Source of the DNA: Geobacter metallireducens GS-15
GTDB taxonomy: Bacteria; Desulfobacterota; Desulfuromonadia; Geobacterales; Geobacteraceae
Assembly (NCBI RefSeq): GCF_000012925.1
Contig: NC_007517.1
Span: 1,110,001 to 1,142,000, forward strand
Direction of reading: 5' to 3'
Length of the DNA stretch: 32,000 nucleotides
The position numbers and the translations under genes are program-made. The notes below the pieces were generated by a model that saw only the letters and a program-made list of their open reading frames with translations, made no database searches and had not been told where the DNA came from. Positions 1 through 32,000 of this stretch are shown here, one piece after another (positions within the stretch are counted from its first letter, which is position 1; the number at the start of each line of letters is the position of its first letter).

Positions 1-11
1 AATCGGGCCGG

Positions 12-1022
12 GTGTGGGGAGCTTTCCTTCTCTGCCTGCTCCTTGTGCCCTGGTCCCAGTCCCACGCAGGGGCCAAGCGGCTCCGGTTGGGGTATTTTCC
101 GAACATTACCCATGGGCAGGCCCTCTACGCGCGGGCAACCGGCGAACTGGAGAAAATGATGGGCGTCCCCATCGAGTGGATCCCCTTCAATGCCGGGCCG
201 TCGGTCATCGAAGCCCTGTTCGTCGATGCGCTTGATGCCGCGTTCATCGGCCCCAGTCCGACGATCAACGGGTACATAAAGTCCAAGGGGGAGAAATTCG
301 TCATTGTGGCGGGCGCTTCCAGTGGCGGAGCAGGGCTGGTGGTGCGAAAGGATTCGGGAATCGGGGGGGAAAAGGATTTTCACGGCAAGGTCATCGCCAC
401 GCCGCAACTGGGCAACACGCAGGACCTCGCCGCCCGTGCCTGGTTCGCAGCCAAGGGGTACAGGCTCAAGGAAACGGGAGGGACGGTTTCATTGGTTCCC
501 CTTTCCAACCCTGATCAACTGACCATGTTCAAGAAAAAGCAGATTGACGGGGCCTGGACCATCGAGCCGTGGCTCTCCCGTCTGGAACTGGAGGGTGGGG
601 GCCGTCTCTTTCTCGATGAGAAAAGCCTCTGGCCCGAGGGACGCTACGTGACCACCCATCTGGTCGTGCATAGAAAATTTCTGGCCGAGAACGAGGAGCT
701 GGTGAAAAAGCTGCTGACGGCCCATGTGGAACTCACCCAACGGATGAATGCCGACAAGGTGGCAACCGCCAGGCTCCTCAACGGGCAACTGAAGAAAGAC
801 ACAGGCAAGGAGTTGGAAGGCGAGGTCATCAGCCGGGCCCTCAGTCGTGTGGAATTTACCTGGGATCCCATCGCCCCGTCCATGGCGAAATTGGCTGAAA
901 TCGCCCATAGGATAAAATTTCTCAGGACAAGTCCCCGACTTGACGGAATCTACGAGCTCAACCCCTTGAATGCGGTGTTACGGCAGAAGAACCTGCCCGA
1001 GGTGAGTGATGGAGTTCGGTAA
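12..1022 (+). CDS. ABC transporter substrate-binding protein, NitT/TauT (nitrate/sulfonate/taurine) family. The start may be the GTG at 12 or lie just upstream of the window.
   Basis: 336-aa ORF. The hydrophobic N-terminus (FLLCLLLVPWSQSHA) looks like a signal peptide. 'RLRLGYFPNITHGQAL' and the overall layout are typical of SsuA/TauA-like binding proteins. It is followed by a cognate ATPase and permease. The frame is open back to base 1. Confidence 0.8.
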   Translation: MWGAFLLCLLLVPWSQSHAGAKRLRLGYFPNITHGQALYARATGELEKMMGVPIEWIPFNAGPSVIEALFVDALDAAFIGPSPTINGYIKSKGEKFVIVAGASSGGAGLVVRKDSGIGGEKDFHGKVIATPQLGNTQDLAARAWFAAKGYRLKETGGTVSLVPLSNPDQLTMFKKKQIDGAWTIEPWLSRLELEGGGRLFLDEKSLWPEGRYVTTHLVVHRKFLAENEELVKKLLTAHVELTQRMNADKVATARLLNGQLKKDTGKELEGEVISRALSRVEFTWDPIAPSMAKLAEIAHRIKFLRTSPRLDGIYELNPLNAVLRQKNLPEVSDGVR

Positions 1023-1845
1023 CCGAACGAAAACGCAAGCGCCACCGCCGCAAAATGTTTCGGCAAAACCATTGCGGGCGAAGCTGCTGCAGCTTACGAA
1101 TGTTTCGAAGACCTTCCAGAGTGTCACGCAGGCCGTGGAGGCGCTGGCACCCTCCAACCTGGAAATCGAGGAAGGGGAGTTCGTGGTATTCTTCGGCCCC
1201 TCCGGCTGCGGGAAGTCCACTCTCCTCGATATCATTGCCGGTTTCGAAACGCCCACCACCGGAGAAGTCCTCTTTGAAGGCAGCCCCGTCACCATGCCGG
1301 GCAGTGATCGCCTGATGATGTTCCAGGAACACACCTTGTTCCCGTGGCTCAACGTCGTCAGGAACGTCATGTACGGCCTGAAGCACAAACGGGAATTCCG
1401 GTTCCGCCTCAGGAAACAGCGCGAGACCGCACGCTCGTGGCTCAAGATGATCGGGTTGGAGGAATTCGAGACATCCCTGGTCCATGAGCTCTCAGGGGGG
1501 ATGAAGCAGCGGGTGGCGCTGGCCCGGGCCCTGGCCCCCGATCCGAAAGTGCTGCTTGTCGATGAGCCGTTTCCCGCCCTCGACGCCCTGGTCCGGACAA
1601 AGCTGTACGCCGATCTGCAGGACATCCTGGTCCGTACCGGCAAGACCATCATCTCCGTTACGCACGATCCGCGGGAGGCCGCGTGCCTGGCGGACCGCGT
1701 CCTGGTTTTCACGCCGCGGCCCGGCAGGGTCCAGAAGGAAATCCGCGTGAACCTGCCGCGGCCGAGGGATATCAACGATCAGGAAGTGGGTGAATACGCC
1801 AGCCGGATCATGGAAGAACTGGAGAACCCTCCCGATGAAAAGTGA
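1006..1845 (+). CDS. ABC transporter ATP-binding protein (NitT/TauT family)
   Basis: Walker A 'GPSGCGKST', ABC signature 'LSGGMKQRVALARAL', Walker B 'LLVDEPF'. GTG 1006 / ATG 1009 overlaps the end of the binding-protein gene, suggesting translational coupling. Confidence 0.9.
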   Translation: MMEFGNRTKTQAPPPQNVSAKPLRAKLLQLTNVSKTFQSVTQAVEALAPSNLEIEEGEFVVFFGPSGCGKSTLLDIIAGFETPTTGEVLFEGSPVTMPGSDRLMMFQEHTLFPWLNVVRNVMYGLKHKREFRFRLRKQRETARSWLKMIGLEEFETSLVHELSGGMKQRVALARALAPDPKVLLVDEPFPALDALVRTKLYADLQDILVRTGKTIISVTHDPREAACLADRVLVFTPRPGRVQKEIRVNLPRPRDINDQEVGEYASRIMEELENPPDEK

Positions 1846-2617
1846 GCAGACCAAAAGGGCAGCCATTGCCGTGGTGCTCTTCTACGTGCTGATTTTCGCC
1901 CTCTGGCAACTGCTGTTCACAGCCGGCATGATTCCGGAATACCTGTTCCCTTCTCCCGTCCAGGTGGCAAAGCGGTTGTGGGAACTGGGGGCGGACGGCT
2001 ATCTGCTTCCCAGTGTCGAGGCCACTCTCGTGCGGATGGGGAAGGGGTTCACCCTTGCGGCGGCAATCGGGCTGAGCATCGGCCTTGTCATGGGGGTCAG
2101 TCCCATAACCAATCTCTGTTTCAAGTCGCTCTTCCTCGGTCTTCAGACCCTGCCGACAGCGGCGTGGGTTCCGATCTCCCTCCTCATCTACGGATTGAGC
2201 GAGCGGGGGATCTATTTCGTAATTATCATGAGCTCTGTTCCGGCCATGGCCCTTGCCACGTCGAGCGGCATTCTCCAGATTCCCCCCCTCTACCTCCGGG
2301 CGGCGAAAACCCTGGGCACCCCCTGGTACGCAATGCCCGCGCGGGTGATCCTTCCCGCGGCGCTTCCTGCCATCGTTACGGGCCTCAAGCTGGGGTGGAC
2401 CCTGGGGTGGCACGGCGGCGTCTCCGCTGAACTGATCAAATCCACCATCGGCCTTGGTTTCCTGCTCTACATGGGACGCGAACTGAACGACGCGGCCCAG
2501 GTCATGGGTATCATGGTGGTGACGATTCTGTTCGGCCTCCTGCTTGACCGGTTTTTCTTCGGGATCATCGAGCAGCGGATCCGAATCCGCTGGGGGCTTG
2601 AGAAGAGGGCGGGGTAG
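1835..2617 (+). CDS. ABC transporter permease (NitT/TauT family)
   Basis: Multi-TM hydrophobic protein. ATG at 1835 overlaps the ATPase stop (ATGAAAAGTGA). The track ORF begins at 1790, but the internal Met 'MKSEQTKRAAIAVVLFYV' fits the operon geometry better. Confidence 0.85.
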   Translation: MKSEQTKRAAIAVVLFYVLIFALWQLLFTAGMIPEYLFPSPVQVAKRLWELGADGYLLPSVEATLVRMGKGFTLAAAIGLSIGLVMGVSPITNLCFKSLFLGLQTLPTAAWVPISLLIYGLSERGIYFVIIMSSVPAMALATSSGILQIPPLYLRAAKTLGTPWYAMPARVILPAALPAIVTGLKLGWTLGWHGGVSAELIKSTIGLGFLLYMGRELNDAAQVMGIMVVTILFGLLLDRFFFGIIEQRIRIRWGLEKRAG

Positions 2618-2644
2618 GTTTTGGGAGGACCAGTTACTTAGGCG

Positions 2645-3679
2645 TCAGATGCCGAGCTGGCGGCACGCCCACTCCGCCGTCCGCCGTACGTTCTCGTTAC
2701 CGTCATCGCACAGCTTCCGAATGGTGGAGTGGTGTCCGGGATCCTTGCCATTCACCATGGCCCGTATGACGTTGCATTTCCACATCCACAGCTTCTCCTT
2801 GCCGATGATCCAGAACATGGGCGACAGGATGTCTGAAACGGCATGTTCGTCCATCTCCGCAATCTTCTCGAGGGAAATGTGCCGTGACAGTTCCTCCAGC
2901 CGCGGGTACTCCTCCTTTTCCTCCCATCTTCCCTTGTTCATGGGGCATGCATTCTGGCACTCGTCGCAGCCGTACAGCCAGGTGCCCATGCTTTCCCGCA
3001 GAGGCTCGGGGGCTTCGCCGGACGGGCTGTAGGTGAGCCGGGCGATGCACGTACCCATGTCTGTCAGAAACGGCGCCTTCAGCGCACCGGTGGGACAGGC
3101 GTCAATGCATTTGGAACAGCCGGGCGGACAGGACGGAAGCGTATTCGGGCTCTCCCGGTATTCCAGTTCCCTGTCGATGAGCCACGTTTCCAGCCACACC
3201 CACGAGCCGTGCTCGGTGTAGAGGAAGTTATTGTTCCGGATCACCCCCAAATTCGCCTGTGCTGCGCAAAGCCGCGCCGGGGCGATCCCGAAAACGTCTT
3301 TTGCGAACCTTATCCCTTCCGCAGCGAGAAATGCCTCGAACCCGGCCATGCCCGCATATTCCTGGGAATAAGCGGGCTGCCTGTATCCTCCGTACAGGTA
3401 GAGCTTGCCGATGTGCCTATCCGCCCGGTTCGGAATCCGGTACTTCCCGTACCGCATGGCGCAGACGATGACCGACTTTCCCCACTCGTGAGCTGCCTGC
3501 GGTGTCCCGAGCTTGGAAAGGAAGTCGTAAAAAGGCTTCGATCGGGGAAATGCAGCCGCACGCTCTTCGAGCCGCGAGACATAGTCCGCTAAGGCATCTA
3601 TTTTCACGATCCCGCAGTGGTCGAAACCGGCCTCCATCGCCTTCTCTCTGATGTTTAGCGCAAGATTGTCAGTACTCAT
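2645..3679 (-). CDS. Epoxyqueuosine-reductase-like (QueG / reductive-dehalogenase superfamily) 4Fe-4S protein
   Basis: Two ferredoxin-type cluster motifs, 'CSKCIDACPTGAL' and 'YGCDECQNACPMNKG', flank 'CIARLTY'. This is the same order as the CxxCxxCxxxCP ... C ... YGCDxCQxxCPWN layout of QueG. The C-terminal tail is HEAT-like. Assignment to QueG itself rather than a paralogue is uncertain. Confidence 0.6.
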   Translation of the reverse strand: MSTDNLALNIREKAMEAGFDHCGIVKIDALADYVSRLEERAAAFPRSKPFYDFLSKLGTPQAAHEWGKSVIVCAMRYGKYRIPNRADRHIGKLYLYGGYRQPAYSQEYAGMAGFEAFLAAEGIRFAKDVFGIAPARLCAAQANLGVIRNNNFLYTEHGSWVWLETWLIDRELEYRESPNTLPSCPPGCSKCIDACPTGALKAPFLTDMGTCIARLTYSPSGEAPEPLRESMGTWLYGCDECQNACPMNKGRWEEKEEYPRLEELSRHISLEKIAEMDEHAVSDILSPMFWIIGKEKLWMWKCNVIRAMVNGKDPGHHSTIRKLCDDGNENVRRTAEWACRQLGI

Positions 3680-3778
3680 GTGTAATCTCCGGAAATGAGA
3701 ATGGTCTACTGCCCGGTCCCCAATTCTTCAGTACGACGGCTGTTGACCTGTTCGGGCGGCTTTTTCGCGTGTGGTTTA

Positions 3779-4492
3779 TTAAAGTTCAGAAAGTTGATTC
3801 AGGACTTCGGGAAGCGAGTGAAGAGTTTCAAGAAGAAAGCACCTCTGGTGTTCCTGCAATTCGAGCCGCTTTTCATCCGAAACTGTCTCATGAGCCCATT
3901 CAAGATGATAGGGGATATGGGCGGCGTATGCGCCGACCTTGAGCGCAGGCAAGATGTCGGAAGGGACTGAATTACCAACCATCATAAATTTATCCCCGGC
4001 GATGCCATATTTATTCAATATCCGTTCATAGATGTGGTCGTCTTTTTTCGCGACTATTTCCAGTTGATGAAAATAGTTGCCTAACCCCGATCGAGCTACT
4101 TTTGCTTCCTGATGGAACAGGTCCCCTTTGGTGAGCAGAATGAGTCTGTATGTCCGCGATAATAGATCGACGGTTTCTTTTGCTCCATCCAACAGATCAA
4201 TGGGCGCATTCATCATTTCTTTGCCCAATTCTAAAATGTTACGTATTTTCTCAGCCGGGATTCTATCCTCCGTGACATCCAACGCAGTTTCTATCAATGA
4301 AAGAGTGAATCCCTTTATCCCATATCCGAAATGCTTTAAATTGCTTACCGCTTTGTCAGAGATTAAGTCATGTAGCTTGTCATTGTCATGATATCCCGCA
4401 AGGAGTTCTTGGAATTTCATCACTGAAGACTGGAAAAGGGGAGCTTCATGCCACAGAGTGTCATCTCCGTCAAAAGCTATTATTTCGATCAT
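3779..4492 (-). CDS. HAD-superfamily hydrolase
   Basis: N-terminal HAD motif I 'IAFDGDDTLWHE', motif II-like 'LLTKG', C-terminal 'MVGNSVPSDI' (motif IV-like). RBS AGAGGGAG lies upstream of the ATG. The coding sequence is AT-richer than its flanks. Confidence 0.8.
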   Translation of the reverse strand: MIEIIAFDGDDTLWHEAPLFQSSVMKFQELLAGYHDNDKLHDLISDKAVSNLKHFGYGIKGFTLSLIETALDVTEDRIPAEKIRNILELGKEMMNAPIDLLDGAKETVDLLSRTYRLILLTKGDLFHQEAKVARSGLGNYFHQLEIVAKKDDHIYERILNKYGIAGDKFMMVGNSVPSDILPALKVGAYAAHIPYHLEWAHETVSDEKRLELQEHQRCFLLETLHSLPEVLNQLSEL

Positions 4493-4586
4493 AATGCTCC
4501 CTCTATTTGGTTTTTATAACGGCTATGAGGCGCAGCGGCGGAGCGAAGCGGAGACCGGCTGTCGCCGAGTGTTGGACAATCCTATA

Positions 4587-5294
4587 TTACGGCTCAATCG
4601 TTTCTTGTGCTGGAACGGCTGCTTCAATGAACTCCAAACATTTAGGGCATTTTTTCGCAGATAGTGATATCCCCTCCCCACACATCGGACATTTCTTTTG
4701 AGTAAAATGATGTAGCGCTGACTTAAGGCTAGTGTCTTTCTGCCTTGATGAACGCTCTAAGTCATTAATTGCCCTGACTATGTCTTTATTTGAATTGGAA
4801 AATGAATCCATAGAGATCGCCAAGTACTGGGATAGATTAATTTGGCACAGTTTCTCGGTAAGGACATTTCTGTCATTTCTAAACTTGATTGTTATTTTTA
4901 AAATTCCATCTTTTTCTTTTAACTCCTGCCACTTTGGCAAACCTAATTCATATTGTAAGACCCTATGAGGGGCCAGATACGGGATCCCGCTCTGTAACCT
5001 TTCACGAGGCTGAAATCCAAAAACATGCTGCTTCAATCGTTCCCACTTAACTTCGTCTTGAATATCTACTTTTACATCGTGAGCTGCTGTCATTCCGGCA
5101 TTTCCAACCACAAGTTTTACGTAGTGATGGGATGGTTCAATGTCCACGTAAACAAGTGGATCTCTTGAGCTTTTGCTTTCTTCCACAATAGCATTGGTGA
5201 GTTTTACATATCTGGATGTTAGGAAGGCCAAAATTACAGTCGCCGAGGTTGTCACCAAGGCGCAAACAATATCGATGATGTCCTTGTAGTCCAT
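4587..5294 (-). CDS. Hypothetical protein with one N-terminal TM helix and a C-terminal zinc ribbon
   Basis: 235-aa ORF with a hydrophobic segment 'IIDIVCALVTTSATVILAFLTS' near the N-terminus and a C-terminal 'CPMCGEGISLSAKKCPKC' CxxC-x10-CxxC ribbon. I recognise no family for the central ~150 aa. It starts 39 nt after the stop of the DAC-like gene on the same strand. Confidence 0.6.
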   Translation of the reverse strand: MDYKDIIDIVCALVTTSATVILAFLTSRYVKLTNAIVEESKSSRDPLVYVDIEPSHHYVKLVVGNAGMTAAHDVKVDIQDEVKWERLKQHVFGFQPRERLQSGIPYLAPHRVLQYELGLPKWQELKEKDGILKITIKFRNDRNVLTEKLCQINLSQYLAISMDSFSNSNKDIVRAINDLERSSRQKDTSLKSALHHFTQKKCPMCGEGISLSAKKCPKCLEFIEAAVPAQETIEP

Positions 5295-5333
5295 CTTTTA
5301 TCCTTTCGGTCCAACGTCGAGAGCACAGCGGGT

Positions 5334-5716
5334 TCACTGCTGTTGCGCTTGGTTGTCATGGATTGAATTTGTTGAAGGCGTAGCCTTTTGCGCTCCCTCT
5401 GCTTCTAATTGTTGTGACTTGGCTAGTAGGCTCCTATTGATTCGCTCTTTTCTACGACGCTGGCGAACAAACTCATCGTACTGCAGCCTAATACTATCCC
5501 AATAGACTAAATCATCTCCCACCCTTGTCATCACCCGAACATCACCATCTTGGGAAACAACAAATCCAACGCTCCCCGGCACCTGAAAGCAGTAACGAAT
5601 CATAGATCGATGCCGGGTTCCGAAACGTTCATAGTTCTCAACGCGGAGACTTTGTGGCGTGGCTGTTGCAGTTGTTGAACGACAAATTCTTTGGGGGGGA
5701 GCTTGATGAAGGATTT
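5334..5716 (-). pseudogene. C-terminal fragment of the IS-interrupted DAC-like (DisA_N-like) gene
   Basis: The frame is open from the IS junction (5716) down to the stop at 5334. It encodes '...ENYERFGTRHRSMIRYCFQVPGSVGFVVSQDGDVRVMT...', which matches the DAC 'GTRHRAA ... VVSEETGxIS' signature. The track shows only the Met-initiated part (5334..5603). Confidence 0.75.
5709..5716. repeat. Target-site duplication (left copy), AAGGATTT
   Basis: Identical 8-mer immediately outside both IS termini (5709-5716 and 7089-7096). 8 bp is the usual ISL3 duplication length. Confidence 0.85.
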
Positions 5717-5738
5717 GCCTCGTCCGCAGAATCTGTGG
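5717..5738. repeat. IS left terminal inverted repeat
   Basis: GCCTCGTCCGCAGAATCTGTGG, compared with the reverse complement of the right end, GGCTCTTTAGCAGAATCTGTGG. The inner 13 nt are identical. Confidence 0.8.
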
Positions 5739-5828
5739 GTAGTTGGCTGAAAAAATAAGGGCATTGCCCCTCCGTGAAGGATAAGATTGTTTTTGCGAGA
5801 AACGATCAAGTCCGACACGGGAGAAGCA

Positions 5829-7082
5829 ATGCTTATCAAGACTGTACTGAACAAGTTCGAGCGTTTCAAGTCCTTCATTTACGGAGATTGCCGACTGGCG
5901 AAAGTCGGCGGCTCAGAAGCACTGGTCATTGACATCAAGGCTCGTCGCAACAGCAAGCCCGAATGCCCGGAATGTGGCAAGCGAGGCAAGACATACGACA
6001 CGCAACCGGCCCGACTGTTCGAGTATGTGCCGATCTGGGCGTTCAAGGTCTTCTTTCGCTACGCTCCCCGTCGGGTTCTGTGCCCAATCCATGGGGTAAA
6101 GGTTGAATCCCTCCCCTGGGGGTATGGCAAAGAGCAAATGACGATCTCGTACCAGGTCTATCTTGCCCGGTGGGCTCGGCGACTCTCCTGGAAGGAAGTT
6201 GCCGAAATCTTTAAGACCAGTTGGGACAGCATCTTTCGGGCGGTGCAGTATGCTGTCGATTACGGCCTGGCAAACAGAAACCTTGATGGCGTTACGGAAA
6301 TCGGTGTTGATGAAATTGCCGTCTTCAAGGGCCATCAGTATCTTACGATGGTCTATCAGCTCAATGCCGGCGTCAGGCGTCTTCTCTGGTGTGGTCCGCA
6401 ACGTCGGATAAGAACGCTACTGCGCTTCTTTCGGGAATTCGGCAAAGAACGCAGCGCCAAGCTCAAGTATGTCTGCAGCGACATGTGGGCACCGTATCTC
6501 AAGGTTATCGCCAAGCGGGCACCCAATGCCGTGAACATCCTCGACCGCTTCCACATCATGCGGAAGTTTAACGAAGCGATTGACGAGGTTCGGCGCACCG
6601 AAGCCAAGGAGTTCAAGGCCGCCAAGCAGGAGAACGTCCTGGAAAAGGGCCGTTGGTTGCTGCTGAAACGGCCGGAAAATCTGTCCGAGAAGCAGACGTC
6701 ACGATTGGGAGATTTGCTCAAGCTCAACCTCTCATCAATCAAGGCATATCTGCTGCGCGAGGACTTTCAGCAGTTCTGGGACTACCAGCGGTCTGACTTT
6801 GCTGGCAAGTTCCTCGACGACTGGGTCATCAGGACAATGCAAACTGACCTGGAACCGATGAAGAAGGTTGCCAGGATGTTACGCAACCACAAACCGATGA
6901 TTCTCAACTGGTTCAAGGCAAAAGGCCGACTTTCCAGCGGCGCGGTAGAGGGTCTGAACCTCAAAGCAAAACTGACTATCAGAAAAGCGTACGGTTTCCG
7001 AACCATCAAGTGCCTGCAAGTGGCGCTATATCACACACTTGGCGACTTGCCAGAACCCCTGTGTCACCACAGATTCTGCTAA
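5829..7082 (+). CDS. ISL3-family transposase
   Basis: About 417 aa from 'MLIKTVLNKFERFKSF'. It has the N-terminal zinc finger 'CPECGKRG' and a long DDE-type body ('GVDEIAVFKGHQYLTMV', 'DRFHIMRKFNEAIDEVRR') typical of ISL3 transposases. The stop codon lies inside the right IR. The track ORF starts at 5787. Confidence 0.9.
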   Translation: MLIKTVLNKFERFKSFIYGDCRLAKVGGSEALVIDIKARRNSKPECPECGKRGKTYDTQPARLFEYVPIWAFKVFFRYAPRRVLCPIHGVKVESLPWGYGKEQMTISYQVYLARWARRLSWKEVAEIFKTSWDSIFRAVQYAVDYGLANRNLDGVTEIGVDEIAVFKGHQYLTMVYQLNAGVRRLLWCGPQRRIRTLLRFFREFGKERSAKLKYVCSDMWAPYLKVIAKRAPNAVNILDRFHIMRKFNEAIDEVRRTEAKEFKAAKQENVLEKGRWLLLKRPENLSEKQTSRLGDLLKLNLSSIKAYLLREDFQQFWDYQRSDFAGKFLDDWVIRTMQTDLEPMKKVARMLRNHKPMILNWFKAKGRLSSGAVEGLNLKAKLTIRKAYGFRTIKCLQVALYHTLGDLPEPLCHHRFC

Positions 7083-8195
7083 AGAGCCAAGGATTTCGAC
7101 ACCAAAAGCTTTAACTTCCAGATCAAAATTTAATAGCACCAACCCGTCAACCCTTGACAGCAAAGATACAAACCAGATTGCCCCATCTATTTCGCTGTTA
7201 CTATCATTCAACTCGTCACTTGAAATACTTTCATCTAGATGAAGAACCAACGGCATAGTTTCGGCTTCAGGATCATCCAGTATGTCAATTATCTCAGATT
7301 CTGCTACATCCTTTTGTATCTGGTGAACTGCTCTGTGGACAAGTGCAGTTCTAAGTCTATCGTACTGTAAGTTGTACTTTATGTTCAGTCCATCATAAAT
7401 GGTGTCTGGCGTCATTAACAATGCACCACCATGGTGAAAACCACGCATACGCAGGAGTATTCTGCATAGTGTAGCTACCCAATCTGATTCAAAAGAGGCA
7501 CGCCAGCCAGATATATCGTCGTAGTACTCAGGCCCTAACTCTTCTCTGACTTTTTCCATGAATTTTGTTACCGCAGGTTGAAAATGTTTTCTAATCGGGC
7601 CATAACGAAGCACGTCGTGAGCCTCAGTTATTATTGACTCCACATTCAGCTCAGCTATTCTGTCATAGCCCTTGTACGCAGCGAGATGCCCAATCCCTAA
7701 TATGCTTGCCTGAAAAAGTCCTGGTCGTTCAGGACCACTCTCCGCATCAAAATTTAAATAATCAAAGTACCTGTTACCTTGGTCTAAAAGCCCCCAGATG
7801 AATAATTTGTTGTTATGATCGTGATAAACAGCAAATGAAGATGTACGAGGATCTGACGCCTTGGCAATTTTGACTAGAGAAGAAACAGAGAACGCTACCC
7901 TCTGCCCCAAGGGGATAAAACTCCACCTATCTTTAACGATTCGTTCCGGTGGTTTCGGGTCTGGATTTTCTGGATTGATGTAAACAATGTAACAATTAAT
8001 AGGCTGTGATTCTTCCGTCTTCAGGCTGGCAAAATACAGAGTTTGAAATAACTCTGTAAGCACAACTAGAGGTGGGGCAAGGAGTTTACGCTTCTTTAAT
8101 TCGTTTTTGACGATATGTGCGAGATGAGAGGGAGTCTTATGTTTAGATGCCATCAGTATTCCTTGCTCTGAATATTTGGACAACTTCTTATTCAC
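7026..8195 (-). CDS. N-terminal part of a sensor + DAC-like (DisA_N-like) protein, truncated by the IS. The native sequence ends at 7089; the last ~20 codons are IS-derived.
   Basis: The ORF carries 'HHGGALLMT' (the GALIVI-like DAC motif) and 'VDGLVLLNFDLEVKAFGVEIL' (the position of the DAC 'HDGAVII..I.AA' motif). It then runs into the IS ('GSLAESVVTQGFWQVAKCVI*'). The likely true start is ATG 8153 ('MASKHKTPSHL'), preceded by AAGGAA, rather than GTG 8195. Confidence 0.75.
   Translation of the reverse strand: MNKKLSKYSEQGILMASKHKTPSHLAHIVKNELKKRKLLAPPLVVLTELFQTLYFASLKTEESQPINCYIVYINPENPDPKPPERIVKDRWSFIPLGQRVAFSVSSLVKIAKASDPRTSSFAVYHDHNNKLFIWGLLDQGNRYFDYLNFDAESGPERPGLFQASILGIGHLAAYKGYDRIAELNVESIITEAHDVLRYGPIRKHFQPAVTKFMEKVREELGPEYYDDISGWRASFESDWVATLCRILLRMRGFHHGGALLMTPDTIYDGLNIKYNLQYDRLRTALVHRAVHQIQKDVAESEIIDILDDPEAETMPLVLHLDESISSDELNDSNSEIDGAIWFVSLLSRVDGLVLLNFDLEVKAFGVEILGSLAESVVTQGFWQVAKCVI
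7067..7088. repeat. IS right terminal inverted repeat
   Basis: CCACAGATTCTGCTAAAGAGCC, the reverse complement partner of 5717-5738. Confidence 0.8.
7089..7096. repeat. Target-site duplication (right copy), AAGGATTT
   Basis: Identical to 5709-5716. Confidence 0.85.
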
Positions 8196-8227
8196 CGGTT
8201 CACGCGCGTGCGCGCGTGAACCGGTGA
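8192..8227. repeat. Perfect 17-bp inverted repeat (GC-rich palindrome) upstream of the DAC-like gene
   Basis: TCACCGGTTCACGCGCG-TG-CGCGCGTGAACCGGTGA. It lies 40-75 nt upstream of ATG 8153, at the right edge of the AT-rich islet. Confidence 0.7.
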
Positions 8228-8546
8228 TCTACCCAAATGGAACATTCCTGCCAGCCCAGGGGGATTCCCATATCATCGGGCGATTCTGGCTGATCGCATG
8301 GAGATGGAGGGCTGGATTAAAACAAGCCAACTGATTTGTACCATAGGCGCGGATCAACAGCAATCAGGTTCACGCTTAATAACTGCTGCACTGATGCATC
8401 CCATTCGGCGCGTTCCGATAGTTGAACTGGCACCGTGGACCGGCCCAGTGACGGTTTTGTCCTCCGGAAGGTTGCGGTAAACGGCAAAGAAAGGTAATAG
8501 TGGAGGGCAACGCTGTGATTCTCTCCTGAAAGGAAAACCATCCGCC

Positions 8547-9389
8547 ATGCCACGAGCCGCCGAAAAGAAGGCCTTTGTCGATACGCTGTGCCGCGAGAAT
8601 CCCGAGTACACCGAGGTGCTCGCCATCTTCAGCGAGTTGTATGCCGCCATCGAGGGGAAGGAGGGGGAGACCGGCCTGACGGTCACTCTGCCGGAGAGCC
8701 CTGCGGCCGACCGCTTGCGTGACGGGGTCCCTCTCATCTCCTTCGATGCCATTGCCGTTGACCGCGAGAAGGCGCTGGCGTTCATCGGCACGGTGATTGA
8801 CGTGATGCAGCGGATGGGGAATGACGGCGGCGAGAGCCTGGAGCGTCTCCGGGCCGCACTTGCGGAAGGAGAGGCCGACCTGCTGGCGCTTCTGCGGGGT
8901 GTCTTGGCCCACGAGCGGAGGGTGATTCTCGAAACGGCCCTGGCGGTCCGCATCGACCCGGGGCTCGTGGAATTTGCCTTCCACACTCCCCTGAGGGTTG
9001 CCCTTGAGCAGGTGGCCGAAGGGGTCGACCCTGGGCTCTATGCCGGCTGGAACAAGCACTTCTGCCCGGTCTGCGGTTCCCCCGCCGCCATGGCCGAACT
9101 GGTGGGGGATGAGGGGGAGCGCCACCTTTCCTGCTCCACCTGTTTCAGCCGCTGGACCTACAACCAGCCAAACTGCCCCTTCTGCGGCAACGACGACCCG
9201 GAACAACTCACTCATTTCACCACGGGCGAAGGCCCTCACCGGGTTGATATCTGCCTTGCCTGCTCCCAGTACCTGAAGACCCGCCTTTCCCCCACGGGGA
9301 GCGCCGGCGTGCCGCCGGAACAGGATGACCTCGCCACCGTGCTCCTGGATCTGCTGGCGGCCCAGGAAGGGTACCGGCGGGGGAGGTGA
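8547..9389 (+). CDS. fdhE: FdhE-like protein (formate dehydrogenase accessory protein family)
   Basis: 280 aa with the four CxxC pairs characteristic of FdhE in its C-terminal half: 'CPVCGS', 'CSTCFS', 'CPFCGN', 'CLACSQYLK'. Confidence 0.7.
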   Translation: MPRAAEKKAFVDTLCRENPEYTEVLAIFSELYAAIEGKEGETGLTVTLPESPAADRLRDGVPLISFDAIAVDREKALAFIGTVIDVMQRMGNDGGESLERLRAALAEGEADLLALLRGVLAHERRVILETALAVRIDPGLVEFAFHTPLRVALEQVAEGVDPGLYAGWNKHFCPVCGSPAAMAELVGDEGERHLSCSTCFSRWTYNQPNCPFCGNDDPEQLTHFTTGEGPHRVDICLACSQYLKTRLSPTGSAGVPPEQDDLATVLLDLLAAQEGYRRGR

Positions 9390-9503
9390 TCCGGTTGCCG
9401 ACCCCTCGGTGTTACCATTCTATATTTTGCCCTTTTTCAACAGGCTTCCTTCTGTTTTAATACTTCAACATTGCCCGGCCCTGGGGCGACACTGAAGCAG
9501 CGG

Positions 9504-9530
9504 AAAAGGAGCCCATGGGCTCCTTTTTTT
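9504..9530 (+). terminator. Rho-independent (bidirectional-type) terminator downstream of the fdhE-like gene
   Basis: AAAA-GGAGCCCA/TGGGCTCC-TTTTTTT: a perfect 8-bp GC-rich stem followed by T7 and preceded by A4. Confidence 0.6.
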
Positions 9531-9570
9531 GTTCCGGATCGGCCCCGCAGTAGTTTTGCACGTGCCTTGA

Positions 9571-9598
9571 TTGACATGGCCTGGATGCGCGGTATACG
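9571..9598 (+). promoter_or_regulatory. Possible sigma70-type promoter for the histidine kinase gene
   Basis: TTGACA (9571-9576), 16-nt spacer, TATACG (9593-9598), about 55 nt upstream of the start codon. Pattern match only. Confidence 0.3.
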
Positions 9599-9649
9599 AG
9601 AAAGGGGAACTATGCGCCGTCCGCCAACCGGTAGAAACGGCGCAGGGGA

Positions 9650-11470
9650 GTGTTGATGGAAGATGCGTCGCGGCAGGGTGAAGAGCACAACCAGCAGGAG
9701 CGGGAGATAAAACGCCTCAACCGTCTCTACGCGGCCCTCAGTCAGGTTAACCATGCCATTGTCCGTATCAGGACACGGGAGGAGCTGTTCCGGGAAGTGA
9801 CCCGTGTCCTGGTTGAGGCCGGCAAGTTCTCCATGGTCTGGATCGGCCAGCACAATCCCGCTACCCACGAGATCAAGGTGGCAGCCCAGGAGGGGGACGA
9901 AACCGGTTACCTGAACGGTATCCGCATCTATGCCGACGATCGCCCCGAGGGACGTGGCCCTTGCGGGACAGCCATTCGCGAGGGGCACACGTATGTCTGC
10001 AATGATTTCCTGAACGATCCGCGCACGTTGCCGTGGCGAGAGTCAGCGGCCCGAGCGGGATGGCATTCCGTCGCGGGGTTTCCCATCCGCTTGGGTGAGG
10101 ACGTCTGCTGCGCCCTGATGGTGTATGACCATGAGGTGAATTTCTTCGGCGAACATGAGGTGGCGCTGCTCGAAGAGGTAGCGCAGACCATATCCTTCGG
10201 ACTCCTCAGCCTTGAGCGCGAAACCCTGCGAAACCAGTCGGAAGCGGCCCTCCGCAGGTCAGAGGAAAAATTCAGGAACATCTTCGAGAGTGCGCCCGTT
10301 GGCATCTTCCAGTCCACCATTGGTGGCAGGTTTCTGGGAGTCAACGCAACCCTTGCCGGGATGTTTTGCTACGATACTCCTGAGGAAATAGTCGGCGCCG
10401 TGACCGATATTACGTCGCAGCTTTTTGTCGATCCAATGCAACGCACCGAGCTTATCCGGTCGGTCCTGGAATCGGCTACGTTTGCCCGGAGTGAGGTCTT
10501 GTACCGACGCAAGGATGGAACGGTATTTATCGCCACCCTCTCCATGAGAGCAGTGCGTAACGACAACGGTGACGTCGCTTTCCTTGAGGGGTTTGTGGAG
10601 GACATAACCGAACGGAAGCATGCGGAAGAGGAGATACTCAAACTCAACACTGACCTTGAGCAGCGGGTCAGAAACAGGACCGCCGAGCTTGAGGCGGCGA
10701 ATTCCGCCTTGAAAAAGGAGATAGAGCACCGGAAGAAGGCGCAGGGAGAGATAACGCGGTTGAACCTGGATCTGTTGCGGCAGAAGGTGGCGCTGGAAAC
10801 GGTCAACCGGGAGCTGGAGAGCTTTAGCTATTCGGTCTCCCACGACCTGCGCGCGCCGCTGCGCCATCTCGATGGGTTCAGCAGGATACTCGAGGAGGAG
10901 TGCGCCTCGAAACTGGACGAGTCGGGGATGGATTGTCTCCAGCGGATTCGGGCCGCCGCCATGAAGATGGACACCCTGGTCAACGCCCTCTTGCAACTGT
11001 CGCGAATGACACGCACGGAAATAGACCTGCACCCCGTCGATGTTTCGGCCATGGCCAGAGAAATCGTGGGGGAGCTTGCCAAATCCGGCCCGGACCGGAA
11101 CGTGACGGTTGACATCGAAGATGGTGTCGTGGTCATGGCCGATCCCCGTCTCCTGCGGATAGTCATGGATAATCTTCTCGGTAATGCGTGGAAATACACG
11201 TCGAAGAATAATGACGCCTGCATAGAGCTCGGGACCATGGAGGTGACGGGGAAACGTGCCTGCTTTGTGCGGGACAACGGGGCCGGCTTTGATATGGCCT
11301 ATGCGGGGAAGCTGTTCGGGGCATTCCAGCGGCTGCACAGCGAGGCGGAATTCGAGGGGATCGGGATCGGGTTGGCCACGGTCCAGCGTATCATCCACCG
11401 CCACGGCGGGAAGGTCTGGGCTGAAGGCCAAGTGGGGAAAGGGGCAACGTTTTATTTCATGCTGGAATGA
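9650..11470 (+). CDS. Sensor histidine kinase (GAF + PAS + coiled coil + HisKA + HATPase_c)
   Basis: H-box 'SYSVSHDLRAPLRH', N-box 'LLGNAWKYT', G-boxes 'VRDNGAGFD' and 'GIGIGLATVQRI'. An N-terminal GAF-like region and a PAS region ('IFESAPVGIFQS') are present. No TM segments, so it is a cytoplasmic sensor. The start is GTG 9650 or ATG 9656. Confidence 0.85.
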   Translation: MLMEDASRQGEEHNQQEREIKRLNRLYAALSQVNHAIVRIRTREELFREVTRVLVEAGKFSMVWIGQHNPATHEIKVAAQEGDETGYLNGIRIYADDRPEGRGPCGTAIREGHTYVCNDFLNDPRTLPWRESAARAGWHSVAGFPIRLGEDVCCALMVYDHEVNFFGEHEVALLEEVAQTISFGLLSLERETLRNQSEAALRRSEEKFRNIFESAPVGIFQSTIGGRFLGVNATLAGMFCYDTPEEIVGAVTDITSQLFVDPMQRTELIRSVLESATFARSEVLYRRKDGTVFIATLSMRAVRNDNGDVAFLEGFVEDITERKHAEEEILKLNTDLEQRVRNRTAELEAANSALKKEIEHRKKAQGEITRLNLDLLRQKVALETVNRELESFSYSVSHDLRAPLRHLDGFSRILEEECASKLDESGMDCLQRIRAAAMKMDTLVNALLQLSRMTRTEIDLHPVDVSAMAREIVGELAKSGPDRNVTVDIEDGVVVMADPRLLRIVMDNLLGNAWKYTSKNNDACIELGTMEVTGKRACFVRDNGAGFDMAYAGKLFGAFQRLHSEAEFEGIGIGLATVQRIIHRHGGKVWAEGQVGKGATFYFMLE

Positions 11471-11479
11471 AAAGCCGGA

Positions 11480-12490
11480 TCACATGCCGATGCCGACAAT
11501 GGTTGTGCCGCAGTCGGGGCACCTCCCGTCCCGGATCTGGTTATTCTCGATCAGGTAGCCGTAGCGCTCAATGAGCAGGGCAGAGCAGGATGGACACCAG
11601 GTATTCTCTCCCCCCTCGCCGGGGACATTCCCTTCATAAACGTAGTTGAGTCCCGCCGCCTTGCCGATGTCGCGGGCCCGCCGCAGCGTCTCCACCGGCG
11701 TCCGGGGACGGTCGGTCAGCTTGTAGGTGGGGTAGAACTGGGTCACGTGCCATGGGGTGTCGGCCCCCAGGTTGTCGACGATGAAGGAGGCGATACCCTT
11801 CAGCTCGCCGTCGGAGTCGTTGAGACCCGGGATGACGAGGGTGGTGAGCTCGATCCAGATCCCCTGCTTCCGGTACTCGATAATGGAGTCGAGAACCTCT
11901 GACAGGCGGCCATGGACGTAATCGCGGTAGAAGTCCTCCGTGAACCCCTTCAGGTCGATGTTGGCCGCGTCCAGATAGGGGGCGATGGCCGTCAGCGCCT
12001 CCCGGGTGATGTAGCCGTTGGTAACGAACACATTCAGAAGTCCCGCCTGGCGGGCGAGCCGGGCGGTGTCATAGGCGAACTCGAAGAAGATGGTGGGCTC
12101 GGTGTAGGTATAGGCGATGGAGCGGGATCCCGTTGCCAGGGCCTTTTCCACCACGGATTCCGGTGTCTGTTGAATCCCGGCAACGGGGCCTTTGGGAGCC
12201 ACCTGGGAGATGGAATAGTTCTGACAGTGGTGGCAGCGGAAGTTACACCCCATCGTGGCGATGGAAAATGACTTGCTTCCCGGCAGTACGTGGAAGAGGG
12301 GCTTTTTCTCGATGGGGTCAACGTTCTCGGCAACCAGCTTGCCGTAGACCAGCGAATAGAGGGTACCCCCCCGGTTCTCACGAACCGCGCAGATGCCCCG
12401 GGAGCCGTCGGCGATCATGCACCGGTGGCGGCAGAGGCCACAGTGGGCCCTGTTGCCGCTCTCCCGCTTGTAGAACATGGCTTCTTTCAT
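11480..12490 (-). CDS. amrS: AmmeMemoRadiSam-system-type radical SAM enzyme
   Basis: From the internal Met 'MKEAMFYKRESGNRAHCGLCRHRCMI...GICAVRENRGG...VDPIEKKPLFHVLPGS...MGCNFRCHHCQNYSISQ', which carries the family N-terminal Cys motif plus the CxxxCxxC radical SAM motif. RBS GGAGGG precedes ATG 12490. The track ORF extends to 12622. Confidence 0.8.
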   Translation of the reverse strand: MKEAMFYKRESGNRAHCGLCRHRCMIADGSRGICAVRENRGGTLYSLVYGKLVAENVDPIEKKPLFHVLPGSKSFSIATMGCNFRCHHCQNYSISQVAPKGPVAGIQQTPESVVEKALATGSRSIAYTYTEPTIFFEFAYDTARLARQAGLLNVFVTNGYITREALTAIAPYLDAANIDLKGFTEDFYRDYVHGRLSEVLDSIIEYRKQGIWIELTTLVIPGLNDSDGELKGIASFIVDNLGADTPWHVTQFYPTYKLTDRPRTPVETLRRARDIGKAAGLNYVYEGNVPGEGGENTWCPSCSALLIERYGYLIENNQIRDGRCPDCGTTIVGIGM

Positions 12491-12507
12491 GGCATACCCT
12501 CCGACTC

Positions 12508-12900
12508 TCAGAGCGTTACGCCCGGCCCGTACGAGGGGCCTTCCCGGCGAGTCTGGCAACTGATGCAACAGGGGGCGTAGGGGGCCACCCGGAGCCGGCC
12601 TTCGTCGATTTCTGCACCGCACTCATCGCAGAAGCCGTAACGTCCCTCCTTCAGCCGGCCCAGGGCCTCGTCCATCCGGGTCAGTTCCTGCCGGCGAATA
12701 TCAGCCACGGCCATACCGGTGTCCTCAAGCGTATCGATGAGCCCCCGATCACCCACATCCTGGGGAAGGTCGTTCTGGCTCTGCAGCTCTCCTCCCACCT
12801 GGCCGAACAACTCCCGCCGCACCTCGCCCCACAGCCGCCTCTTCTCGGCCAGCAGCAGTTCCATAAGCCGTTCCTGACGCTCTCTGGACATCCGTGTCAT
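12508..12900 (-). CDS. DksA/TraR-family C4 zinc-finger protein
   Basis: 130 aa with a coiled-coil-like N-terminal half and 'CDECGAEIDEGRLRVAPYAPCCISC' (CxxC-x17-CxxC). It ends 17 nt upstream of the radical SAM start, so the two are likely co-transcribed. Confidence 0.8.
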   Translation of the reverse strand: MTRMSRERQERLMELLLAEKRRLWGEVRRELFGQVGGELQSQNDLPQDVGDRGLIDTLEDTGMAVADIRRQELTRMDEALGRLKEGRYGFCDECGAEIDEGRLRVAPYAPCCISCQTRREGPSYGPGVTL

Positions 12901-13660
12901 GTTCTCCTCCGAATCTCCCGTGATGGAGCCCGTTCGGGTATACTTAAAGATGAGGATGAATTATCAAAAGAGAGTATACCACGTATCCGGCATCGCGCTT
13001 CACGGCGGGGCCGGAGGGGGCGCCGGGGCAATCGTGCGAAAGGAAGACAGGATACGGCGCAGCATCGCCCAGGAGGCGGCGCGGCTCATGTACGAGGAAG
13101 GGGTGCGGGAATACCGTGACGCCAAGCGGAAGGCGGCCCGGCGCTTCGGTCCCGAGAAGGCCCTGTCATTGGGCTCCCACCTTCCGTCTAATGCCGAGAT
13201 CCATGGGGAGCTGCAGCGCCTCATCGGCCTCCACGAAGAAGATGTGCTGCCGGAACGGCTGCTCCGCCTGAGGTGCGCGGCCCTCCGGCTCATGGAAATG
13301 CTGGCGCCGTTCGAGCCCCGTCTCGTGGGGTCGGTCCTCACCGGCGCGGTGACAGCGCATAGCGACATCGACCTCCACCTCTTCGCCGCTTCCAATGAGG
13401 AGGTAGAGGAATTTCTCCGTGGCAAGGGGATACCGTACGAACTGGAGATCGTTACCATCCGTCACGGCGGGGAGTTCTTCGACTATCCCCATATCTACCT
13501 TGATGACGATGGGGTGGTTGTCGAATGCACCGTCTATCCCCTCGCGGACATCCGTCGTATCCCCAAGAGCAGTATAACCGGCAAGCCCATGGAGCGGGCC
13601 GGCGCGAAGAAGCTGAGAAAGCTCGTCGCCGAGGGTGAGGAGTTCGATGGGAAGGGTTAG
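12899..13660 (+). CDS. Nucleotidyltransferase-domain protein (Pol-beta superfamily); start codon uncertain
   Basis: 'GSVLTGAVTAHSDIDLHLF' matches the GS-x9-13-DxD minimal nucleotidyltransferase motif. The first ~35 codons of the track ORF look non-native, so a downstream start is plausible. Confidence 0.6.
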   Translation: MFSSESPVMEPVRVYLKMRMNYQKRVYHVSGIALHGGAGGGAGAIVRKEDRIRRSIAQEAARLMYEEGVREYRDAKRKAARRFGPEKALSLGSHLPSNAEIHGELQRLIGLHEEDVLPERLLRLRCAALRLMEMLAPFEPRLVGSVLTGAVTAHSDIDLHLFAASNEEVEEFLRGKGIPYELEIVTIRHGGEFFDYPHIYLDDDGVVVECTVYPLADIRRIPKSSITGKPMERAGAKKLRKLVAEGEEFDGKG

Positions 13661-14187
13661 TGCCTGCGATAGGTCCCCATCAGCTCTCCCCGCGCCAGGA
13701 TGTGCCCCGTCATGGCTCGTTCCAGCGCGGTTTTGGTGGTGGCCGGCGCCAGGGTGAGTTTCGAGTCGAGGGCGTAGAGCTTGAAGAAGTAGCGGTGGGT
13801 CCCCGACGGGGGGCAGGGGCCGCCGTAGCGGTTTTTCTTCCAGTCATTGAGCCCCTGGATGGCGTCGGCGGGGACACTGTTCTCCCTGATCTCCCTCGTT
13901 TCAGGGGGGATGTTCCACATCACCCAGTGGACCCACATTCCCACCGGCGCGTCCGGGTCGTCGACGATGAGAGCAAGGGATTTGGTGCCGGCCGGGATGT
14001 TGCCGAACGCCAGGGACGGGTTGATGTCCTGCCCGTCGCAGGTGAAACGGGCCGGGATCGCTCCCTTGTGGGTGAATGCCGGACTCGAAATCTGCAGTTC
14101 ACTCATGGTGCGTGCCTCCTTTCCGATCGCTGCCGGCGGTGCCATGAACAAGCCTGCCAGCAGCCACGGCATGATACGCTTACCCAT
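13657..14187 (-). CDS. YbhB/YbcL-family (PEBP/Raf-kinase-inhibitor-like) secreted protein
   Basis: Signal-peptide-like N-terminus and the family motifs 'IVDDPDAP', 'WVHWVMWNIP', 'GPCPPSGTHRYFFKLYALD'. Its stop overlaps the stop of the convergent gene (TTAG). Confidence 0.85.
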   Translation of the reverse strand: MGKRIMPWLLAGLFMAPPAAIGKEARTMSELQISSPAFTHKGAIPARFTCDGQDINPSLAFGNIPAGTKSLALIVDDPDAPVGMWVHWVMWNIPPETREIRENSVPADAIQGLNDWKKNRYGGPCPPSGTHRYFFKLYALDSKLTLAPATTKTALERAMTGHILARGELMGTYRRH

Positions 14188-14543
14188 TGCCGATCCTCCT
14201 GAACGCCTTCATCCCCGTTCGAAATACCGCTGCCGGCCGGCAGCCCTGCCAACTCCAGTGCGTTGCTGGGCGGGAGGCGTTGATGTTGTTGTTGAAGTAG
14301 AGTATAGCGCAGGGGAGGATAGTGGCAAAATTCTATGAAGGCGGGTGCAAAGGCATTACAGAATTGGTGGGTTTTACCGCCCGCCAAAAATGATGAGAGG
14401 TTAGGCCTGATGCCTTCCTTCGCCGGAATCGTGTCCAGGTCCTCTTTGCCAGCGGATCAATTGTCCGCCTGGTTGCATTCCTGGGGAAGCATAGTACCCT
14501 TGGTGCAACATACAATGGAATACAGGTTGTTACGTGTCCAAGG

Positions 14544-14565
14544 GGCGCCGAACGTGTTCGGCGCC
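14544..14565. repeat. 10-2-10 perfect palindrome in a divergent intergenic region
   Basis: GGCGCCGAAC-GT-GTTCGGCGCC, about 75 nt upstream of the AhpD-like gene start. Confidence 0.5.
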
Positions 14566-14641
14566 TAAACTTTTACCTGGAGGAGGTAAGTATAAAAGCC
14601 CCACGGGTTGACAAGGGAGACTTCATGCAAGGAGGCAGCGG

Positions 14642-15103
14642 ATGCGAATCGAATATGTCAAAGTGGTGCCTGACGTATACAGAGCGATGATGTGTCTAGA
14701 ACATCAGGTCGAAAAGAGCGGTCTGGAAAGCCCACTGCTCGACCTGATAAAGATGCGGGCATCGCAGATCAATGGTTGTGCCTATTGCATCGACATGCAT
14801 TCGAAGGATGCCCGGGCGCGAGGTGAAACCGAGCAGCGGCTTTACGAACTGGATGCCTGGCGGGAATCACCGTTTTACACTGAGCGGGAACAGGCTGCAT
14901 TGGCCTGGACCGAAGCTCTGACGTTAGTCACCAATGGTCATGTACCTAATGGGGTTTATGAGGAAGCCCGGAAACAGTTCACCGATGTTGAGCTTGTTAA
15001 CCTCACGCTTGCCGTCGTCGCAATAAATGGTTGGAACCGCTTGGGGATCGCCTTTCGTTCTGTCCCTGGCGGGTACCATCCTGCCAGCGGCCTCTCACGG
15101 TGA
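14642..15103 (+). CDS. Carboxymuconolactone decarboxylase (AhpD-like) family protein
   Basis: 'INGCAYCIDMH' CxxC motif and the size (153 aa) are typical of AhpD/CMD family proteins. RBS AAGGAGG lies upstream. Confidence 0.85.
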   Translation: MRIEYVKVVPDVYRAMMCLEHQVEKSGLESPLLDLIKMRASQINGCAYCIDMHSKDARARGETEQRLYELDAWRESPFYTEREQAALAWTEALTLVTNGHVPNGVYEEARKQFTDVELVNLTLAVVAINGWNRLGIAFRSVPGGYHPASGLSR

Positions 15104-15301
15104 AGTTGTGAGTTTTCATGTTGCGGATGTTCGACCTGCCTTGGCGCTACGGCAATAGTTGCGGTTGCCGGTTTCAGTGATAATGTTCAAAAATAACAAT
15201 GCATTTCACGACGAAGAACTTTCGCCATGGAGGAAAAATAACTGAATAGATTCAGGACGACAATCGACGAGGAAAAGAACTTTTGGAACGTGGAGGTTGC
15301 C

Positions 15302-15592
15302 ATGTTTGTTGTCATAGTTAACTTTCCGCCAATCAAGGCGGGCAAAGAGACAGAATTCCAGCAATGGTTTGCGTCGTCGAACCAAGTGTTTTCCGGATTC
15401 GAGGGTTTTGTTCGGAGGAGGCTCCTGAAGTCGGTGGAAGGCGAGACCTATGCCGCCATCGTTGAATTTGAAACCCGGGCTGCCTTCCAAGCCATGCACA
15501 ACAGCCCCGTTCACGACATGTACGGTGAACAAGTCATGCCATTGTTTGATGGTAGACCTGTCCCTGCCTTCTACGAGGTGATCGCCGGATAG
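15302..15592 (+). CDS. Antibiotic-biosynthesis-monooxygenase (ABM)-like small protein
   Basis: About 96 aa, 'MFVVIVNFPPIKAGKETEFQQWF...YAAIVEFETRAAFQAMHNSP', a ferredoxin-like ABM pattern. GGAGG lies 5 nt upstream of ATG 15302. Confidence 0.7.
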   Translation: MFVVIVNFPPIKAGKETEFQQWFASSNQVFSGFEGFVRRRLLKSVEGETYAAIVEFETRAAFQAMHNSPVHDMYGEQVMPLFDGRPVPAFYEVIAG

Positions 15593-15666
15593 CCATAACG
15601 AAGCAGCAGAGAAGTTGGAAAGATCGGCTTGATTGAGACAGTCATGCCCGAATGCGGAGGCAGGCA

Positions 15667-16209
15667 ATGGAAAAGAGAGCGACACAGATACTCGAAGAAG
15701 AGCACCACCTGATCCAGCAGGTGGTCGGCGCCATGGCCGCGCTGGCTGACCGGGTGTTCGAGGGGCAGGTGGCGGAAAAAGAGACACTCGTCAATCTCGT
15801 GGACTTCATGCGGGTATTCGTGGAGAAGTGCCATCACGAAAAGGAAGAAAATCACCTCTTCCCACTTCTGGTAAAGAAAGGAGTGCCGGTAGCGGGGTGC
15901 CCGATCGGTATGCTGACTCGCGAACACCAGGCTGCCGGCAAACTGACGACCGACTTGGGGGCGGCGGTCGAGGCGTATCTCAAGGAACCCTCGGGAATGG
16001 GGCACTTTCTGGTAACGACCCTGCGTGGCGTCGTAGCGCTCTATCCGGGGCATATCTGGAGGGAAAACTACCTCCTGTTTCCCATGACCGACAAGATCCT
16101 GGACGATCGGGAACAGGAGGGACTGGTGGAACAGTTCGAGACAGTGGAACGAAAGATAGGCCTTGATGTCCATCAGCGCTTCGAACATCTGGCTGAGAAA
16201 GCTGGGTAG
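15667..16209 (+). CDS. Hemerythrin (HHE cation-binding) domain protein
   Basis: 'EEEHHLI', 'EKCHHEKEENHLFPLL', 'LTREHQ' and 'HIWRENYLLFP' give the repeated H/E metal-ligand pattern of hemerythrin-like domains. The track ORF starts at 15652. Confidence 0.8.
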   Translation: MEKRATQILEEEHHLIQQVVGAMAALADRVFEGQVAEKETLVNLVDFMRVFVEKCHHEKEENHLFPLLVKKGVPVAGCPIGMLTREHQAAGKLTTDLGAAVEAYLKEPSGMGHFLVTTLRGVVALYPGHIWRENYLLFPMTDKILDDREQEGLVEQFETVERKIGLDVHQRFEHLAEKAG

Positions 16210-16248
16210 GCAGGGCTTCGGATTCTTAAGGTGAAAGGGGAAAAGACC

Positions 16249-16404
16249 ATGACTGAAAAAACCTGGGAATGGTTTGGAACAACAGCGGCCTTGATTTACA
16301 TACTGATCATCCTGTTCATCCTCTTCTTTGTCATTTTTTTCTACTTCAGGAAGGGAAAGCCGCCACAGATTGACAAGCAGGCGGGTGACGAAGGAGAAGA
16401 TTGA
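16249..16404 (+). CDS. Possible 51-aa single-TM small protein (not in the ORF track)
   Basis: ATG 16249 is preceded by AAAGGGGAA. The product is 'MTEKTWEWFGTTAALIYILIILFILFFVIFFYFRKGKPPQIDKQAGDEGED': one very hydrophobic helix followed by a charged tail. It fills an otherwise empty gap between two + strand genes. Confidence 0.4.
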   Translation: MTEKTWEWFGTTAALIYILIILFILFFVIFFYFRKGKPPQIDKQAGDEGED

Positions 16405-16430
16405 GGGGCGGTCCGCGAAGGAGGTGTTTG

Positions 16431-16802
16431 ATGAAGTACGGGTTCGAAATTTCCGCGGCAGAAGTAAAAGCGCGCATGAACGCCGGAGAACAGCTGTTTT
16501 TTGTTAACCTCCGGCACCACCAGGACTGGGACCTGGCGGTCATGCAGGTACGGGGCGCATTGCGAATCGACGATGACAAGGTGGAGGCTCATCTGGAGGA
16601 AATTCCGCGGGAGCGTACCGTCGTTGTTTATTCAACCTGCCCCGGGGATGAACCGAGCGCCAGGGTGGCCCGGCTGCTTCAGGAACATGGCTGGAAAGAC
16701 GCTCATTCCCTGATTGGCGGGTTCGAGGCCTATTGTCAGGAAGGCTTGCCGGTTGAGGAGATTGGTGAGGGAAGCTCTGTGAGAAAAATTATGATGCTCT
16801 GA
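16431..16802 (+). CDS. Rhodanese-like domain protein
   Basis: 'ISAAEVKARMNAGEQLFFVNLR...VVVYSTCPGDEPSARVARLLQEHGW...LIGGFEAY' has the rhodanese fold pattern with an atypical active-site loop. RBS AAGGAGG precedes ATG 16431. Confidence 0.75.
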   Translation: MKYGFEISAAEVKARMNAGEQLFFVNLRHHQDWDLAVMQVRGALRIDDDKVEAHLEEIPRERTVVVYSTCPGDEPSARVARLLQEHGWKDAHSLIGGFEAYCQEGLPVEEIGEGSSVRKIMML

Positions 16803-16873
16803 GTCCTTGTCGCCGAGAGCCTGATGGCCAACTTGCTCCTATCTCCATGGGCTTTCGTTCAGGGAGGAACACC

Positions 16874-18304
16874 ATGAAGCATTGGACGCTGAAATCTGCT
16901 GGCAAAATATCCCTTCTGACAGCTTTTCTCCTGATTTCGCTAATTTTCCTGGGGGGATGCGACGGGAGGAGCAAGACCGAATTCGTGGGATTCCCCCAAT
17001 CATTCGCCGATCTCGCCGAAAAAATCAGACCCGCCGTGGTGAACATCAGCACCACATCAACCGTCAAAGTACCCGGCAATCCCTTCAGGCACTTTTTCGG
17101 CCCCGAGGAAGAAGGGCCGTTTGGTGATTTCTTCAAGCATTTTTTCGGCGACATGCCCGACCGTGAGCTGAAACAGCAGAGTCTCGGCTCCGGGATCATC
17201 ACCGACAAGGACGGGTACATCGTCACCAACAACCACGTGGTGGATAATGCCGAGGAGATAAAGGTCAAGATCTCTGACGGCAGAGAATTCAAGGCCAAGG
17301 TTATCGGAAGGGATCCCAAAACCGATCTTGCGCTGATCAAGATATCTTCCCCCTTCAGAAATCTCCCCGTCCTCCCCCTCGGCGACTCCGACAAAATGAG
17401 AGTTGGTGATTGGGTGCTTGCAGTGGGGAACCCGTTCGGTCTCGAACACACCGTGACCCAGGGGATCATCAGCGCCACCGGGAGGGTGATCGGTTCCGGG
17501 CCCTATGACAATTTCCTCCAGACCGACGCCCCCATCAACCCTGGCAACAGCGGCGGCCCCCTGGTCAACCTCAAAGGGGAGGTGATCGGGATCAATACCG
17601 CCATCGTCCCCGGCGGGCAGGGGCTCGGCTTTGCCATCCCGAGCAGCATGGCCAAAATGGTGCTCAAGCAGTTGCAGGAGAAGGGGAAAGTGGTGCGGGG
17701 ATGGCTCGGTGTTACGATCCAGACCGTAACCCCCGACCTGGCCGCCTCCTTTGGCCTCAAGGAGGCGAAGGGGGCCCTCGTCTCCGACATCGCGGAAGGA
17801 GGACCGGCCGCCAAAGGGGGAATCAGGCGGGGAGATATCATCCTTTCCTTTGACGGGAAAAATGTGAAGGACTCCATGGAACTGCCCCGAATCGTAGCGG
17901 AAACCCCGGTCGGCAAAGAGGTGGATGTCACGGTGCTCAGGGAAGGGAAAGAGGTGCATTGCAGGGTGAGGGTCGAGGAACTCACGGAACAGAGGATTGC
18001 CGCCCAGACCGAGGCGCCGACGGACAGCTTCGGAATGACGTTTGTCGACATTACCCCCAAGGTGCGGCAACAACTCGGGATCAAAGAGAAAACGGGAGTT
18101 GTCGTTGCCGGAGTGGAGCCCGGGAGCATCGCCGAAGATGCGGGTATCCGGGCGGGGGATGTGATCAAGGAAGTTAATCGCAAACCGGTCAGAAACCTGG
18201 CGGACTTGAGCAGTGCCTTGGAGAAGTCCGCAAAGGGGCAACCGGTCCTCTTGCTGCTCAATCGGGGAAGTCAGACTTTCTATGTGACGCTGGAAACTTC
18301 GTAG
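16874..18304 (+). CDS. Do/HtrA/DegP-family periplasmic serine endoprotease with two PDZ domains
   Basis: Signal/lipobox-like N-terminus ('LLISLIFLGGCDG'). Catalytic triad contexts 'TNNHVV', 'DLALIK' and 'GNSGGPL'. Two PDZ-like segments follow. RBS AGGGAGG is present. Confidence 0.9.
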   Translation: MKHWTLKSAGKISLLTAFLLISLIFLGGCDGRSKTEFVGFPQSFADLAEKIRPAVVNISTTSTVKVPGNPFRHFFGPEEEGPFGDFFKHFFGDMPDRELKQQSLGSGIITDKDGYIVTNNHVVDNAEEIKVKISDGREFKAKVIGRDPKTDLALIKISSPFRNLPVLPLGDSDKMRVGDWVLAVGNPFGLEHTVTQGIISATGRVIGSGPYDNFLQTDAPINPGNSGGPLVNLKGEVIGINTAIVPGGQGLGFAIPSSMAKMVLKQLQEKGKVVRGWLGVTIQTVTPDLAASFGLKEAKGALVSDIAEGGPAAKGGIRRGDIILSFDGKNVKDSMELPRIVAETPVGKEVDVTVLREGKEVHCRVRVEELTEQRIAAQTEAPTDSFGMTFVDITPKVRQQLGIKEKTGVVVAGVEPGSIAEDAGIRAGDVIKEVNRKPVRNLADLSSALEKSAKGQPVLLLLNRGSQTFYVTLETS

Positions 18305-18375
18305 GGGTGTCTCTCAGGCACGGCAGTAAGATTGGTGCCTATCGGCTGAAGCATTGACTAAAGGAGGAGTAAGGC

Positions 18376-19632
18376 ATGAAACGATCAGCGTTCGTTCTCT
18401 TGGCAGTTCTGGCAGGTTACCTCCCATTCTGCCCAGCTGCTCCAGCCGAAGCAGTCGATACTCCTTCGGCCGGTCTTTACAGGAGCATAACCCAGCGTGA
18501 GGAAGGGGTCATTTCCAGGACCGCGGTCATGGCGCTCCGCTCCATAGTCCAGGCGCGGGCGGACATTCACCAGAAGATGCTGGAAAAGGCTCGTCATGAC
18601 CTGAACGAGGCAACACTACTCATGGAAACCATCCGGTCCGACCTGTCGACTGCCGTGGTAAGAAACCGCATCTGGATTGCCAGAACACATCTGGAGTACG
18701 AAACCGCCCAGAGGGTGATGGAGGATTTACCGCCGATTTTTAGCGCCCTGCGCGATATAGAGGAGTATTTCCCGACAGACAAGGCAAAACGGCATATTGA
18801 CAACGCCAAAAGGTATCTGGAAAAGGGGGAGAAAAAAGGAGCTGAAAGGGAATTGCACCTGGCTGACAACGAACTCGTTGTTGTAGAGGTGGAACTTCCA
18901 ATAGCTAAAGCGGAGACATATGTGACCAGGGCGAAGGAGTATCTCGCCCGAAACGATGTCACGAAGGCCGATGAGGCACTAAAAGTGGCGGAGGAAAAGG
19001 CTCAGGCGGTTCCTGTCGGCATGGAGTCTGCGCTTCAAAGGGCACAGAGCAGTTTCTGGAGGGCCTCCCGCTCCTATGCCGCCGGTAAACCGGCTGAAGC
19101 CCGGACGTATATCGAGCAGGCAAGAATGTATCTCGAAAAGGCAGCGAAGACAGGAAACGTCAAGGGGAAGGAGGAGGTTGGCACACTTTCCCGGAGCGTG
19201 ACCGAGCTCGAACAAAAACTGGACAAAGGGGATAATACCGCTGAATCCGCGTTGGCATCAGCCTGGAATAAGAGCAGGGCCCTTGCTGAGCGAGAATCTG
19301 AATATCTGGCAGCCCGATGGGAAGAGGCCGAAACGACCCTGTCGGTGGACGATGATCTCATTGAAGCAAAGCTGCACGTCTCGTACGGGGAAACGTACCA
19401 GGTAATAACCAGAGAGTCGGCAAAGGCCGCAGAAGAGCTCGACAGGGCCGCCGCCTATCTTGACAAGGCCATGAAGAATTCTCTCCTCGACCAGGCAACC
19501 ATAAAGAGAATCGGGGCGATCAGGAAAGAAGTTACATCCCTCAGAGAAGCCCCTGAGCAAAGCGATGAAGCTTGGAAGGATCGTTACGACCAGATCAAGG
19601 ATGAGATAAACAAACTGCTGCGGCAAGTTTGA
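18376..19632 (+). CDS. Secreted all-helical repeat protein of unknown function (possibly YfdX-like)
   Basis: Signal peptide 'MKRSAFVLLAVLAGYLPFCPAAPAEA'. A recurring motif of the form A-x-x-YL-x-K appears ('AKRYLEKGEKKG', 'AKEYLARNDVTKA', 'ARMYLEKAAKTGN', 'AAAYLDKAMKN'). RBS AAGGAGG is present. Confidence 0.55.
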   Translation: MKRSAFVLLAVLAGYLPFCPAAPAEAVDTPSAGLYRSITQREEGVISRTAVMALRSIVQARADIHQKMLEKARHDLNEATLLMETIRSDLSTAVVRNRIWIARTHLEYETAQRVMEDLPPIFSALRDIEEYFPTDKAKRHIDNAKRYLEKGEKKGAERELHLADNELVVVEVELPIAKAETYVTRAKEYLARNDVTKADEALKVAEEKAQAVPVGMESALQRAQSSFWRASRSYAAGKPAEARTYIEQARMYLEKAAKTGNVKGKEEVGTLSRSVTELEQKLDKGDNTAESALASAWNKSRALAERESEYLAARWEEAETTLSVDDDLIEAKLHVSYGETYQVITRESAKAAEELDRAAAYLDKAMKNSLLDQATIKRIGAIRKEVTSLREAPEQSDEAWKDRYDQIKDEINKLLRQV

Positions 19633-19706
19633 CCTGAATCGCCAGGGGCCGATAGGCAGAATGCATCAGCTGCGGGCTCTGCATAAAGACAGCGTGAGGT
19701 GAGAGC

Positions 19707-22520
19707 ATGCAACGAAACAACCCCGACAGTTTCGAGAGCCGAGCGATTCTGGCCGTTGGCCAATCCCGCTACCACTACCATTCCCTGCCGAAGTTCGCCG
19801 AGTCGTTCCGCGCGGATATTTCGCGGCTTCCCTACTCCATCAAAATTCTTCTGGAAAACCTTTTGCGCCGCGAGGACGGAGTTACGGTCGAACGCGACGA
19901 TATCGTGGCGCTCGGCCACTGGCATCCCCGGACTCTCCCGGACCGTGAGATCCAGTTCATGCCGGCCCGGGTTCTGCTCCAGGACTTTACCGGCGTGCCG
20001 GCCATCGCCGACCTCGCCGCCATGCGCGCGGCCCTGAAGCGTCTGGGGGGCGATCCGGCCCGGATCAATCCCTTGCAGCCGGCCGACCTCATCATCGACC
20101 ACTCGGTGCAGGTGGATCGCTACGGCACCAAATCGGCCGCGTCTGCAAATGCCGATTTCGAATTCCGGCGTAACCGTGAACGCTACCAGTTTCTCCGCTG
20201 GGGGCAGGGGGCGTTCCGCAATTTTCGCGTGATCCCGCCTGATACCGGCATCTGTCATCAGGTCAACCTCGAATACCTCGCCCGGATTGCCATGGTGGCC
20301 GAACAGGATGGTGAGAACTGGGTCTATCCCGACACCCTTGTGGGCACCGACTCCCACACCACCATGGTCAACGGCCTCGGCGTCGTGGGGTGGGGCGTGG
20401 GGGGGATCGAGGCGGAAGCGGCGCTCCTGGGCCAGCCCTGCTCCATGCTGATCCCCCGGGTGGTGGGGTTCAGATTCCTGGGGAGGCTGCCTCCGGGGGC
20501 AACGGCCACGGACCTGGTCCTCACGGTCACCCAGATGCTTCGCAAAAAGGGGGTGGTGGGCGCGTTCGTGGAGTTCTTCGGCCCGGGGCTGGCCTCCCTC
20601 ACGGTTGCCGACCGCGCCACCATCGGCAACATGGCCCCCGAATACGGGGCGACCATTGGGATTTTCCCCGTGGACGGTCAGACCCTCGACTATTTGCGCC
20701 TCACCGGTCGGGCCGCCCTGGTCCCCCTCGTCGAAGCCTATTATCGCGCGCAGGGCATGTGGTACGACGCCGACCAGCCGGAGCCGTGGTATTCGGACAC
20801 CATCGAGCTGGACCTCGGCACCGTGGAGCCGTGCCTGGCCGGCCCCTCCCGCCCCCAGGACCGGATCCCCCTCAAAGAGGTGCGCGGCTCATTCCGGAAA
20901 TCCCTGGCAGGGCTCATGCAGAACGAGACGGCCCGTATCGACCGCGGCATCCTGGACCGCTGGTTCGGCGATGGGGGGGCTCCCCGCTATGTGGCCCCGG
21001 AGCTTTCAATTTCCCCGCCGGACGAGAAGCTCGGTCCCTTGGAACGGTGCGTGCCGGTCAGACAACCCGACGGCGTGGCGTACAACCTCTGCCACGGCTC
21101 CATCGTCATTGCCGCCATCACCAGTTGCACCAACACCTCGAACCCGTCGGTCCTCATGGCCGCCGGGCTTCTGGCCAGAAACGCCGTGCAGCGGGGCCTT
21201 CAGGTCAAGCCGTGGGTGAAGACCAGCTTCGCCCCGGGCTCCCGGGTCGTGACCGATTATCTCGCCTCCGCCGGGCTCACGGCATACCTGGAAGGGCTCC
21301 GCTTCCACCTCGTGGGTTATGGCTGTACCACCTGCATCGGCAACAGTGGGCCGCTCCCCGACCATATCGCCAGGGCCGTTGTGGACGGCGGCCTTGCCGT
21401 AGCGGCGGTCCTGTCGGGAAACCGCAACTTCGAGGGGCGGATCAACAACTATGTCCGGACAAACTACCTTGCCTCGCCTCCTCTGGTGGTGGCCTACGCC
21501 CTGGCCGGCAACATCGCCATGGATCTTACCCGCGATCCGGTCGGCATCGATCCAAACGGTCAGCCGGTCTACCTCAAGGATATCTGGCCCGCCGATGAAG
21601 AGGTTGCCGACCTGGTGCGCCGCCACGTCACGCCGGAGCACTTCAGCCGCGGCTACGCTGATATCCTGCGGGGCAACACGGCTTGGGAGGGGCTCCCCGT
21701 TCCCGCCAGCGAGCTGTACCAATGGGAGGAAACATCCACCTATCTCAAGGAGCCGCCGTTTTTCGCCGATGTCACGGCCGTGCCGGCACCGGTTGACGAT
21801 ATCCGTGGCGCCCGGGTGCTGGCGCTCCTGGGAGACTCGGTCACCACCGACCACATCTCCCCGGCCGGCGCCATCGCCCCGGAGTCCCCGGCCGGCCGCT
21901 ATCTCGTCTCCCTAGGGGTGAAGCCCGAGGACTTCAACTCCTACGGCTCCCGGCGCGGCAATCACGAAGTAATGGTCCGGGGGACGTTTGCCAACGTCCG
22001 GATCAGAAACCTGCTGGTGCCGGGGGTCGAAGGGGGAATGACGAATTACTTCCCGCAGGGGAAGGACCAGGGAGAGACGATGCCCATCTACGACGCCGCA
22101 ATGCGCTACCAACAGGACGGCATTCCCCTCATCGTTGTGGCCGGCGCCGAGTACGGCACCGGTTCTTCCCGGGACTGGGCCGCCAAGGGGACTAGACTCC
22201 TGGGGGTCCGCGCGGTGATTGCGCAGAGTTTCGAGCGGATCCACCGCTCCAACCTCATCGGCATGGGGGTCCTGCCGCTTCAGTTCATGGCGGGAGAAAG
22301 CCGCGAGACCCACGGCCTCACCGGAGAGGAAACCTATGAAATCGAGGGGCTCGCCTCCCTGATTCCCGGCGGGACGCTTCGGGTCACGGCCCGGAGCGCC
22401 GGCGGCAACGGCAGGGAATTCCAGGTGCTGGTCCGCATCGACACCCCCAACGAGCTCGATTACTACCGTCATGGCGGGATTCTGCCCTATGTGCTGCGCC
22501 AGACATTAGCCTCAAGATAA
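19707..22520 (+). CDS. acnA: Aconitate hydratase A
   Basis: 937 aa with canonical AcnA/IRP blocks: 'VLLQDFTGVPAIADLAAMR', 'GTDSHTTMVNGLGVVGWGVGGIEAEA', 'SCTNTSNP', 'GCTTCIGNSGPL', 'NRNFEGR', 'GSSRDWAAKG'. Confidence 0.92.
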   Translation: MQRNNPDSFESRAILAVGQSRYHYHSLPKFAESFRADISRLPYSIKILLENLLRREDGVTVERDDIVALGHWHPRTLPDREIQFMPARVLLQDFTGVPAIADLAAMRAALKRLGGDPARINPLQPADLIIDHSVQVDRYGTKSAASANADFEFRRNRERYQFLRWGQGAFRNFRVIPPDTGICHQVNLEYLARIAMVAEQDGENWVYPDTLVGTDSHTTMVNGLGVVGWGVGGIEAEAALLGQPCSMLIPRVVGFRFLGRLPPGATATDLVLTVTQMLRKKGVVGAFVEFFGPGLASLTVADRATIGNMAPEYGATIGIFPVDGQTLDYLRLTGRAALVPLVEAYYRAQGMWYDADQPEPWYSDTIELDLGTVEPCLAGPSRPQDRIPLKEVRGSFRKSLAGLMQNETARIDRGILDRWFGDGGAPRYVAPELSISPPDEKLGPLERCVPVRQPDGVAYNLCHGSIVIAAITSCTNTSNPSVLMAAGLLARNAVQRGLQVKPWVKTSFAPGSRVVTDYLASAGLTAYLEGLRFHLVGYGCTTCIGNSGPLPDHIARAVVDGGLAVAAVLSGNRNFEGRINNYVRTNYLASPPLVVAYALAGNIAMDLTRDPVGIDPNGQPVYLKDIWPADEEVADLVRRHVTPEHFSRGYADILRGNTAWEGLPVPASELYQWEETSTYLKEPPFFADVTAVPAPVDDIRGARVLALLGDSVTTDHISPAGAIAPESPAGRYLVSLGVKPEDFNSYGSRRGNHEVMVRGTFANVRIRNLLVPGVEGGMTNYFPQGKDQGETMPIYDAAMRYQQDGIPLIVVAGAEYGTGSSRDWAAKGTRLLGVRAVIAQSFERIHRSNLIGMGVLPLQFMAGESRETHGLTGEETYEIEGLASLIPGGTLRVTARSAGGNGREFQVLVRIDTPNELDYYRHGGILPYVLRQTLASR

Positions 22521-22672
22521 ATCAATAGGGTTTTGGAAAAGCTAGCCGGACATCATTCCGTCAAGGTGGCCGCAAGACGCAGGCGACACGCTGTCCTTCT
22601 CGTTTCACCGTCCGTGCCGGCCAGCATACGCATTTCTCCACTACCCGATAATCCTTCTCCGGAGGTCAGACA

Positions 22673-23278
22673 ATGATGGCAATAACCTTCAGGACATGGG
22701 TGCGAGCAGAATTAGAGGCCGTCTGGGCCGTTGTGTTGGACAGTGTTGAGAACCCGCAGAGGTATATGTCAGATGTGGAAGCGGTCAGGGTATTGGAACG
22801 GCTTCAAGGTGGAATTACCAAGGAACTCACGATACGTGGCATGGAGTACGCGCCCGGGTGCTTTGATTTTTTCGTGTTCGAAAGGGGAACGCTAAAGAAG
22901 ATCAAAAGCACGGAAAATGACAACGTGTGCGCCTCTGGAGTGTTCGACTCCTTTGTGTTTGAAAGCTCGATTATCCGGGAGGTCACGGTGCGGGGCGTGC
23001 CTTACCGGGAAAGGATTCGGATAAGCAACAAGGAGAGGAAAATTCACCGCGAACTGATCGACCATCCCGCCTGTTCCGGAAAGATAATCGTAAAAGCGGT
23101 TCCCTGCTCCGTGCAGAACCCCATGGCTCCTGTTGATCTGCAATTCTTTCTGGAGCTGAAATCCATGAAAGGGGCGAAAGAGGAAACAGAAGAGATGACC
23201 GGAGAAATCAAGAAAGAGCAACAGCGGCTTAAGGAGAAGGCCGAGGAACTGGAAGCAAGTGCTTTACGAGTACTTTAA
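22673..23278 (+). CDS. Hypothetical protein, possibly SRPBCC/AtaL-like, with an internal motif duplication
   Basis: The 201-aa ORF opens like SRPBCC proteins ('VRAELEAVWAVVLDSVENPQRYMSDVEAV'). It contains two copies of an FDxFVFE motif ('GCFDFFVFERG', 'GVFDSFVFESS') and a charged helical tail. RBS GGAGG is present. It is the first gene of the + strand run leading into narGHI. Confidence 0.5.
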   Translation: MMAITFRTWVRAELEAVWAVVLDSVENPQRYMSDVEAVRVLERLQGGITKELTIRGMEYAPGCFDFFVFERGTLKKIKSTENDNVCASGVFDSFVFESSIIREVTVRGVPYRERIRISNKERKIHRELIDHPACSGKIIVKAVPCSVQNPMAPVDLQFFLELKSMKGAKEETEEMTGEIKKEQQRLKEKAEELEASALRVL

Positions 23279-23325
23279 GGAGAGAAGGCCGATCAGGCCC
23301 TAAGCCGGATGAGGAGGAAACCGAC

Positions 23326-23622
23326 ATGCAGTTTGCCGCGAAACTCGCCGAAGTCCCCCTCTGGGGGAAAAAACTCGTCACCGTCAGCGGTGAAGAGGTG
23401 GTGCTGATCAACGACAAGGGGAAGATCTACGCCTGTGAGAACTATTGCCCCCACCAGGGGAGCCCCATGCTGGCGGGAATCGTCAAGGACGGGGTCATTG
23501 CCTGCCCGCGGCACGGCTGGCACTACAAACTGGCGGACGGGGGATGCACGGATTTCCCCGACTATACCCTCAAAACCTACCGTGTTGAGGTGGTCGGCGA
23601 CGACATCATGATCGATACGTGA
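23326..23622 (+). CDS. Small Rieske [2Fe-2S] protein (NirD-like)
   Basis: 98 aa with 'CPHQGSPM' and 'CPRHGWHY' (CxH ... CxxH Rieske ligands). There is no signal peptide. Confidence 0.8.
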   Translation: MQFAAKLAEVPLWGKKLVTVSGEEVVLINDKGKIYACENYCPHQGSPMLAGIVKDGVIACPRHGWHYKLADGGCTDFPDYTLKTYRVEVVGDDIMIDT

Positions 23623-23638
23623 GGGAGCGGGGGATGAG

Positions 23639-24529
23639 ATGAAAACGGTGATCATCGGCGGGGTGGCCGCCAGTGCCGCCTGCGCCATGACGCGAAGAAT
23701 GCTCGTTGCCATGGTGATCGCGCTGCTGGCTTCCGCCATGCATCCCCACCAGGGGTCTTCCAAAGAGAGGGCAGAGGGGGACGGAAAGGCCCTTTTCCAG
23801 GCGAAATGCTCTCCCTGCCACACCATAGGCGGTGGCAGGCTGGTGGGTCCGGACCTCAAGGGGGTGACGGCCCGGCGGGACCGGGGATGGCTCGAACGGT
23901 TCATCTCCGCGCCGGACAAGGTGCTGGCAAGCGGGGATCCGGTTGCCGCCAGGCTGTTCCAGGAGTCCAACAAGGTACCGATGCCGAACCTGGGGCTTGG
24001 CCAGGATCAGGTCAATGTCCTCCTCAACTATCTTTCGGCCCCGGAAGGAATATCTCCATCCAAGGCCGAACCCCCTGCCTCACCCGTTCAGGAGGAGGGA
24101 GATCCGTCGAGGGGGGAGAAATTCTTTACCGGCGCGCTCCCCTTCGCACAAGGCGGCACCCCCTGTATCGCCTGTCATCAGGTGGCCGGCATTCCTCCCC
24201 TGGGGGGCGGCGCCCTCGGCCCCGACCTGACCACGATCGTCGCGACGTTCGGCGATACGGCGCTCTCCTCTGCCCTTGCAACGCTCCCCTTTCCGACCAT
24301 GAAACCGATCTTCGGCGACCATCCCCTTACCCGCGGGGAGCAGGGGGATTTGCTGGCCTTTTTCAGAAAAGTGGCACCGCGGCCGCCGGTGACGGCAACA
24401 ACGCGTATTGCTTTGTGGGCGGGGGGAGGATTCCTGGTGCTCCTGCTCCTGACTGGCGCCCTGGGGCGCCGGAGGCTCGGGAGTGTCCGCGGAACCCTGG
24501 TGGATGAGGCGAATCGGGCGGGGAGGTGA
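23639..24529 (+). CDS. Membrane-anchored diheme c-type cytochrome
   Basis: Two CxxCH motifs ('CSPCHT', 'CIACHQ'). There is an N-terminal signal/anchor ('MTRRMLVAMVIALLASA') and a C-terminal TM helix ('IALWAGGGFLVLLLLTGAL'). The stop lies 6 nt before, and in the same frame as, the narG ATG. Confidence 0.8.
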   Translation: MKTVIIGGVAASAACAMTRRMLVAMVIALLASAMHPHQGSSKERAEGDGKALFQAKCSPCHTIGGGRLVGPDLKGVTARRDRGWLERFISAPDKVLASGDPVAARLFQESNKVPMPNLGLGQDQVNVLLNYLSAPEGISPSKAEPPASPVQEEGDPSRGEKFFTGALPFAQGGTPCIACHQVAGIPPLGGGALGPDLTTIVATFGDTALSSALATLPFPTMKPIFGDHPLTRGEQGDLLAFFRKVAPRPPVTATTRIALWAGGGFLVLLLLTGALGRRRLGSVRGTLVDEANRAGR

Positions 24530-24535
24530 GGGAAG

Positions 24536-27500
24536 ATGCGATGGATCAAGGAGTTGACGGATCCGAAGGCGCGGCGATGGGAGGAATTCTACCGTAACCG
24601 CTGGCAGCACGACCGGGTCGTGCGGAGCACCCATGGCGTCAACTGTACCGGGGGGTGTTCGTGGCTGGTCTACGTGAAGGAAGGGATCGTCGCCTGGGAG
24701 ATGCAGGCCACGGACTATCCGCGTCTCGAAGCGGGGCTTCCCCCCTATGAACCCCGCGGCTGCCAGCGGGGGATCTCCTTTTCCTGGTACCTCTACAGTC
24801 CCCTCCGGATCAAGCATCCGACGATCCGGGGAAGCCTCCTCGACCTCTGGCGCGCGGCAAAGGAGGAGCACAGCGACCCGCTGGCCGCCTGGGGCTCCAT
24901 TGTGGAGGACAGCGAGAAACGGCGCAGTTACCAGCAGGCCCGGGGGAAGGGAGGGTTTCGCCGGACTTCCTGGGACGAGGCCCTGGAGATCACGGCCGCG
25001 TCCACGCTCTATACGATCAAGCGGTATGGCCCGGACAGGATCGTGGGGTTTTCCCCCATCCCGGCCATGTCCATGTGCAGCTACGCCGCCGGAACCAGGC
25101 TCCTTTCGCTCCTGGGAGGGGTGGTGCTGAGTTTTTACGACTGGTACGCCGATTTGCCTCCCGCCTCCCCCGAGACCTGGGGGGAGAAGACCGACGTGGC
25201 GGAGAGCGCCGACTGGTACAACAGCAAGTATATTGTGGTCATGGGGACAAACCTCTCCATGACGCGCACCCCGGACGTCCATTTCGTCGCGGAGGCCCGC
25301 ACCAACGGCGCCAAGCTGGTGGTGCTCTCGCCCGATTTCAGCCAGGTATCGAAATACGCCGACTGGTGGCTTCCCGTCACCGCCGGCCACGACGGGGCCT
25401 TCTGGATGGCGGTCAACCATGTCATTCTCAGGGAATTTTATGTCGAGCGCCACGTCCCGTACTTTGCCGACTACCTCGCGCGCTATTCGGACGCTCCGTT
25501 CCTGGTGACGCTCGACCGGGGGGATGGAGAACGGTATGTGCCGGGGCGGCTTCTGCGGGCGGAATCCCTGCCCCGTTACCGGAGGGAGGAAAACGGCGAG
25601 TGGAAGTTCCTCGTTTTCGACCGGCTGAGCGGGGAGCCGAGGATGCCCGGGGGGAGCATCGGGTTCCGCTGGCAGAGGGAAGCGGGGAGGTGGAACCTGG
25701 AGATGAAGGATGGCCTCGACGGTGCGGAGATCGAGCCCCTTCTCTCCCTTCTCGACGGGCGGGACGACGTTCTGCCGGTCAGCATCACCGATTACGCCGG
25801 CGGGACCAGCGTCGCGCGGGGCGTTCCGGTCAGGTATCTGGAGACCGCCACCGGGAGAACTCCCGTCACAACGGTCTTCGACCTCCTCATGGCAAACTTC
25901 GGCGTCGGGCGGGGCCTGTCCGGAGACTATCCGGAGGATTACAATGCCGCCGCGCCAGGAACCCCCGCCTGGCAGGAGGAGTACACCGGGGTTGGCCGCG
26001 AGACCCTGATCCGCTTTGCCCGGGAGTGGGCCGGCACCGCCGAGAGAACCCGGGGGAAATGCACCATCATCGTCGGTTCCGGCGCAAACCACTGGTATCA
26101 CAGCAACCTCACCTACCGGACCGGAATCACCGCCCTCATCCTCTGCGGCTGCGTCGGGGTGAACGGCGGCGGGCTCAACCACTACACCGGCCAGGAGAAG
26201 GTAGCTCCCGAGGCGTCTTGGTCTCTCCTCGCCTTTGCCAAGGATTGGACAAAGGGGGGGCGGTTCCAGAACACCCCGTCGTTCCACTACGTCCACAGCG
26301 ACCAATGGCGCTATGACGGGGGGGCGGCCGACCCGCGTCCCGATCCGAAAGGGGGACCGGCCGGCCGTCACCCCATGGATCTCCAGGTGGACGCGGTCCG
26401 CATGGGATGGCTCCCCTTTTATCCCCAGTTCGACCGCAACCCGCTCGAACTCGTGAAGGAGGCGGAGGCCGCGGGGGCGAAGGGTGACGAAGAGATTATC
26501 CGCTGGGTCGTGGAGGAACTGGAGAAGAAACGGCTCCGCTTCGCCGTGGAAGAGCCGGATGCCCCGGAGAACTGGCCCCGGCTCTGGCTCATCTGGCGGG
26601 GAAACGCGCTCCTCTCCAGCGCCAAGGGGCACGAATACTTCCTCAGGCACTATCTCGGCACCCATGACAGCAGCATCGCCGACGAGTGCGCCGCCGAGCA
26701 GGTGGAGAACGCGGCGTGGCAGGATGCCGCCCCCCGGGGGAAGCTCGATCTCGTCGTGGACATCAATTTCCGGATGGACACCTCGGCCCTCTACTCCGAT
26801 ATCGTCCTCCCCACGGCCACCTGGTACGAGAAGGACGATCTGAATACCACGGATCTCCACTCGTTCATACACCCCCTGTCGGCCGCCGTCCCCCCCTGCT
26901 GGGAATCCCGGAGCGACTGGGAGATATTCAAGGCCCTGGCGGAGAAGATCTCGGCACTGGCAAGAATCCACTTCCCTGAGCCGGTTCGGGACATCGTTGC
27001 CGCGCCCCTTCTCCACGACACCCCCGGCGAGATCGCCCAGAGCGAGGTGAGGGGGTGGCATCGGGGGGAGTGCGAGGCGGTTCCCGGCACGACCATGCCG
27101 CGGCTTGCCGTGGTTGAACGGGATTTTGTTCATCTCTTAGACCGCTTTGTCTCGCTGGGTGAAGAGGTAAAACGGGAGGGGATCGAAGAGCGGGGACTCC
27201 GGTGGCCGGTTGCCGATCTCTACGACGAACTGCTGGAGAGTGCTCCGGTCCGCGAGTGGGGGGGGAAGCGGTTTCCCTCCCTTGCGGAGGCGGTCGATGC
27301 GGCAAACGCGATACTCCACTTTGCGCCCGAGACCAACGGCGAGGTTGCCTGGCGCGCCTTCCGGTCCCTGGAGGAGAAGACCGGCCTCACCCTCGCCGAC
27401 CTCGCCTCCGACTACCGGGGGACCAGGTATCGCTTCAGCGACCTGGTCAGCCAGCCGCGCCGCATCCTTACGAGCCCCTGCTGGTCGGGGGTCACCAACA

Positions 27501-28150
27501 ACGGCCGCCCCTACGCCCCCTATTGCCTCAACGTGGAGCGCTTGGTCCCCTGGCGGACCCTGACCGGCCGCCAGCATTTCTATCTGGATCACGGGTGGTA
27601 TCGCGCCTTCGGCGAACACCTCCCGACCTTCAAGACAAGGATCGACACAGAGGAATCGGGCCACCTGGCGAAGAGCAGGCCGGTCGGCAAGGCTCTCATG
27701 CTCAACTGCCTTACCCCCCACGGCAAGTGGCACATGCATACGACCTATTACGACAATCACCGGATGCTCACCCTGTCCCGGGGTATCGAGCCCTTCTGGC
27801 TGAACGACCGGGATGCCGAGGAGATCGGGGTGAAGGACAACGAGTGGGTGGAAGTGTACAACGACAATGGGGTCGTGGTGACCCGGGCCGTGGTAAGCGC
27901 CCGGATCCCCCGAGGGGTCGGCATCTACTATCACGCGCCGGAGCGGACCATTTCCGTTCCCCTCTCCCCCCTCAGGGGGAACAGGCGCGCCGGCGGGCAC
28001 AACAGCCTGACCCGAGCCCGGTTGAAGCCGGTGCTGATGGCCGGCGGCTATGGCCAGCTCTCCTACGCCTTCAATGCCTGGGGACCGCCGGGGAGCGACC
28101 GGGACACCTACGTGTATGTGCACAAGCTTGAGGGGGCCCTTCGCTATTGA
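24536..28150 (+). CDS. narG: Respiratory nitrate reductase alpha subunit (NarG-type Mo-bisPGD enzyme)
   Basis: 1204 aa, recognisably similar along its length to E. coli NarG as I recall it. It has the FS0 motif '[13 protein letters not shown]' and '[32 protein letters not shown]', which includes the Mo-ligand Asp context. There is no Tat signal. Confidence 0.95.
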
Positions 28151-28200
28151 GGGGAGAGGGAACGGTTATTCCCGTCGGGATCTGAGGAAGGAGAAGCGCC

Positions 28201-29688
28201 ATGAAAGTCCGTGCCCAGGTTTCCATGGTGTTCAACCTGGACAAGTGTATCGGCTGCCACACGTGCAGCATCGCCTGCAAGAACATCTGGAGCGACCGCC
28301 GGGGCGCCGAGTACATGTGGTGGAACAACGTGGAGACGAAGCCGGGGACCGGCTATCCGACCCTCTGGGAGGACCAGGAGAAGTACCGGGGAGGGTGGGA
28401 GCGAACCGACAGGGAACCGCGCCTCCGGCTCCACTCCCGGGGTGGCGGATTGGCGAAGCTATTCTTCAATCCCCGTCTCCCGACCATTGACGACTATTAC
28501 GAGCCGTGGAGCTACCGGTACGGCGATCTCCTCAGCGCCCCGGCCGGGGATGACCAGCCGGTGGCACGCCCGGTCTCCCTGGTGACCGGAGACCCCATCA
28601 ACATCGAGGCCGGGCCCAACTGGGACGACGATCTCGGGGGCTCTCCCGTCTATGGGGCTCATGACCCGAACCTTGCTGCCGTGAGCGAGGCGGAACGGCG
28701 TCAACTCTTCCTCCTGGAGCGGATGGTCCTCTTCTATCTTCCCCGGATCTGCAACCACTGCGCGAATCCCGGGTGCGTGGCCGCCTGTCCTTCCGGGGCC
28801 ATCTACAAGCGGGGCGAAGACGGCATTGTCCTGGTGAGTCAGGAGAAGTGCCGGGGCTGGCGCATGTGCGTTTCGGGATGTCCCTACAAGAAGGTCTATT
28901 ACAATTGGGGTAGCGGTAAGTCGGAAAAATGCATCCTCTGCTATCCCCGCCAGGAGACCGGCCAGGCCCCGGCCTGTTTCCATTCCTGCGTCGGGCGGCT
29001 CCGCTACCTGGGAGTGCTCCTCTACGATGCGGAGCGAATCGAACGGAGTGCTTCGCGCCCCGACCACGACCTGGTGCAGGCGCAACGGGAGATGATTCTC
29101 GACCCCTCCGATCCCGAGGTTGTCAATAAGGCGGCGGAAGAGGGGATTCACCCAGCGGTCCTGGCCGCTGCCCGTAATTCGCCGGTCTATCGATTCGTCA
29201 AGGAGTGGCGGCTGGCACTGCCGCTTCATCCCGAATTCGGCACCGTCCCGATGCTCTATTACGTCCCTCCGCTCCTGCCGCTTGCCGCCGATCGGGAAAA
29301 TGGCTGCTATGACCTCGGGGGGGAGTTCTTCACCTCCCTAGAGCAGGGGCGCTTGCCGCTTCGCTATCTCGCATCCCTCTTCTCGGCAGGCAATGAAGAA
29401 ATCATCCGCGCGGTCTACCGGAAACTCACGGCGGTCCGTGTTCACCGTCGAGCGGCCACCACGGGAGATGTGCCGGCCGGCGAGTTGGAACGGTTCCTCG
29501 CGGAAGCGGGCACCACCCCGGAGGAAGCCGAGGCGATCTACCATATGACGTCACTTGCCGGGTTTGATGAGCGGCACGCCGTTCCCCCCTTCATGCGGGA
29601 GATGGCGATGGAAATGTCGGTCGATCCGGCTGACCGGAAAGGGGAGGCGGGAACGGGATTCCTTCGGCCTCCGAAAAGGGGATGGTGA
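28201..29688 (+). CDS. narH: Respiratory nitrate reductase beta subunit (four Fe-S clusters)
   Basis: 'CIGCHTCSIACK', 'CNHCANPGCVAACP', 'CRGWRMCVSGCPY' and 'CILCYPR...CFHSCVGRLRY', with NarH-like length and order. Confidence 0.95.
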   Translation: MKVRAQVSMVFNLDKCIGCHTCSIACKNIWSDRRGAEYMWWNNVETKPGTGYPTLWEDQEKYRGGWERTDREPRLRLHSRGGGLAKLFFNPRLPTIDDYYEPWSYRYGDLLSAPAGDDQPVARPVSLVTGDPINIEAGPNWDDDLGGSPVYGAHDPNLAAVSEAERRQLFLLERMVLFYLPRICNHCANPGCVAACPSGAIYKRGEDGIVLVSQEKCRGWRMCVSGCPYKKVYYNWGSGKSEKCILCYPRQETGQAPACFHSCVGRLRYLGVLLYDAERIERSASRPDHDLVQAQREMILDPSDPEVVNKAAEEGIHPAVLAAARNSPVYRFVKEWRLALPLHPEFGTVPMLYYVPPLLPLAADRENGCYDLGGEFFTSLEQGRLPLRYLASLFSAGNEEIIRAVYRKLTAVRVHRRAATTGDVPAGELERFLAEAGTTPEEAEAIYHMTSLAGFDERHAVPPFMREMAMEMSVDPADRKGEAGTGFLRPPKRGW

Positions 29689-29791
29689 TGGCCACGATAT
29701 GCCGGTCGATTCCGGACTGTCGGACCATATCTGCGCCATCCTCCGGTTTCTTGCCCGTCCGGCCGGAACAGCCCCGAACAGCGGTGACCCT

Positions 29792-30481
29792 ATGACTGAC
29801 TATCTCTTTTTCGGTGTTTTCCCCTACGTTGCCCTCGTTGTCGCAGTGGGCGGCGGGGTGTATCGGTATGCGAAGGAACGGTTTTCCTTTTCAAGCCTCT
29901 CTTCCCAGTTTCTGGAGAACCGGGCCCTTTTCTGGGGGAGTGTTGCCTGGCATTACGGCATTGTCCTGGTTCTCCTCGCCCATCTCGCGGCACTGCTCCT
30001 CCCCGCATCCTGGGGGCGCCTCCTGGGCGACCCGCTCCGTCTCGCCGTCCTTGAAGTGACCGGCCTTGCCCTCGGGCTGTTCACCCTTGCCGGCATCGTG
30101 GTCCTTCTGTTCAGGCGGATCGCCAGTCCGAAGGCGTGGGCGGTTGTCACGGTCATGGACTTGTTCCTGTTGGCCGTCCTTGTTCTTCAAGTGGGTACCG
30201 GACTTTACAATGCTTTCGTGTATCGCTGGGGTTCCCTCTGGTATCTTTCCCTGGCCGTCCCCTGGCTCCACTCCCTGGCATGCCTGAACCCGGATATCAA
30301 ATACATTGTTCCACTCCCGTTGCCGGTTAAAGTGCACCTGTTCAACGCCTTTGTCATCTTTGTTCTCTTTCCGGTCACCCGGCTGGTGCACATCGTGTCG
30401 ATACCCGTTTCCTATCTCTGGCGCCCCTGGCAGATAGCTGTCTGGAATAAGCCTCCGCGTTGGATGATCCCAAGGAAGTGA
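29792..30481 (+). CDS. narI: Respiratory nitrate reductase gamma subunit (diheme b, membrane)
   Basis: 229 aa from 'MTDYLFFGVFPYVALVV' with five hydrophobic helices. His pairs 'WHYGIVLVLLAH' and 'HLFNAFVIFVLFPVTRLVH' sit at positions expected for the two b-heme ligand pairs. The track ORF (29555) has a non-native 5' extension. Confidence 0.9.
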   Translation: MTDYLFFGVFPYVALVVAVGGGVYRYAKERFSFSSLSSQFLENRALFWGSVAWHYGIVLVLLAHLAALLLPASWGRLLGDPLRLAVLEVTGLALGLFTLAGIVVLLFRRIASPKAWAVVTVMDLFLLAVLVLQVGTGLYNAFVYRWGSLWYLSLAVPWLHSLACLNPDIKYIVPLPLPVKVHLFNAFVIFVLFPVTRLVHIVSIPVSYLWRPWQIAVWNKPPRWMIPRK

Positions 30482-30867
30482 ACGGGATCGTGGTGGAGAG
30501 CGAGCAGGGCAGGGGAACGACCGTGCGGGTCCTGATTCCGCGGACCGAGCAGATCGAACGGGCACTCGCATCGGCCCGCACGGAACCGACCCTCTTTCCC
30601 CAGCACCTCCCCCCCGACATCCGCGTTCAGATCGCGCGGGCAGCCGTGGAGCAACCCGTGTCAGGGGCAGGTCCCCATCGGATCACCCAATCGCTGCCGC
30701 GGCTCCAGGACTTTCGCGAAACGGTGCTCGCCCGGGCCGAAAAGGAATACCTGCGCGATCTGCTCTCCCTCACCGGCAGCGATCTCAAGGAGGCGTGCCG
30801 CATTGCCGGACTGTCACTGTCGCGGTTGTACGCCCTTCTCAGCAAGCACGGCATCAAGCCTTCGTAA
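30460..30867 (+). pseudogene. Chimeric regulatory remnant: histidine-kinase C-terminal tail fused to the Fis-type HTH tail of a sigma54-activator-like protein
   Basis: The ORF has only a TTG start and overlaps the narI 3' end. 'NGIVVESEQGRGTTVRVLIPR' is the extreme C-terminus of a HATPase_c domain. 'AEKEYLRDLLSLTGSDLKEACRIAGLSLSRLYALLSKHGI' is a typical HTH_8/Fis C-terminus. No receiver, AAA+ or HisKA parts are present. Confidence 0.5.
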
Positions 30868-31028
30868 CGATTTCCAACCGGTTTCAGTCCCGTGATGCCA
30901 CAGAATCTGTCCTCCAAAATTCTTTCAAAAAAAGTGTCGAGCTTTAATCCTTCCTTCATCTTCGCTTTGCTAGGCTGAAGTCAAAGCATGGGGGAAAACC
31001 GGAGTCGCTCCCGGAAAAGGAGGAGAGT

Positions 31029-31436
31029 ATGAAGAACTTTATTACAACCATGGCAAAGGAACTGATCGCGGCATTCGAGAGAGAGTATGCGGAGGCCGAA
31101 CAGTACAAAAGTACCGTCTCCGGAACGGTCAGAAGCCTTCCCGAAGGAATGACCGGCATCTGGGATGTGGATGGCAGGGAGGTCAACGTGCCGAAAGGGA
31201 CCTTCATCAAGGCGGATCATGGAAAGGCCGAAGTGGGCGCCTCTGTGGAGGTTGAGGGGACCCTTAGCGGCAAGACGCTGAATGCTTACCGGATTGCCGT
31301 AACGAGGGGCGCCACGGAAGCGCAGAAAATCCGCGGGGCCGTCGACAAGCTTCCGGTCGGCAAGTATGAAAAATGGAGCGCGCACAACGCGGGGATGCTG
31401 GTGGCAACGAGATGTCGCCATCAGGCAAAAGCGTGA
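31029..31436 (+). CDS. DUF5666-like small protein, paralogue 1 (no signal peptide, 3' extension)
   Basis: 'GTVRSLPEGMTGIWDVDGREVNVPKGTFIKADHGKAEVGASVEVEG' parallels the downstream gene. RBS AAGGAGGAG is present. The family assignment is from memory of the G-x-V...W-x-V-x-G-x-x-V-x-V...VEV-x-G pattern. Confidence 0.55.
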   Translation: MKNFITTMAKELIAAFEREYAEAEQYKSTVSGTVRSLPEGMTGIWDVDGREVNVPKGTFIKADHGKAEVGASVEVEGTLSGKTLNAYRIAVTRGATEAQKIRGAVDKLPVGKYEKWSAHNAGMLVATRCRHQAKA

Positions 31437-31519
31437 CAGGACAGAAGGTGGGGCCTGTGAGGAGGTTGAAGGCCCCAATGGGGGAGGCACGGTCGGAATC
31501 ACCGGGACAGGAGGATAAC

Positions 31520-31840
31520 ATGAAAAACTTCATCGCCATCGTGGCACTGGGGCTGTTCGTGGCGCTGGCGGCAGGAGTTACATTCGCCAGCGAGCATGGA
31601 AGGCATGAAGGAAAAGAGGCGGGACAGTATGAAAGCACGATCTACGGAACGGTCAGAAGCCTCCCCAGCGGGATGATCGGCGTCTGGAACGTGAACGGCA
31701 GGGAGGTCAACGTAACGAAAGCCACCAGTATCAAGGAAAAGCATGGAAAAGCTGAAGTGGGGGCCTACGTGGAGGTGGATGGGCACCATGCCGGCAAGGT
31801 CTTTTCCGCCGGCAAGATCGAGGTAAAAAGGGGAAAGTGA
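31520..31840 (+). CDS. DUF5666-like small secreted protein, paralogue 2
   Basis: 106 aa from 'MKNFIAIVALGLFVALAAGVTFA' (signal peptide), then the His-rich 'SEHGRHEGKE' and 'GTVRSLPSGMIGVWNVNGREVNVTKATSIKEKHGKAEVGAYVEVDGHHAGK'. RBS GGAGGA is present. The track ORF starts at 31373. Confidence 0.65.
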   Translation: MKNFIAIVALGLFVALAAGVTFASEHGRHEGKEAGQYESTIYGTVRSLPSGMIGVWNVNGREVNVTKATSIKEKHGKAEVGAYVEVDGHHAGKVFSAGKIEVKRGK

Positions 31841-31852
31841 TAGGCACTGAGT

Positions 31853-31876
31853 CGGGGCGGGGTCTTCCCTGCCCCG
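31853..31876 (+). terminator. Strong hairpin downstream of paralogue 2 (terminator-like, no U-tract)
   Basis: CGGGGCGGGG-TCTT-CCCTGCCCCG: a 10-bp stem with one G-U pair and a tetraloop. No T-run follows. Confidence 0.3.
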
Positions 31877-31938
31877 GCAACGGTTCCCTCTGGTAGAATG
31901 AAAGGAAGTCATGACCTCTGGCCTAACGGTGGCGCGAG

Positions 31939-32000
31939 ATGAAAATCCTCATTATCGAAGACGAAAAGAGAATGGCCGGGATTCTGAAAAAGGGGCTCGA
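31939..32000 (+). CDS. OmpR-family response regulator, CusR/CopR-like N-terminus (partial; continues beyond the window)
   Basis: 'MKILIIEDEKRMAGILKKGL' closely resembles the N-termini of heavy-metal-type OmpR-family regulators, which I recall as '[20 protein letters not shown]' for CusR. Confidence 0.7.
   Translation, partial: MKILIIEDEKRMAGILKKGL

What the first reader, a model, noticed from the sequence alone, without database searches (positions are those of the whole stretch)
5334..8195. ISL3 insertion splits a large sensor + diadenylate-cyclase-like (DAC/DisA_N) gene, and the halves rejoin exactly in frame
Seen in sequence:
- The minus-strand ORF 8195->7026 runs from native sequence into the IS at 7088/7089.
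- Deleting 5709-7088 (the IS plus one copy of the 8-bp duplication, 1380 bp, which is 3 x 460) joins '...LEVKAFGVEIL' directly to 'HQAPPQRICRSTTATATPQSLRVENYERFGTRHRSMIRYCFQVPGSVGFVVSQDGDVRVMT...' with no stop.
- This gives one ORF of about 479 aa from ATG 8153.

The restored C-terminal ~200 aa carries the three DAC hallmarks in the right order:
- a GALIVI-like 'GGALLM';
- 'VDGLVLLNFDLEVKAFG', where the canonical DGA is DGL here;
- 'GTRHRS...VVSQDGDV', corresponding to canonical GTRHRAA...VVSEETG.

The N-terminal ~250 aa matches nothing I recognise and would be the sensor part. I recall that DAC domains fused to novel N-terminal sensor domains have been proposed, on computational grounds, as components of nucleotide-signalling conflict systems. 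I recall no experimental characterisation of such a protein. The insertion looks recent: the transposase is intact, the duplication is perfect, and no secondary decay is visible in either half.
Basis: partly seen in the sequence, partly recalled or inferred. Interest (0 to 1): 0.8.

Follow-up and report, generated by a model that had tools for sequence, protein, structure and literature searches.

The report
IS-split sensor–diadenylate-cyclase pseudogene in Geobacter
A jumping gene (ISGme6) has recently cut in two a Geobacter metallireducens gene for a "DACNV sensor + diadenylate-cyclase-like" signalling protein; the reconstruction is correct, but both the insertion element and the protein family are already catalogued, so this is a tidy, fairly ordinary pseudogene.

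Summary
An ISL3-family element (ISGme6, 5717-7088) with a perfect 8-bp duplication (AAGGATTT) interrupts a minus-strand gene. Removing 1380 bp restores a 479-aa ORF whose junction matches intact homologues.

The N-terminal part is not unknown. It is Pfam PF21751, "probable sensor domain DACNV", and NCBI already names the truncated ORF that way.

The C-terminal part is a very divergent DAC domain:
- It never reaches Pfam's DAC cut-off (17.9 bits at most, against 27).
- The top 50 Foldseek hits of the AlphaFold model in the PDB are all CdaA, CdaM, DacM or DisA.
- DG(L), GTRHR and S-Q-D align with DGA, GTRHR and S-E-E of CdaA, and these are the most conserved segments.

The family is large (3027 representatives at 50% identity) and has a uniform architecture. 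It occurs in about nine phyla, usually at lower GC than its host, and several copies are disrupted. No neighbouring gene is conserved, and it matches no PADLOC model. A conflict role is therefore possible but unsupported.

The DACNV domain may itself be a degenerate DAC-like fold (weak evidence).

Verdict: a real, recent IS-inactivated member of a family already described computationally. Interest is low to moderate.

The parts
7089..8153 (-). 5' part of the split gene (codons 1-355), starting at ATG 8153. It holds the DACNV domain, two linker helices and the first half of the DAC-like domain, including GGALLM and DGL.
   Evidence: The start is supported by alignment with homologues. GenBank/NCBI annotates a 389-aa ORF (P0001) from GTG 8195 that runs into the IS.
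7785..8078 (-). DACNV domain core (residues 26-123, Pfam PF21751). The structured N-terminal domain spans about residues 8-175.
   Evidence: 57.9 bits against a cut-off of 27. All 50 homologues match.
7140..7148 (-). D336-G337-L338, the counterpart of the DAC 'DGA' motif. D and G are invariant; L is at least 90% conserved.
   Evidence: Read directly from the sequence as GAC GGG TTG.
7089..7096 (.). Right copy of the 8-bp target-site duplication, AAGGATTT.
5717..7088 (+). ISGme6, an ISL3-family insertion sequence of 1372 bp. Terminal inverted repeats lie at 5717-5738 and 7067-7088.
5829..7082 (+). Intact ISGme6 transposase (417 aa). It runs antisense to the interrupted gene.
   Evidence: The identical protein is listed under at least 4 accessions of strain GS-15.
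5709..5716 (.). Left copy of the 8-bp target-site duplication, AAGGATTT.
5334..5708 (-). 3' part of the split gene (codons 356-479 plus the stop). It holds the second half of the DAC-like domain and a variable basic tail.
5607..5621 (-). G385-T386-R387-H388-R389, the DAC 'RHR' motif. G, T, R and H are invariant; R389 is at least 90% conserved.
   Evidence: Read directly from the sequence as GGA ACC CGG CAT CGA. This is the only stretch that Pfam DAC recognises (profile positions 78-114).
5547..5555 (-). S407-Q408-D409, aligned with S-E-E of the CdaA 'VVSEETG' motif. D409 is the inferred metal-binding acid.
   Evidence: Read directly from the sequence as TCC CAA GAT.
3700..8250 (.). Low-GC islet (about 42-45% GC, against about 60% in the flanks). 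It carries the split gene, an orphan 235-aa protein with a transmembrane segment and a zinc ribbon (4587-5294, - strand), and a HAD hydrolase (3779-4492, - strand). The IS inside it is GC-richer.
   Evidence: The same pattern is described genome-wide for G. metallireducens in PMC2700814.

Best explanation
The window comes from Geobacter metallireducens.

**What is there (shown).** A horizontally acquired, low-GC islet carries a stand-alone gene of the DACNV-DAC family. This is one of the diadenylate-cyclase architectures catalogued by Galperin (2023) and in Pfam as PF21751. A copy of the multicopy element ISGme6 (ISL3 family) has inserted into codon 355/356, between the DG(L) and RHR catalytic motifs. 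The annotated 389-aa product therefore lacks half of the active site, and the gene is a recent pseudogene. No further mutation has accumulated.

**How the intact protein would work (inferred).**
- The C-terminal domain has a DAC fold with two insertions: a long helical hairpin (residues 266-336) and a loop (357-380).
- Two such domains would pair head-to-head, each holding one NTP.
- D336 and D409 would bind the metal. T386, R387, H388, R389 and S407 would hold the phosphates. These correspond to the DGA, RHR and S-E-E positions of CdaA and DisA.
- The product would be c-di-AMP or a related cyclic dinucleotide.
- The N-terminal DACNV domain is highly conserved and has its own invariant polar patch (T46-E47-E48, K95, S100-D101-P102-R103-S105, D124-Q125). 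It would gate this pairing in response to a conserved intracellular ligand or partner.
- No effector gene travels with it, so the signal would have to act on receptors encoded elsewhere in the host.

**My probabilities.**
- IS-split DACNV-DAC pseudogene: 0.95.
- Intact relatives are active nucleotide cyclases: about 0.65.
- The product is c-di-AMP: about 0.5.
- The biological role is conflict or defence: about 0.35.
For: Split and repair. Intact homologues span the junction.

IS identity and copy number.

DACNV domain: 57.9 bits against 27; 50 of 50 members.

DAC fold: the AlphaFold model has pLDDT 83. Its top 50 PDB Foldseek hits are all CdaA, CdaM, DacM or DisA, with probability 0.75-1.00 (1.00 for 43 of them); TM-score normalised to the target reaches 0.45-0.62 for the DAC-only chains and 0.22-0.24 for the full-length DisA chains.

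Motif alignment:
- Pfam DAC is the only other recurrent family (43 of 50 members, always the RHR segment).
- hhalign against real CdaA sequences pairs DGL with DGA, GTRHR with GTRHR, and SQD with SEE.

Selection on the catalytic segments: pairwise identity is 74% (residues 326-356) and 69% (381-430). It is 26-41% in the linkers, inserts and tail.

A non-canonical third residue is compatible with activity. PanS uses DGF and GGR and still makes 3'3'-cUA (preprint 10.64898/2026.08.10.743927).

Horizontal acquisition:
- The gene is 16.7 GC points below its flanks here, and 7.2 points below at the median of 21 other loci.
- About nine phyla carry copies at 40-69% identity.

No decay.
Against: - By sequence profile the C-terminal domain fails Pfam's DAC gathering score (13.5-17.9 bits against 27).
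- A family profile finds no PDB sequence at all.
- The Foldseek E-values are only 1e-3 to 3e-2.
- The DGA alanine is replaced by leucine, and the metal-binding glutamate by aspartate. Two insertions interrupt the domain. Activity and product are therefore unproven.
- Full-length pTM is 0.58, so the arrangement of the domains is not reliably predicted.
- No enzymology exists for any DACNV-type protein in the literature I could search.
Confidence: 0.8

Rival explanations
1. The intact gene is a conflict or anti-phage module. DACNV would sense infection or a phage counter-defence. The DAC would then flood the cell with a cyclic dinucleotide. That signal would either activate a variable, unlinked effector or be toxic in itself, since c-di-AMP is an 'essential poison' that shuts down potassium and osmolyte uptake. 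The cost of such a module would explain why copies are repeatedly knocked out.
For: - Lower GC than the host in most genomes (median -7 points, down to -25).
- Patchy distribution over about nine phyla.
- Transposases among the nearest neighbours in 4 cases.
- A second copy is split by two DDE transposases (L027).
- Six more genomic copies are truncated, frameshifted or reduced to fragments.
- Occasional neighbours match Shedu/SduA, TIR/ThsB-like and PDC candidate models.
- DAC domains were shown in 2026 to act in defence, as CdaG/DS-2C and PanS.
Against: - No conserved partner or effector in 29 loci, even at phmmer E < 0.1 among adjacent proteins.
- The protein matches no PADLOC or PHROG model.
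- No relative was found on IMG/VR viral contigs.
- The supposed sensor is among the most conserved parts of the protein (59% pairwise identity). That is unlike a domain caught in an arms race.
- The 2026 survey of DAC families flagged only the minimal-DAC and CdaG clades as enriched for defence neighbours.
- Some of the 'broken' copies come from MAGs and may be assembly errors.
Confidence: 0.35
2. The C-terminal domain keeps the DAC fold but is no longer a cyclase. The protein would be a nucleotide-binding regulator or scaffold. It might be a c-di-AMP or ATP receptor built from one or two degenerate DAC-like domains.
For: - The sequence is so divergent that Pfam DAC is not reached.
- The DGA alanine is leucine, and there are two large insertions.
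- The N-terminal domain also weakly resembles DisA's DAC domain without any catalytic residues. Degenerate DAC-like modules may therefore exist in this protein. The same has been reported for DACNH.
Against: - D336, G337, G385, T386, R387, H388, S407 and Q408 are invariant, and R389 and D409 at least 90% conserved, across 50 sequences at 46-68% identity.
- These segments are the most conserved in the protein. That is the pattern of a preserved active site.
- Active defence DACs tolerate DGF and GGR variants.
Confidence: 0.2
3. The two halves are functional separate genes: a DACNV-only protein of 389 aa and a small C-terminal protein of 89 aa. On this reading the locus is not a pseudogene.
For: - Both pieces are open reading frames.
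- The 389-aa ORF is annotated as a protein by NCBI.
- The 89-aa ORF was called on 11 assembled contigs.
Against: - Every close relative is a single protein of 420-480 aa.
- The break lies inside a beta-strand and loop of the DAC fold, between the two catalytic motifs.
- The last 34 residues of the 389-aa ORF are read from the IS end.
- The perfect duplication and the intact multicopy IS mark a transposition event.
- A terminator-like hairpin at the IS left end faces the 3' fragment, although this is only a consensus match.
Confidence: 0.03

Closest known systems
DACNV-containing diadenylate cyclase family (Pfam PF21751 'Probable sensor domain DACNV'). It is one of the 22 DAC domain architectures proposed by Galperin, J Bacteriol 2023, doi 10.1128/jb.00023-23. 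That paper is not held in the library; its content is known to me only through and from memory.
   Same: - The N-terminal domain scores well above the Pfam cut-off.
- Length and architecture match about 3000 family representatives.
- NCBI already names the truncated G. metallireducens ORF 'putative sensor domain DACNV-containing protein'.
   Different: This copy is interrupted by ISGme6. The annotation covers only the 5' piece plus an IS-derived tail; the 3' piece is not annotated as part of it.
Canonical diadenylate cyclases CdaA/DacA, CdaM, CdaS and DisA (Pfam PF02457 DAC/DisA_N)
   Same: - The fold is shared, by Foldseek.
- The order and position of the motifs are shared: G-A-L-beta1, DG-x-beta, GTRHR-helix and V-S-x-acid-G-beta.
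   Different: - It fails the Pfam threshold.
- DGA is DGL here, and S-E-E is S-Q-D.
- A helical hairpin of about 70 residues sits before the DG motif, and a loop of about 20 residues before RHR.
- There is no membrane anchor (CdaA) and no HhH DNA-binding module (DisA).
- The regulatory domain is the N-terminal DACNV domain.
CdaG / DS-2C (DACNG-DACNH-DAC) proteins of CBASS-like DS-2 operons. They are shown to make c-di-AMP in preprint 10.64898/2026.08.10.743927 and are discussed in 10.64898/2026.08.10.743972.
   Same: - A large cytoplasmic DAC with uncharacterised N-terminal 'sensor' domains named in the same Pfam/InterPro series.
- Lower GC than the host.
- One N-terminal domain (DACNH) is reported to be a distant, catalytically dead relative of DAC. 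That parallels my weak DisA-like signal for DACNV.
   Different: - The N-terminal domains are different.
- CdaG sits next to CD-NTases and 2TM-beta effectors and is enriched for defence neighbours. The DACNV gene has no conserved neighbour.
PanS / minimal DAC of the Panoptoo/PanDA systems (same two preprints)
   Same: It is a divergent DAC domain with a non-canonical third residue in the DG-x motif (DGF) that is still active. This shows that DGL need not be inactivating.
   Different: PanS is about 150 aa, has no sensor domain, and is constitutively active. More than 90% of copies are operonic with a 2TM-beta effector. None of this applies here.
ISGme6, an ISL3-family insertion sequence of Geobacter metallireducens (ISfinder name; Aklujkar et al. 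2009, PMC2700814; Gmet_1398 in PMC6050967)
   Same: - The transposase is identical.
- It makes an 8-bp duplication.
- Its right inverted repeat starts GGCTCTTT.
- It is a GC-richer transposon interrupting a low-GC gene cluster, as described genome-wide.
   Different: Nothing differs. This is simply one of the genomic copies.

Membership tests
ISL3-family insertion sequence (ISGme6) | DDE transposase of the ISL3 type | tested here: met
   PF01610 at E 1.5e-78, with the ISL3 HTH and zinc-ribbon domains just below their cut-offs. NCBIfam NF033550 scores 309 bits against 180. The sequence is identical to the ISGme6 transposase.
ISL3-family insertion sequence (ISGme6) | Terminal inverted repeats and an 8-bp target-site duplication | tested here: met
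   The inverted repeats lie at 5717-5738 and 7067-7088 (83% complementary over 24 nt). The core GCAGAATCTGTGG occurs only at the two ends. The AAGGATTT duplication is perfect.
DACNV-containing DAC family (PF21751) | N-terminal DACNV domain above the Pfam gathering score | tested here: met
   57.9 bits against 27, residues 26-123. All 50 aligned homologues match.
DACNV-containing DAC family (PF21751) | A single polypeptide with a C-terminal DAC-like domain, colinear with family members over its full length | tested here: met
   The repaired ORF aligns end to end with homologues of 440-470 aa at 46-68% identity. Profile hits cover positions about 3-445 in proteins of 420-480 aa.
Diadenylate cyclase domain (PF02457 DAC/DisA_N) | Sequence match at or above the Pfam gathering score | tested here: not met
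   13.5 bits for the repaired protein. The best E-value among the 50 members is 8.4e-4. The family consensus reaches 17.9 bits, and the consensus with the insert removed 16.0 bits, against a cut-off of 27. Only profile positions 77-115 align. A profile search of PDB sequences finds nothing.
Diadenylate cyclase domain (PF02457 DAC/DisA_N) | DAC fold | tested here: met
   The top 50 Foldseek PDB hits of the pLDDT-83 model are all DAC enzymes. Probability is 1.00 for 43 of them and 0.75-0.99 for the rest; TM-score normalised to the target is up to 0.62; E-values are 1e-3 to 3e-2.
Diadenylate cyclase domain (PF02457 DAC/DisA_N) | RHR motif (GTRHR) at the start of the helix that follows the central strands | tested here: met
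   G385-T386-R387-H388 are invariant and R389 is at least 90% conserved. The motif aligns to GTRHR of B. subtilis and L. monocytogenes CdaA.
Diadenylate cyclase domain (PF02457 DAC/DisA_N) | DGA motif | tested here: inconclusive
   D336-G337 are invariant and align to the DG of HDGAVI, but the third residue is Leu (at least 90% conserved) rather than Ala. The hhalign P-value is only 0.0033 against a shallow template. The active PanS has DGF.
Diadenylate cyclase domain (PF02457 DAC/DisA_N) | Head-to-head pairing of two DAC domains and synthesis of c-di-AMP from 2 ATP | not testable with these tools
   No multimer modelling, model coordinates or enzymology were available.
CBASS-, Panoptes- or PanDA-like nucleotide-signalling defence operon | Cyclase encoded next to a conserved effector that senses the nucleotide | tested here: not met
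   29 loci were examined. No neighbour family recurs except among near-identical Pyrinomonadaceae genomes. Adjacent proteins share no similarity even at E < 0.1. No Pfam or PADLOC family recurs in more than 4 of 95 neighbours, and the most frequent one is a transposase.
Known or candidate anti-phage systems (PADLOC-DB v2) | Match to a system model | tested here: not met
   The repaired protein has no hit at E <= 1.

The most novel reading that the evidence does not exclude
The DACNV domain would be a degenerate duplicate of the DAC fold. The protein would then be a single-chain pseudo-DAC/DAC pair. The dead N-terminal copy would occupy or remodel the dimer face of the live one. That would give either autoinhibition or an asymmetric active site making a non-canonical nucleotide. 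The whole family would be a stand-alone, horizontally mobile immune or stress sensor that kills or arrests the cell through the host's own c-di-AMP receptors, with no dedicated effector.
Probability: 0.12. Interest if true: 0.65.

Novelty: already known. Interest (0 to 1): 0.3.

Why it matters
There is little here that is new in kind. The IS has a name, and the protein family has a Pfam entry and an NCBI product name.

Practical value:
1. The G. metallireducens annotation could be corrected to a single ISGme6-disrupted pseudogene rather than a 389-aa protein with an IS-derived tail.
2. G. metallireducens is genetically tractable and carries a natural, clean null allele. It is therefore a convenient host for testing what a DACNV-DAC protein does when restored.
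3. DAC domains have just (2026) been shown to act in anti-phage defence and to make signals other than c-di-AMP. The DACNV class remains untested. It is large (about 3000 clusters at 50% identity), stand-alone, usually of lower GC than its host, and not rarely inactivated. Its product and trigger are reasonable next questions.

Tried and rejected
**No signal for the repaired protein**
- Sequence searches of the PDB found nothing relevant, with the single protein or the family profile.
- PADLOC, NCBIfam and PHROGs gave no hit.

**Attempts to raise the Pfam DAC score above its cut-off failed**
- Neither the family consensus nor versions with the helical insert removed exceeded 17.9 bits.

**Tests of an internal duplication**
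- hhalign of the N-terminal profile against CdaA gave no signal (P = 0.51).
- hhalign of the N-terminal against the C-terminal profile gave a colinear alignment that is not significant (P = 0.15).
- The pseudo-DAC idea therefore rests only on two weak Foldseek hits to M. tuberculosis DisA.

**Search for a conserved partner or effector**
- All-against-all BLAST of ORFs within 8 kb in 29 loci found none.
- Pfam and PADLOC censuses of the two nearest neighbours on each side found none.
- phmmer among adjacent proteins found none.
- The window's downstream 235-aa protein is an orphan.
- A HAD hydrolase recurs in only one other locus (L032), which I treat as coincidence.

**Search for an uninterrupted allele**
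- The exact 29-nt repaired junction gave 0 hits in metagenome contigs.
- The best intact relative is only 69% identical and lies in a different context.

**Other negative searches**
- The IS DNA has no match in the plasmid collection.
- The family has no relatives on viral contigs.
- The window contains no tRNA genes and no Rfam families, including no c-di-AMP riboswitch.
- Promoter and terminator scans were at chance level.

**Literature**
- The Galperin 2023 paper could not be read.
- 'DACNV' occurs in no held paper as a protein domain.
- The supplements of the genome paper do not list ISGme6 by that name.

Full report
**1. The observation**

The region reads as the first-stage reader described.
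- A 1372-bp element occupies 5717-7088.
- Its ends are imperfect inverted repeats: GCCTCGTCCGCAGAATCTGTGG on the left, and GGCTCTTTAGCAGAATCTGTGG on the right when read inward. Their 13-nt core occurs nowhere else in the window.
- The element is flanked by a perfect 8-bp direct repeat, AAGGATTT, at 5709-5716 and 7089-7096.
- It encodes an intact 417-aa transposase on the + strand (5829-7082). This scores E 1.5e-78 against PF01610 and 309 bits against NCBIfam 'ISL3 family transposase', cut-off 180.
- That exact protein is the transposase of ISGme6 of Geobacter metallireducens. It is listed under at least four accessions of strain GS-15 (ABB31244 would be this copy), and a second 417-aa sequence in the same 90%-identity cluster carries two further accessions. 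The element is therefore multicopy with near-identical copies, which points to recent activity.

Deleting 5709-7088 (1380 nt) joins the two minus-strand pieces into one 479-aa ORF, from ATG 8153 to the stop at 5334-5336.

**2. The reconstruction is biologically real**

- A search of about 5.8 billion proteins returned 1186 relatives.
- The only truncated top hit is the G. metallireducens ORF itself (P0001, 389 aa). NCBI names it 'putative sensor domain DACNV-containing protein'.
- Intact homologues read straight through the junction. P0002 (69% identical) has GVELLHQVPPPRVCRSTTAAAT where the repaired protein has GVEILHQAPPQRICRSTTATAT.
- At 119 columns that are at least 90% conserved in the family, the repaired protein differs at 3, all conservatively. 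The family median is 4. No decay is detectable, so the insertion is recent.
- I found no uninterrupted allele of the same species. The repaired 29-nt junction has no exact match in the metagenome contigs, and the closest intact relative sits in a different genomic context.

**3. What the protein is**

*N-terminal part.*
- It is not unknown. Residues 26-123 match Pfam PF21751 'Probable sensor domain DACNV' at 57.9 bits (cut-off 27), as do all 50 aligned homologues.
- The name belongs to a series (DACNG, DACNH...) created for the N-terminal domains of diadenylate cyclases. These were defined in Galperin's 2023 census of 22 DAC architectures. I could not read that paper. Its content is reported in two August 2026 preprints and a review.

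*C-terminal part.* It is a very divergent DAC domain.
- By sequence profile only the RHR-to-SxD segment is recognised. Residues 379-415 align to profile positions 78-114 of 119, at 13.5 bits.
- 43 of 50 homologues give the same sub-threshold hit (best E 8.4e-4).
- Neither the family consensus nor versions with the insert removed exceed 17.9 bits against the 27-bit cut-off.
- A family profile finds no PDB sequence.

*Structure.* This is clearer.
- An AlphaFold2 model built on 50 sequences has mean pLDDT 83.
- Its 50 best Foldseek matches in the PDB are all diadenylate cyclases: CdaA/DacA of five species, CdaM, DacM, and DisA of T. maritima and M. tuberculosis.
- Probability is 1.00 for 43 of the 50 and 0.75-0.99 for the rest. 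TM-score normalised to the target is 0.45-0.62 for the DAC-only chains (0.22-0.24 for the full-length DisA chains), and E-values are 1e-3 to 3e-2.

*Motif alignment.* I recovered genuine CdaA sequences from the PDB and compared profiles. hhalign pairs the segments as follows (P = 0.0033 with a two-sequence template):
- RVDGLVLM with LHDGAVIM
- GTRHRS with GTRHRA
- VISQDG with VSEETG

*Conservation.*
- D336, G337, G385, T386, R387, H388, S407 and Q408 are invariant; R389 and D409 are at least 90% conserved.
- The two catalytic segments are the most conserved parts of the protein: 74% and 69% mean pairwise identity. The linker, inserts and tail are at 26-41%.
- This is the signature of a preserved active site.

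*Differences from canonical DACs.*
- Leu replaces the Ala of DGA.
- Asp replaces the second Glu of S-E-E.
- A helical hairpin of about 70 residues (266-336) precedes the DG motif.
- A loop of about 20 residues (357-380) precedes RHR.
- The 2026 crystal and biochemical work on PanS shows that a DAC with DGF and GGR motifs is active and makes 3'3'-cUA. The DGL variant is therefore no argument against activity, and it leaves the product open.

**4. The N-terminal domain: a possible degenerate DAC-like fold (weak)**

- Modelled alone (pLDDT 76, pTM 0.78), the DACNV domain has only two Foldseek matches that stand out. Both are chains of M. tuberculosis DisA (probability 0.85 and 0.80, E about 1e-2, TM 0.34). 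The next hit has probability 0.05.
- An hhalign of the N-terminal against the C-terminal family profile is colinear. It pairs LFxxLYFASLKTEE with LDGAIWFISLLSRVDG, and KIAKASDPRTSSFAVYHD with MRYCxxVPGSVGFVISQD. It is not significant (P = 0.15).
- One of the preprints reports the same idea for DACNH, citing Galperin.
- I record this as a lead, not a result.
- The domain has its own invariant polar residues (T46, E47, E48, K95, S100, D101, P102, R103, S105, D124, Q125). Mean pairwise identity across phyla is 59%. That suggests a conserved ligand or partner rather than a fast-evolving viral target.

**5. Context and distribution**

*In the window.*
- The gene lies in an islet of 42-45% GC (about 3700-8250) within a genome of about 60% GC.
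- The islet also holds an orphan 235-aa protein with one transmembrane segment and a C-terminal zinc ribbon (4587-5294), and a HAD hydrolase weakly resembling pyrimidine 5'-nucleotidases (3779-4492).
- The G. metallireducens genome paper already noted that clusters of low-GC genes are often interrupted or flanked by higher-GC transposons (PMC2700814). This locus is an example.

*Across other genomes.*
- The family has 3027 representatives at 50% identity with E <= 1e-3 (626 at E <= 1e-30). Architecture is almost uniform at 420-480 aa.
- In species-representative genomes it occurs in about nine phyla at 40-69% identity. These are Desulfobacterota including Geobacteraceae, Acidobacteriota, Planctomycetota, Actinomycetota, Chloroflexota, Binatota, Spirochaetota, Ca. 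Aegiribacteria and a fragment in Dormiibacterota.
- The gene is lower in GC than its flanks in 19 of 21 loci (median -7 points, down to -25).
- No relative was found on viral contigs.

*Neighbours.*
- No neighbouring gene is conserved. Clustering all ORFs within 8 kb of 29 loci gives only the gene itself, plus synteny among three near-identical Pyrinomonadaceae genomes.
- Among 95 nearest neighbours no Pfam or PADLOC family occurs more than 4 times, and the commonest is a DDE transposase.
- Adjacent proteins share nothing even at E < 0.1.
- A few neighbours match defence models (Shedu/SduA, TIR/ThsB-like, PDC candidates), once each.

*Disrupted copies.*
- Of 27 genomic loci, one (L027, Solirubrobacteraceae) is split at about residue 222 by two DDE transposases.
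- Six others are truncated, frameshifted, internally deleted or reduced to fragments (L026, L028, L029, L031, L032, L033).
- Some of these may be MAG assembly errors.

**6. Mechanism and role**

*Shown:*
- the IS-mediated split;
- the family membership;
- the DAC fold;
- conservation of the catalytic residues;
- the absence of a linked effector.

*Inferred:* intact proteins are gated nucleotide cyclases.
- Two DAC domains pair head-to-head.
- Metal is held by D336 and D409, and phosphates by T386, R387, H388, R389 and S407.
- The DACNV domain controls this pairing.
- The product, c-di-AMP or a relative, acts on receptors encoded elsewhere.

In this window the enzyme is dead. The insertion separates DG(L) from RHR, and the annotated 389-aa product ends in 34 IS-derived residues.

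The biological role is open.
- Mobility, low GC, IS association and recurrent inactivation fit an accessory, possibly costly conflict gene.
- The missing effector, the absence from PADLOC, the strongly conserved 'sensor', and the 2026 survey that flagged only the minimal-DAC and CdaG clades all argue against calling it a defence system.
- I put the conflict reading at about 0.35.

**7. Novelty and verdict**

- The insertion sequence is a named element.
- The protein family has a Pfam entry and an NCBI product name, and its architecture was described computationally in 2023.
That is correct, and useful for annotation. It also gives a natural null allele in a tractable organism.
- It is not a new kind of system.
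- The most novel residue is the untested idea that DACNV is a dead DAC copy regulating a live one in a stand-alone mobile signalling enzyme.
- Interest: 0.3.

Noticed in passing
window 8192-8227: A perfect GC-rich hairpin: 17-nt arms (TCACCGGTTCACGCGCG / CGCGCGTGAACCGGTGA) with a 2-nt loop. It lies about 40 nt upstream of the gene's ATG, at the edge of the low-GC islet. No T-run follows on either strand, so it is not an intrinsic terminator. It could be an operator, a REP-like element or an island boundary.
   Followed up: partly
L027 3386-8612 (Solirubrobacteraceae MAG, CAWFKF010000117.1): An independent disruption of the same gene family in another phylum. Residues 31-221 and 225-431 are separated by about 4 kb carrying two DDE transposases, of the Transposase_29/DDE_Tnp_1 and DDE_Tnp_1_4 types.
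   Followed up: yes
L026, L028, L029, L031, L032, L033: Further copies of the family are truncated (L026, residues 4-197 only), frameshifted (L028, L029), internally deleted (L031) or reduced to fragments of about 100 residues (L032, L033). Together with the window and L027, this makes about 8 of 28 genomic copies non-intact. Some may be MAG assembly artefacts.
   Followed up: partly
window 4587-5294 (- strand): An orphan 235-aa protein lies 39 nt downstream of the split gene, on the same strand and in the same low-GC islet. It has one N-terminal transmembrane segment, a beta-rich middle and a C-terminal zinc ribbon. It is found essentially only in G. metallireducens. It has a weak PHROG match of unknown function (phrog_9607, E 1e-3), and no homologue sits next to other family members. 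A role as a local effector cannot be excluded.
   Followed up: partly
window 3779-4492 (- strand) and L032 7187-7789: The islet contains a HAD hydrolase with weak, sub-threshold similarity to YjjG-type pyrimidine 5'-nucleotidases. A 36%-identical HAD lies immediately upstream of the DAC fragment in L032 (Ca. Dormiibacterota). This is two of 29 loci and probably coincidence.
   Followed up: partly
window 7026-8195 (- strand): The database ORF for this gene (P0001, 389 aa) starts at GTG 8195, 14 codons upstream of the start supported by homologues (ATG 8153, preceded by AAGGA). Its last 34 residues (GSLAESVVTQGFWQVAKCVI...) are translated from the IS end. The 3' fragment (5334-5603, 89 aa) is not annotated by NCBI.
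   Followed up: yes
window 5757-5771 (- strand): A terminator-like hairpin followed by a T-run (AGGGGCAATGCCCTT ATTTTTT) lies just inside the left end of ISGme6, reading toward the 3' gene fragment. It would block read-through from the IS into that fragment. This is a consensus match only, and the region's total count is at chance level.
   Followed up: no
family alignment A1 (residues 8-170 versus the rest): The presumed sensor domain is more conserved across phyla (59% mean pairwise identity) than the linkers and inserts (26-41%), and nearly as conserved as the catalytic segments. This is unusual for a domain supposed to recognise fast-evolving invaders.
   Followed up: partly
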